From: Chiloscyllium plagiosum
Taxonomy: Eukaryota
Direction of reading: 5' to 3'
NCBI RefSeq assembly: GCF_004010195.1
Contig: NC_057718.1
Location: 104,268,616 to 104,332,615, forward strand
DNA length: 64,000 nt
Positions 1 through 64,000 of this stretch are shown piece after piece. Numbering within the stretch: position 1 is the stretch's first letter; the number at the start of each line of letters is the position of its first letter. The notes beneath the pieces are model-generated. The model was not told the origin of the DNA, searched no databases, and worked only from the letters and a program-made list of their open reading frames with translations. Both the position numbers and the translations under genes were made by a program.

Positions 1-395
1 TGGGGGCGGAGAGGTCAGAAAGAAGATTGCAGGTTAGGAAGGCGGTGCTGAGTTCGAGGGATTTGACTGAGACAAGGTGGGGGGGAGAGGAAATGAGGAA
101 ACTGGAGAAATCTGAGTTCATCCCTTGTGGTTGGAGGGTTCCTAGGTGGAGCGCAGCAGGTCAGGCAGCATCCAGGGAACAGGAGAATCGACGTTTCGGG
201 CATAAACTGGTGAAATCCGAGTTCATCCCTTGTGGTTGGAGGGTTCGTAGGCGGAAGATGAGGCGCTCTTCCTCCAACCGTCGGGTTGTTGTGGTCTGGC
301 GATGGAGGAGTCCAAAGACCTGCATAAGCTTGGTGGAGTGGGAGGGGGAATTGAAGTGTTGAGCCACAGGGTGGTTGGGTTGGTTGGTCCCAAAC
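1..395 (-). mobile_element. Penelope-like element (Neptune-type) 3' fragment: GIY-YIG endonuclease C-terminus, partly duplicated
   Basis: Minus-strand translation PVAQHFNSPSHS...LEEERLIFRLRTLQPQGMN is a typical PLE endonuclease tail; 98-150 is repeated at ~203-255; pLTR piece at 151-203. Confidence 0.8.
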
Positions 396-591
396 TCCAT
401 CAACAAACACCGCTTCTGTGGTGTTTCCTCCGGCATTTATAGTGGCCTGTCCCTGCGCTTCACAGGAGGCTCCCAAGCACTGAGGATGTCACCTAGACAG
501 GGGACGAAACGTTTGCAACAAAAACTTCCAGCTCGGCGAACAGAACCACAGCAACGAGCACCCGAGCTACAAATCTTCTCACAAACTTTGA
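396..591 (+). mobile_element. Penelope-like element (Poseidon-type) 3' terminus with a small internal inversion
   Basis: 457-591 closely matches 10950-11084; ~411-456 is the reverse complement of the expected upstream part. Confidence 0.8.
477..516 (+). ncRNA. Minimal type I hammerhead ribozyme motif (PLE family A)
   Basis: gca CTGAGGA t gtcacct-agac-aggggac GAA ACGT t tgc: stem I gca/tgc, core, stem II, palindromic ACGT helix III. Confidence 0.75.
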
Positions 592-3500
592 GCATAGCAC
601 ATAGCAGATAGCTCATAGCTCAAAGCACATAGTACATAGATCACAGCACATAGCTTATAGCACATAGCTGATAGCTCATAGCACATATCTTATAGCTCCT
701 AGCACATATCACATAGTTTTAGCACATAGCTTACAGCTCATAGCACATCGTTCATAGGTCATATCTTACACCTCATAGTACATAGCAGATAGCTCATAGC
801 TTATAGCACATAGCAGATAGCTTACAGCTCATAGAACATTGCACTTAGCAGACAGCTCATAGCTCATAGCATGTATCACGTAGCACAGAGCACATAGCTT
901 ACAGCTCAAATGCATACAGCACAGAGCACATAGCTCATAGCACATACCTCATAGCTTACAGCGCAAAGCACACAGCATAGCTCAAAGCTCATAGCACATA
1001 GCTTACAGCACATAGCACATAACTTATGGTACATACCTCATAGTGTACAGTTCATTGCACATAGCTCATAGCTTCCAGCTCAAAGTACGTTGCACCTAGC
1101 AGATAGCTCATAGCACATAGCTCAGAGCTTACAGTTCAAAGCGCATAGCTCACAGTACATAGCACATAGCTTACACCTCACAGCACATTGCTCATAGCTT
1201 ACAGCTCAAAGCGCATAGCTCACAGTACATAGCTTATAGCACTGAGCACATAGCTTACATCTCACAGCACATTGCTCATAGCTTACAGCTCAAAGCACAT
1301 AGCTTATAGCTCATAGCACATATCACATAGCTTACAGGTCAAAGCACATAGCACATAGCTTTTAGCACCTAGCAGATAGCTCATAGCACATAGCACATAG
1401 TGTATAGCACTTAGCACATAGCGTATAGCTCATAGCTTACAGCTTAAAGCATATAGCTCATAGCTCATTGCACATAGCACGTAGCACCTAGCATGTAGCA
1501 CATAGCTCATAGCACATAGTACATAGCTCATAGCACAGAGCTCACATCTCAAAGCACGTAGAACATAGCTATAAGCTATCAGCAATGTGTTATGAATTAT
1601 GTGCTATAAGCTATGTGCTAGGAGCTCATAGCACATAGCTCATAACTTTTAGCACATAGCACATAACTCAGCTTACAGCTCAAAGTACATAGCTCATTGT
1701 CATAGCACACAGTTTACAGCGCATAGCAGATAGCTCGTAGCTCATAGCACATATCTTAAAGCTCATAGCACATATCATATAGCATATAGCACATAGCTTA
1801 TAGCACATATCTTACAGTTCATAGCACATAGTTTATAGTTCATAGCACCAAGCTGATAGCTCATAACACATACCTCATAGCTTACAGTTCAACGCACATA
1901 GCACATAGTTCATGGCCCATTGCACAAAGCTGATTGCACATAGCTTATACCTCAGAGCAATAGGCAATAGGTGCAGGAGTAGGCCATTCTGCCCTTCGGG
2001 CCTGCACCACCATTCAATATCATCATGGCTGATCATCCTTAATCAGTGTCCTGTTCCTGCCTTATCTCCATAACCCTTGATTCCACTATCCTTGAGAGCT
2101 CTATCCAAGAGCTCTTTCTTAAATGAATCCAGAGACTGGGCCTCCACTGCCCTCTGGGGCAGAGCATTCCACACAGCCACCACTGTCTGGGTGAAGAAGT
2201 TTCTCCTCATCTCAGTCCTAAATGGTCTACCCCGTAATTTTAAGCTGTGTCCTCTGGTTCGGCACTCACCCATCAGCAGAAACATGTTTCCTGCCTCCAG
2301 AGTGTCCAATCCTTTAATAATCTTATACGTCTCAATCAGATCCACTCTCAGTCTTCTAAACTCAAGGGTATACAAGCCCAGTCACTCCAGTCTTTCAGTG
2401 TAAGGTAATCCTGCCATTCCAGGAATTGACCTTGTGAACCTACACTACACTCCCTCAATAGCCAGAATGTCTTTCCTCAAATTTGGAGACCAGAACTGCA
2501 CACAATATTCCAGGACTCACCTAACTTGTCCAGGTCACTCTGTAATCTCCTAACATCCTCATCACTTTTCACCCTGCCACCCAGCTTTGTATCATCAGCA
2601 AATTTGCTCATGTTATTGCTGATACCATCTTCTATATCATTAACATATATTGTAAAAAGCTGCGGTCCCAGTACTGATCCCTGCGGTACCCCACTGGTCA
2701 CTGCCTGCCATTCCGAAATGGAGCTGTTTATCACTACTCTTTGTTTCCTGTCAGCCATCCAACTTTCAATCCAAGTTAGTACTTTGCCCCCAATACCATG
2801 TGCCCTAATTTTACTCACTAACCTCCTGTGTGGGACTTTATCAAAAGCTTTCTGAAAGTCCAGTACACCACATCTACTGGATCTCCCTCGTCCATCTTCA
2901 GAGTTACATCCTCAAAAAATTCAAGAAGGTTAGTCAAGCATGATTTCCCCTTCATAACTCCATGCTGACTCAGACCTATCCTGTTACTACTATCCAGATG
3001 TGTCGTAATTTCATCCTTTATAACTGACTCCAGCATCTTTCCCACCACTGAGGTCAGACTAACTGGTCTATAATTTCCTGCTTTCTTTCTCCCACCTTTC
3101 TTAAAAAGTGGTACAACATTAGCCACCATCCAATCCACAGGAACTGATCCCGAATCTATCAAACGCTGGAAAATAATCACCAAAGCATCCACGATTTCTC
3201 GAGCCACCCCCTTCAGTACCCTGGGATGTAGACCATCAGGCACAGAGCACATAGCTCATAGTTTATAGCTCATAGCACATAGCACATTGCACACAGCAGA
3301 CAGCTCATCGCTTACAGCTCATAGCACATAGCTCACAGCTCACAGCTCAAAGCACACAGCTCGTAGCACATAGCACATAATTCATAGCTAACAGTTCATA
3401 GCAGATAGCTTATAGCTCATAGCACATATCACATAGCTTAAAGCTTATAGCACACAGCAAATAGTACTTAGTTCATAGCCTATAGCTCATAGCACAAAGC

Positions 3501-3838
3501 ACATAGCTCATAATTTACAGCTCATAGCGCACAGCACATAGCTTACAGCTCAAAACACATAGCTAATAGCACATAGCTCATGGTTTACAGCTCATAGCAC
3601 TTTGCACATAGCCTATAGCTCATAGCTTATAGCAAATATCTTACAGCAGATAGCAAATTGCACATAGCAGATAGCTCATAGCTTACAGCTCATAGCACAT
3701 AGCTTACAGCTCATAGCACATTGCACATAGCTAATAGCACATTGCATATAGCAAATATCTCATAGCACACAACACATGGCTCATAGCTCAGCACATAGCT
3801 CATAGCTTACAGTAAATAGCACATAGCTCATAGCACAT
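591..3838. repeat. Degenerate 7-bp satellite (AGCACAT/AGCTCAT/AGCTTAC), split by a CR1 insertion
   Basis: Visible heptamer periodicity at 591-1957 and 3241-3838; short inverted patch at ~1585-1621. Confidence 0.95.
1958..3240 (-). mobile_element. CR1-clade LINE, 5'-truncated, RT remnant with an internal deletion near 2513
   Basis: Translations [46 protein letters not shown]; 3' tail cctattg repeats. Confidence 0.95.
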
Positions 3839-3894
3839 CCTTCATGACGGTCCCCATTACCAGCTTATAGACCAACCTTTTCCAAGCTACCATC

Positions 3895-4030
3895 AGTTCT
3901 GAAGAAGGGTCACTAGGGCTGAAACATTAACTCTACTTTCTCTCCACAGCTGCTGCCAGACCTGCTGAGTTTCTCCAGCAATTTCTGTTTTCGCTTCCGA
4001 TTTCCAGCATCTGCAGCTCTTTGTTTTATT
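3895..4030 (+). mobile_element. PLE terminal-repeat fragment (family D) with a decayed hammerhead
   Basis: agtt CTGAAGA agggtc acta gggct GAAAcatt aact followed by the shared ctgccagacctgctgag...ccagcatctgcag tail. Confidence 0.65.
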
Positions 4031-4636
4031 TTTAATGAATTCTCTGCTATAGATCCTTGTATGTCATTTCTGTTTGAGGAGTGAATGGGAAGCGGTCTAA
4101 GTTCAGCCCTGTTTCGCTGTTTGTGAGGATAACTTTTACTATAAGCTGTAAGAAAGAGAACCAGTTAGCTTACACACATTTAGCCTGATGGGAAATACAA
4201 TTCACAGTAATATCAATGAGTAGCTGATCAAGCACTGACCATTTCACATCTCACAATTAAAATCCCCTTGGTGTAAACTCCTCATTGCCTCAGTATCCTA
4301 AAGTTATTTTTATTTCATTGTAAGTTACAGTGAGTGGCACTTATGTACAGTGACAATACATACTTTTCACTGTATTTTATATTGAATGCACATGACAATA
4401 AAAGATATTCATTCATGATTTTAAGACTGTATGCAAATGAAGAACCATCAAAGAACCAGGATGTAAAGCAGCATGTGACCAGCAGTCAGTTCTTATGGCT
4501 GGAACCGGATTGGCTGCTGTTGCTGTGATAATTGGTGGTTGCTCAATCCTAACAGTTGATTGGTCTGTTGAGCTATTTTGTGAAGTGTACAGTTATTAGT
4601 TTGTAGACCCCAAATAAATCACACTGACTTAGAGTT

Positions 4637-4730
4637 CTGTGTGTGTGTGAGAGAGAGAGAGAGAATGAATGAATGAATGAATGAATGAATGTGTCTGTCT
4701 GTGTGTCTGTTTTTATGTGTATCTGTGTGT
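4637..4730. repeat. Compound microsatellite (TG)n(AG)n(AATG)n
   Basis: Direct inspection. Confidence 0.9.
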
Positions 4731-5082
4731 CCACATCAGTCTATGTGACATTTCAATTCTGATAAAAAGTCAAACCAGACCAAAAACATTAACTCTGTTT
4801 TCTCTCCACAGATGCTGCTAGACCTGCTGAGTTTTTCCAGCATTCAAGATTTTGTTTCAGATTTCCAGCTTCCACAGTATTTTGCTTCGATCTGCTTTTG
4901 TGATGTTGATGGGGGAATACATATTACTGGACTATCTCCCCTGCTGCTCTTTGACACAATGTCAGGGATCTTTTACATGCATGTGACAGAACAGATGGGC
5001 GTTGGATTAATGTCTTGACTGAGAGCTGACAACAACAACTGTGCAGCATTCCCCCTGTACTGACCCTATGACAGTGCAGCAC

Positions 5083-5978
5083 TCATAGAGTCATAGAGAT
5101 GTACAGCACAGTAACAGACCGTTCGGTCCAATCCGTCCATGCCGACCAGATATCCCAACCCAATCTAGTCCCACCTGCCAGCACCCAGCCCGTATCCCTC
5201 CAAACCCTTGCGATTCATATAGCCATCCAAATGCCTCTTAAATGTTGCAATTGTACCAGCCTGCACCACTTCCTCTGGCAGCTCATTCCATACACGTACC
5301 ACCCTCTGTGTGAAAACGTTGCCCCTTAGGTCTCTTTCATATCTTTCCCCTCTCACCCTAAACCTATGCCCTCTAGTTCTGGACTCCCCGACCCCAGGGA
5401 AAAGACTTTATTTATTTACCCTATCCATGCCCCTCATGATTTTATAAACCTCTATAAGGTCACCCCTCAGCCTTTGACACTCCAGGGAAAACAGTCCCAG
5501 GCTGTTCAGCCTCTTCCTATAGCTCAGATCCTACAACTCCGGCAACATCCTTGCAAATCTTTTCCGAACCATTTCAAGTTTCACAATATCTTTCCGATAG
5601 GAAGGAGACCAGAATTGCATGCAATATTCCAACAGTGGCCTAACCAATGTCCTGTACAGCCACAACATGATCTCCCAACTCCTGTACTCAATACTCTCAC
5701 CAATAAAGGAAAGCATACCAAATGCCTTCTTCACTATCCTATCTACCTGCGACTCAACTTTCAAGGAGCTATGAACCTGCACTCCAAGGTCTCTTTGTTC
5801 AACAACACTCCCTGGGACCTTACCATTAAGTGTATAAGTCCTGCTAAGATTTGCTTTCCCAAAATATAGCACCTCATTTTATCTGAATTAACCTCCATCT
5901 GCCACTTCTCAGCCCATTGGCCCATCTGGTCAAGATCCTGTTGTAATCTGAGTTAACCCTCTTCGCTGTCTACTACAC
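5083..5978 (-). mobile_element. HER1/CR1 LINE 3' fragment
   Basis: LYRTLVRPLLEYCMQFWSP and RVVRVWNELP on the minus strand; ctctatga-type tail. Confidence 0.95.
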
Positions 5979-6190
5979 TCCCTCTATACTGACCCTATGA
6001 TACTGCAGTACTCCCTCTGCACTGACCCTATGACACTGCAGCACTCCCTCTACACTGACCCTACGACACTGCAGCACTCTCTTTGTACTGACTCTATGAC
6101 AGTTCAGCAGTCCCTCTTCACTGACCCTATGACACTGCAGCACTCCCTCTATACTGACCCTATGACAGTGCGGCACTCCCTCTGCACTGT
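5975..6190. repeat. 33-bp tandem repeat (~6.5 copies)
   Basis: Unit ctgcagcactccctctatactgaccctatgaca; the same unit occurs at 5040-5083, on the other side of the CR1 insertion. Confidence 0.9.
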
Positions 6191-6690
6191 CATACAGGAG
6201 GATGGGAAAGCTTGTTCCCAGATTGCAAATCCAGGCTTTAGAAGTGGATTGTGAGATAGCATATTGTCTGTCTGTGCTGTTCTGCGCGTATACCTGAGCT
6301 AATGCACAACCTGCAGTGTCAGTGGAACCTGACAGAACAACATTGAAACTTCACACTGGAAACTGCATGTTAATTTGTGACTACATTACCCTGTGTTATT
6401 TTGTACTGTGTTTAGTCCAAATTGCATGCAAATTGTTGTAGAAATACAAAACAAAAATAGAAATTGCTGGGAAAACTCAGTAGGTCTGGCAGAATCTGTT
6501 CTGACAAAGGGTCACTGGATCCAAAACATTAACTCTGTTTCTCTCTCCACAAAGGCAGCTTGACCGGCTGAGTTTGCCCAATCATTTATGTTTTTGTTTC
6601 CGATTTCCAGCATCTGCAGTTCTTGCATTTCACTTTTGTGTGGAATTGCAAGGTTTTTTTTGTTATTTTGGGGAGATGATGGCATCATGT

Positions 6691-7314
6691 TATAGACTCA
6701 TAGTCATAGAGATGTACAGCAGGGAAACACACCCTTCAGTCCAACCTGTCCATGCCGACTAGATATCCTAAATCCAATCCAGTCCCACCTGCCATTACCA
6801 TATCCCTCCAAACCCTTCCTATTCATGTGCCCATCCAAATGCCTTTCAAATGTTGCAATTGTACCAGCCTCCACCACTTCCTCTAGCAGCTCATTCCATA
6901 CACGTACCATCCTCTGCATGAAAACGTTGCCCCTTAGGTCTCTTTTATATCTTTCCCCTCTCACCCTAAACCTGTGCCCTCTAGTTCTGGACTCCCCGAC
7001 CCCAGGGAAAAGACTTTGTCTATTTATCCTATCCATGCCCCTCATAATTTTGTAAACCTCTATAAGGTCACCCCTTAGTCTCCGATGCTCCAGGGTAAAC
7101 AGCCCCAGTCTATTTAGCCTTTTCCTATAGTCCAAATCCTCCAACCCTGGCAACATCCTTGTAAATCTTTTCTGAACCCTTTCAAGTTTCACAACATCTT
7201 TCCGATAGGAAGGAGACCATAATTGCACGCAATATTCCAACAATGTCCTGTACAGCCGCAACATGACCTCCCAACTCCTGTACTCAATACTCTGACCAAT
7301 AAAGGAAAGCATAC
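6691..7314 (-). mobile_element. HER1/CR1 LINE 3' fragment
   Basis: ORF 6704-7312: LERVQKRFTRMLPGL, RRLRGDLIEVYKIM. Confidence 0.95.
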
Positions 7315-7690
7315 TAATGTCACTGAATCAGTAATCCAGACACCCAGGCGGTTTCTGTCAGGACAGGGGTTCAAATCCCACCGGGAAGCTGGGTGAATTT
7401 AAATTCAACTTAGAAATCTGGAATTTAATCCTCATCTCGGTCACAGTGACAATGAAATCAGCATCGATTGCTATGAAAACCAAATCAGGTTTGCTAACAG
7501 CCTTCAGGGAGGGAAATCTGCCTTCCTTATGTGGTCTGGCCTGCAAGTGACTTCAGATCCGCGGCAATGTGGGTGACTCTTAACTGCCCTCTGAAATAGT
7601 CCTAGCAAGTCAGTCAGTTCAAGGGACAGTTAGAGATGGGCAATAAAGCTGGTCTTGTCAGCGACACCCACATTCCACGAAAGGAAAAAC
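7315..7690 (+). mobile_element. tRNA-derived SINE sharing its 3' tail with the LINE at 31575-32130
   Basis: B-box-like gggttcaaatcc; similar to 33710-34012; tail gatgggcaataaa...cgacacccacattcc. Confidence 0.65.
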
Positions 7691-8185
7691 AAAAACTTTA
7701 TTCTGATCTGAAAATCCTCAGCAATATGACGCTGAATTTCCAAAGCTGCTGTCCATTGCTGGATCTACATGTGTATAACAGCCCATGTAGTTCTGGTCAA
7801 TGTGGTGTGTAAATACACTGTGCTGAAACCAACATTTCTCCTGGATTCTGTGGCAGTGCCAAGGATGAGATTGTCAGTGTTCGCCATCAGGGACTCCCTG
7901 TGAAACTGACCCCAACCACAACCCCCTGAATCGGACCCTGTGCAGTTAAACTGTGACATCCAGAGGTTGCTGCTGGTGATTCTACACATTGCCTATTGAA
8001 GCCACCACCCCAAAGGACTGTGATCAATTAGAAATCACTGACCTGACCAGAACCTGCTCTTTTAGATTCTTCACTTCATCCTAAACCACCGAAAACTTTA
8101 CCCCTTTTTGAATGAGGTTCTAACAGAGGACTAACTTCAGAAGTTACTGATGAACACGAATGCAAGCCTTGAAGAATTACTTTTG

Positions 8186-9256
8186 TCATAGAGTCATGGA
8201 GATGTACAGCATGGAAACAGACCCTTCGGTCCAACCCGTCCATGCCGACCAGATATCCCAACCCAATCTAGTCCCACCTGCCAGCACCTGGCCCATATCC
8301 CTCCAAACACTTCCAATTCATATACCCATCCAAATGCCTCTTAAATGTTGCAATTGTACCAGCCTCCACCACATCTTCTGGCAGCTCATTCCATACACGT
8401 ACCATCCTCTGCATGAAAAAGTAGCCCCTTAGGTCTCTTTTATATCTTTCCCCTCACACCCTAAACCTATGCCCTCTAGTTCTGGATTCCCCAACCCCAG
8501 GGAAAAGACTTTGCCTATTTATCCTATCCTACCCCTCATAATTTTATAAACCTCTATAAGGTCACCCCTCAGCCTCTGACGCTCCAAGGAAAACAGCCCC
8601 AGCCTGTTCAGCCTCTCCCTGTAGCTCAAATCCTCCAATCCTAGAAACATCCTTGTAAATCTTTTCTGAACCCTTTCAAGTTTCACAACATCTTTCCGAT
8701 AGGAAGGAGACCTGAATTGCACGCAATATTCCAACAGCGGCCTAACCAATGTCCTGTACAGCTGCAACATGACCTCCCAATTCCTGTACTCAATACTCTC
8801 ACCAATAAAGGAAAGCATACCAAACGCCTTCTTCACTATCCTATCTACCTGCGACTCCACTTTCAAGGAGCTATGAACCTGTACTCAAAGGTCTCTTTGT
8901 TCAGCAACACTCCCTAGGACCTTACGATTAAGTGTATAAGTCCTGCTAAGATTTGCTTTCCCAAAATGCAGCACCTCGCATTTATCTGAATTAAACTCCA
9001 TCTGCCACTTCTCAGCCCATTAGCCCATCTGGTCCAGATCCTGTTGTACTCTGAGGTAACCCTCTTCGCTATCCACTACGCCTCCAATTTTAGTGTCATC
9101 TGCAAACTTACTAACTGCACCTCTTATGCTCACATCCAAATCATTTATGTAAATGACAAAAAGTAGAGGGCCCAGCACCAATCCTTGTGGCACTCCACTG
9201 GTCACAGGCCTCCAGTCTGAAAAACAACCTTCCACCACCACCCTCTGTCTTCTGCC
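8186..9256 (-). mobile_element. HER1/CR1 LINE 3' fragment
   Basis: SGVPQGLVLGP, SKFADDTKIGG, LERVQKRFTRM; flanking ttttgtc duplication. Confidence 0.95.
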
Positions 9257-9369
9257 ATTTTGTCTTTGAGGAATATGTTTCTGTTATGAGCCGAGGGGTG
9301 GTTTGGATTGTTCATCCCTGGCCTGATCAAACGCACCTCCCATCTCCAAGATCGTTACCAAAGACAAAA

Positions 9370-9552
9370 AGCCAAAGATGTACATGTTAGGTGAATTGGT
9401 CGCGCTAAATTGCCCATAGTGTTAGGTGCATTAGTCAGGGGTAAATATAGGGGAATGGGTCTGGGTGGGTTACTCTTCGGAGGGTCAGTGTGGACTTGTT
9501 GGGCCAAAGGGCCTGTTTCCACACTGTGGGGAATCTAATCTAATCTAATCTA
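9370..9552 (+). mobile_element. HE1-type V-SINE 3' half
   Basis: gctaaattgcccatagtg...gggcctgtttccacactg and (aatct)n tail. Confidence 0.75.
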
Positions 9553-10317
9553 ACTTGAACGAAAGCCTCAGATTCCTGCCCCAATCCCATGTGTTCCTTC
9601 TCATTGTTTATTTTGCCCCTTCTAAAGGGGATTCCCTCAACGTGACCCCAAAATAGAAACTAAAGTCAGGGAAGAGGAAATCTTTGTCCATTTGATTTAA
9701 GAACAATTCCAGTTTCTCCAGACTCCCCTTATCATTGATGGTCCTGGTTGCTCTTACCCAGAATTGACACACATAAAGGTATCATTTTGCAAGGAAATAA
9801 AACTTTAGCATTAAGTTTTTGAATTACCCAAGAATTGAGGGAGAGTACAGGACAGTTGTATGGCATGTGACGATACTATGGCTTTAAGAGGTATGTTGAG
9901 TCCTGAGGTTTCTTAATGAACAAAGGTTGAGATAGAGGTTCCAAGCATGTCTGCTCAAAGCCAATAATGTAAGCAGCTTGTGAGGCCTTGGGGTTTCTTT
10001 TAAAGTTGGAACAATATAAGCAGCCTGAATGGGTGGGGTCAAGTTCCTACAGAACCAGGATTCTCAGTTTTAGCTTTCTGCAGTCGCTGGGGTCTTGAAG
10101 CTGGATGTGGAAGCTCTTATTCCTCTCTCTGTTACAGCTAAAACCTGGGGTTCTCTTCCTGCTGCTAGACTCACATGTGAGACAATTCATCTTACTGAAT
10201 TTGCCTTTGCTAAGAGTGTGTTTATGGGATGTTACTATATTACAACAGTTAATTAGTAGCTTTTTATTTTGTTAAGTATTTTGATAGAATTACAGTTATA
10301 ACAATTCTTTTATTTTT

Positions 10318-11084
10318 GTTGTGGTTCTGTTCGCCGAACTGGGAATTTGTGTTGCAGACGTTTCGTCCCCTGTCTAGGTGACATCCTCAGTGCTTGGGAG
10401 TCTCCTGTGAAGCACTTCTGTGATCTTTCCTCTGGCATTTGTAGTGGTTTGAATCTGCCGCTTCCAGTTGTCAGTTCCAGCTGTCCGTTGCAGTGGTCAG
10501 TATATTGGGTCCAGTTCAATGTGCTTATTGATTGAATCTGTGAATGAGTGCCATGCCTCTAGGAATTCCCTGGCTGTTCTCTGTGTAGTGTACAAAATCC
10601 CATGCAAGGACTGCACAAAACACTACATAGGACAAACAGGAAGACAGCTAACAATCCGCATCCATGAACACCAACTAGCCACGAAACGACACGACCAGCT
10701 ATCCTTAGTAGCCACACACACAAATGACAAACAACATGAATTTGACTGGGACAACACTACTATTATAGGACAAGCCAAACAGAGAACAGCCAGGGAATTC
10801 CTAGAGGCATGGCACTCATCCACAGATTCAATCAATAAGCACATTGAACTGGACCCAATATACTGACCACTGCAACGGACAGCTGGAACTGACAACCGGA
10901 AGCGGCAGATTCAAACCACTACAAATGCCAGAGGAAACATCACAGAAGTGCTTCACAGGAGGCTCCCAAGCACTGAGGATGTCACCTAGACAGGGGATGA
11001 AACATCTGCAAAACAAATTCCCAGCTCGGCGAACAGAACCACAACAATGAGCACCCGAGCTACAAATCTTCTCACAAACTTTGA
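10318..11084 (+). mobile_element. Penelope-like element (Poseidon-type) 3' part with an inverted upstream copy; GIY-YIG endonuclease remnant
   Basis: VVYKIPCKDC..HYIGQTGR...RIHEH...REFLE...SINKH at ~10583-10866; 10318-10582 is the reverse complement of ~10780-11046; 12-bp TSD tcttttattttt at 10306-10317 and 11085-11096. Confidence 0.92.
10354..10393 (-). ncRNA. Minimal type I hammerhead ribozyme motif (family A), intact core
   Basis: Reverse complement reads gca CTGAGGA t gtcacct agac aggggac GAA ACGT C tgc; mirror copy at 10970-11009 (+). Confidence 0.8.
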
Positions 11085-11424
11085 TCTTTTATTTTTACTT
11101 TGTATTGTAATGATTGTGTATGAATAAAGTGTGTTTTCCTTCAAACCTGGTAGTTCAACCAATCGAATTGCATCTGAAACGCAATGCCTTACACTTCCAT
11201 TTAAAATAAAAAACCTTAGGGTCTAGACTATCTCTTTGGCGTGTTTGAGGGGGTCTGGGCTGGTCCAAAACAAGCTAGGGGCTCTTATCAGGATCAAAAT
11301 CTCTAATTCCAGGTTGGGTTTTGGGTTATTGGAATCAAAGGCAGTGAGTGGTGAGTGCTGGTGTTTTTTTTTTATTTCGAGTGTTGTGTTCAGTTGGTTT
11401 AAACAGGCTGTGCCTTATGTAATA

Positions 11425-12450
11425 ATGGATCTTTCAGTCACTGAGAGTTTCCTGGGGATGGAAGAAGTCACTTCAGGACCTTTACAGAAAGGGAGCAAGG
11501 CAAAGCTTTCTGAATTGGCAAACAAATTGAAGTTGGAGTTGCCTCTGTCTGTGAGGAAAAGGGGGATAGTTGCAGCAACAGCTCGACATTCCCAATCACC
11601 AGGAATGCAATCAGAATCATTGGAGATTGCTAAAGGTCAATTGCAAAGGAAGCAGCTGGAATTAGAGAGAAAAAGAGAAAGAGTAACCCAGGCAGAACAA
11701 AAAGAAAGAGAAAAGGAGATGAAACAGTTGGAATTAGAATTAAAAGCAGAGGAAAAAGGAAAAGAGAGGAAGGCCCGAGCAGAAGGAAAAGAGAGTTTTT
11801 GAAATTTGAGGTTGGGACTGAAAATTCAAAGTCAATTTAAAATGACACAGATTGAGCTGAAAAGTAGGAGTAATGAAGAGGTCAGTGTCATAGAGTCAAA
11901 GAGATGTACAGCATGCAAACAGACCCTTCAGTCCAACCCAATCTAGTCCCACCTGCCAGCACCCGGCCCATATCCCTCCAAACCCTTCCTATTCATATAC
12001 CCATCCAGATGCCTTTTAATGTTGCAATTGTACCAGCCTCCACCACTTCCTCTGGCAGCTCATTCCATACATGTACCACCCTCTGTGTGAAAAAGTTGCC
12101 CCTTAGGTCTCTTTTATATCTTTCCCCTCTCACCCTAAACCTATGCCCCTCTCGTTCTGGACTCCCCAACCCCAGGAAAAAGACTTTGCCTATTTACCCT
12201 ATCCATGCCCCATATAATTTTATAAATCTCTATAAGGCCAGGTGGGGATCTGTTTAAATATGTCCAAGCATTGCCTAAGTTTGATGAGAAGGATGTAGAA
12301 ACCTTTTTCATTTCATTTGAGAAAGTGGCTAAATAAATGAAATGGCCAGAGACCATGTGGGTATTGTTGATCCAAACAAAGTCAGTAAGTAGCAATGCAA
12401 GGTATTTGTGACACCATCAGAGGAGGTATCTGGGGAGGAGGAGCAGGTGA
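11425..12450 (+). pseudogene. Decayed Gypsy gag, interrupted by a CR1
   Basis: KAKLSELANKLKL plus a coiled-coil in ORF 11236-11802; resumes at 12238 as VQALPKFDEKDVETFFISFEKVAK*MKWP, typical of vertebrate Gypsy gag. Confidence 0.75.
11888..12237 (-). mobile_element. HER1/CR1 LINE 3' end nested in gag
   Basis: Closely matches 5083-5460. Confidence 0.92.
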
Positions 12451-13189
12451 AACACAACCAGGACAAAATACACCTCTTACAGCCAAAGTATCGTCACAGA
12501 CATAATGGTCGTTAATAATCTGTTGTTATGTGAAACTGACTGAGGGATCCACTTATAACAAGCAGCTTCCTGGCATTGTCAGTGTTCACCTTGAATTAAC
12601 ACAGAATGTATGGCATGCAGATGAGAACAAAAGGAGAGAGCTGTATCAGAGCACTTAGCAGAGATGTTCTCCCAATATCCCCCCCACACCCGCCACTCCC
12701 ACCAGTGTGGAGGAACCAGTCGCAGCCAATTTAGCAGCAGATCAAGTGGCCTTAGCTCAGAGTAATTTTGGTTGGAAGTGTGGAGAACGTAGACATTATC
12801 TGATGCAATGCAGACCATTCCTTCAGTGTAAATTATGAGCTGTATTGTTGTGTCAGTGTATTGAATTACTGCAGTGACACAGGAATGCTCCCAGCCCCAG
12901 CCAGGTGTATGCAGGAGGACAATTCAATTATTTAGTGCAATTGTCCCACATCCTGTGAGGATCATAAATAATTAACTAAATAAATAAATACAGAAACCAC
13001 AAGGGAGTTTAATCTTGTGCAAGTGACCCAGTAACTTTGTCACTCGCTGGTTATCAGGTCAATGGTGTAACACAATTCCAACTCTTACCTTTTTACTCTT
13101 TCACTTCTTTCCTTCATATATCGCTGTAGAGCTGCTGATTGAAATGAACCTTCTGGGTCCTGGCATTAACTCTTTAATTCTGAGTCTCA

Positions 13190-13470
13190 GCAATACTTCT
13201 CCATATATTCACTGTTATGAGGCTTCCTACCTCCCTTACAGAGCGAGTTCCAGATGCTCACCAGTCTCTGGGAGAAAAAGCATTTCCTCACATCACGTTT
13301 AATCCTCCTGCCCCTTCCCTTCAATCTCTGCCATCTACTCACTGGTCTCTCCATCAAGGGGAAAGGTTTCTTCCTGCTCACCTCCTCTGTGTCCCTCATC
13401 ATTTTATACATCTCCATCATGTCCACAATCAGTTTCCTCTGCTCCACGGAAAACAACCCCAGGCCTTTCC
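13190..13470 (-). mobile_element. Old CR1 3' fragment
   Basis: RKCFFSQRLVSIWNSL motif. Confidence 0.75.
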
Positions 13471-13780
13471 TTCATTTTCTTTCTCTCTCCAGCCGCCCCA
13501 TTCCACTTGTTCAGGACCAGTTGCATCTCAATCATTTCCCAGCTCTGATGAAATGTCACTGACCTCACTCTGCTCCCCTTTCCATTGATAACCCTGGACC
13601 TAGTGAGTATTTCCAGCATCTTTCATTAAACATTGTATGTTCCCACGAGTGCTTTAAAATCATCTCAGATTTTGAATAAGCCCCCATTTCTCATTATATG
13701 ACCACAAACTTCATTTACATTGTGTGACTCCATGTAGCAAAAGGCTTTTGTTCTGTTTTCCAGACAAATTATGTCACCTT

Positions 13781-14004
13781 AGTTAAAAATCACACAACAC
13801 CAGGTTATAGTCCAATAGGTTTAATTGGAAGCACACTAGCTTTCGGAGCGACGCTCCTTCATCAGGTAATAGTTTCCTGATAGTCTATCACCTGATGAAG
13901 GAGCGTCGTTCCAAAAGCTAGTGCTTCCAATTAAACCTGTTGGACTATAACCTGGTGTTGTGTGATTTTTAACTTTGTACACCCCAGTCCAACACCGGCA
14001 TCTC
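13781..14004. mobile_element. Fold-back PLE terminal-repeat insertion (family C) with a hammerhead on each arm
   Basis: ~90-bp arms in inverted orientation; TSD caaattatgtca(c/a)ctta at 13765-13781 and 14005-14021. Confidence 0.85.
13834..13868 (-). ncRNA. Minimal type I hammerhead motif (family C)
   Basis: Reverse complement reads tac CTGATGA a ggagc gtc gctcc GAA AGCT A gtg; the + arm copy (13889-13923) has GAAA changed to AAAA. Confidence 0.75.
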
Positions 14005-15149
14005 CAAATTATGTCAACTTAATTCAAGATGTTAAACAGTCCTCACAAGTAAATGTTGAGACTGTGAGCTGTTATTGGGACTTTGCTCATTGTAAGCAAA
14101 CACTTTGGAGATGTGGGGATGCGTCATTGTATCCCTGTTCAGGGGAACAAATAATTGTGGAACAAATAGGCAAGTCCACAGACAATGGCCGTCTCGCTGC
14201 ATCAAGAAGAAAGAACACAAGATCAATACAATATGCTGGCTGGGAATTCCACAACTCAGGCTCATAGTCTCAGGAGAAGGGGTCAGCTGTTTCAAACTGA
14301 GGTGAGGAGAACTCTCTTCACTATAAGTGTTGTGCATTCAGACCTGGTTCAGTGTGGAGCACTCTTGCCTGGGACTTGCATATTCAAGTCCTATTCCAAA
14401 TCCAAAACATGAGCAGTACCTCAGCACAGCACTGAGGGAATGCCACACAGTCAGTGACACCATCTTACACAGACAATGTCTCTGCCCTCTCTCCAACAGA
14501 TGCTAACATGCAGGGAGTTATCTGTATATATATCATGAATATATCCCATATCCTATATTATAATATATATGCTTAATTGGATTTATTGAAATGTTAGCAT
14601 CCCCATTAGATTGAAAGAAAAGTTCTGAGGAATTTTAAATTTAAGATCTTCATTTTAAGAAGACAGATGAGCAAAGGAAAACCTTTTCTTTTTTACAGCA
14701 CTCCCTGGATACACTTATAAATGTTATTTCCTACAGGCCATTTTCTCATGAATATTTTCCAGCAACCTCATCAAACCTCCAGCAATGATTCTGCTGCAGC
14801 CCTAATAGTTTGTGATATCGCCGGGTTTCTGAACTGGGCAAACTGCAGAAATCAGTTTCAACAATGGCCCTGAGTGGAGTTTCAAACTGATTGGGTAAGT
14901 TTAGAGACATGTTGTACAACCCTACGGGGAGAGGGACCCTACATCCCACGGAAGAAAGTGACACAGGGACCCCACTGCACAGCAATGCACCCACATGTTT
15001 GCACAATATTTTGAGCATTTTTTCAATTATCATTCATTCGTGGGATTTGAGTACATTTATTATCCATTTGTAACTGCCCAGAAGGCAGATAAGTGTCAAC
15101 CACATCGCTGTGGGTCTGGAGTCACGTGTAGACCAGACTTGATAAGGTT

Positions 15150-15592
15150 TCAGAACACTTCAACCCCAGGGCATCAATGTGGACTTCAACAGTTTCCTCA
15201 TTTCCCCTTCCCCCACACTAATCCAGAATCTGGTTTCCAGCATCTGCAGTCATTGTTTTACCCCCTTGATAAGGTTTCCTCCCACAGTCTAAAGATATGC
15301 AGGCTAGGTGAATTGATCATGCTAAATTGTCCATTGTGTTAGGTGCAGGAATAAATGTACACTAATCCAGAATCTGGTTTCCAGCATCTGCAGTCATTGT
15401 TTTACCCCCTTGATAAGGTTTCCTCCCACAGTCTAAAGATGTGCAGGCTGGGTGAATTGATCATGCTAAATTGTCCATTGTGTTAGGTGCAGGAATAAAT
15501 GTAGGGGAATGGGTCTGGGTGGGTTGATCTTTGGAGAGTCAGTGTGGACTTTTTGGGCCGAAGGGCCTATTTCCACACTGTAGGGAATCTAA
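15150..15592 (+). mobile_element. PLE 3' fragment plus HE1 SINE with a 144-bp tandem duplication
   Basis: 15217-15360 is repeated at 15361-15504; ttgataaggtttc flanks the PLE piece. Confidence 0.7.
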
Positions 15593-15989
15593 TTGTCAAA
15601 TAACAGATTTCCCTCCCTAAAACGCATGAGTGCACCAGGTAGGTTTTTATGATAGTTGACACTGGGCACATGGTTCCCATTTGCCAAGCTTTTAATTCCA
15701 GATTTTTAAAAACTTTCAACTCAGATTTCACTGTTTCCCTTGGTGGTCCTCAAACCCAGGTTTCCGGAACATTCACAGAGATGACTAACCCAGTAATATT
15801 TCCACTAGCCCACTAATGGGCATGGTTCTGATAGAATCACAGAGAGACATGTGCATGGACCATCCGCTGTCTCTCCCAGAACCTGAATTTTCATAAGTGA
15901 GAGAAAGACCAGAACTGGGGGAGAATTCGGGGAAGGGGAGACACATTAGGAGTTACTACCACAGAAAAGCGGTTGAGACCAAAACACTA

Positions 15990-17052
15990 TTTTTGAGGAT
16001 GTAACTCTGAAGATGGATGAGGGAGATCCAGTAGATGTAGTGTACCTGGACTTTCAAAAAGCTTTTGATAAAGTCTCACATAGGAGGTTAGTGAGCAAAA
16101 TTAGGGTGCATGGTATTGGGGGCAAAGTACTGACTTGGATTGAAAGTTGGTTGGCTGATAGGAAACAAAGAGTAGTGATAAACGGCTCCATTTCAGAATA
16201 GCAGGCAGTGACCAGTGGGGTACCTAAGAGCAGGAGTAGATCACTTGTTCTATCATGCTGTCTGACATTCAATGAATTCTAACCTCCACTTTCCTGTACG
16301 TATACCTTAACCTTTCACTCCCCTGTCTGTGAAAAATCTATTGAACGTAATTTTGAATAAATTTAAAGACCAGCCTCATGTACATAGTTGAGAAGAGATT
16401 ACCATACTTCATTGACCCTCTGAGAGATACATTATTTGTCTCTCTGTCATTAAAGGCAGACTTCTCCACCACAAGAGTAAACAACCTTTGGGTTTCCACC
16501 CTATCCAGTCACTCAGAACCCGATATCAGTCCTCATTTAGCTAAGACAGTCCTGTCCAGTCTTTCCAAATCTCTTCATTCTCTCTTTGTGCTTATAAGAT
16601 CGCTGCATGTCACATTTCTGAACCTACTCTGTCATTTTGCTATCATCCAGAAACATGGGAACACCACCACCTGCAAGTTCCCCTCCAAGTCACTCGCCGT
16701 GACACTCTGGAGGCAGGAAATATGTTTCCGCTGATGGGTGAGTGTCGAACCAGTGGACACAGATTAAAAATACGTGGTAGACCATTTAGGACAGAGATGA
16801 GGAGAAACTTCTTCACCCAGAGAGTGGTGGCTGTGTGGAATGCTCTGCCCCAGAAGGCAGTGGAGGCCCAGTCTCTGGATTCATTTAAGAAAGAGTTGGA
16901 TAGAGCTCTCAAGGATAGTGGAATCAAGGGTTATGGAGATAAGGCAGGAACAGGATACTGATTAAGGATGATCAGCCATGATCATATTGAATGGTGGTGC
17001 AGGCTTCAAGGACAGAATGGCCTACTCCTGCACCTATTGTCTATTGTCTATT
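15990..17052 (+). mobile_element. CR1 LINE (same family as 1958-3240) with its internal part replaced by unrelated old repeats at 16225-16700
   Basis: DVVYLDFQKAFDKV (16013-16201) and RRNFFTQRVVAVWNALP (16722-16961); (ctattgt)n tail. Confidence 0.88.
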
Positions 17053-18048
17053 TGTTTTCAAGAAGGAGGTAGATAAAGGGGTCAAGGGAGATGGGGGAGG
17101 GTGGGATTGGGATATTGAGCTCAATGATCAGCCATGAATGACCTACTCCTGCTCCTGCCTTCTGTATCACAGAGAGGGAGTACACTTAAAAATACAAGTT
17201 ATTTCAAATCATTTTTGATGTCCAGTTCCAGGACAGAAACAGAAAAATAGAACACATTTGCAAAATGAACTAAATGGGCTAAAGCTTTAGCAGGACCTGA
17301 TCATCTTTCAACTTTGCTCAAAAGGAGATCTGTGCTATGAATTATGACATAATCCCCTAGTTGCTGTGAAAACCTGTTTTTGCAACATGTACAAGATCAA
17401 AGTGGTCAAAAATCCAGGACTTGTACTCATGGTAGTGCTTTGGGAATTTTCAACGGAACTGATACAGTTACCACTGAACTCACCAAGTCAGTCAGTCTCT
17501 GCCTGTGGCTGCGAGACCCTGTCGACAATTCCAACGTGCAAAGTTATGAAAGCTTATTCATGGTAAGCAAATTGTCATTTGAAAATTGTCACTTGTGTGC
17601 TCTAGAGTTTAGGGAAATAAATGGATAACTTGCTTAAAAAAGTGAAATCACACTGCACGACCATCAGTGATTGTAAAAGAATTCACGGTTTGTTTTTCTT
17701 CTTAAAAATCATTGAATCTTTCATTGGTGCCAGGTGGGCGCTGTTAGATCAAAATAAAATGCAATGTAAGGGACTTTCCAAACTGATTAACAAGAATAAC
17801 AAGGCAGGTTATTTCATTATTATTCTCTCACAGCAACAGTGATCAGGGCAGGATCAGACCCCGATAAAACAGAACCAACTAACAGAAGTTGGAATAAAAT
17901 TGCTGCCAGTTTGTTTGTAACCTTCGCTGTGTCACTCACTTCAGCTCCCTGTCTCTAATTCTGCCTGGCCTTGCTTTGCTTCCGCACAGTGTCTGTCCTG
18001 GTGCTGCTTCTGCCCATTTCAGTCACTTGCTCCTAAGCTTTGTATGTT

Positions 18049-18372
18049 TAGATTAGATTCCCTACAGTGTGGAAACAGGCCCTTCGGCCCAACAAGTCCA
18101 CACCGACCCTCTGAAGAGCAACCCCCCCAGACCCATTCCCCTACATTTACCCCTGACTAATGCACCTAACACTATGGGCAATTTATCATGGCCAATTCAC
18201 CTGACCCGCACATCTTTGGAACTGTGGGAGGAAACTGGAGCCCCCGGAGGAAACCCACGCAGACACAGGGAGAATGTGCAAACTCCACACAGTCAGCCAC
18301 CCAAGGAGGGAATCAAACACAGTCCCTGGCACTGTGAGGCAGCAGTGCTAACCACTGAGCCACCGTGCCACC
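18049..18372 (-). mobile_element. HE1-type V-SINE, near full length
   Basis: Reverse complement begins ggtggcacggtggctcagtggttagcactgctgcctcac (tRNA A-box), then the V-domain ctgtgtggagtttgcacattctcc and an aatct tail. Confidence 0.88.
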
Positions 18373-19868
18373 CAATGTTTTTATTGCTATTTTGGGATTG
18401 ATTTGCTTGTTCTCCACACAACATGTTGAGCAAAGCAGAGGGAGAGAAAGTGAGTGGTTTTTACCTGTTTTTAACCCTGCTGCAAAAGCATTTCCTAGCA
18501 GACAGTGAAAGGCCACCATTGAGGACAATCAGAAGCAGCTGTCTGACTGCCCAGGCCTGTGGAACAGTGATTCACTCACAAGGGCCCAATAATGAACCCG
18601 AATGGATGAAACTACAAAGGGGTCCGTTCCAATGATAGGACCAGCTCTGGATTGTCAGGAGATCCAGCCAATCCTCACCTCAATCCATGAGGATTGGCAT
18701 TTCTTATCGTGCTGACAAGGAGATGGTCAAGACATTGACCCAGAAACTCATGGAATGCAATAACAACTCATGCCTTTACATAACACCATTAAGTTAGTAA
18801 ACCATCCCTGGGCTCTTCATGGGAGCAATTATCAAATTTCTGACTCACCACCCCATTCCCACACTCCCACACTCCCCCCAAGACCCCAACCCATTCCCAC
18901 CTGAGCCAGCTCTCATTCTCTGCCTCTGGACACCCCCTTGAGAAATTGTGGAGTAGCAGCAACACTCTGATTGCCGTGACTTCTTTCTGAATTTGTCTGA
19001 CTTCCCTTCTCTTCTGATGAAGATCTTGTCACATTTCCAGTTTGAGCGAAGACAGATGTGGTCATCAAGAAATTCTGGAATTGCCTATCACAGCTGGCAA
19101 AATAGTCATGAAAGGACCGCTGGATAACAGGGAAGCACAACATCTTTGATTATCACACAACAATGGGTCAACATTGACTAAGATAAAGTATTACACTGCG
19201 TTGTATACTGACAGCAGAGGGAGAAAAATAGTTTTGGCCTTCCTTGTGACTGATGTAGCTTTCAAACTATGTATATTTGGTCTTGACATGCTAGCACACC
19301 AGCTTTGTAGTCAATCATTGATCGATCATAATGTATGGTGCATCAGCTCTAAACAATTCAGTTAATTGAGAAGGCGTCATGAACTGTGGAACATTTGTTT
19401 TCCGTGGATGGTTGAGGTCAGGCAGGAATTGTGAAAAATATACATGAGTGACCAAGGTCATTAATGCAAAACACCACCAAGACTGAAATTTGTGTGGGGT
19501 GGGAGGGAACATGAGGGAGACACTCAGATTTAAGGAAGTAAGGATTGTCCGAGCCAGCAGATACTGGATCAGAATTTGAAGATGGAACGTTGGTGAAACT
19601 CTCAGCTTTGGCAACTTTCTGCAAGGAACCATGAGCAATCTCTGAAGTCCGTGTGTGTGCAGTTACACACAGGAATCGAAGCATTGCTGACAATGGTTCT
19701 TTGCCCTTCCAGAGTGTGTTTTACCGAAGTCCTCACGGATACAATCAGCACAGATTTACAGATCTGTCCTTCCATATACAGTACACTTTTTAATAAGTAT
19801 AGGAAAAGTTCAACCTTTGTTGAATAAGGTTTAACTGAGTTTTCGAGACACACAGGATCATACTTACT

Positions 19869-19949
19869 TCAAGCTCTCTTTGAGCTTGAAAAGCTAATGT
19901 TAGAAATCTGGAGTTAGTCCCTCCATCGAATGAGACAAATTTCAGAGAC
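19869..19949 (-). CDS. Candidate 81-nt internal exon (SLKFVSFDGGTNSRFLTLAFQAQRELE), gene unidentified
   Basis: Weak acceptor ttattttaaaag, strong donor GAA|gtaagt; only one frame open; non-repetitive context. Confidence 0.25.
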
Positions 19950-20249
19950 TTTTAAAATAACGGATTATTTTCATTATTATTGTCAGCAGGTTTGCTTATG
20001 ATGTTTCAGCTTTTACCTTAAACCATGTGTATGCCCCAAATTTTATTTTGGTCTCTACAAAATTATCAAACAACAAAGTCATCAGTGCTTTTTACTTCCC
20101 GGCTTGCTGTCTATGAGAGTTCCCCAATGTGATTGGTTGCTTAGCCCATCTGCTGGCATGCTGTACAGATAGCACCAGAATTACATTGGTTTTGTAAAAA
20201 GGGCAAACTGATGCCACAACACACCCTGGATCTTTTTAAGTCCATAACA

Positions 20250-20780
20250 AATAGGAACAGCAGCAGGCCATTCAGCCCCACCAGCCCCTCAATAGGTTCA
20301 TGGCTGATCTGACATTCCTCACTCCACTTTCCTGCCCTTTCCCTTTAACCCTTGATTCCCCGACTGATCAAGAATCTCTCTATCTCAGCCTTAATTATAC
20401 ACAAGGACTCTGCCCCCCACAGCTTCTGCAGCAAGGAGTTCCACAAAGACTCACAACCTTCTGAGAGAAAAAATCCCTCCTCATCTCCATCTGAAATTGA
20501 TGTCCCTTTATGCAGAGGCTGTGTCCTCTGGAACTGAACTCTCCCATGAGGGGAAACATCCTCTCAGCATTGACCCTGTCAAGCCCCTTAAAGAATCTGA
20601 CATATCTCAATGAGATCACCTCTCATTCTTCTAAACACCAGTGAGTAGACCCTCAACCTGTTTAACCTTTGCTCATAAGACAATCCCTCCAAACCCGGCG
20701 ATCATCTTAGTGAATCTTCTTTGAACTGCCTCCAATGAAACAATATATTTTTGTATATGAAGGGACCAAGTCCACTCACT
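20250..20780 (-). mobile_element. Old CR1 3' fragment
   Basis: FKGLDRV.AERMFP...RRDFFSQKVV. Confidence 0.8.
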
Positions 20781-21494
20781 GTATTTATGGATGGCTGTCA
20801 TTGTGATTAGCGGCGAGCACTGATCAATCATGTTTTGCCTCAGATTGACATGTTGTACCTACAATTACTCAGAAAGTGGGCATCCAAATTCAACTCCAGG
20901 CAATGGAACTTTGGCTGATCATGTAAAAGCTTGAGTGCACTTCACCACCTGATATACACCTACTCCCCCTGAATGCAAGATAGCAGCTGTTAACCTGAAC
21001 CTCTTCCCGGGAAAAGGCTCCCAGAACACAAATCCCAGACTTTCAGAGGACTTTAAGAGACACCAGATGCTCTGGCTGTGTTAGGCCCACAGTGTGTACT
21101 GGCTGGGTGGCAGGGACAGTAACTGGAAGGGAGACCCTTGGGCCTGTTGCTGTTCCTGGAGAGAGAGAGAGGGCCTGGGACACCTGGAGCTGTTTCTGAA
21201 GGCCCCTTTTAGAGAAGATGAATTCTATGTAAGTCCTTTTTTATTCCTTTTGTAACTCAAAATGGTGCTAGATAGTGGTGAGAAAACACTTTACACCGTA
21301 TCTTCCTAGATTTTTGTGACAATAAATAAATAAATCTGCAACATCTTGCCTGTTGATTTTTGTTGAATGGGATTGAAAATTTGAAGATTTACGTAATAGA
21401 TAAATGAATCAATAGTTTAATACTCGCACCTAAAGTTCAAACTCCCCCCAACTCTCTTAGGAACAAAGGTCAGCAAGCAAAAGGGAGTCATCGG

Positions 21495-21745
21495 ATCCCT
21501 ACTGTGTGCAAGTAGGCCATTGGGCCCACTGAGTCCACACTGACCCTCTAAAGAGTATCCAATCCAGACCCACCCCATCCCAGTAGCCCTATATTTCCCA
21601 CCGTATCCTGCATGTCTTTGGATTGTGGGAGCAAACATAGGGAAAATATGTAAACTCCACACAGAGAATTGCCCAAGACCGGAATCAAGTCCGAATCCCT
21701 CTTGCTGTGAGGTTGCAGTGCTAACCACTGAGTAACCGTGCCGAC
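21495..21745 (-). mobile_element. Diverged HE1-type SINE
   Basis: Similarity to 18049-18372. Confidence 0.7.
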
Positions 21746-22814
21746 CCAGCTACTGTGCTGCCCCAAGTAGCATGAGCAAGATCACTCAAATATTATTCTT
21801 AAAAAGCTGCAGGATTTGTATTTTATGACAACAGACACTATGGAAATATTCTTGACTAACAAAAGAATCAGACGTTATTGGGAGTCAGGAGGGAAGTGGA
21901 GTTGAAACTACAGGCAGATTAACTATGATCTTATTGAATGGTGGAGGGGAGTCAAAGGGCTGAATGGCCTATATTTATATTCCTACAGCAGACAAACAGC
22001 AGAATGAGGATAGCAGAATATATACTGCGTCCAATAGACAGCGCATTCACAAAAAGCTGCCTTTCTTCCGATTATGAGGTGTTGCAGACAGATGGACCTA
22101 AAATCAAATGTTTCCACTCAGATAGAGGGAGTTTAAAAATCGAGGAAAGCAATGGAAAAGTTGATCCAGCAATCTGCTTCTCCGATTAGAGCAACGTTGG
22201 AGAAGCAGTGGGACATGGGAGTGTATGGACAGTTTCAGAGATAGATCTGAGATTTGACAGGGGACAAGGCGTGAATGAAGATTTCAGATGACAGCAGGAA
22301 CCAGGCCCTTGGATTTGAAGCAAGATGACGGCCAATATGACTTGGACTGTTGTTTGTTGAAGATTAATTTTGCAGCAGGCTGGTTGTTCCCTCAGGACTG
22401 AGTGAAAAGGAAGGCCACGGGGCCAAAGCAACAATGATAACACTCATTTAATCCCAATGTGTAGTCCGATACCGGACGAGGATATATCTGATTTATAAGA
22501 CATTTAACTCCATTTGTACAGGAGCGTGTTCGACCATCAGTGCATTGCTAGTTCATTTGCTATTCATTATAGCTGGTTCAGTCAAAGGCATGCAGTGAGA
22601 TTCTTTCGCCTGTACTAGGTGCAGTATCTGTTGTCATATGGACGTGCACCAGGGAACAACTTGACAAAGTTACTACAGCTGCCAGTCCCACACATTACAC
22701 ACAATGGGTAGGGCACCGGGAGGCCATTCAGCCCGACCAGTTCATGGTAGCTCTCTGCCAAGAGGAACTCACTCACAAGCATTCCCATGATTGCGAGCTT
22801 ATGACTTTTCACAT

Positions 22815-23135
22815 CCTAGGTATCTTTTTCCTAGGATGGGGGATTTCAAGACTGGGGGATGTATTTTTAAGGTGAAAGGAGAAAGATTTAAAAAAGACAT
22901 GGGGGCAATCCTTTTACACAGAGGGTGGTTCACGTGTGGAATGAGCTTCCTCAGGAAGTGGTGGATGTGGCTACAGTTATAACATTTAAAAGACAAGTAC
23001 ATGAAAAAGAAATGTTTGAAGGGACATAGGCCAGGAGCAGGCAGCTGGGACTAGTTTAGTTTGGGATTATGTTCAGCGTGGACTGGTTGGAATGAGGGGT
23101 CTATTTCAATGCTATATGGCTCGACAACTCTATGA
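22815..23135 (+). mobile_element. CR1 3' fragment
   Basis: LFPRMGDFKT.G..FKVKGERFK and a ctctatga tail. Confidence 0.75.
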
Positions 23136-23561
23136 TTTTCCATTTCCCTCGGAAAACCTCCATAAAACCTGCCTCCTCCATCCTCTCAGTCAGTGCCTTC
23201 TGGATACAAACCTCTCGCTGTGTGACTCTGTACTGTTGTTTTGGTGTGTTTTATTTTCCCAATCACCTGAATTCAGTGTCTTCTGCTTCTGAACTCTCTC
23301 ACCATCAGAAACATTTTTTCTCTGTCTAGGAATCCTCCTGATTAAAACCCCTCGATCAGATATCCTCTGAGAGCAGTACCGTGTCCACTCGGAAAAGGAA
23401 CAAAACTGAGATGTCACGGGTTTACTGCGATGTGCAAAAGCAGCAACAGTGGCGTATTCTATAAATGCAAACCTTCCTTTACTCTTCCTGTTTCTGTTGC
23501 TCCTGAGTGGGATATGGCAGCCAGCAAAGAGTAAAATCTCTTCAGTTTCATACCCAAACAC

Positions 23562-24110
23562 TCAGCATCCCCCATGCCCACCCATGTCATGTTCAATTGA
23601 TCACACAGCATCATGCTAAATTGCCCATAGTGTTAGGTGAAAGAGTAAATGTAGGGGAATGGGTCTGGGTGGGTTGCTCTTCGGAGGGTCAGTGTGGACT
23701 TGTTGGGCCGAAAGGCCTGTTTCCACACTGTAAATAATCTAATCTAATCATCCCCCATGCCCACACACATCGCGTCCAATTGGTCACCCAGCAGCCCCCA
23801 CGCCCACCCACATCACATCCAATTGGTCACCCAGCAGCACCCATGCCCACACACATCGCATCCAATTGGTCACCCAGCATCCCCCCCCCTTGCCCACCCA
23901 CGTCACGTTCAATTGGTCACCCAGCATCCTCCCCCCATGCCCACCCACATCACGTTCAATTGGTCACCCAGCAGCCCCCACGCCCACACATATTGCGTTC
24001 AGTTGGTCACCCAGCATCCCCCCCCATGCCCACCCACATCACGTCCAATTGGTCACACAGCATCCCTCATGCCCACACCCAGTGTGTTCAGTTGGTCACC
24101 CAGCTCCTCA
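23562..24110. repeat. ~41-bp degenerate tandem repeat with an HE1 SINE fragment inserted at ~23612-23748
   Basis: Unit ccccatgcccacccacatcacgtccaattggtcacccagca. Confidence 0.88.
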
Positions 24111-24531
24111 ATGGCAGGTACCACTACCTCAAAGGAACTCCACTAACTGTGTTCACTCTTGTGTGGATCACACACCAAAACTAGACCAGAACTCGATGCA
24201 GGGGGGCTCCCCTGGATATTAAAGGGACACGTCACGGACTGTAGCAAAACATGTGACCCCAGCTCTCCTCCCCCATAGTGAATGGGCTCAGGAAGGGCAT
24301 TGCTGGACGATATGAGGTACAGGAAAGTGTACAGGGGGTCAGCCTGGATCCCAGTAAGGGTGGATGATAGAGAATGGACGGCTCGTCTTACAACGCAGAT
24401 GGGGCAGGCCGTGAAAAACGACCAAACAATTCATCACAGCCCAGCCATTCCTTGTCACCCCACAGTCTCAGCTCACTCCACACCCGTCCATGCCCGGTCA
24501 CTTTGAACCTCCACCAGTCACTACCAGTAAC

Positions 24532-24640
24532 TGTCCTGAGGAAGGGTCACCAGACCCGAAACGTTAACTCTGATTTCTCTCCACTGACGCTACCAGATCT
24601 GCTGAGCTTTTCTGATCTACAGCATTCACAGTTCTTTCTG
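24532..24640 (+). mobile_element. PLE terminal repeat (family D) with hammerhead core
   Basis: CTGAGGA a gggtc acca gaccc GAA ACGT t aact. Confidence 0.7.
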
Positions 24641-26142
24641 TTTTTTTACTGAGGAATAGTTGTCCGGGTTTGCTGGCTGGGATCGGAACATGGTACAAGC
24701 CTCTAGACAAGGAGGGTAAGGGAGGGTGCAGCAGAAGAGACAGCGGGGAGAGGGGGTGTGCAAGGACACGAGGGGAATTTGTTTCCCTGTGGTTTTCCCG
24801 TTTCTTTGATTAAGGGAACTTGTAATCTTGATTCTATTTGATTGCCTTGGCTGGCGTTGTTCCTACACTTCGATCATTTACCACAAATTTACAGCAGACT
24901 CATTCACTAAGGCAAGGCTTGTGTGGCAGTGGGGAAAGATAGGAATATTTATTGGCACTGTGTAAATTTGACCAAACTCATTGTAACTGGCACAGTTGAA
25001 CTACTTTGACCTGCTCTCGTCTAATCCCACCATTTAACATCAGTTGATCAGTAACTAGCAAAGCAATAAATCTGATTTCCGACCATCAGATATTAATTCC
25101 CAAACAATGTGGAGATCATGTAAGATCAACTCTGATATATTTTAATTGGAATTAAATCGTTTTGGATGAAAACTTAATTGGTACGGTTTACATACACTGA
25201 GCAGACATTCCAAAATTGAGGAACAGCCTGTCTTAAAAGAAAGAACCAGGTTTTGCAGTTGAGAAAAACGTTAAATAAAATTGCCTTAAAATATCCAGCT
25301 CCTGAAGGTATTAAAGACTAACAATTAACAGGTTTGAAAATACCTCAACCGGCATTTGGTTCAAAGAATAGTTGCCTTCCTGACATATTTTTTAAGATGT
25401 AAAGTCATATCGCCTCCAGTTGTATATTTATCACATGCATTATGGTTTGTATCAGAAATATCTTGCTGTTTTTCACCCACAATGCATCAGCACAGCCATT
25501 TTGAGCACAGTAAGATCTAACAATTGAACGGAGATGAATTACCAGTTGAAGGATAAGAAGAAACAAAAACAGAAAGCAGGTCTAACAGCACCTGTGAAGG
25601 GAGAGAAACCAGTTTCGAGTTCAGTAGTCCTTCTTCAGAACTGCTCAGATCAAGTCAAACTGGACTCGAAACATTAACTCTCTCTCCATTGTGCTGAGTT
25701 TTGCCAGTAGTTTCCACCTTTATTTCAGATCTCCAGCATCTGCAGTATTTTGCTTTGCTGAGAATTATAAGATTTATGTTTTGAGAAGGGTGCCCCTTTC
25801 ATTTAAACATTCCCCTGCTCATTCAGGCAGCACTGGCATTAGGTTTATGGGTTAAATTCCTTCTGGAGGGAAAGAACTTCAAAGCCCGAAGTCTATTTCT
25901 AACCCTCAGGATGTGGTTTCCACTCAATGATGTACTTCTCAAGGCTGGGCGGTGTTGTAATGCAAGGAAACACACCAGATAGACAGCACTCTTGAAGCAA
26001 GGACACTTCACTGGAGGACAAGAGACTGCACAGGGGACTTTTATTGTGGATGGGTGTAGGGATTGTGTGGGGTGGGGGAGTGGGCAGTGTGGGCAGTGTG
26101 GGGTCTGGGGATGTGGGAAGTGTTGGGAGTGGTCTAGGGGGT

Positions 26143-26926
26143 NNNNNNNNNNNNNNNNNNNNNNNNNNNNNNNNNNNNNNNNNNNNNNNNNNNNNNNNNN
26201 NNNNNNNNNNNNNNNNNNNNNNNNNNNNNNNNNNNNNNNNNNNNNNNNNNNNNNNNNNNNNNNNNNNNNNNNNNNNNNNNNNNNNNNNNNNNNNNNNNNN
26301 NNNNNNNNNNNNNNNNNNNNNNNNNNNNNNNNNNNNNNNNNNNNNNNNNNNNNNNNNNNNNNNNNNNNNNNNNNNNNNNNNNNNNNNNNNNNNNNNNNNN
26401 NNNNNNNNNNNNNNNNNNNNNNNNNNNNNNNNNNNNNNNNNNNNNNNNNNNNNNNNNNNNNNNNNNNNNNNNNNNNNNNNNNNNNNNNNNNNNNNNNNNN
26501 NNNNNNNNNNNNNNNNNNNNNNNNNNNNNNNNNNNNNNNNNNNNNNNNNNNNNNNNNNNNNNNNNNNNNNNNNNNNNNNNNNNNNNNNNNNNNNNNNNNN
26601 NNNNNNNNNNNNNNNNNNNNNNNNNNNNNNNNNNNNNNNNNNNNNNNNNNNNNNNNNNNNNNNNNNNNNNNNNNNNNNNNNNNNNNNNNNNNNNNNNNNN
26701 NNNNNNNNNNNNNNNNNNNNNNNNNNNNNNNNNNNNNNNNNNNNNNNNNNNNNNNNNNNNNNNNNNNNNNNNNNNNNNNNNNNNNNNNNNNNNNNNNNNN
26801 NNNNNNNNNNNNNNNNNNNNNNNNNNNNNNNNNNNNNNNNNNNNNNNNNNNNNNNNNNNNNNNNNNNNNNNNNNNNNNNNNNNNNNNNNNNNNNNNNNNN
26901 NNNNNNNNNNNNNNNNNNNNNNNNNN
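26143..26926. other. Assembly gap (784 N) within a G-rich low-complexity tract (~26050-27095)
   Basis: Run of N flanked by GGGG/GT-rich repeats. Confidence 0.99.
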
Positions 26927-28492
26927 AGTGTGGGGATTGTTGGGGCAGCCTGGGGGTGTGGGGGTTTTGGAGGGGGTTGGAGGTATGGGATTGTTGGGTG
27001 ATGGATGAGCAAGGTGTGGGGGGTGTTGGGGGTGAGGGAGGGAAATAGGGAGTCAAGAGGTGTGGGGGCAGTTGGGAAGGGGGGTGCGGGGAAGTAGGTG
27101 TGCTCTGCCGGGCTAGCGCACGGTTCTGGCCTACCAGCAGGCTCTGACTGCATACCATTGGAAGGATGTTTTGGTCAAACACCAACTCAAATGGGCCACA
27201 CTCTGGCTCCATCAGTGGGGATGGCGAGTGGCAATGGTTGAGGGATCAATATTGTCCAGGATTGCTGCAGAACTCACCTGCCATTGGCAGTTTGTCATCC
27301 ACCTGGGAAGGCACTCAGGGCCTGTGTTTAACCTCTCATTGGAAGGACAGTCCCAGTGAGAGTGCAGCGCTCCCTCAGCACAGTGACCCACAGGCAGCCA
27401 ACAGGACATACACAAGGCACTGGGCTTACACTCAAATCCACACCCTTCAGAACCAAAGTTAAGATTCTGAGTACCCCAACATATCAGACTCCAGAAAATC
27501 AATACTTTCACAGAAACATAACATTCTAAAACATTTTCATGTTTGGCAGGGGAAGCTGATCAGAGAATTTCCATTTGACAGATGTTTCCCTACACATTGT
27601 GTTTGCCTCTTGATACAATCATTGAAAAAGGTGAATTAATTTCTGATGTAAACCAACGTTCACTCGGTGTTACAGCACACTGTACATTGAAAGCAACAAA
27701 AATGAGCTGAACCAGGAGCAGAGCAGATGGGTTAATCCAGCTCAGATTTCTTGCTACATGGGGAACCATAGACATTATAGAATACATCATTCTTAATATC
27801 CACATCATGGGGAGAGTGGGGAAGGACTCACAACCTTAAATGCATGACTGCCTCCTTATATTCCCACTTGGACACATGAATGTTACAGCCACTGCATTGG
27901 AGGGAATAAAGTTGCTAAAGGTTTTGTTCACAGTATTATTGACAGGCAGGAGAAAAATGGGAGCTGGTATTATCCCGCTCTTTGCTGTCAATTGAATATC
28001 CAGTAAAAATGAGAAATACAGCAGCAATGATACAATTTACTGACCATTTCAAACGCTTTTTTATTGCTTGTTAGGTTGTGTTTATTCCCATCATGTTCGA
28101 AAATCTTGGCTATATAACCAGCAATAACTCAGGTTTATTTTCAATGTACAAGGAATGATTGAACTGAGGTGCACACAGCAATGGCTCACTGATTGTCTAC
28201 AAATCTGGTACATCAGGAATTTTTACTGTGATTTATACCCAATTACACAAACCTGGGTCTCATGGACCAATGAGAGTGTGATTCCATCGCACTGTTGCGA
28301 GTCCAATATTCCATTCAGTGGAAATTTCAGTTGGCTCAATCAACAAAGTGCTGCTTGCAAACTCTAATTCTCCATTTGATCATCAACCAAGCTATGTCCA
28401 GATCACTGAACCAACCTCACCATATTTCACTGCTCCTCCCAGTCTCTTAACTCAGTTGTGATGGAGGAACAATAAAAGTAGCAACAGCGAGT

Positions 28493-29225
28493 GAGACAAT
28501 GAGAGACAGAGAGACAGAGTGAGACAGAGAGAGGGAGAGAGATAGAGAGACAGACAGAGAGAGACAGATAGAGAGAGAGATAGACAGAGAGAAACAGACA
28601 GACAGAGAGACAGAGAGAGATAGAGAGACAGAGAGAGAAAGACAGAGAGAGAAACAGACACAGAGACAGAGAGAGAGAGAGAGACAGAGACACAGAATGG
28701 CAGACAGACAGAGAGACAAAAATGTGTTGCTGGAAAAGCGCAGCAGGTCAGGCAGCATCCAAGGAGCAGGAGAATCGATGTTTCGGGCATGAGCCCGTCT
28801 TCAGGAAGGGCCCTGAAGAAGGGCTCATGCCCGAAACATCGATTTTCCTGCTCCTTGGATGCTGCCTGACCTGCTGCACTTTTCTAGCAACATATTTTCA
28901 GCTCTGATCTCCAGCATCTGCAGTCCTCACTTTCTCCTAGAGAGAGAGAGAGACAGACGGACAGACACAGAGACAGAGAGACAGAGACAGTGACAGAGAC
29001 TGGCAGATAGGCAGAGAGAGACAGACACAGAGACAGACAGAGAGACAGACACAGAGACAGAGAAAGAGAGACAGAGACAGAGATAGAGAGTGTCAAACAG
29101 AGAGAGACAGACAGACAGACACAGAGGCAGAGAGATAGAGACAGAGACAGAGACAGAGAGTGGCAGATAGGCAGAGAGAGACAGACAGAGAGCGAGCGAG
29201 ACAGAGAGAGACAGACAGAGAGACA
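28493..29225. repeat. (GA)/(GACA) microsatellite, interrupted by a PLE hairpin
   Basis: Direct inspection. Confidence 0.95.
28718..28937. mobile_element. Fold-back PLE terminal-repeat insertion (family B) with two hammerheads
   Basis: Inverted arms around ~28808; CTGAAGA a gggc tcat gccc GAAAC on the + arm. Confidence 0.85.
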
Positions 29226-29308
29226 GTTAAAAATCACACAACACCAGGTTACAGTCCAACAGGTTTAATTGGAAGCACTAGCTTTCAGAGCGCTGCTCCT
29301 TCATCTGG
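29225..29308 (-). mobile_element. PLE terminal-repeat fragment (family C)
   Basis: Matches the left arm of 13781-14004. Confidence 0.8.
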
Positions 29309-29431
29309 TCAGCATGACTTTTTAATTCAAGTACACACAAACGAGATCCTTCTAAACATAAGTATTTTTCATCTTTCCTTATGCTGAGGAGCTGAGCAGT
29401 TACACCAATGAAATTAATAAATGACAAAACT

Positions 29432-29615
29432 CATCAGCTCTGGCAGCATCTGTAGGGAGAAAGCAGAGTTAACATTTTGGCTCTGCTAAGCTTTCTTCAG
29501 TTCTGCATTAACCCGAAATGTTAACTCTGCTTTCTCTCCACAGATGCTGCCAGACCCTGCTGAGTTTTCCAGCAATTTCTGATTCTATTCCAGGTTTCCA
29601 GCATCCACAGTTCCT
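29432..29615. mobile_element. Decayed fold-back PLE insertion (family D)
   Basis: ctggcagcatctgtagggagaaagcagagttaaca ... tgttaactctgctttctctccacagatgctgccag inverted arms. Confidence 0.7.
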
Positions 29616-30664
29616 TGGGGTTTTTTTTAAATTAATAAACAGTTGTGCCCAGCTTTGTAGAAGTTATTTCTGCTTATTTATATCAGGTAGTTGATGGAAA
29701 ACACTCTCTTCCAATAAGTCAACTTTTGCTACGTTAATAAAATTGCATCAGGTACTGGCTTTTACAAATATCACAAAATATTGTCCAATGCATAATAAAA
29801 TTAAACTTTCCAGACCCCGTGTGACCCTGTTGCTTTAAGGTCTATAATACTGGGTGATATAATATGGGGCTGAACATAAACACCAGTAGCTCGTTCAATT
29901 CTGAAAACAATCTTAATTTTCAATTCACTCCCAATGCAGAAAGCCTGCATCCCCAACCTTATTCTGCTTTACCACAGCCCCACACTACCTTCAGGACTTT
30001 AAACAAGGCATCCCAAGTACTTTGTAACCTCTTTCAGTCTTAGCGTCAGGAGCCTGGTTATTAACAGGGACTGGTTCCACAGTCAGGGGGTTTGGGGGTT
30101 GCTCAGTCTATGTCAGGAACCAGGGAGAATTGGGCTTCCTTCAGACCTCCACAGTGCTAAACCACAAGGGGTTCACAGCCAGGAATCAGCCGGATTAACC
30201 AATTCCAGCCTCTTGGCAGTCTGGAATTAATTTGCCGAAGGCCAAAGGACTGAGTATGTCAGCTCCATAAGCAAAGGTCAGCCCCTCACCTCCGAGAGGC
30301 TCCATGTGCTGGGGGGGAGGGAGGGTTGGTCTGTTGGAAAGGTAGCAGCTAACTCCTCCAGACCCACAAACAGTGCCATCAAACCAATTCCAAATCCCCT
30401 CGAAGCTGGGGATGCCTCCCTTCACTCATAGTCTTCCTAAGTCCTGGGAAAACCAGGTTAAAGCACAGACTGTTGTTAAAACACTCAAATTACCAAGCCA
30501 ACTGTTGAGAACAAATGGTCAGCCAACCCACCTCCATTGAACCCACAGGTTGGGGAAGGGAGGGGCAGTGGCCATTAATGGTTTGAGGTATTTACATTTC
30601 TTTTCCCATTGACCCGACCCCTCCATTGTTATTTTGGATGGTAAATCTTGCCCACGCTGTTTCT

Positions 30665-30990
30665 AGATTGAATTAGGTTCCTACAGGGTAGAAACAGGCC
30701 CTTCAGCCCAACAAGTCCACACCGAACAGTAACCCACCCAGACCCATTTTCTTACGCTGTATTTCCCTCTGACTAATGTACCTAACACTATGGGGCAATT
30801 TAGCATGACCAATTCACCTGACCTGCACATCTTTGGAACTGTGGGAGGAAACTGGAGCACCCAGAGGAAACCCACACAGACACAGGGAGAATGTGCAAAC
30901 TGCATACAGACAGTCACCCGAGATGGGAATTGAACATGGTCCCTGGTGCTATGAGGCAGCAGTGCTAACCACTGAGCCACCGTGTCACCC
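30665..30990 (-). mobile_element. HE1-type V-SINE
   Basis: Similarity to 18049-18372. Confidence 0.88.
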
Positions 30991-31574
30991 CATTGTTAAA
31001 TGGCAATGGACTGAATTTTATCAGAGACTGGGTAAGGGTCACTTGGGGCAAGTTTCCTGAAGGAATTCTCTCTGAGCAGGTTTTCCTCACACTGTATTCT
31101 CAAACTTATCTCTTTAGCTACATCCCCACTACAGTGACACCCTCCCCCTCACTATATTCTCCCACTCGCCAGGGTGGGGGGGCACACTACCCATTGCTAG
31201 GACCTCCTATGATTCCCAGTACCAGTGCCATTTTTAAAACTCATTCGAGTCTGAATTCCAGATTTGTCTTTTTAATTTAAATCAAATTCTATCTGCCATG
31301 GCAGCATTTGAACTCAGGTCCCTGGAACTTAGCTGAGCTTTTGGATTAATAGTCTAGTGATAATAACACAAGGCTATCACCTCTAGATGCTGCCAGAGCT
31401 CCTGGGTTTCTCCAGCATTCCCTGTTTTTGAAACAGATCACCAGTATCCGCAATGTTTTGGTTTTGAACTCTTAAGCACAACATAAATTTCAAACTTGAC
31501 CCATTTGAAAGTGATGAGAAGCAAAAACAACAGCTAATTTCCCCCATTTTGTTTTGGGAATGGTTAATCCATAT

Positions 31575-32130
31575 GAACGTGAGTGTTGCTGGCTGGGCCC
31601 AGTATTTATTGCCCGTCCCTAGTTGCCCCTTCAGAAGGTGGGGGTGAGCTGCCTTCTTGAACCACTTTGGTCCCTGTGCTCTAGGTAGACCCACAATGCC
31701 CTTAGGGAGGGAATTATAGAATTTTGACCCAGTGACAGTGAAGGAACAGCGATATATTTCCAAGTCAGGATGTGGAGCGGCCTGGAGGAGAACTTGAATG
31801 TGGTGGTATATCTGCTGCCCTTGTCCTTCTAGATAGAAGGGGTTGTGGGTTTGGAAGGTGCTGTCTGAGGATCTTTGGTGAGTTTCTGCAGCGCATCTTG
31901 TAGATAGTACACACTGCTGCTCCTGAGCGTGGGTGGTGGAGGGAGGGGATGTTTGTGGATGTGGAGCCAATCAAGCAGGGGCTGCTTTGTCCTGGATGGT
32001 GTCAAACTTCTTGAGTGTTGTTGGAGCTGCCCCCATCCAGACAAGTGGGGAGTATTCCTCACACTCCTGACTTGTGCCTTGCAGATGGTGGACAGGCTTT
32101 AGAGAGTTACTCACTCAGAAGGTAAACTTG
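31575..32130 (-). mobile_element. LINE 3' fragment (second CR1/L2-group family)
   Basis: Minus strand SFTVTGSKFYNSLP...FKKAAHPHLLKG; a second copy of this tail lies at 32487-32900. Confidence 0.75.
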
Positions 32131-32156
32131 TCCAGGATTCCTAGCCTCAGACTTAC

Positions 32157-32190
32157 TGTTTTAGTTGAATTTGGACTACTTCTTGTATTC
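32157..32190 (-). CDS. Candidate 34-nt micro-exon (IQEVVQIQLK or NTRSSPNSTKT), gene unidentified
   Basis: Acceptor ttatccttcattgtag and donor gtaagt. Confidence 0.2.
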
Positions 32191-32672
32191 CTACAATGAA
32201 GGATAACTAATAATTATTTCCATTTATTATGAGACAAAATAACACTTTGGATAACCTTTAAACATAAACATAAATAGGCAGTTCCTGGCCTGTTAAATAA
32301 GGCATTTTAAGTTTTTTTCTCAATAACTGCAAATTAATTTAGCAAAAACAATAAACGATTAGTGCAATTTCAAAATAATCTCCTTGGCATCTTTATTCAT
32401 GCATATCTGAATATAAATGATCACCATTAGATAATGTGATGCAATTTAATTAAAACTTTCCTAACTTTTAATTGTTGAACAAGTTTTTTATTCATTTAGA
32501 GAATATGGGCCTCGCTGCCTAGGTCAGCATTTATTGCCCCTTGAGAAGGTGGGGGTGAGCTGCCTTCTTGAATCGCTTCGGTCCCTGCGCTCTAGGTAGA
32601 CCCACAATGCCCTTAGGGAGAGAATTCCAGGATTTTGACCCAGCGACAGTGAAGGAACAGCAATATATTTCC

Positions 32673-32870
32673 AAAGTTAAAAATCACACCAGCACCAGGT
32701 CATAGGCCAATAAGTTTATTTGGAAGCACTAGCTTTCGGAGTTGCCACCTGATGAAGGAGCAGCACTCCGAAAGCCAGCGCTTCCAATTAAACCTGTTGG
32801 ACTGTAACCTGGTGTTGGTGTGATTTTTAACTTTGCACACCCCAGTTCAACACCAGCATCTCCAAATCAT
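32673..32870. mobile_element. Fold-back PLE insertion (family C) inside a LINE tail
   Basis: Inverted arms aaaaatcacaccagcaccagg... / ...cctggtgttggtgtgatttttaacttt; aatatatt(t)cc flanking duplication. Confidence 0.82.
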
Positions 32871-33709
32871 AATATATTCCAAGTCAGGATGGGGAGTGGC
32901 TTAATGTGATGCATTTTAATTTTTTAAACTCACTTTGAGCTTCAACCTAAACACCTGCCTTTAACTAGTTTCATTACGACTGAGCTTTTATCTGCTTTTA
33001 CCACGAATTTCTATTGAGATGGTCAGCACTAATTCCAACTGCTACATCACAGTCAATAAAGCTGCAATCCACACATGAACAATCAGGATACACAGATAAT
33101 CTACTGCAGGCTTGTTTGGAAACACACCTAACTCACTGTATTTATGCGCATTTGAATGGCAGTCTCTCTGGGAGTATAGCAATCATTCAAACATCTTGTA
33201 ATTGTCATAGAGAATCAAATTGGGGCAAAGGAGTTTGACATGATAAATTGACTGTGCCCTGTGGGGATTTTAATGGTAATCCCTTTCAGTTAGAGACCTC
33301 TATCTCAACATGCGATCTTGCGATAGACTATTTATCCTTCTTTACACAAAATGAGTGGCCCCTGAGGAACTGCAATCTACCCAGTTCTGTGTATAATGGG
33401 TCAGATACCACATGAGAGCAAAATTATACAATCACTTTCTCTATAGAGGGAATAAAGGCCTTAAAATCTATTTGCTAGGTAATGCTCCCTAGATTATAAA
33501 CTGCTCTGAAAAGGTTAAAAAGAGATTGAGCTCATTGTATCGATTAGAACAGTGTCCATGTCTCATGTTTCACGTGGAAAGGTTATAGCAAAAGCAGAAA
33601 TGTTGATTTCCCACATTGTTACAATCAGTGTGACAACAGGGAAATATGCTTCACTCTGGAGAAAGCTTATATTTATCTATGTTCTCTGGGTGAGTATTTT
33701 TGTTATATA

Positions 33710-34012
33710 GGTAGACCCACAGAATGTTCTGGGGTTCAAATCCCACCAGGGCAGATGGCAGATGGTGCAATTTGATTTAATAAAAATCTGGAATTAAGAG
33801 TCTAATGATGACCATTGTCAATTGTCAGTAAAATCCATTTGGTACATTCATGTCCTTCAGTGAAGGAAACCTCCCATCCTCACCTGGTCTGGCCTACATA
33901 TGACTCCAGACCCACAGCAATGTGGTTGCCTCTAAACTGCCCTCTGGGCAATTAGGGATGGGCAATAAATGCTGCCCAGCCAGTGACACCCACATCCCAT
34001 GAATGAATAAAA
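33710..34012 (+). mobile_element. tRNA-derived SINE (same family as 7315-7690)
   Basis: gggttcaaatcccacc; 3' tail matches the LINE at 31575. Confidence 0.7.
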
Positions 34013-34056
34013 AGTCATATACTTCAAAGTGTCGACAATCAAATAAAGTTTTGTAA

Positions 34057-35292
34057 GTGATTCAACTCCTCCCCGCTCAATCAGTGACACCCCTCCCTAT
34101 CTCTATGATCCAACTTCTCCCCACTCCATCAGTGACACCCCTCCCTATCTCTATGATCCAACTCCTCCCCACTCCATCTGTGAATGATCCAACTCCTCCC
34201 CACTCCATCAGTGACACCCCTCCCTATCTCTATGATCCAACTCCTCCCCACTCCATCAGTGACACCCCTCCCTATCTCTATGATCCAACTCCTCCCCACT
34301 CCATCAGTGACACCCCTCCCTATCTCTATGATCCAACTCCTCCCCACTCCATCAGTGACACCCCTCCCTATCTCTATGATCCAACTCCTCCCCACTCCAT
34401 CAGTGACACCCCTCCCTATCTCTATGATCCAACTCCTCCCCACTCCATCAGTGACACCCCTCCCTATCTCTATGATCCAACTCCTCCCCACTCCATCAGT
34501 GACACCCCTCCCTATCTCTATGATCCAACTCCTCCCCACTCCATCAGTGACACCCCTCCCTATCTCTATGATCCAACTCCTCCCCACTCCATCAGTGACA
34601 CCCCTCCCTATCTCTATGATCCAACTCCTCCCCACTCCATCAGTGACACCCCTCCCTATCTCTATGATCCAACTCCTCCCCACTCCATCAGTGACACCCC
34701 TCCCTATCTCTATGATCCAACTCCTCCCCACTCCATCAGTGACACCCCTCCCTATCTCTATGATCCAACTCCTCCCCACTCCATCAGTGACACCCCTCCC
34801 TATCTCTATGATCCAACTCCTCCCCACTCCATCAGTGACACCCCTCCCTATCTCTATGATCCAACTCCTCCCCACTCCATCAGTGACACCCCTCCCTATC
34901 TCTATGATCCAACTCCTCCCCACTCCCTCAGTGACACCCCTCCCTCTCTCTATGATCCAACTCCTCCCCACTCCCTCAGTGACACCCCTCCCTCTCTCTA
35001 TGATCCAACTCCTCCCCACTCCCTCAGTGACACCCCTCCCTCTCTCTATGATCCAACTCCTCCCCACTCCCTCAGTGACACCCCTCCCTCTCTCTATGAT
35101 CCAACTCCTCCCCACTCCCTCAGTGACACCCCTCCCTCTCTCTATGATCCAACTCCTCCCCACTCCCTCAGTGACACCCCTCCCTCTCTCTATGATCCAA
35201 CTCCTCCCCACTCCATCAGTGACACCCCTCCCTATCTCTATGATCCAGCCCCTCCCGCTCCATCAGTGACACCCCTCCCTATCTCTATGATC
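34057..35292. repeat. 48-bp minisatellite, ~25 copies, highly homogeneous
   Basis: Unit atgatccaactcctccccactccatcagtgacacccctccctatctct. Confidence 0.98.
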
Positions 35293-36480
35293 TCTTCTAG
35301 TCTCACCTAACTTCGAAATCTCTCTATTCCTCCAGTGCCTCCTGAACAACCCTGATTTTAGCTGCTCCACATTGAGGGCTGTGTCGAGGTACCTGGATCC
35401 CAAACCCAGGAATTATTTCCCCAAACCTCTCGAGAAGATACAGGAGCAGAATTAGACCAATCGGCCCATTGACTCCGCTCTGCCACTTCATCATGGCTGA
35501 TATTTTTCTCAAACCCATTCTCCTGCCTTCTCCCTGTAAGTCTGGATCTCCTTACTCATCAAGAACCTATCTTTCTCTGTCTCAAAGACACTCAATGACT
35601 TGGCTTCCACAGCCCTTTATGATAATGAGTTTCACAGGCAGGAGTGAGAACTGATTGGAATTGGTTTCACTCACATACACAAAGTGAACTTTCTCCCATG
35701 TTGTAGCTCTGCTGCCCTCTGCTGGTTACTGCCATCCCATCTGATCCAAAACTGCTCTCGGTGCAAATCTACTGTCAGCATTGTCAAAACTCTTTTTGTC
35801 CAAGAACTATAAACTCTAATTAAAAGCGGAGATCCTGAATCAACGTGTACTCATTTCCCAAATGAATACAGCCCAGTATGGCCATTCCAGTGGATAGGAA
35901 CAGGAGTAGACCATTCAGTCCCTCCAGAGCCTGCTACCCCACTCAAGATCACGGCTGACCAGCGCTATCCTCCCAGGGATCAAGTCCAATACAGTTGGTG
36001 TTAATCTAACTCCATCATTCCCATTCGGTCTGCAACAGCTCCTCTGGGTTAATAACACATCGCATCATCCCTCTCCCTCCAACACCTGGAGTACAGTCTT
36101 CAGCTGTTCTGCCTCCTGCCGCTCAAACTGGGCACATCCAGGCCATTTTAGCAGGATCAGTGTGGGGGGGTGTGGGTGTTGGGGATGGGAGGGGGCAGCG
36201 CAACACAGATTCACACGTTTCCATTCTAACACCAGCCTGAATAACACTCACCATTGGAATCACAGATTCACATAAATCGTACGGAGCACATAGAGACCTT
36301 CAGTCCATTGTGCCTGCTCCAACTCTCCAAATGACCAGAATGGCTTTGTGCTGATCTCGTGCCTTTTCCCTGCAACGCTGCACTTTAATCAAAACATCCA
36401 ATGCTCTCTCGAATTGAACCTGCCTCCACCATCACAATCACAGACATTGTGTTCCTGACCCTAACTACTCATTGATTGAA

Positions 36481-36982
36481 CATAGAGTCATAGTCATAGA
36501 ATCATAGAGATGTACAGCACGGAAACAGACCCTAATTCATCCATACCGACCAGATATCCTTAATTAGCCTAGTCCCACCTGCCAGCACCCAGCCCATATC
36601 TCTCCAAACCCTTCCTATTCATATACCCATCCAGATGCCTCTTAAATGTTGTAATTGTACCAGCCTCCACCACTTCCTCTGGCAGCTCATTCCATAAACA
36701 CACCACCCTCTGCATGAGAAAGTTGCCCCTTAGGTCTCTTTTATATCTTTTCCCTCTTACCCTAAACCTATGCCCTCCAGTTTTGGACATTCCTACCCTG
36801 GGGAAAAGACCTTGTCTATTTACCCTATCCATGCCATTTAAATCTCATAATTTTAGAAACCTCTATAAGGTCATCCCAACGCTCTAGGGAAAAGACCTCC
36901 AGCCTATTCAGCCTCTCCCTGTATCTCAAACTCTCCAACCCTGGCAACATCCTTGCAAATCTTTTCTGAATCCTCCCAAGTT
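36481..36982 (-). mobile_element. HER1/CR1 LINE 3' fragment
   Basis: ORF 36569-36832: RVVCLWNELPEEVVEAG. Confidence 0.92.
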
Positions 36983-37486
36983 TCTTTAATTCTCACCTTA
37001 CATTTGACTCCTTTCATTTTACGTCTGTGGTATCTCATCGACTCTCAATGGCTTTAATGGTATCAAATAAATTCTGCTACATCTCCGTTTCCCCTAGTAC
37101 TTCATATTACTTCCAACATCCCAGCTGAACCAGTTTTATTTTAAAATGGGGTCAAATTGCTTTTCAGAACAAACAGCTATAAAATGTGACTCTTTAATTT
37201 TATGATACTGGAACAGACTACTGATCCAAAACTCATGCTTGGTGAATGTGACCACTTACTGTCCATTGATTTCCTAGTTTTCCTTGATTACATCACTGCT
37301 ACATGTCCATACAGATATGACATTTACAGAATAATCATTAAAAACTATTAAAATTCCAGCTAAACGGAACACAGCCACCATTTTCACCTGAAGGCTCTTG
37401 TCAAAGGATAAGTTCCTTATAACTCATTAACAGTTAGATAGACACAAGATTCAGGAAACCCTTCATATCAGGAATAACAAATATCA

Positions 37487-37909
37487 AAGTTAAAAATCAC
37501 ACAACACCAGGTTATAGTCCAACCAGTTTAATTGGAAGCACTCGCTTTCGGAGCGGCGCTACTTCATCAGGTGATAGTGGAGGGCTCAATCCTAACACAC
37601 AGAATTTATAGCAAACATTTAGTGTGATGTAACTGAAATTATACATTGAAAAATTGATTGTCTGTTAAGCCTTTCATCTGTTAGAATACAGTGATAGTTT
37701 CACTTCTTTCATGTGTAAATCACAAAACCTTTTTTTAAAATAGTTGTATTTTCGGGTTAGCTGTTAACAATGGTGATAGCTAGACAATATGTTGAAGGTG
37801 TTGGCCCCCTGTGTTCTCTGTCTATGCCATGATGTTTAGATTGATTCTAATCTAAAAAGTGAGATAACAGAGTTTTACATGAATTCATGCAGTTTTTGAG
37901 CTCAGAGTT
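37487..37909 (-). mobile_element. PLE family C terminal region (longer copy)
   Basis: Family C terminus with hammerhead at ~37540-37575; 11-bp TSD caaatatcaaa at 37478-37488 and 37910-37920. Confidence 0.8.
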
Positions 37910-38319
37910 CAAATATCAAAATGCTGTGAGTGTGGGAGGAAATTGATCGATTCCTCCCAGATTAGAAATGAACATTAAGCTTCAAACACTCTCAAACCTT
38001 AAAGCCTTGATATGAATCTACAAGTTGACAAATGTTTACTGATTTTATTTAAATATCACCGGAATGGGATGTGAAACAGACTCTACAAATTCTACAAGTC
38101 ATTCTACAAATCCAACTGAATATGGTCTGCTCTCAATAAAAACAATCAGCTTGCTCCTCTCCCCACTGAGTGAGTGGGGAGGTAGGAGACAGGAGTGGGG
38201 ACAGACTTGGAGAAGAGTGGGGGGGGCGTCAGTGTGGACTGGGAGGCTTTTATTCTCTTCCTTACCCCCACACTACTGCTACACAGCAATAATGCTTCCC
38301 TTTCCTCACAGCACGCGCG

Positions 38320-38790
38320 CGGTGTGTGTGTGTGTGCATGTGTGTGTGTCTGTGTGCGCGTGCGTCTGTGTGTGTGCGTGAGAGAGAGTATGTGTGTGAG
38401 AATGTGTGTCTGTGAGAGAGAGTGTGTGTGTGAGAGTGTGTGTCTGTCTGTGTGTTTGAGAGTGTGTCTGTCTGTGTATGTGTGAGTGTGTGTGTTTGTG
38501 TGTGTGTGTGTCTGTATGTGTGTCTGTGTGTGTGTCTGTGTGTGCGATAGAGTGTGTGTGTGTCTGTATGTCTGTGTATGTGCCTGTGTGTGTGACAGAG
38601 TGTGTGTGTCTGTATGTCTGTGTGTGTGTGTCTGTGTGCGTGTGTGCGTGTGTGTCTGTATGTCTGTCTGTGTCTGTGTGAGTGTGTGCGTGTGTGTGTG
38701 TATGTGCCTGTATGTGTGTGTCTATGTGTGTGTGTGTGTCTGTCTGTCTGTGTCTGTGTGAGAGAGTGTGTGTGTGTCTGTGTGTGTACA
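38320..38790. repeat. Imperfect (TG)n microsatellite
   Basis: Direct inspection. Confidence 0.97.
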
Positions 38791-39161
38791 CAGGGACTCA
38801 ATAAGGACAGCACTGCGCAAATAATTTTGTTTAATATTTCCACCACCAGAAAATGCCCCACCCCCATGTGGCGCCAGGGAACCTGTGACAAACGAGACCC
38901 AATCGGGGCAAGGCTTGTGTGAGAAAAATTAAAAGGGGGAGGTAGGGATCAAATCAAAATAGAGTTGGAGGGAGTATTAAATCAGCCTCTCCCCCCCCCC
39001 CCCCAACCACAGTACCCCCCACTCCCACAGTTCCACCACCAATCCCGCAGTTCCCCACCCCCTGCATTTCCCTCCCATGTGGTTCCCCACCCCCAAAGGC
39101 ATCGAGAGTGTTGGTGGACACTGCAAACTCCTTGTCCAGGGACACCCAGGCTCCAACATAC

Positions 39162-39235
39162 CAGGAGGTTTTACAACACCCTGCAGAGGCCGGTGGGCCT
39201 GAATCAGAAACTCAGGGCCTGTTACTGCCTGAAAC
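39162..39235 (-). CDS. Candidate 74-nt exon (FQAVTGPEFLIQAHRPLQGVVKPP), gene unidentified
   Basis: Acceptor gggtttctgtttgctgcag, donor CTG|gtatgt, open frame. Confidence 0.22.
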
Positions 39236-42078
39236 CTGCAGCAAACAGAAACCCGCTTCCCGTTACAGAGACCCCGAGGCCTGTTACAGAGACCCCAGGG
39301 CCTGTTACAGAGACCCCAGGGTCTGTTACAGAGACCCCAGGCCTGTTACAGAGACCATGGAGTCTGTTACAGAGACCCCGAGGCCTGTTACAGAGACCCC
39401 GGAGTCTGTTACAGAGACCCCGAGGCCTGTTACAGAGACCCCAGGGACCTGTTACAGACACCACAGGGACCTGTTACAGAGACCCCAGAGCCTGTTACAG
39501 AGACCCCGGAGCCTATTACAGAGACCCCGGAGCCTGTTTCAGAGACCCCAGGGTCTGTTACAGAGACCCCAGGCCTGTTACAGAGACCATGGAGTCTGTT
39601 ACAGAGACCCCGAGGCCTGTTACAGAGACCCCGGAGTCTGTTACAGAGACCCCGAGGCCTGTTACAGAGACCCCAGGGACCTGTTACAGCGACCCCAGGG
39701 CCTGTTACAGAGACCCCAGAGCCAGTTACAGAGACCCCGGAGCCTGTTACAGAGACCCCAGGGTCTGTTACAGAGACCCCAGGCCTGTTACAGAGACCAT
39801 GGAGTCTGTTACAGAGACCCCGAGGCCTGTTACAGAGACCCCTAGTCTGTTACAGAGACCCCGAGGCCTGTTACAGAGACCCCAGGGACCTGTTACAGAG
39901 ACCCCAGAGCCTGTTACAGAGACCCCGGAGTGTGTTACAGAGACCCCAGGGGCCTGTTACAGAGACCCCAGGGGCCTGTTACAGAGACCCCAGAGTCTGT
40001 TACAGAGACCCCAGGGCCTATTACAGATACCCCCGGGCCTGTTACAGAAACCCCTGGGCCTGTTACAGAGACCCCAGGGCCTATTACAGAGAACCCGGGC
40101 CTGTTACAGAGACCCCGGGGCCTGTTACAGAGACCCTGAGCTGTTTTACAGAGACCCCAGGGCCTATTACAGAGACCCCAGAGCCTGTTACAGAGACCCC
40201 AGGGCCTGTTACAGAGACCCCAGGGCCTATTACAGAGACCCCGGGGCCTATTACAGAGACCCCTGGGTCTGTTACAGAGACCCCAGGGCCTATTACAGAG
40301 ACCCCGGGGCCTATTACAGAGACCCCGGGCTGTGTTACAGAGACCCCAGGGCCTATTACAGAGACCCCAGAGCCTGTTACAGAGACCCCGGGGCGTATTA
40401 CAGAGACCCCAAGGGCGTATTACAGAGACCCCTGGGCCTGTTACAGAGACCCCAGGGCCTGTTACAGAGACCCCAGGGCCTGTTAGAGACCCCAGGGCCT
40501 GTTACAGAGACCCCAGGGGCCTGTTACAGAGACCGTGGGGCCTGTTACAGAGACCCCAGGGCCTGTTACAGAGACCCCAGGGCCTATTACAGAGACCCCC
40601 GGTCCTGTTACAGAGACCCCAGGGCCTATTACAGAGACCCCAGGGACCTGTTACAGAGACCCCAGGGGCCTGTTACAGAGACAGCGGGGCCTGTTACAGA
40701 GACCCCAGGGCCTGTTACAGAGACCCCAGGGCCTATTACAGAGACCCCCGGTCCTGTTACAGAGACCCCGGGGCCTATTACAGAGACCACAGGGCCTATT
40801 ACAGAGACCCCAGGGGCCTATTACAGAGACCCCTGGGACCTGTTACAGAGACCCCAGGGACCTGTTACAGAGACCCCAGGGACCTGTTACGGAGACCCCG
40901 GGGCCTGTTACAGAGACCCCGGTGCCTGTTACAGAGACCCCAGGGCCTATTACAGAGACCCCAGGGCCTGTTACAGAGACCCAGGGCCAATTACAGAGCC
41001 CCCAGAGCCCGTTACAGATACCCCAGGGCCTGTTACAGAGACCCCAGAGCCCATTATAGAGAACCCAGGGCCTGTTACAGAGACCCCAGGGACCTGTTAC
41101 AGAGATCCCGGGCCTGTTAGAGAGACCCAAGGGCCTGTTACAGAGACCCAAGGGCCTGTTACAGAGACCCCAGAGACCTGTTACAAAGACCCCAGAGCCC
41201 GTTACAGAGACCCAAGGGCCTGATACAGAGACTCCACGGCCTGTTACAGAGACCCCAGGGCCTATTACAGAGACCCCAGGGACCTGTTACAGAGACCCCG
41301 GGGCCTGTTACAGAGACCCCCGGGCCTATTACAGAGACCCCAGGGACTGTTACAGAGACAGCGGGGCCTGTTACAGAGACCCCAGGGCCCGTTACAGAGA
41401 CCCCAGGGCCTATTACAGAGACCCCCGGTCCTGTTACAGAGACCCCGGGGCCTATTACAGAGACCACAGGGCCTATTACAGAGACCCCAGGGGCCTATTA
41501 CAGAGACCCCTGGGACCTGTTACAGAGACCCCAGGGACCTGTTACAGAGACCCCAGGGACCTGTTACAGAGACCCCGGGGCCTGTTACAGAGACCCCGGT
41601 GCCTGTTACAGAGACCCCAGGGCCCATTACAGAGACCCCAGGGCCCGTTACAGAGACCCCCGGGCCTGTTACAGAGACCCAAGGGCCTGTTACAGAGACC
41701 CCGGGGCCTGTTACAGAGACCCCAGAGCCCGTTACAGAGACCCAAGGGCCTGATACAAAGACTCCACGGCCTGTTACAGAGACCCCCGGGCCTGTTAGAG
41801 AGACCCCAGGGCCTATTACAGAGACCCCAGGGCCTGTTACAGAGACCCCAGGGACCTGTTACAGAGACCCCAGGGCCTGATACAGAGACTCCAGGGCCTG
41901 TTAGAGAGACCCCAGGGCCTATTACAGAGACCCCGGGGCCTGTTACAGAGACCACAGGACCTGATACAGAGACCTCAGGGCCTGTTACAGAGACCCAGGG
42001 CCTGTTACAGAGACCCCCAGGGCCCGTTACAGAGCCCCCAGAGCCCGTTACAGAGACCCCAGAGCCTGTTACAGAGAC

Positions 42079-42548
42079 GGAGAAAGTGAGGTCTGCAGAT
42101 GCTGGAGATCAGAGCTGAAAATGTGTTGCTGGAAAAGCGCAGCAGGTCAGGCAGCATCCAGGGAACAGGAGAATCGACGTTTCGGGCATAAGACCTTCTT
42201 CAGGAATGAGATGACCTGGGGGGTGCAGTGAGAGAGAGACTCACTGAAATCTTTGTAGAAGGAGGAAGAGAGCTTCTTCAAGGAAGGCATCCTTGTAAGA
42301 GGATTCGCAGTAGGTTGAAATCTTTGAGGAGAAAGTGAGGTCTGCAGATGCTGGAGATCAGAGCTGAAAATGTGTTGCTGGAAAAGCGCAGCAAGTCAGT
42401 CAGCATCCAGGGAACAGGAGAATCGACGTTTCGGGCATAAGCCCTTCTTCAGGAATCCTGAAGAAGGGCTTATGCCCGAAACGTCGATTCTCCTGTTCTC
42501 CGGATGCTGCCTGACCTGCTGCGCTTTTCCAGCAACACATTTTCAGCG
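42079..42548 (-). mobile_element. Internally deleted mini-PLE (family B): two direct terminal repeats, ~120-bp spacer, plus an inverted terminal copy
   Basis: 42079-42207 is repeated at 42328-42456; 42454-42548 is the inverted copy; three hammerhead motifs. Confidence 0.88.
42454..42489 (+). ncRNA. Minimal type I hammerhead motif (family B), intact
   Basis: aatc CTGAAGA a gggc ttat gccc GAA ACGT C gatt; minus-strand copies at 42421-42456 and 42172-42207. Confidence 0.82.
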
Positions 42549-42663
42549 CTGTTACAGAGACACCAGGGCCTGTTACAGAGACCCCGGGGCCTGTTACAGA
42601 GACCCCAGATCCCATTACAGAGCCCCCAGAGCCCGTTACAGAGACCCCAGGGCCTGGTAAAGA

Positions 42664-42902
42664 GAAACTTTATTGCTGGAACAGCACAGCAGGTCAGGCA
42701 GCATCCAGGGAACAGGAGATTCGACGTTTCGGGCACAGGCCCTTCTTCAGGAATGAGCAGAGAGTGTTCAGCAGGAGAAGATAAAAGGTAGGGAGGAGGG
42801 ACTTGGAGGAGGGGAGTTGGAAATGTGATAGGTGGAAAGAGGTCAAGGTGAGGGTGATAGGTCGGAGTAGGGTGGAGGCTGAGAGGTCAAGAAGAAGACT
42901 GC
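42664..42902 (-). mobile_element. PLE family B terminal repeat (left inverted arm of the 3.2-kb insertion)
   Basis: 42664-42761 is the exact reverse complement of 45737-45834; hammerhead at 42719-42754 (-). Confidence 0.88.
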
Positions 42903-43594
42903 ACTTTATCCTTTATGAGGTAAAGGAACGAGAGGCGGAGAAAACTTTGAGCAAGAGCCTGCTTGCTTGCTTTCTGTAACTGAACCTAGAACATAGCATT
43001 AGAGCTGGCAGCATCTGTGAAGAGAAACGTTTTGGGTCGACTGAGCCTCAGAACCCACAGATGCTACCATACCAGCAGAGTCTCTCCAACAATTTCTGTT
43101 TTTGTTTCTGATTTACAGCAGCCGCAGTTCTTTTGGCTTTTAACATATCATTAGGACTTGACAGAAATGTGGATGTAACAGCCCACAAGCTGCATCTTCT
43201 AACAGCCACACTGTAGGTATTTAGAACAATGAAAGGATCTTACACACATTACTGAAGCTAAGCTCCCAGCATCATAAGCCTTCACAAGCCATCAGCATTG
43301 AATAGTTCTTTGCGGAGATTAAACAAATGACTTATTTGTCTGACAGATGTTGTGCTTTGAAAAATATTTGCATGCTTCAGCAAAGCACTCAGATTTTATT
43401 GGCCAACCAGTCACCCAGCTTTTCTGCTCCTTCCCTCTTTGTCAGCTGGAACTCAGTCAGTCACATTTGCTTGTAAAGTCAGGCTCATTTGGGAATTAAA
43501 ACACAACAGCGAATGCTGGAGATTGGAAACAAAACAGAAATTTCTGCAGAGACTCTGCTGATATGGTAGCATCTGTGAGAAGAAAGGACAGGAG

Positions 43595-45275
43595 TGGGAA
43601 TTTGTGCTTGGAGTCCGAGGAGATAGGAGAGGTGCTAAATGAATATTTTTCATTAGTATTTACACTGGAAAGAGACAATGTTGTTGAGGAGAACACTGAG
43701 GTACAGGCTATTAGATGAGATGGGACTGAGGTTCGTAAGGAGGAGGTGTTAGCAATTCTGGAAAGTGTGAAAATAGATAAGTCCCCTGGGCCGGATGTGA
43801 TTTATCCTCAGATTCTCTGGGAAGCCAGGAAGGAGATTGCAGAACATTTGGCTTTGATCTTTATGTCGTCATTGTCGACAGAAATTGTGCCAGAAGACTG
43901 GAAGATAGCAAATGTTGTCCCCTTGTTCAAGAAGGGGAGTAGAGACAACTTTGGTAATTATAGAGCAGTGAGCCTTACTTCAGTTGTGGGTAAAGTGCTG
44001 GAAAGAATTATAAGATATAGGATTTATTATTAACTAGAAAGGAACAATTTGATTAGGGATAGTCAACACAGTTTTGTGAAGGGCAGGTCGTGCCTCGCAA
44101 AGCTTATTGAGATGGTTGAGAAGATGAATGAGGGTATAGTGGTTGATGTGGTGTACATGGATTTCAGTAAAGCGTTTGATAAGGTTCCCCATGGTAAGCT
44201 GTTGCAGTAAATATGGAGGTATGGGATTGAGGGTGATTTAGTGGTATGAATCAGAAATTGGTTAGCTGAAAGAAGACAGAGAGTGGTGGTGGCAAATGTT
44301 CATCCTGGTGTTCAGTTATTAGTGGTATACCATAAGGATCTGTTTAGGGGCCACTGCTGTTTGTCATTTTTATACATGACCTGGATGATGGCGTAGAAGG
44401 ATGGGTTAGTAAATTTACAAATGACTCTAAGGTCGGTCGAGCTGTGGACAGTGCTGAAGGATATTGCTGCTTACAGAGGGACATAGATAAGCTGCAGAGT
44501 TGGGCTGAAAGGTGGCAAATGGAGTTTAATGCAGAAAAGTGTGAGGTGATTCATTTTGGAAGAAGTAACAGTAATACAGAGTACTGGGGTAATGGTAAGG
44601 TTCTTGCAGTGTGGATGAGCAGAAAGATCTCCGTGTCCATGTACATAGATCCCTGAAAGTTGCCACCCAGGTTAATAGGATTGTTAAGAAGGCATATGAA
44701 CCATGGGGTTATGTTGCAGCTGTAGGAAACTATGGTGTGGCCGCACTTGGAGTATTGCGTACAGTTCTGGTTACCACATTATAGGAAGGATGTGTAAGTT
44801 TTGGAAAAGATGCAGAGGAGATTTATGAGGATATTGTCTGGTATGGAAGGAAGGTCTTCTGAGGAAAGACTGAGTGACCTGAGGCTGTTTTCGTTAGAAG
44901 GAAGAGGTTGAGAGGTGACTTAATAGAGATGTGAAAGATGATCAGAGGATTAGATAGTGTTAGCAGAGAGAGACGTTTTCCTCGGATAGTGATGGCTAGC
45001 ATGAGAGGACATAGCTTTAAATTGAGCGGTGATAGATATAGGACAGATGTCAGAGGGGTAGTTTCTTTACTCAGAGAGTAGTAATGGCGTGAAACTCCCT
45101 GCCTGCAACTGTAGTAGACTCACCGACTTTAATGTCTTTTTAAATGGCCATTGGATAAACATATGGATGATAATGCAACAATGCAGGTTAGTTCAGCTTC
45201 AGGCTGGTTTCACAGGTCAGCACAACATTGAGGGTCAGAGAGCCTGGACTGTGCTGTAATGTTCTGTGTTCTTTG
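43595..45275 (+). mobile_element. Decayed CR1 LINE (RT to 3' end), many stops and frameshifts
   Basis: KSPGPDVIYP, NYRAVSLTSVVGK, DFSKAFDKVPH, WQMEFNAEKC. Confidence 0.93.
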
Positions 45276-45399
45276 AAAGCAAGATAATATTTCGAGTCTG
45301 GCGATTCTTCATCAGAACTGTTAACAGCTCAGGAAAGGTGGTAATATATTGAAGTGACGTTTGTGGGAAGGGGTTGGTCTTGCACAAGGTGACTTACTT

Positions 45400-45728
45400 G
45401 CCGATTTACTTCCTCCAACCTCAGTATCCAAGGCCTCAGGCACACCTTCCAGGTGAAGCAGCAGCTTACCTGCACTTCTCTCAACTCATTTATTTCATTC
45501 ACTGCTCAGAATGTGGTCTCCTGTATATCGGGGGAGATGAAACACAGATTTGATGACCGCTTTGCTGAACACCTACACTCTGTCTGTAAAACATGACCCA
45601 GAGTTTCCCACTGCCTCCACTTCAACACACCACTGTGTTCCTACACCAACATTTCTGTCCCAGATCTGTTGCAGTGTTCCTTAACGCAAGTTCAAAGAAC
45701 AACACTTCATTTTCCACTTGGGGATTCT
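45400..45728 (+). mobile_element. Old Neptune-type PLE endonuclease remnant
   Basis: HTFQVKQQLTCTS...DRFAEHLHSV...HFNT...QHFIFHLGIL with frameshifts. Confidence 0.7.
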
Positions 45729-45736
45729 GTTTCTGT

Positions 45737-45873
45737 TCTGCTCATTCCTGAAGAAGGGCCTGTGCCCGAAACGTCGAATCTCCTGTTCCCTGGATGCTGC
45801 CTGACCTGCTGTGCTGTTCCAGCAATAAAGTTTCAACTTTGATCTCCAGCATCTGCAGACCTCACTTTCTCCT
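45737..45873 (+). mobile_element. PLE family B 3' terminus (right arm) with an intact hammerhead at 45744-45779
   Basis: attc CTGAAGA a gggc ctgt gccc GAA ACGT C gaat; ends ctcactttctcc. Confidence 0.88.
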
Positions 45874-46758
45874 GTTAAAGAGACCCCACAGCCAGTTATA
45901 GAGACCCCGGGGCCTGTTACAGAGACCCCAGGGACCTGTTACAGAGACCCCAGGGCCTGTTACAGAGACCCCCGGGCCTGTTACAGAGACCCAAGGGCCT
46001 GTTACAGAGACCCCAGGGACTGTTACAGAGACCCCCGGGCCTGTTACAGAGACTCCAGGGCCTGTTACAGAGACCCCAGGCCCTGTTACAGAGACCCCAG
46101 GGACTGTTACAGAGACCCCAGGGACTGTTACAGATTTCAAACAGCTCTTGGAGGAACAGCAATGGAGGAACAAGAAGAAGAGAGAAATACGAACTCTATG
46201 GCAGTAAAATCTTGCATCATCTTCAGTGTTTTAAGATGGTGCTAGAGTGTGGTGACACTTTGTGTATAACACACACAAAGAAACTTTTCATGTGTAATTT
46301 TATGTACATGTGACAATGAAGCTAAGTCCTTTTTAAATCCTCTGAGTGACAGGTTGCTATAAATGCAAATGAGTAATGTCCCAGTGAGGGAAACAGCTTC
46401 TGAATGAACAGGATAAATAACTGTATATCACATTATTCCTCTAGGGATGTGAATTCCTAGACTGTAAGCGAAGTGTCGATTACAGTGGGTAAATTGGATC
46501 AGTTACAGTTAAGAAATAAAGAAAGAAAGCTTAGATTAAGAAAGAGAACTTTGTAAAAAACTTATGTTTTCCATGCTTTTACACCCTGAACAATCACGGC
46601 CCAAAGGAATGAGGGTCCACACTTGTAATGATTAACTGTCCGGGTTATCGGTATTAATTGGCAGTAAGTATCAGTTATCACATCATTAAATGGAAATAAC
46701 AAGATCAAATGTCTCACGGTTACTGTATTAATAGAGCATCTTTACACCGTATATCACG

Positions 46759-47650
46759 AGGAGAAAGTGGGTACAGCAGATGTTGGAGATCAGAGTCAAA
46801 AAGTGTGCAGCTGGAAAAGCACAGCGAGGAGCAGGAGAGTCGACGTTTAGGGCATAAGCCCTTCATCAGGAATGAGAAGGTGGCCCAAGGGGGCTGAGAG
46901 ACAGGTCATGAGGGCAGTGCCAAGTTGGAAGGTTGGATCTGGGACATGATGGGGGGAGGGGAGATGAGGAAATTGGGGTTGAAGGGTCCTGAAGTGGAAG
47001 ATGAGGCAATCTTCCTCCAGGCATCGGATGGTTAGGGAGTGGCGATGGAGGAGGCCCAGAAATTGCATGTACTTGGTTGAGTGGGAGGGGGAGTTAAAGT
47101 GTTTGACCACCGGGCGATGGAGTTGTTTAGTGTGTCTGTCCTGTCTCCCCAATGTAGAGGACACCACATCGAGAGCAACGGACAGAGTAGATGAGGTGAT
47201 TGGATGTGCAGGAAAATCTCTGCCAGATGTGGAAGGATCCTTTGAGGCCTTGGACGGAGGTGAGGGGGGAGGTACGGGTGCAGGGTTTACACCTCATGCA
47301 GTGGCAGGGCAAGATGCCGGGAGGGGAGGGTGGGTTGGTGGGGGGCGTGGACGAGACGAGAGAGTCGCAGATGGAATGGTCTCTCCGGAATGCAGATAGA
47401 GGTGGGGAGAGAAATATATCCCGAGTGGTGGAGTCTGTTTGTAGGTAGCAGAGGATGATGCGATGTACCCGGAGGTTGGTGGGGTGAAAGGTGAGGACCG
47501 GGGGGGGGGTTATGTCCTTGTTGCCTTTGGAAGGGTGGGGTTTGAGGGCAGAGGTGCAGGAAGTGGAGGAGATGTGCTGGAGGGCATCATCGACCACGTG
47601 GGAAGGGAAGTTGTGGTCTTTGAAGGTAGAGACCATCTGGAATGTTCTGG
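46759..47650 (-). mobile_element. Neptune-type Penelope-like element 3' fragment (linker, Cys-rich region, GIY-YIG, pLTR)
   Basis: VLTFHPTN, PCHCMRCKPC, LIYSVRCSRCGVLYIGETG, PVVKHFNS, LIFHFRTLQP; hammerhead at ~46838-46873. Confidence 0.9.
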
Positions 47651-48770
47651 TGGATTTGCTCCTCCTGGATTCGGGAGTAAAGTATCGCGTTTTCACAGGA
47701 GGGGGGTGGGGCAGGCCGATGGTGAGCTGATCCATTCACAGAGTTAAAGTGAAGAGGGACACCTCAGATATAAGCTGTTGGATTGCCATGTTAACCTCAG
47801 ATCTACCCACAGCCAAAGCTGCTGTTAAAATCCACATGCATAATGACAAGCACTGCTAGCCTCGCTATAATTTTGGCAGCATGTTACAGGCCAAAACGTT
47901 CTTCTGCTCTGGAACTCTGATGTAGTCAACAGTGTGCGGTCAATCCCTGCACCAGCTGAAGGACTCTCCATATCAACCTCTCCCCTCACCGGACGCATGA
48001 TAACCCTCAGGTTAAACCACCACCAGGTGTCTCTCCCTCCCTCTCTCTCTCTCTCTCTCTCTTTATAATGAGTGAGTCGCCCACTTGGATTCTGGTGCCT
48101 TTACTTTTATTTACAGATTGAGTACTACCCACCCCCTAACTCATGCATTTCCCCCAAATTCTCCAACCATTCTTAGGTGAAGACGGTGAGGGAGGGGTGA
48201 TTGAATATTTTTAAGACAGAGGCTAATAGATTCTAATTAGACAGGAGATCAAAAGTTATGGGATAGAATGAGGAATTCAGGGCACAACCCGTTCAGCCAC
48301 AATCTTATTGAGTATAGGAGCTGGATCAAGGGGCTGAATGGTCTACTCTATTCCCATTTCACGTGTTTCTATGCAGGTGCAGTGAGGCAGCTTCTCTCTC
48401 GTCTTTAACTAGAGAGGTTGACATTTAGGAATTAGCTATTATTTCATTGTGAAAAAGGAACCACTAATTCCCAGCTGGAGGTATCTGCAGTGAGTTTAGT
48501 TTGTATCCGCTGTTTAAATACAGAGAGTTCAGGCCAATCAGGCTGATGTGGTTTTTGTGAAGCAACTGCACATTCTGATCTCGCTGTCTAACTGTGTGCC
48601 AGCCTCTCACTGAAGTGGGCCTGGCACTTACACCTCAACAACAGAGAGTGCCATTTTAATGTTGAAAACTGCCCTGGAAGGTCTTGTCCAGCCAGTTGCT
48701 ACGTCGGATTAACATGGACTTTGGGCGCCACTTGCTGGTCACTTTGAGCAAACGCAGATTGTAAAAATAC

Positions 48771-48975
48771 AAAGTTAAAAATCACACAACACCAGGTTAT
48801 AGTCCAACAGGTTAACAGTAATTGGAAGCACTAGCTTTCAGTACACTACCACCCTGATGAAGGAGCAGCGCTCCGAAAGCTAATGTGCTTCCAATTAAAC
48901 CTGTTGGACTATAACCTGGTGTTGTGTGATTTTTAATTTTGTACACCCCAGTCCAAAACTGGCCCCTCCAGATCA
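48771..48975. mobile_element. Fold-back PLE insertion (family C)
   Basis: Inverted arms; CTGATGA a ggagc agc gctcc GAA AGCT A at 48854. Confidence 0.83.
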
Positions 48976-49629
48976 TAAAAAAAACAAGGTTTTCATTTGT
49001 GTTTATTCAATGATCATTTTAATCCATTTTTATTAAGTCTAGTAGATTAAAGAAAAGCTACAGATGCTGTAGTGATGATTTACTTGAAAGATAGAAAACT
49101 CTGACTGTAAGTGTGGTACTTAATACCCTCCTCAAGGGCAGTTTGGTCTGAGGGGTGGGGGGCCTGCTTAGAGACACACCTTCATGGCTCTTGCTGCGAA
49201 CACCCCATTGAGCTCACACCCTGTGACTCTACCCTGTAGACCCCCTTCCTGCTATCACTCATCAACAGCCTGGGATTCTGTGACAACCCTAGGGCTCACC
49301 AGGGCAGTTGAGGTGGGGGGGGGCAATGTTGGCGGTGGTAGTGTAAGGGGGTGGGGTGGTGGTGGAGGGAGGGGGTGGGCAAGGGTATGCCCTTGACCCC
49401 GGGAAAGGCAAGTCAAGCACCTGAGAGAGACACACCGTGTGCCAGCATCTTGAGAAGGAGCAACACAGGGCTCAGGCAACCCCTCAAAATTCCATTAAAT
49501 AATCACTCTGAGACAACCTGTGGCTTCACCATTCCCCACCACACCCGCCCCCCCCCCCACTCCCTGCTCTTCCCTCAGAGCCAGAGGCTAGAACACTGGG
49601 GTAGCATGAAACTTGAAATAATTGTAACC

Positions 49630-50670
49630 TGTGCGGAGGAAGGTGGGGAACTCCAAAAGGACATTGCCAAGTTGGTGGAGTGGGAGAGTAGGTAGCAGAT
49701 GTGGTTTGATCCGGAGAAGGGGGAGGTGATGTAATTTGGGAGAAAGTAAACAGAAGAGGGACCTGGGGGTCTCTGTGCACAGAACATTGAAAGTGGCAGG
49801 AAGGTGGAGAGAACAGCAAGTAAAGCTGAGAGTGTCCTTGGCTTTAGTAATCTTGGCCTAGAGTACAAGAGCAAGGATTGGGTAGGGTACTACGTATAGT
49901 TGTAAATGTCACATTGTAATAAAGATGTGAACACATTGGAGACAGGACAGGAACAATTTACAAGAATGGTCTATGGATGAGAACCCTCAGAAATGAGGAT
50001 GGCTTGAAGAGGGTGGGACTGTTCTACATGGAGAGGAGAAGGCTGATAGGAGATTTGATGGATGTTTCTGAAATCAGGAGTGGGATGGACAGAGTCGTCA
50101 TAGAGATGTACAGCATCCCAACCCAATCTAGTCCCACCTGCCAGTACCAGGCCCATATCCCTCCAAACCCTTCCTATTCAAGATCCTGTTGTAATCTAAG
50201 GTAACCCTCTTCGCTGTCCACTGCATCTCCAATTTTGATGTCATCTGCAAACTTACTAATTATACCTCTTATGCTCACATCCAAATCATTTATATAAATG
50301 ACGAAAAGTAATGGACCCAGCACCGATCCTTGTGGCACTCCACTGGTCACAGGCCTCCAGTCTGAAAAACACCACCACCCTCTGTCTTCTACCTTTGAGC
50401 CAGTTCTGTATTCAAATGGCTAGTTCTCCCTGTATTCCATGAGATCTAACCTTGCTAATCAGTCTCCCATGGGGAACCTTGTCGAACGCCTTACTGAAGT
50501 CCATATAGATCACGTCCACCGCTCTGCCCTCATCAATCCTATAAGGAGACACTGTTCCTGCTTTGAAAGGATTAAAATAACAAGAAGATGTAAAGGTAAA
50601 GTGATGTGCAAATGTAGGAAGTGTGACATGAGGTAAAGCTTTCTTACCCAGCGAAAATACACTGTCTGGA
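49630..50670 (+). mobile_element. Old CR1 fragment with a younger, internally deleted minus-strand CR1 nested at 50095-50538
   Basis: LQKDIAKLVEW, RRRLIGDL; the nested part matches 8186-9256. Confidence 0.75.
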
Positions 50671-50671
50671 A

Positions 50672-51693
50672 ATCTGCCTATCGGACCAACAGATCCATAT
50701 CACATGCCCTTTCATTCCTCCCTAGAACATCTTGACACCAAGAACAGCTACTTAAGAATCCTACTCATTGACTACAATTCAACCTTCAACACTATTATCC
50801 CCTCGAGACTGATTACTAAACTTAGTGATCTCGGACTAAGCCCCACTCTCTGCAACTGGATCCTCAGTTCCCTGACCCACAATCAGTGAAGATTGGGGAC
50901 AATATTTCATCGTCACTAACACGCAACACTGGAGCCGCCCAGGGGTGTGTACTCAGCCCCCTACTGTACTCACTGTTTACCCATGACTGCATCGCCAAAT
51001 ACAAGACTAATGCCATTTACAAGTTCACTAATGACATAGTCGGTCGAATCACAGGTGGCAAAGAAACAGTTTACAGATGGGATGTGGAAGACCTGGAAAA
51101 ATGGTGCATTGAGAACAACCTAGCTCTCAACGCCGGCAAAACTAAGGAACTCATTATTGTCTTTCAGCAGGATGTTACTCATGCCCCGCTACACATTAAC
51201 AGCACAGAGGTGGGATGAGTGGAGAGTGTCAAGCTCCTGGGAGCGGTCATCCACAACAAGCTTTCTTGGACTCTTCATGTGGACGCACTGGTTACAAAGG
51301 CCCAGCAACGTCTCTTCTTCCTCAGGCAGCTGGGGAGATTTGGCATGATGGTGAATACCCTCACCAACTTTTATAGGTGCGCCATCGAGAGCATTCTGTC
51401 TGGATGTATTACTACTTGGTATGGCAACTGTACCATTCAAGATCAGAGATGGTTACAGAGAGTGGTGAACTCGGCCCGGACGTTTCTACCCTACTGTTGT
51501 TAGAATACTGAATGGACTCTCAAACTCTTAACATTTGCCTGTACCTGTGTTTTTGTTTTTGCTGCTGTTTACCTGTTATTTACTTATCAATGTTACTTAA
51601 CTCTGTGATCTGCCTGTATTGCTCACAAGACAAAGCTTTTCACTGTGTCTCGGTACACGTAACTTTAAAGTCAATTCAATTCAATTCAATTCA
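50672..51693 (+). mobile_element. Rex1/Babar-type LINE RT fragment
   Basis: [72 protein letters not shown]; (caatt)n tail. Confidence 0.88.
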
Positions 51694-51983
51694 AATGTGG
51701 GGAAGGCAGGTTCAATTGAGACATTCAAGAGGAGCATTGGATGATTATTTGGATAATGCTCAGGGATATGCGGAAAAGGTAGGAGATTGGCATAGAGTAA
51801 TAGAACCAGTGCAAGCTCAATGGGCTGAATGGCCTCCTTCTGTGTTTCACGGGCTTGGGTTAAAGGGTTGGCCATTTTGGACTGAGATGCGGAGTCATTT
51901 CTTCAGTCAGTGGATGGTAAATCTTGAATTCCCCACACAGAGCACTCTGGAGGTTCAGTTAGTGTTCAATGGATTTTCGAGTA

Positions 51984-52191
51984 CAGGGGGTCCCTGATTC
52001 ATGAGCATCTGACTTCACGAAAACTTGTACAAACACAATCCCAAACAGAAATATAATTTTAAAGACCTGACATATGAACATTTCCTATACTTACAAGTGT
52101 CTTATTTGGTATTGTAATCCAACTGGAACACAAATTGATGGATAAGTGGACTCCGGAATGGAACCCATTCATAAGCCAGAGACTGCCTTTA
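51984..52191. mobile_element. Possible Tigger/pogo-like MITE relic
   Basis: TA-flanked imperfect terminal inverted repeats cagggggtccctgattcatga / ttcataagccagagactgcctt. Confidence 0.4.
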
Positions 52192-54400
52192 CTGAATGAC
52201 ATCTCCAATAGGGCGAGAGAGCAGGCTGCTGTCCAGGTTCTGCCCTCTGGTTGGGTATAACATTGCTGGTGGGGAACCTGCAGAAATAACTCCTCACTCA
52301 TGGTCATCAGCGGAGAGATTCAGCCTAATATTAAAGACACAATTTCCATTCCTGAAGTAGAACCTTGGTCAAAAGCAACTCTGCAGGTGAGCAGCAGTGA
52401 CTTAACAATGTCCCTCTGGAACTCAACAACACTAAGCTCCAATCTTTATTAACAATGATATCATGAGTTGCTGTTTGATTAGCTCTAGCTAGGGGTAATA
52501 GAGCTGTGCCTGACACATAGACAGTCATGGAATGATCATATCATTCAGCTTATAAAATGTAGCATGCATAAAGGATATGTTGAGAATCTCTGGAATATGG
52601 CACAGCAACCAACGTTTATGGTGTGTTTCAGTTTGAAATTGGAGCTCCATCAAATAATCAGAGAGAATCTCTCATCGGCCCAATACTTCCTCCTCTTTGG
52701 TCACATTACAAGGTTCTCCTCCGGTTAATGCCCTCAAAGTGAAGTGGTCAGACTTCCGTCCCCTGGCATCTGGGCCTAACTAAGATCACCTCCAAAGTTC
52801 TGGTGAAGATGTATCGGCAAGAAATCCACTGGGCAATGACAGATTATACTGTACCGACATGACTGGAGAGATGTGTACTTGAAAATCTGAGGAGTAAGAG
52901 ACTCGATGTTTTGGGCATGAGCCCTTCATCAATCCCTTCCCCACATTCCTGATGAATGGCTTCCGCCTGAAACATTGACTCTCCTGCTCCTCGGATGCTG
53001 CCTGACCTGCTGTGCTTTTCCAGCACCACACTCTGATCTCCAGCATCTGCAGTCCTCACTTTCTCCCTGATTGGAGAGATGAGCCTTCCCTATTATTTTC
53101 TGAAATGAATTTTTTAACTCAATTCCTAAAACTGTTTCTGGCCTCTTTGTAAAAAAAAGGTTCACCCAGTTCTGGTCAGTTTGAAATTAATTTCCCAACC
53201 TGGTGGTCCAGTCCAAGGAATCTCAGGACACCATTCACACAGTTTGGTTGTGGAAAGTTGCTGATAATTTCGGGGGGGGGGGGGGGGGGGGTTCTGAGGG
53301 GTAACCATTGAACCTTTCTGATATATGATGGGTGCTAGGAATTTAATAGCAGCGTTCACACATCCATATTTCCCACTGAAGGTGAGACTTGCCTCTGGGA
53401 ACACTTTCCTAACCTCATGGATGCTGTGGTCACACTCCTGGCTTGTAACACCATGACTATCCACATCACACATTCCCTTCCAGAAAGATTGATACAGTCC
53501 TCTTGAATATCTCTGGAGCAGTTGAAATGCCACAAGGAAGGTATTTTTGAAGCTGGTTGACCTGAAAAGTTGTTAACAGGCTCCTGGTCAAAACCCACCA
53601 CTAATGACATGCTTTGTGACGTAGGTTGGTTTTGCTAAATGGTCATCCACTCAGTGTGGTTGGATTTCCAAATGGGTTTATGGATGCTATTGAGTCGGGT
53701 CCTACGTGGAGCATGGTGCACCATTTGTCCCAGGAACCACTACGAGCCCTAACCACCCCCCTCAACGATGACATCTTCTTAGACAGCATCCGGCAGTGGC
53801 TGCTTCTGGGAGTGTATGGAAATATGGGGTTAGCTTTTTAAACAATCTCACGTGATGTTCACTTTTGAGTCTCCCAAGACCCTGAAAGAGCTGTGGGAAT
53901 TCTTGGCAGAATGTTATGCCATTTCCCTGCTCCCGGTGCTTATCTGCATTTCTCAGAAGCCAGTTGTATCCTTGTATTTCTGCTCAATAGAATGGTGACA
54001 TGACTGCTCAACATGGAGACAGTCTCAGTAGTCTCTTTCCTCTTGTGTCTGGCTGTATGAGCAATGTGAAGGTTTGCGTCTCCTTCAATTCTGGACGGCT
54101 GAACGTTTAATTCTTCGCTTCATTCCAAATGGTCACATAGGACCCATGACACCTGCACTGGAGGAAAGATCCATTTCAGCTCTGAAGCCTTGAAGTAGCT
54201 GACCAAATGCTTGTTCTTGATTCTGCACTCTCGTGGGGGATCTGTCTCCTCCTGCATTGCCTGTTTCTCAGAGATATTCTCGTGCTTTCTTCATTTTGTT
54301 GCATATTTAGATTTGCAGAGGTTGCCCTGTCTTCCTGCGGTGCAGACATCCAGCGCCCCCTGCTGCTTGATCTGTCGATAGCAGCAATTTATGATTAAAC
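52192..54400 (-). mobile_element. Highly decayed Gypsy gag-pol relic (RT, RNase H, start of integrase)
   Basis: Minus-strand fragments in the expected order: EFPQLFQGLGRLKSEHHVRL, PCGISTAPEIFKR, HGVTSQECDH...AIKFLAPII, FLADTSS, LRALTGGE, YVSGTAL, VIPNQRAE. Confidence 0.65.
52888..53067. mobile_element. Fold-back PLE insertion (family B) in the Gypsy relic
   Basis: Inverted hammerhead-bearing arms; terminus ctcactttctcc. Confidence 0.75.
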
Positions 54401-55107
54401 TGGCATCACTTTCACTTGTTACCATTTGTTTGTGGTTTGGGTTCCAGTTTGAATCAGATTTAGTCGGCTCTGTGGGTTACTTGTGGCTTGGTGTATATTA
54501 CAGCGATTTCCTCTACCTAAGAATGACTACTGTATGGGCACAGTCAGTTTCTGCAAAACTCAGTTTTTGACACTACAATAAACATTATAGTGTAGAATCT
54601 AAAAACTGCCCCTTCTCTCTACTCAGGACTGTTCCATCACTACATACACTATTTCCACATTACTCTACAAATATACTTTTCACTTCAGAGCATGTCTTGG
54701 TTGAATTTAAGATCACAAACTCAGGGAAACTAATCTTACATCACAACTGGATCCTTTCTGAGCCTCTCCTGTAATTCAGTGGGATCCCAGCTGCTGCTCA
54801 CACTGGACAATGGAGGTCATGAATTGAATACGCCTCTATAGACCATAAGTTTCATTTTTGTAAATTTGATACCATGGTAGTTAATTATTTAATATAATTT
54901 ACAAAATGCTGCCAATGTAATTAAAATATTTAAAGTTTATCATACAAAAAAAAACATTTTGAAACATCTTCCTGTAAACAGCAAGTAAGATTCAACTCTT
55001 ATTTTCCCCAACAGTATCCTTTACAGGTACTCAACCCCAGTGAATTAACATTCATATCTTCATTTCACAATTTCTTACTCAATTGTTTAGGCCATAAGTA
55101 TTTCCTG

Positions 55108-55321
55108 GGTCTAGACTAGAGTGGTGCTGGAAAAGCACAGCCAGTCAGGCAGCATCCGAGGAGCAGGAAAATCAACGTTCCGGGCAAAAGCCCTTCATCA
55201 GGAAGAGCTTTTGCTCAAAACGTCGATTTTCCTGCTCCTCGGATGCTGCCTGGCCGGCTTTGCTTTTCCAGCACCATTCTAGTCTAGACTCTGATTTCCA
55301 GCATCTGCAGTCCTCACTTTT
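55108..55321. mobile_element. Fold-back PLE insertion (family B variant)
   Basis: Inverted arms; 16-bp TSD gcca(t/c)aagtatttcct at 55091-55106 and 55322-55337. Confidence 0.85.
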
Positions 55322-56474
55322 GCCACAAGTATTTCCTCTCAGCCGTTCAGCAGATTTGATTGTCTCTGTTTCTTACGGAAATACACAGACACGAGCTAAC
55401 TCACTGAGCTTTCCTCACAGAAAAGCTATGGACCTGTTCTGGTAATGTCTACTTGCACTGCTAAAAAAAGCTTTAGCCTTCTTTTCAGCTCTGATGAACT
55501 GGGGATGACCAAAATCAAACTTCCTTTCTGCTGGATTGGATCTTTACCTGCTTCGGAATGGAATCTACTTATGGCCATTGGCTTCTCTTTCTGCTGGCTA
55601 TGAGGGGTAGCTTTTGAATGACAGGCCTGCTGAGGTAGATGTCAAAGATCCCTCAACACTACTTGGGAAGGAGAATGGAATCCTCCCTTGGTGTCCAGTG
55701 TCACATTTCACTGGAATGGTACACTGGGAATTGAGCCCTGCTATTTCTGGAGTAACAGACATGTTGGTTGAAGGGCCTGTCCTTGTGTTGCACTGTTCTA
55801 TGTTCTATGCATTAAGTTATGCAAAATTCCCCAATGTCCCAGTTTTTAGACGCAAATTGTAAGGAAGTATGGACCAGATCTCTGCCATTAACAAGAATTA
55901 ACAATAAATAGAAACTAACTATAGGTGAACAATTAGGTCAACATATAACGCTACTAGTTTTAATTCTAACCCCCTTATAGAACTCTCCCTATGCATGCAT
56001 GCTGACAAACACAAAAACAGGGAAGGCTGTTAAATGGTCCCCACAGGATTCACTGAGATAATCCCTTTGGCTTGTCAGAACTTGCCACTCCTCAATACTT
56101 TTACTTGACCGCAGGAAGGACAGAGCAACTGTTCGTAACTCATAAAGTCTGCTTTATTTGTTACAAGCAACAGCGTGCAGCAACTGGAGAGGGAAAATAA
56201 AGTGGCTTTCATTAGGCTTTAGAGTGTTTTTTTTTACACTACCTTCCTATCCAGAGATCTCATGGATTCTTACTAATTATTCAGACCCACAAGGTGTTCA
56301 GCTGCCAGCCAGCCAATCACATAGTTGTTATCAGGCAGAAGGCCATGGCCATTGGTCATCATTCTACTGACCAATCAGCTACTTGTTGTCATTGGAATTG
56401 CATTCAGTTCATCCGCAACTAACCTTCCCCTCACTGGTTGACCAAGTAACAGTGTGACCAGCAATTACAATGAT

Positions 56475-56672
56475 AAAAATAGGAATTGCTGAAAAAGCTC
56501 AGCAGGTCTGGCAGCATCTGTGAAGAGTAATCAGATTTAACTTGGTTCTGAGGAAGGGCCAGCCGACCCGAAATATTAACTCTGATTTCTCTCCCACGGA
56601 TGCTGCCAGACCTGCTGAGTTTTTCCAGCAATTTCTGTTTTTGCTTCTGATTTCCAGCATCTGCAGTTCTTT
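56475..56672. mobile_element. Fold-back PLE insertion (family D)
   Basis: aattgctgaaaaagctcagcaggtctggcagcatc ... gatgctgccagacctgctgagtttttccagcaatt; hammerhead core at 56548. Confidence 0.75.
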
Positions 56673-57045
56673 TAGTTTTAATTCAGCAGTTACAGGGTTT
56701 GGATGACTTGGTTTTAAGAACTGCTGCAATCCCTGCCACAATCCTTTGCTTTTAAATCAGTCCTTTTCCCAGTTCAGTGAACAAGCAAAAATACAGACAA
56801 ATACACCAGGATTAATACTTATCCCATAAGACAACATCACAAAAGAATCTTGCTGTTTGCTGTGCACAAATTGGTTGCTGCTTTTCTTGTACAACACTGA
56901 CTACATTGTAAAAGGATTTCACTGGCACTTTGAGGCAGTCAGGGGTGGAGAAAGGCTGTATATAAATGCACCATATTTTTTATTGTTCTCCCACAGGGGA
57001 GTTAATTCTAATATCTTATTCAGCAGTGCTTTAGAATATCACTTC

Positions 57046-57595
57046 TGTTGTGACACAAAACCAAACACCATCTTTAAACCTTGGGTTTTCTTTTAATGTC
57101 AGAACAATAGAAGCAGCCTGAATGTGTGGGGTCACAGAACCCAGATTTTTAGTTTTAGCTTTCAGCAGTTGCTGGGTCTTGAAGCTGGATGTGGAAGCTC
57201 TTATTCCTCTCTCTGTTACAGCTAAAAGCTGGGATTCTCTTCCTGCTGCTAGACTCACATGTGAGTCAATCTGTCTTACTGAATTCACCTTTGCCAGCGG
57301 TGTGTTTATGAGATGTCACAGTATTGGAACAGTTCAGTAGTGGTGGTTTATATATTGTTTTGTTAAGCATTTCAATAGACTTACAATTAAACCTATTCCT
57401 TTCTTTTATCCTTATTTTGTCTATATTTTAACTATAGTGTAAAAATAAAAGGTGTTTTGCTTAAAGTCAAGTAGTTTGGCCAATCAAATTGCATCTGGAA
57501 TGCAACATCTTACACTTACCTTTAAAATAAGAAAAGGTTAGGGTCTAGACTATCCTCTTCATATAATTTGAGGGAGTTTGGTCAGGTCCATAACA
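57046..57595 (+). mobile_element. Solo LTR related to the LTR at 9866-11272
   Basis: Long shared stretch gtcttgaagctggatgtggaagctcttattcctctctctgttacagctaaaa; TG...ACA ends; no internal sequence follows. Confidence 0.75.
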
Positions 57596-58989
57596 CCATG
57601 ACCTTATCGAATGATAGAACAGGTGTGAAGGGCTGAATGGCCTACTTTTGTTCCTAAGCCCATTGTTTCCATGAATGAATTTTGCCTCTTGTACAGATTT
57701 CTTTTTGTGTGAGTGAGGGGAGGGTGGAAGTGGAGGTTGCAAGTGACAGAGGCAATCCCGGAAGAGAGGGGGGGTGAGGGAAGGAGGCTTCAAGGTGAAT
57801 GGGCAAATCTGCAAGAGGGAGGGTTAGAGGAAGATGCTACAGGAGGATGCAAAAAGGTCTATGGGGAGAGGTTACAAGAAAGGGGGTAGCTGAAAGAGGA
57901 GAGAAGGAGAACAAATTATCAGCGGCTACAGAAGTGCACCCTCAAGAAGAACTTGTAGGAGGCAAGGGGAGAAAATTGCCCCAAAAGAAAACCCGAACAA
58001 TTCTTCCCTACTGTCTTTTTAAATCTGAATAAAGCCAAAGCCTGGTTGCTCTGCCAAAGGGCTAGCACAGAACCAATGGGCCAAAAGGTCACCTTCTGTT
58101 CTGTATGTTACTGCTGTACAAAGTCAAAGGGTGAAGTAACTACATCTTACCAATGTTCTCCTTTCAGTCAGACCTCAGAAAATCAGTACTTAATCAATAT
58201 TTAAATTTTGTAATGATGCATTTGTAATTAAATTAAAAATACAAAAAGATTGAAAGATGAATAAATGCACGTCAGAAAGGATTATATTTAAAATGCTGCA
58301 TCTATTCATTGCATCAATTCCAAAACCCCTGTTTTCTTTGTTTGTCAGGCAATTTTTAAGCAGGTACAACCTCCACAATTAACGAAATTGCCTTCCAGGC
58401 TGGTAGAAAGCATTCATTTTTGTCAAGGCAAATTCTGTAATTGGTCTTTAAAATGAGTAGCGAGTGATTGTCTTGGAGGCGGGGATGTTACAGCTTTGCC
58501 TCCTTAGAAAATAAAGCAACGCCACCCAGGAAGTCAATTACTCTCTTACTGAAAAGCAGCCCATTGCAGAAATAACCCACCTCAACTGAGGAGAAATGGC
58601 AAGCCATAACCCAGTGCACAGAGCTGCTTAAACATTCCTCTCGACATGTAAGCAATTCACTACATGCCACACATGTCCCGGAATGTGTTCACAAAGCAAC
58701 AACATCAACAATGGCTTGTGTTCTCTCCTTCACAATCTAAATGTTGATTCTCAAAGGCACATGCAGTGTACATGCCCTGCACATTCCAACATGCCCGGCC
58801 CCATTACACACAAAGGGGAATTCTACACCAGTAGGCACCTGTGTGGCTAAGGCAGAACACTGTAATTAAAGTAAAGGTGCATTGATATGTTTCTAGCTGG
58901 TGTTGCAGTCCTATCCCAGGAATTTAGTTATAATAATGTCCCATCTGTACCTCTTGAACACTCCAACACAGTCCCTAGTCTGAGCATGA

Positions 58990-59178
58990 TGTGGAGATGC
59001 AGTGTTGGACCGGATGGACAAGGTCAGAAATCACACAATTACCAGGTTATAGTCCAACAGGTTTATTTGAAATCACAAGCTTTCGGAGCGCTGGCCCTTT
59101 CTCAGGTTTTACCTGATGAAGTTCGTGATTTCAAGTGAACCTGTTGAACTATAACCTGGTGTCGTCTGAATCCTGACC
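58990..59178. mobile_element. Fold-back PLE insertion (family C variant)
   Basis: accaggttatagtccaacagg ... cctgttgaactataacctggt inverted arms. Confidence 0.72.
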
Positions 59179-59309
59179 AGTCTGAGTAAACTAACTCTAT
59201 CCCCTTAATCACAGCAACCCCACTTCAAGGTAGGCAACCTCCACCGATTACAATCAGTGACAGAATCACACAGGGTTTGTGGCACAGAAAGAGGCCATTT
59301 CACCCATCA

Positions 59310-59515
59310 TGTGTGTGTGTGAGAGAGAGAGAGACTGTATCTCTGTGTGTGTGAGAGAGAGAGACTGTGTCTGTGTGTGTGTGAGAGAGAGAGACTGTAT
59401 CTCTGTGTGTGTGAGAGAGAGAGACTGTGTCTGTGTGTGAGAGATAGAGACTGTATCTCTGTGTGTGTGAGAGAGAGAGACTGTGTCTGTGTGTGCGTGC
59501 GTGAGTGTGCGTGTG
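59310..59515. repeat. Compound (TG)/(AG) repeat with ~30-bp higher-order unit
   Basis: Direct inspection. Confidence 0.92.
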
Positions 59516-60509
59516 TTGGATTATCACTGAGGAAATAAAAGCAAATTCCCTAACGAATGGTATTGAGTGAAGCATTCCCCCAGAGAGATCTTCATATTTC
59601 TTTACACCTTTTTCTGGCTCTGCTGTATAAGTGTTAGCTGTCATCATGTGTTTGTAACACAGCACAGCGACAACTAATACATTTCAAATAAATATATTTA
59701 AAGAAGGTCGAGATTTACAAAAGAAAAATGTGATGAAGATTGGGAGATTCATCTCAATTTGTGAAAGGTCAAATATTTTGGTGTTATCATTGCCACAGAT
59801 TACTAATGAAACATTGGCTGTGTCTCAAAATAACACATGTCGCCAGAACATGACAGCTGGTGATGAGCGATCAAGATGCAACATAAATGGGTGATTTAGA
59901 TAATAACAATCTGGGGGAGGCAGAGGGAGAGAGCAAGGTTTTCAGAGAAATTCAATCCTTCTCACCATCGTATACATCCTACACATGAGTCACCTAATTA
60001 ACCACCTGGGGTAACAATATGTAAGGCTATAATTAACCGTGACATTCAGAAACTGAAGTAAATAACTAAATTGTTCTTAGAAGAGTAACTATTCGTAATT
60101 ATCACATCTACAGTTCATTGCAATGTCATTCGCGGGAGAGGACACTGACATCTAACTTAACGTGTGAAAGACAACACAATTCAGAGAGAGGCTTTGTTTG
60201 GTTCGTGCTGAGAACCCAATAGGAACAGTGAGCATCAGTCACTAACCAACATGGGGAGGGTGTGGGTGATGGTAGTGTCACAGGACCCAGGCTAATGAGT
60301 ATAGCCCTCCATGGCAGCTGGTGAATCAATAGCCCTGGAAACCCGTCGTCAAACCCATCTGGTTCATTAATGTCCTTTGAGTGGGGAAATCTCCGGCCTG
60401 GTCCTGCGTTGTTGATTCTAAAATGGTGTCATGAGCCAGTTTCAGGGCAGGTAGGGATGGGTAAAAAAATGGTTGCGACGACCAGGAAACAATAACAGAA
60501 TTGCTGTTT

Positions 60510-60830
60510 ATCAGCTGTGGCTGACTCTCAGCTCTGAGGTACAGGGTATAGGCTTGAAACCTACTCCAGAAACATGAACAAATAATCAAGGCTGACAATT
60601 CCACGCAGTACCGAGGGGGGTGCTATGCTGTCAGAGGTGTTCTCATTCAAATGGCATAATAACATGAGACTCAGTATGGGCATTTTAAAAATCCCTGTCG
60701 CGCTATTCTAAAGGGGAGGAGGGGAGTCACCAGCAGTATTTATCTCTCCACCATCTAAACAGACCATATCACAAGTGAGAGCTTTCTGTGCACACATTGG
60801 CTGCCCTGTTTCCATAGTTACAACAGTTAT
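60510..60830 (+). mobile_element. DeuSINE (SacSINE1/AmnSINE-like) relic
   Basis: aataatcaaggctgac...gctgtcagaggt...ctgtgcacacattggctgccctgtttcc resembles the Deu domain from recall; related relics near 4880-5080, 27230-27480, 56800-56980. Confidence 0.5.
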
Positions 60831-61339
60831 ATTTCTGAAGCTCCCTGGGCTGGGTAGTCAGGTTTTACAGATAGTCGGTGAATTGGTGGGATGAGAGAGC
60901 AGTCCAATGAGAGACACCCATTAATCTCCAGAGTTTGAGGGGCAAGGGCCAATCTCATTGAAACACAAGAGATTTTGGGGAGGAGGTAGCAGAGGGAAGA
61001 TACAGAGAAGTCATTTCACCCATCGCCATAGAGCCCAGAACAGGTCATAGCCTGAGGAGAAGTATTGACTATTTAGGACTGAGATGAGGAGAAATGTCTT
61101 CACAGAGAGAATTTTGGGGAACCCTGTCATTGATTCTACTGAAGGTTCAAATTGAGAGATTCTTGGGCATTAGGGGACTCGAGGGACATTAAAAGAGCAG
61201 AATTGATTAGGAACATTGGCTGTGATATTGTTGGATGTGAAGCAGGTTCTTGGGTTTAACTAAAGGACTAAAACTAAATTATTTCTCTTCACAGATATTG
61301 TCATACTGGCTGAGTTTCTCTGGTATTTTCTGTTTTATT

Positions 61340-62232
61340 TCTTGACGCCACACTCAGTCGAAAGCAGCCTTGATGTTGAGGGCTGTCCCTCTCCCCTCCC
61401 CTCTGGACTTCAGCCCTTTTGTCCATGTTTGACCCAAGGCTGTAATGAGGTCAGGAGCTGAGTGACCCTGGGGGAACCCAAACTGGGTGTCACTGAGCAG
61501 GTTATTGCTGAGCAGGTGCTATTTGATAGCCCTGTTACTGACCCCTTCCATCACTTTACTGATGATCGAGAGTAGACTGATGGGGCGGGATTTGGTTGGG
61601 TTGAATCTGTCCTGCTTTGTGTACAGGACATACCTGAGCAATTTTCCACATTGTCAGGTAGGTGTCAGTGATGTAACTGTATTGGAACAGCTTGGCTCGG
61701 GGAGCAGCAGGTTCTGGAGCACATGTTTTCAATACCATTACTGGAATGTTATCAGGGCCCATTGCCTTTGCAGTATCCAGTGTCTCCAATTCTTTCTTGA
61801 TATCTTGTGGAGTGGATCAAATTGGCTGAAGACTGGTATCTGTAATGGAGGGGATCTCTGCAGGAGCCTGAGGTGGATCATCCACTCAGCATTTCTGATT
61901 GAAGATTGCTGTGAATGCTTCAGCCTTATCTTGTGCCCTGATGTGCTGGGCTCCTCCATCATTGAGGATGGGGATATTTGTGGAGCCTCCTTCTCCAGTG
62001 AGTTGTTTAATCATCCACTACCATTCACGACTGGATGTGGAAGGACTGCGGAGCTTAGATCTAATCCATTGGTGATGGGATCATTTAGCTCCGTCTATCA
62101 CTTACTGCTTATGCTGTTTGCCCATGTAAGCAGTCCTGTTTGGTGGCTTCACTAGGTTGACATCTCATCTTCAGGTATACCCGCTGCTGCTCCTGGCATG
62201 TCCTCCTGCACTCTCCATTGATCCAGGGTTGA
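61340..62232 (-). mobile_element. LINE ORF2 fragment (CR1/L2 group)
   Basis: LDTAKAMGPDNIP..VLKTCAPE...LFQYSY...WKIAQVCPVHK. Confidence 0.85.
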
Positions 62233-62879
62233 ATAGTTGAATAACATCTGTTACCCATTACTAATTGTCCTGGACCTGAGGGGTTTCCTTCGGCATTTCA
62301 GATTGCGATTGAGACAATCAAGTGAAAAGTTGTTGGGGTCTGGACTCATGTGTACATCAGACCAGGTAAGGAATGCAGATTTCCTTTTCTGAAAGACATG
62401 AGTAAACCAGATGGGTTTTTGGTAACAATCAATGTTAGTTTCATAGTCAATGTCACGGAGACTAAAACTCAATTCCACATTTTCTGTAATCTCTCTAATG
62501 TTCTCTAATCCCCTCTACAATCATTTCAAACTGACAAGGATTAAATTACTGTTCGCACTCAAACCAGTTCAATACGGAGATCATCCCCAACACACCAGCA
62601 CATGAAACATAAATCACAACCAAGCCACATCAGAATATAATTAGAGAAGCTAAAGAGATGAAAACGTGGATGCAATTGTACTGTCGCTGTTGTTGGCTGT
62701 GCTACTCAGGATGAGAGTGGGACATCGCTCACTGATGCCTGAGCTTTGAAGTTTCTTCTTAGGAATATTTTTAAAGGGGCAATACGCTGGGAACACCACT
62801 CTGTTTCATCTCAGAGAAAGACAACAGCATTGAAACAGTATTATCCTATCCTTCAGAAAGTCTTAGGAAGGAGATACTG

Positions 62880-63605
62880 GCTAATGTAAGTTCACAAGAA
62901 TGGTATCTGGATTTCAGGGGTTAATTTATGAGGAGAGATTACACAAATTCAGTCTGTTTTCTATAGACATTAGAAGGTTAAGGGATGATCTCATTGAAGT
63001 CTTCAAGATACTAAAGGGAAAGACAGGATAGATAAAGACAAACTATTCCCACTGGTTGGGGATTTTAGAACTCAGGGCATAGTCTGAGGATTAGGGTGAA
63101 ACCGTTCAGGAGAGATGTGAGGAAGCACTTCCACACACAAAGGGTGGGAGAGGTTTGGAAACCCTTTCCACGAATGGCAGTGGATGCTGGATCAGTAGTT
63201 AACTTTAAATCCAAGATAGATCATTTTTGTTAAGCAAGTTATTAACGGATATGGTAAAAACAATGACTGCAGATGCTGGAAACCAGATTCTGGATTAGAG
63301 TGTTGCTGGAAAAGCACAACAGCTCAGACAGCATCCAAGGAGCAGGAAAATCGACGTTTCGGGCAAAAGCCCTTCATCAGGAATACAGGCATAGTGCCTG
63401 AAGGGACTCTGCCTGTATTCCTGATGAAGGGCTTTTGCCCGAAACGTCGATTTTCCTGCTCCTTGGATGTTGTCTGAGCTGCTGTGCTTTTCCAGCACCA
63501 CTCTGATCTAGAATTAAGGGATATGAGCCAAGGGCAGGCCTATGGAGTTAGTCTGTGATCACATTAAATGGCTGAACAGGCTTGATGGGCTGAATGTTCC
63601 TATGT
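62880..63605 (+). mobile_element. Old CR1 3' fragment containing a PLE hairpin
   Basis: RRLRDDLIEVFKILKG; RKHFHTQRVGEVW. Confidence 0.8.
63254..63512. mobile_element. Fold-back PLE insertion (family B variant) with two intact hammerheads (63349-63384 -, 63417-63452 +)
   Basis: attc CTGATGA a gggc tttt gccc GAA ACGT C gatt on both strands; TSD attaa(c/g)ggatatg at 63241-63253 and 63513-63525. Confidence 0.88.
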
Positions 63606-63704
63606 AATTTCACAAACAAAGTCTTTAGGAAGCCCTCAAGTCCAGAGTAACAGAATTAAATTGTACAGGAGTTTAAGGCAGTTGATATTTTCTACAGCTG
63701 CAGA

Positions 63705-63992
63705 GAGATGGTTAGCACTGCTGCCTCACAGCGGCAGGGACCCAGGTTTGAGTCCAGCCTCGGGTGACTGTCTGTGTGGAGTTTGCACATTCCCCCTGTC
63801 TTGGTGTGGGTTTTCTCCGGGTGCTCCGCTTTCCTCCCACAGTCAGTCCAAAGATATGCAGGTTAGGGTGGATTGGCAATGGGAAATGTGAGGTTCTGGG
63901 AATAGTGTGGGGAGCTGGGTCTCGGTGGGATACTCTTCAGAAGTTTGGTGCAGAAGTGATGCACCAAATGGCCTCTTCTGCAATGTAGGGAT
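63705..63992 (+). mobile_element. HE1-type V-SINE
   Basis: tggttagcactgctgcctcacagc; V-domain tgtctgtgtggagtttgcacatt. Confidence 0.85.
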
Positions 63993-64000
63993 TATACAGG

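What the first reader, a model, noticed from the sequence alone, without database searches (positions are those of the whole stretch)
42653..45883. 3.2-kb block of old genomic DNA bracketed by identical inverted Penelope termini inside a minisatellite: apparent PLE-mediated capture
Seen: the same minisatellite lies on both sides in the same orientation. 42664-42761 and 45737-45834 are 98-bp exact inverted repeats, each with an intact hammerhead. Both junctions carry cctg(g/t)taaagaga, a C>A variant I did not see elsewhere in the array, which looks like a 13-bp TSD. The interior is much older: a stop-ridden CR1, decayed PLE hairpins and non-repetitive DNA. The interior ends in an old Neptune endonuclease remnant (..IFHLGIL), close to where a real element would run into its terminal repeat. 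Known: PLE insertions often carry an inverted terminal copy. Inference: reverse transcription began on a young PLE 3' end, switched to another template via the old PLE remnant, copied ~2.8 kb and finished with an inverted terminus. The other fold-backs in this window would be the same structure without cargo.
Basis: partly seen in the sequence, partly recalled or inferred. Interest (0 to 1): 0.72.

Follow-up and report, generated by a model that had tools for sequence, protein, structure and literature searches.

The report
Penelope insertion carrying captured host DNA
A young Penelope-like jumping gene landed in a short tandem repeat and trapped 2.8 kb of older host DNA between its two mirror-image ends, a well-preserved example of a kind of capture already described, with a weak hint that the DNA was moved rather than copied.

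Summary
The block is real and most likely one insertion. A young Penelope-like element (PLE) 3' end brackets 2.83 kb of older DNA: antisense arm 42664-42903, sense arm 45737-45872, 98 nt identical, an 11-bp near-perfect target-site duplication (TSD), and the usual one-sided 38-nt tail. The minisatellite's unit order runs on across the block, so the array was once continuous. Contigs of two related organisms hold the interior without the arms, stopping at 42904 (both) and 45739 (one), so the cargo is pre-existing genomic DNA. One contig of the closest organism runs into the right arm. No donor was found; contig depth suggests one copy only, so the fragment may have been moved. Best reading: two primed cDNA ends joined through a captured DNA fragment. 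Capture between PLE ends is published (rotifer, 2013), and this scan noted three smaller cases on other DNA of this genome. New member of a known kind.

The parts
39262..42078 (+). 21-bp minisatellite, main left part (about 134 units)
42079..42547 (-). separate PLE insertion of another subfamily in the same array (partial tandem plus inverted end, 35-nt tail, 13-bp TSD); cargo-free comparison
42549..42665 (+). minisatellite, five units plus the left TSD copy
42655..42665 (+). left TSD copy (11 bp; last two bases shared with the arm)
42664..42903 (-). left arm: antisense young PLE 3' region, 240 nt, lacking the last 38 nt (tail); letters typical of a subfamily common in organism A only
   Evidence: (table 3)
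42726..42750 (-). minimal hammerhead core in left arm
42904..45739 (.). cargo: older genomic DNA, present without arms in organisms B and C
   Evidence: table 8 records 1, 3, 8, 9, 10, 16
43005..43143 (+). decayed PLE fold-back of an older family (limits approximate)
43144..43494 (.). non-repetitive DNA, single-contig depth
   Evidence: (table 2)
43495..43590 (-). old PLE 3' terminus, outer part (limits approximate)
43591..45274 (+). decayed LINE (CR1-type by recalled motifs) inserted in the old PLE terminus; limits approximate
45275..45390 (-). old PLE terminus, inner part, with hammerhead core 45315-45289
45391..45729 (+). frameshifted GIY-YIG-type endonuclease remnant of the old PLE, similar to the Neptune-like remnant at 46847-47735
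45737..45872 (+). right arm: sense young PLE 3' end, 136 nt, starting 8-11 nt before the hammerhead core and ending at the family's natural terminus
   Evidence: (table 7)
45748..45772 (+). minimal hammerhead core in right arm
45835..45872 (+). 38-nt tail, present on this side only
45873..45883 (+). right TSD copy
45873..46134 (+). minisatellite, right part (12 units and a stub), continuing the unit order of the left part

Best explanation
One integration of a young PLE, in the lineage of organism A, cut the minisatellite with nicks about 11 nt apart. Both target ends primed reverse transcription on the element's 3' region: the right end from the full terminus (with the 38-nt tail, 136 nt copied, stopping just before the hammerhead), the left end from the tail-less start (240 nt copied). 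Normally the two cDNA ends are joined to each other and give a fold-back. Here they were joined through a 2.83-kb piece of chromosomal DNA from another place, by end joining or repair synthesis (blunt on the left, at most 3 nt of microhomology on the right). Shown: anatomy, TSD, former continuity of the array, pre-existence of the cargo without arms, its breakpoints. Inferred: double priming, capture at the DNA level and at the time of insertion. Open: where the donor is, and whether the piece was copied or moved.
For: TSD with a variant found at 2 of 153 units; 11-13-bp TSDs and 35-39-nt one-sided tails in cargo-free fold-backs of the window. The two units left of the block plus the three right of it repeat the order at 40991-41096: 0 of 9 other phases, 13 of 2000 random triples and 1 of 130 consecutive triples (the match itself) score as high (measure chosen after seeing the pattern). 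B and C contigs stop matching at 42904 with 192 and 388 nt running on unlike the arm; a B contig stops at 45739 with 38 nt left. Both LINE joints inside the cargo are covered in B and the 5' joint in C. At five left-arm positions the window's letter is held by 42-78% of depth in A runs but 1-3% in B and C (table 3). An A contig runs 45428-45765, into the right arm. The right arm begins where cargo-free copies begin, so little was lost there. A lizard PLE protein nicks and extends both strands, and two RT start sites bound the tail (PMC11167929, passages). L1 insertions can carry templated genomic DNA (PMC11702581, passages).
Against: The letters of the B and C flanks were not shown, so their place in the genome is unknown and a local rearrangement is not excluded. 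No donor was found. The A contig reaches only 26-29 nt past the joint, under the tool's 31-letter bar for bridging; no listed A piece spans the left inner joint or either outer joint (most records were not listed). The TSD has one mismatch while the arms have none. A later repair patch in a ready-made fold-back would look much the same.
Confidence: 0.55

Rival explanations
1. Two steps: an ordinary fold-back PLE inserted first; later its centre broke and was patched with 2.83 kb of other chromosomal DNA by host repair. The PLE is a bystander.
For: Blunt and 3-nt joints fit repair. Repair-mediated capture is known in vertebrates, up to 619 bp for closely linked cases (PMC2671141, abstract).
Against: The right arm starts 8-11 nt before the hammerhead core, like intact short copies, so no resection is seen there; the arms are still 98/98, leaving little time between steps.
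Confidence: 0.2
2. RNA route (trans-mobilisation or 5' transduction): a short young PLE first landed at the cargo's right edge at the donor site; a read-through RNA was then reverse-transcribed from the PLE end through 2.83 kb and closed with an inverted arm.
For: Host DNA between pseudo-LTRs with TSDs is reported as mobilised in trans in Adineta vaga (PMC3846280). It would explain why the A contig passes the right joint without a break.
Against: It predicts two copies in A; one contig covers 43307 and 45490 in each A run, at 0.54-1.0 of the depth expected for one locus. Young copies in this window are mostly under 250 nt.
Confidence: 0.13
3. One reading: the polymerase left the young PLE RNA for another template by pairing with the old PLE endonuclease remnant, copied 2.8 kb and ended with an inverted terminus.
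For: The cargo does end in an old PLE remnant in the same orientation as the right arm.
Against: About 240 nt out of register; remnant ends about 10 nt before the joint; at most 3 nt shared; old and young termini are different families. The left arm has 142 nt absent from the right arm.
Confidence: 0.04
4. The interior is in its ancestral place; two independent young copies, each with array sequence, landed at its two sides.
For: The family is very abundant (summed depth 1-3.7 million on arm bins against about 10 on unique DNA in run X15), so identical 98-mers are not rare (37% at 1% divergence). No second copy of the interior is seen in A.
Against: It does not explain the shared rare variant at both junctions, the unit order running across the block, or the one-sided tail. 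Long single contigs left of 42904 in B and C are unlikely to be array (inference).
Confidence: 0.05
5. Assembly chimera at abundant repeats.
For: Three of the four joints have no listed read or contig support.
Against: An A contig with 3 differences from the window in 338 nt crosses into the right arm; the TSD and the cross-species breakpoints sit at the base-exact arm edges.
Confidence: 0.03

Closest known systems
Host DNA captured between Penelope pseudo-LTRs in Adineta vaga (Arkhipova, Yushenova, Rodriguez 2013, PMC3846280; parts 1-4 of 5 read)
   Same: Unrelated host DNA framed by PLE termini and a short TSD; 0.9-1.5-kb host spacers in Pen1; an intron-containing gene between termini with an 8-bp TSD and a proven empty allele; other non-coding captures mentioned.
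   Different: There the gene lies between two direct pseudo-LTRs with a third inverted one, read as mobilisation in trans; here the cargo lies between the two inverted arms, is non-coding, 2.83 kb, in a vertebrate, with no empty allele or donor shown.
Standard EN+ PLE insertion with inverted 5'-truncated copy and one-sided 30-40-bp tail (PMC8557442, passages; PMC11167929, passages)
   Same: Head-to-head arms, 38-nt tail on one side, short TSD, repeat target, hammerhead in the terminal repeat.
   Different: Arms are not adjacent; 2.83 kb of foreign DNA sits at their joint; no ORF of the young element is present.
L1 twin priming and L1 insertions with templated genomic DNA (PMC11702581, passages)
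   Same: Both target ends extended, TSD kept, inner joint closed by end joining, sometimes with genomic DNA inserted.
   Different: L1 halves come from adjacent, nearly non-overlapping parts of one RNA; here both arms copy the same 98 nt. The L1 templated pieces came from near the insertion site; no donor lies in this 64-kb window.
[quoted passage not shown] 2009, PMC2671141, abstract only); templated sequence insertions (PMC5110952, search listing only)
   Same: Genomic DNA inserted at a break inside a repeat.
   Different: Those closely linked cases are at most 619 bp and keep a donor; this is 2.83 kb, sits exactly at a PLE arm joint, and no donor is visible.

Membership tests
EN+ PLE inverted-end insertion | inverted 5'-truncated copy of the terminal repeat facing the sense copy | tested here: met
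EN+ PLE inverted-end insertion | 30-40-bp tail on one end only | tested here: met
   38 nt; family terminus at 45872-45873 from 441-580 loose ends per run
EN+ PLE inverted-end insertion | short TSD around the whole unit | tested here: met
   11 bp, one mismatch, rare shared variant
EN+ PLE inverted-end insertion | minimal hammerhead motif in the terminal repeat | tested here: met
   core, helix I, helix II and palindromic 4-mer read from sequence; no Rfam hit; cleavage not tested
EN+ PLE inverted-end insertion | linked RT plus GIY-YIG ORF of the same family | tested here: inconclusive
   no young ORF in the block; related ends at 46759-46879 and 150-202 adjoin endonuclease remnants; Pfam gave no hit on those three remnants
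Neptune clade | Cys-rich linker (CX2-5CxxC) before the endonuclease | tested here: inconclusive
   seen in the remnant at 47127-47735; the cargo's remnant matches that copy (tblastx E 5e-10) but starts after the linker; no RT tree made
PLE-mediated capture of host DNA (A. vaga type) | cargo is host DNA unrelated to the mobilising element | tested here: met
   cargo present without arms in organisms B and C at about 3-3.6% divergence
PLE-mediated capture of host DNA (A. vaga type) | empty allelic or orthologous site with one TSD copy | tested here: inconclusive
   only indirect: unit order continues across the block; no genome held
PLE-mediated capture of host DNA (A. vaga type) | donor copy remains elsewhere (duplication) | tested here: inconclusive
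   none in window; single-locus depth in two A runs, but contigs drop variants
PLE-mediated capture of host DNA (A. vaga type) | RNA intermediate spanning the cargo | not tested
Repair-mediated duplication / templated insertion | nearby donor, little or no homology at joints | tested here: inconclusive
   joints fit (0 and at most 3 nt); no donor within 42 kb left or 18 kb right, apart from a 784-N gap

The most novel reading that the evidence does not exclude
PLE integration can relocate kilobase pieces of host chromosome by cut and paste: a fragment released elsewhere is ligated between the two freshly primed cDNA ends and is lost from its old place, so PLEs would shuffle genome order without making duplicates.
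Probability: 0.25. Interest if true: 0.62.

Novelty: new member of a known kind. Interest (0 to 1): 0.4.

Why it matters
How PLEs make their mirror-image ends is still open. This locus separates the two ends and shows that they differ in length and start point, which favours two priming events over simple fold-back copying and gives a testable fossil for the in vitro work on PLE double-strand priming. With a family this abundant, even rare captures would move much host DNA in these genomes. If the donor site proves deleted, PLEs would be agents of relocation as well as duplication. The cargo itself is non-coding repeat debris, so no host function is implied.

Tried and rejected
Whole-genome donor search: no genome is held. 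Window self-search: only short or diverged repeat matches, no second copy of the interior or of its ends. Earlier-findings index by sequence, relatives, near place and words: nothing. One exact 22-nt scan of metagenome contigs: 0 hits; the second scan was not used. Protein search with the last 42 residues of the frame that runs out of the array, hoping for an annotated uninterrupted orthologue: 12 candidates, none at E 0.01; only longer proteins searched. Rfam: 0. Pfam on six fragments: four without hits, RVT_1 and GIY-YIG below cut-off on two. Monomer fold of the hammerhead region: not significant. For divergence tallies I kept 18 of 32 listed contig pieces and dropped 14 that differ by about 8-12% as paralogous LINE copies. 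Uncovered places are not taken as absence. One X4 record runs over an end of the laid stretch; it was not listed, so it is not counted as junction support.
Full report
OBSERVATION. The two 98-nt arms are exact inverted repeats at the stated places and the same 21-bp minisatellite lies on both sides in one orientation. Alignment with other window copies shows what they are: the right arm (45737-45872) is the sense 3' end of a PLE family and ends at the family's natural terminus, where 441-580 contigs per run leave the stretch into unrelated AT-rich flanks (table 7). The left arm is antisense, 240 nt (42664-42903), lacks the last 38 nt and carries 142 nt that the right arm lacks. Each arm has a minimal hammerhead core (motif recalled, matched to passages of PMC4209133); Rfam gives no hit. 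The TSD is 11 bp with one mismatch; its C>A variant occurs at 2 of 153 parsed units, both at the junctions.

THE ARRAY WAS CONTINUOUS. The two units before the block and the three after it repeat, in order, the run at 40991-41096, including two rare variants. With a rarity-weighted score, 0 of 9 other phases of the right array, 13 of 2000 random triples and 1 of 130 consecutive triples (the match itself) reach the observed value. I chose the measure after noticing the pattern, so the numbers are indicative. Cargo-free fold-backs in the window show the same geometry: tails of 35 and 39 nt at 42079-42547 and 28.7-28.9 kb, and TSD-like 12-13-mers at 42.1-42.6, 55.1-55.3 and 63.3-63.5 kb.

THE CARGO IS OLDER HOST DNA. 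It holds a decayed PLE fold-back, about 350 nt of unique DNA, an old antisense PLE terminus split by a decayed LINE, and a frameshifted endonuclease remnant. No genome is held, so I used public runs: 18 of 24 listed runs, from three coded organisms, hold part of the interior. Four were laid. Locus contigs differ from the window at 4 of 1312 and 5 of 1193 letters in two runs of organism A, 45 of 1266 in B and 31 of 1023 in C (18 of 32 listed pieces kept, 14 dropped as paralogues). A B contig and a C contig both stop matching at 42904, with 192 and 388 nt running on unlike the arm (the side for the C record, on the minus strand, is my reading of the table's coordinates; the B record is unambiguous). 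A B contig stops at 45739 with 38 nt left. B contigs cross both LINE joints and a C contig the 5' one. So the interior existed as one piece, without these arms, before A split from B and C. At five left-arm positions the window's letter holds 42-78% of depth in A runs and 1-3% in B and C (table 3): the arm belongs to a subfamily that spread in A. One A contig (45428-45765, 3 differences) runs into the right arm, 26-29 nt past the joint, just under the tool's bar of 31; no listed piece spans the other three joints.

JOINTS. Left: arm ends at 42903, cargo starts at 42904, no shared bases. Right: cargo match in B ends at 45739, arm identity starts at 45737, so at most 3 shared bases. The old remnant ends near 45729; in a related copy about 260 nt separate the same motif from the point where the right arm starts, against about 20 here.

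COPIED OR MOVED? There is no second copy in the window. In each A run one contig covers 43307 and one covers 45490; in X15 the latter is the arm-joined contig and it passes the joint without a break. Depth relative to C is 0.88 and 0.78 where old-repeat depth predicts 0.88 for equal copy number; X4 relative to B is 0.77 and 0.58 where 1.07 is predicted. That looks like one locus, not two. Against leaning on it: the tool warns that contig depth is no copy number, that variants are dropped and records filtered; X15 also has pieces at 15.5 and 23.4 and 24.6 total depth at 42941; and the letters of the B and C flanks were not shown, so a local swap of neighbouring segments remains possible. I take it as a hint only.

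MECHANISM. Best reading (0.55): one integration with staggered nicks about 11 nt apart; both target ends primed on the PLE 3' region, one with and one without the tail; the two cDNA ends were joined through a captured chromosomal fragment. Support from papers: a lizard PLE protein cleaves and extends both strands and its two RT start sites bound the tail (PMC11167929, passages); L1 twin priming keeps the TSD and closes the inner joint by end joining, sometimes with templated genomic DNA (PMC11702581, passages; its Fig. S10 was not seen and may bear on this). Rivals: later repair patch in a ready fold-back (0.2); RNA-level transduction from a donor that already carried the right arm (0.13); in place with two independent insertions (0.05); homology-guided switch (0.04); chimera (0.03). 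The first three share the conclusion that foreign DNA entered a continuous array inside a PLE unit (together about 0.9). Arm identity alone proves little: the family's summed depth is in the millions and 98/98 is expected 37% of the time at 1% divergence.

COMPARISON AND NOVELTY. Host DNA between PLE termini with TSDs is described in Adineta vaga, including 0.9-1.5-kb spacers, a gene with an empty allele and unspecified non-coding cases (PMC3846280, parts 1-4 of 5 read; supplements not read). Inverted ends and one-sided tails are standard (PMC8557442, passages). Repair capture of nearby DNA is known in vertebrates (PMC2671141, abstract). Four searches of the open library (top listings only) showed no paper on kilobase cargo between inverted PLE arms in a vertebrate; the library lacks most subscription papers. 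A 2026 preprint on retrozymes has no mention of sharks or capture (10.64898/2026.07.22.740005, passages). This scan noted three smaller captures (85, 143 and 236 nt) with donors 0.7-1.3 kb away on other DNA of this genome (unchecked AI notes). This case is about ten times larger, has cross-species breakpoints, and lacks a visible donor.

VERDICT. Observation confirmed with corrections; interpretation partly supported. New member of a known kind; interest 0.40. Most novel reading not excluded: cut-and-paste relocation of host DNA during PLE integration, probability 0.25, interest 0.62 if true.

Noticed in passing
window 42079-42547: A second PLE insertion of another subfamily hit the same position of the repeat unit in the same array, in the opposite orientation, with a 13-bp TSD: a hint of target preference within the unit.
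   Followed up: partly
window 39233-46207: The 21-bp unit reads as a Thr/Pro-rich heptapeptide, and the right part runs in frame into 26 residues of charged, protein-like sequence before a stop; many 20- and 22-bp units break the frame. No homologue among longer proteins.
   Followed up: partly
window 39200-39262: The unique DNA just left of the array holds a 13-nt match to the unit, possibly the seed of the minisatellite.
   Followed up: no
window 43495-43590 and 45275-45729: The cargo itself holds an older inverted-end PLE unit, split by a LINE, whose sense half breaks off near the cargo's right edge; the bases 45730-45737 resemble that old family's tail-less end.
   Followed up: partly
window 10316-11047: Inverted pair of another PLE family, 269-nt arms at 97% with a 194-nt spacer of its own endonuclease sequence and a different hammerhead type.
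   Followed up: partly
window 1-440: Rearranged PLE piece: 56 nt of young terminus (100% to 42136-42191) embedded between two copies of the endonuclease end, suggesting a template switch between element parts.
   Followed up: no
window 63250-63514: Fold-back with a short non-palindromic centre of about 30 nt between the arms.
   Followed up: no
window 34184-35292: 48-bp tandem array, 23 copies at 99% identity, far more homogeneous than other arrays here.
   Followed up: no
window 26143-26926: 784-N gap; its true size is unknown and it could hide a donor.
   Followed up: no
window 43307 and 45490: All four laid runs share a letter that differs from the window at both places: private variants of the assembled haplotype or base errors.
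   Followed up: no
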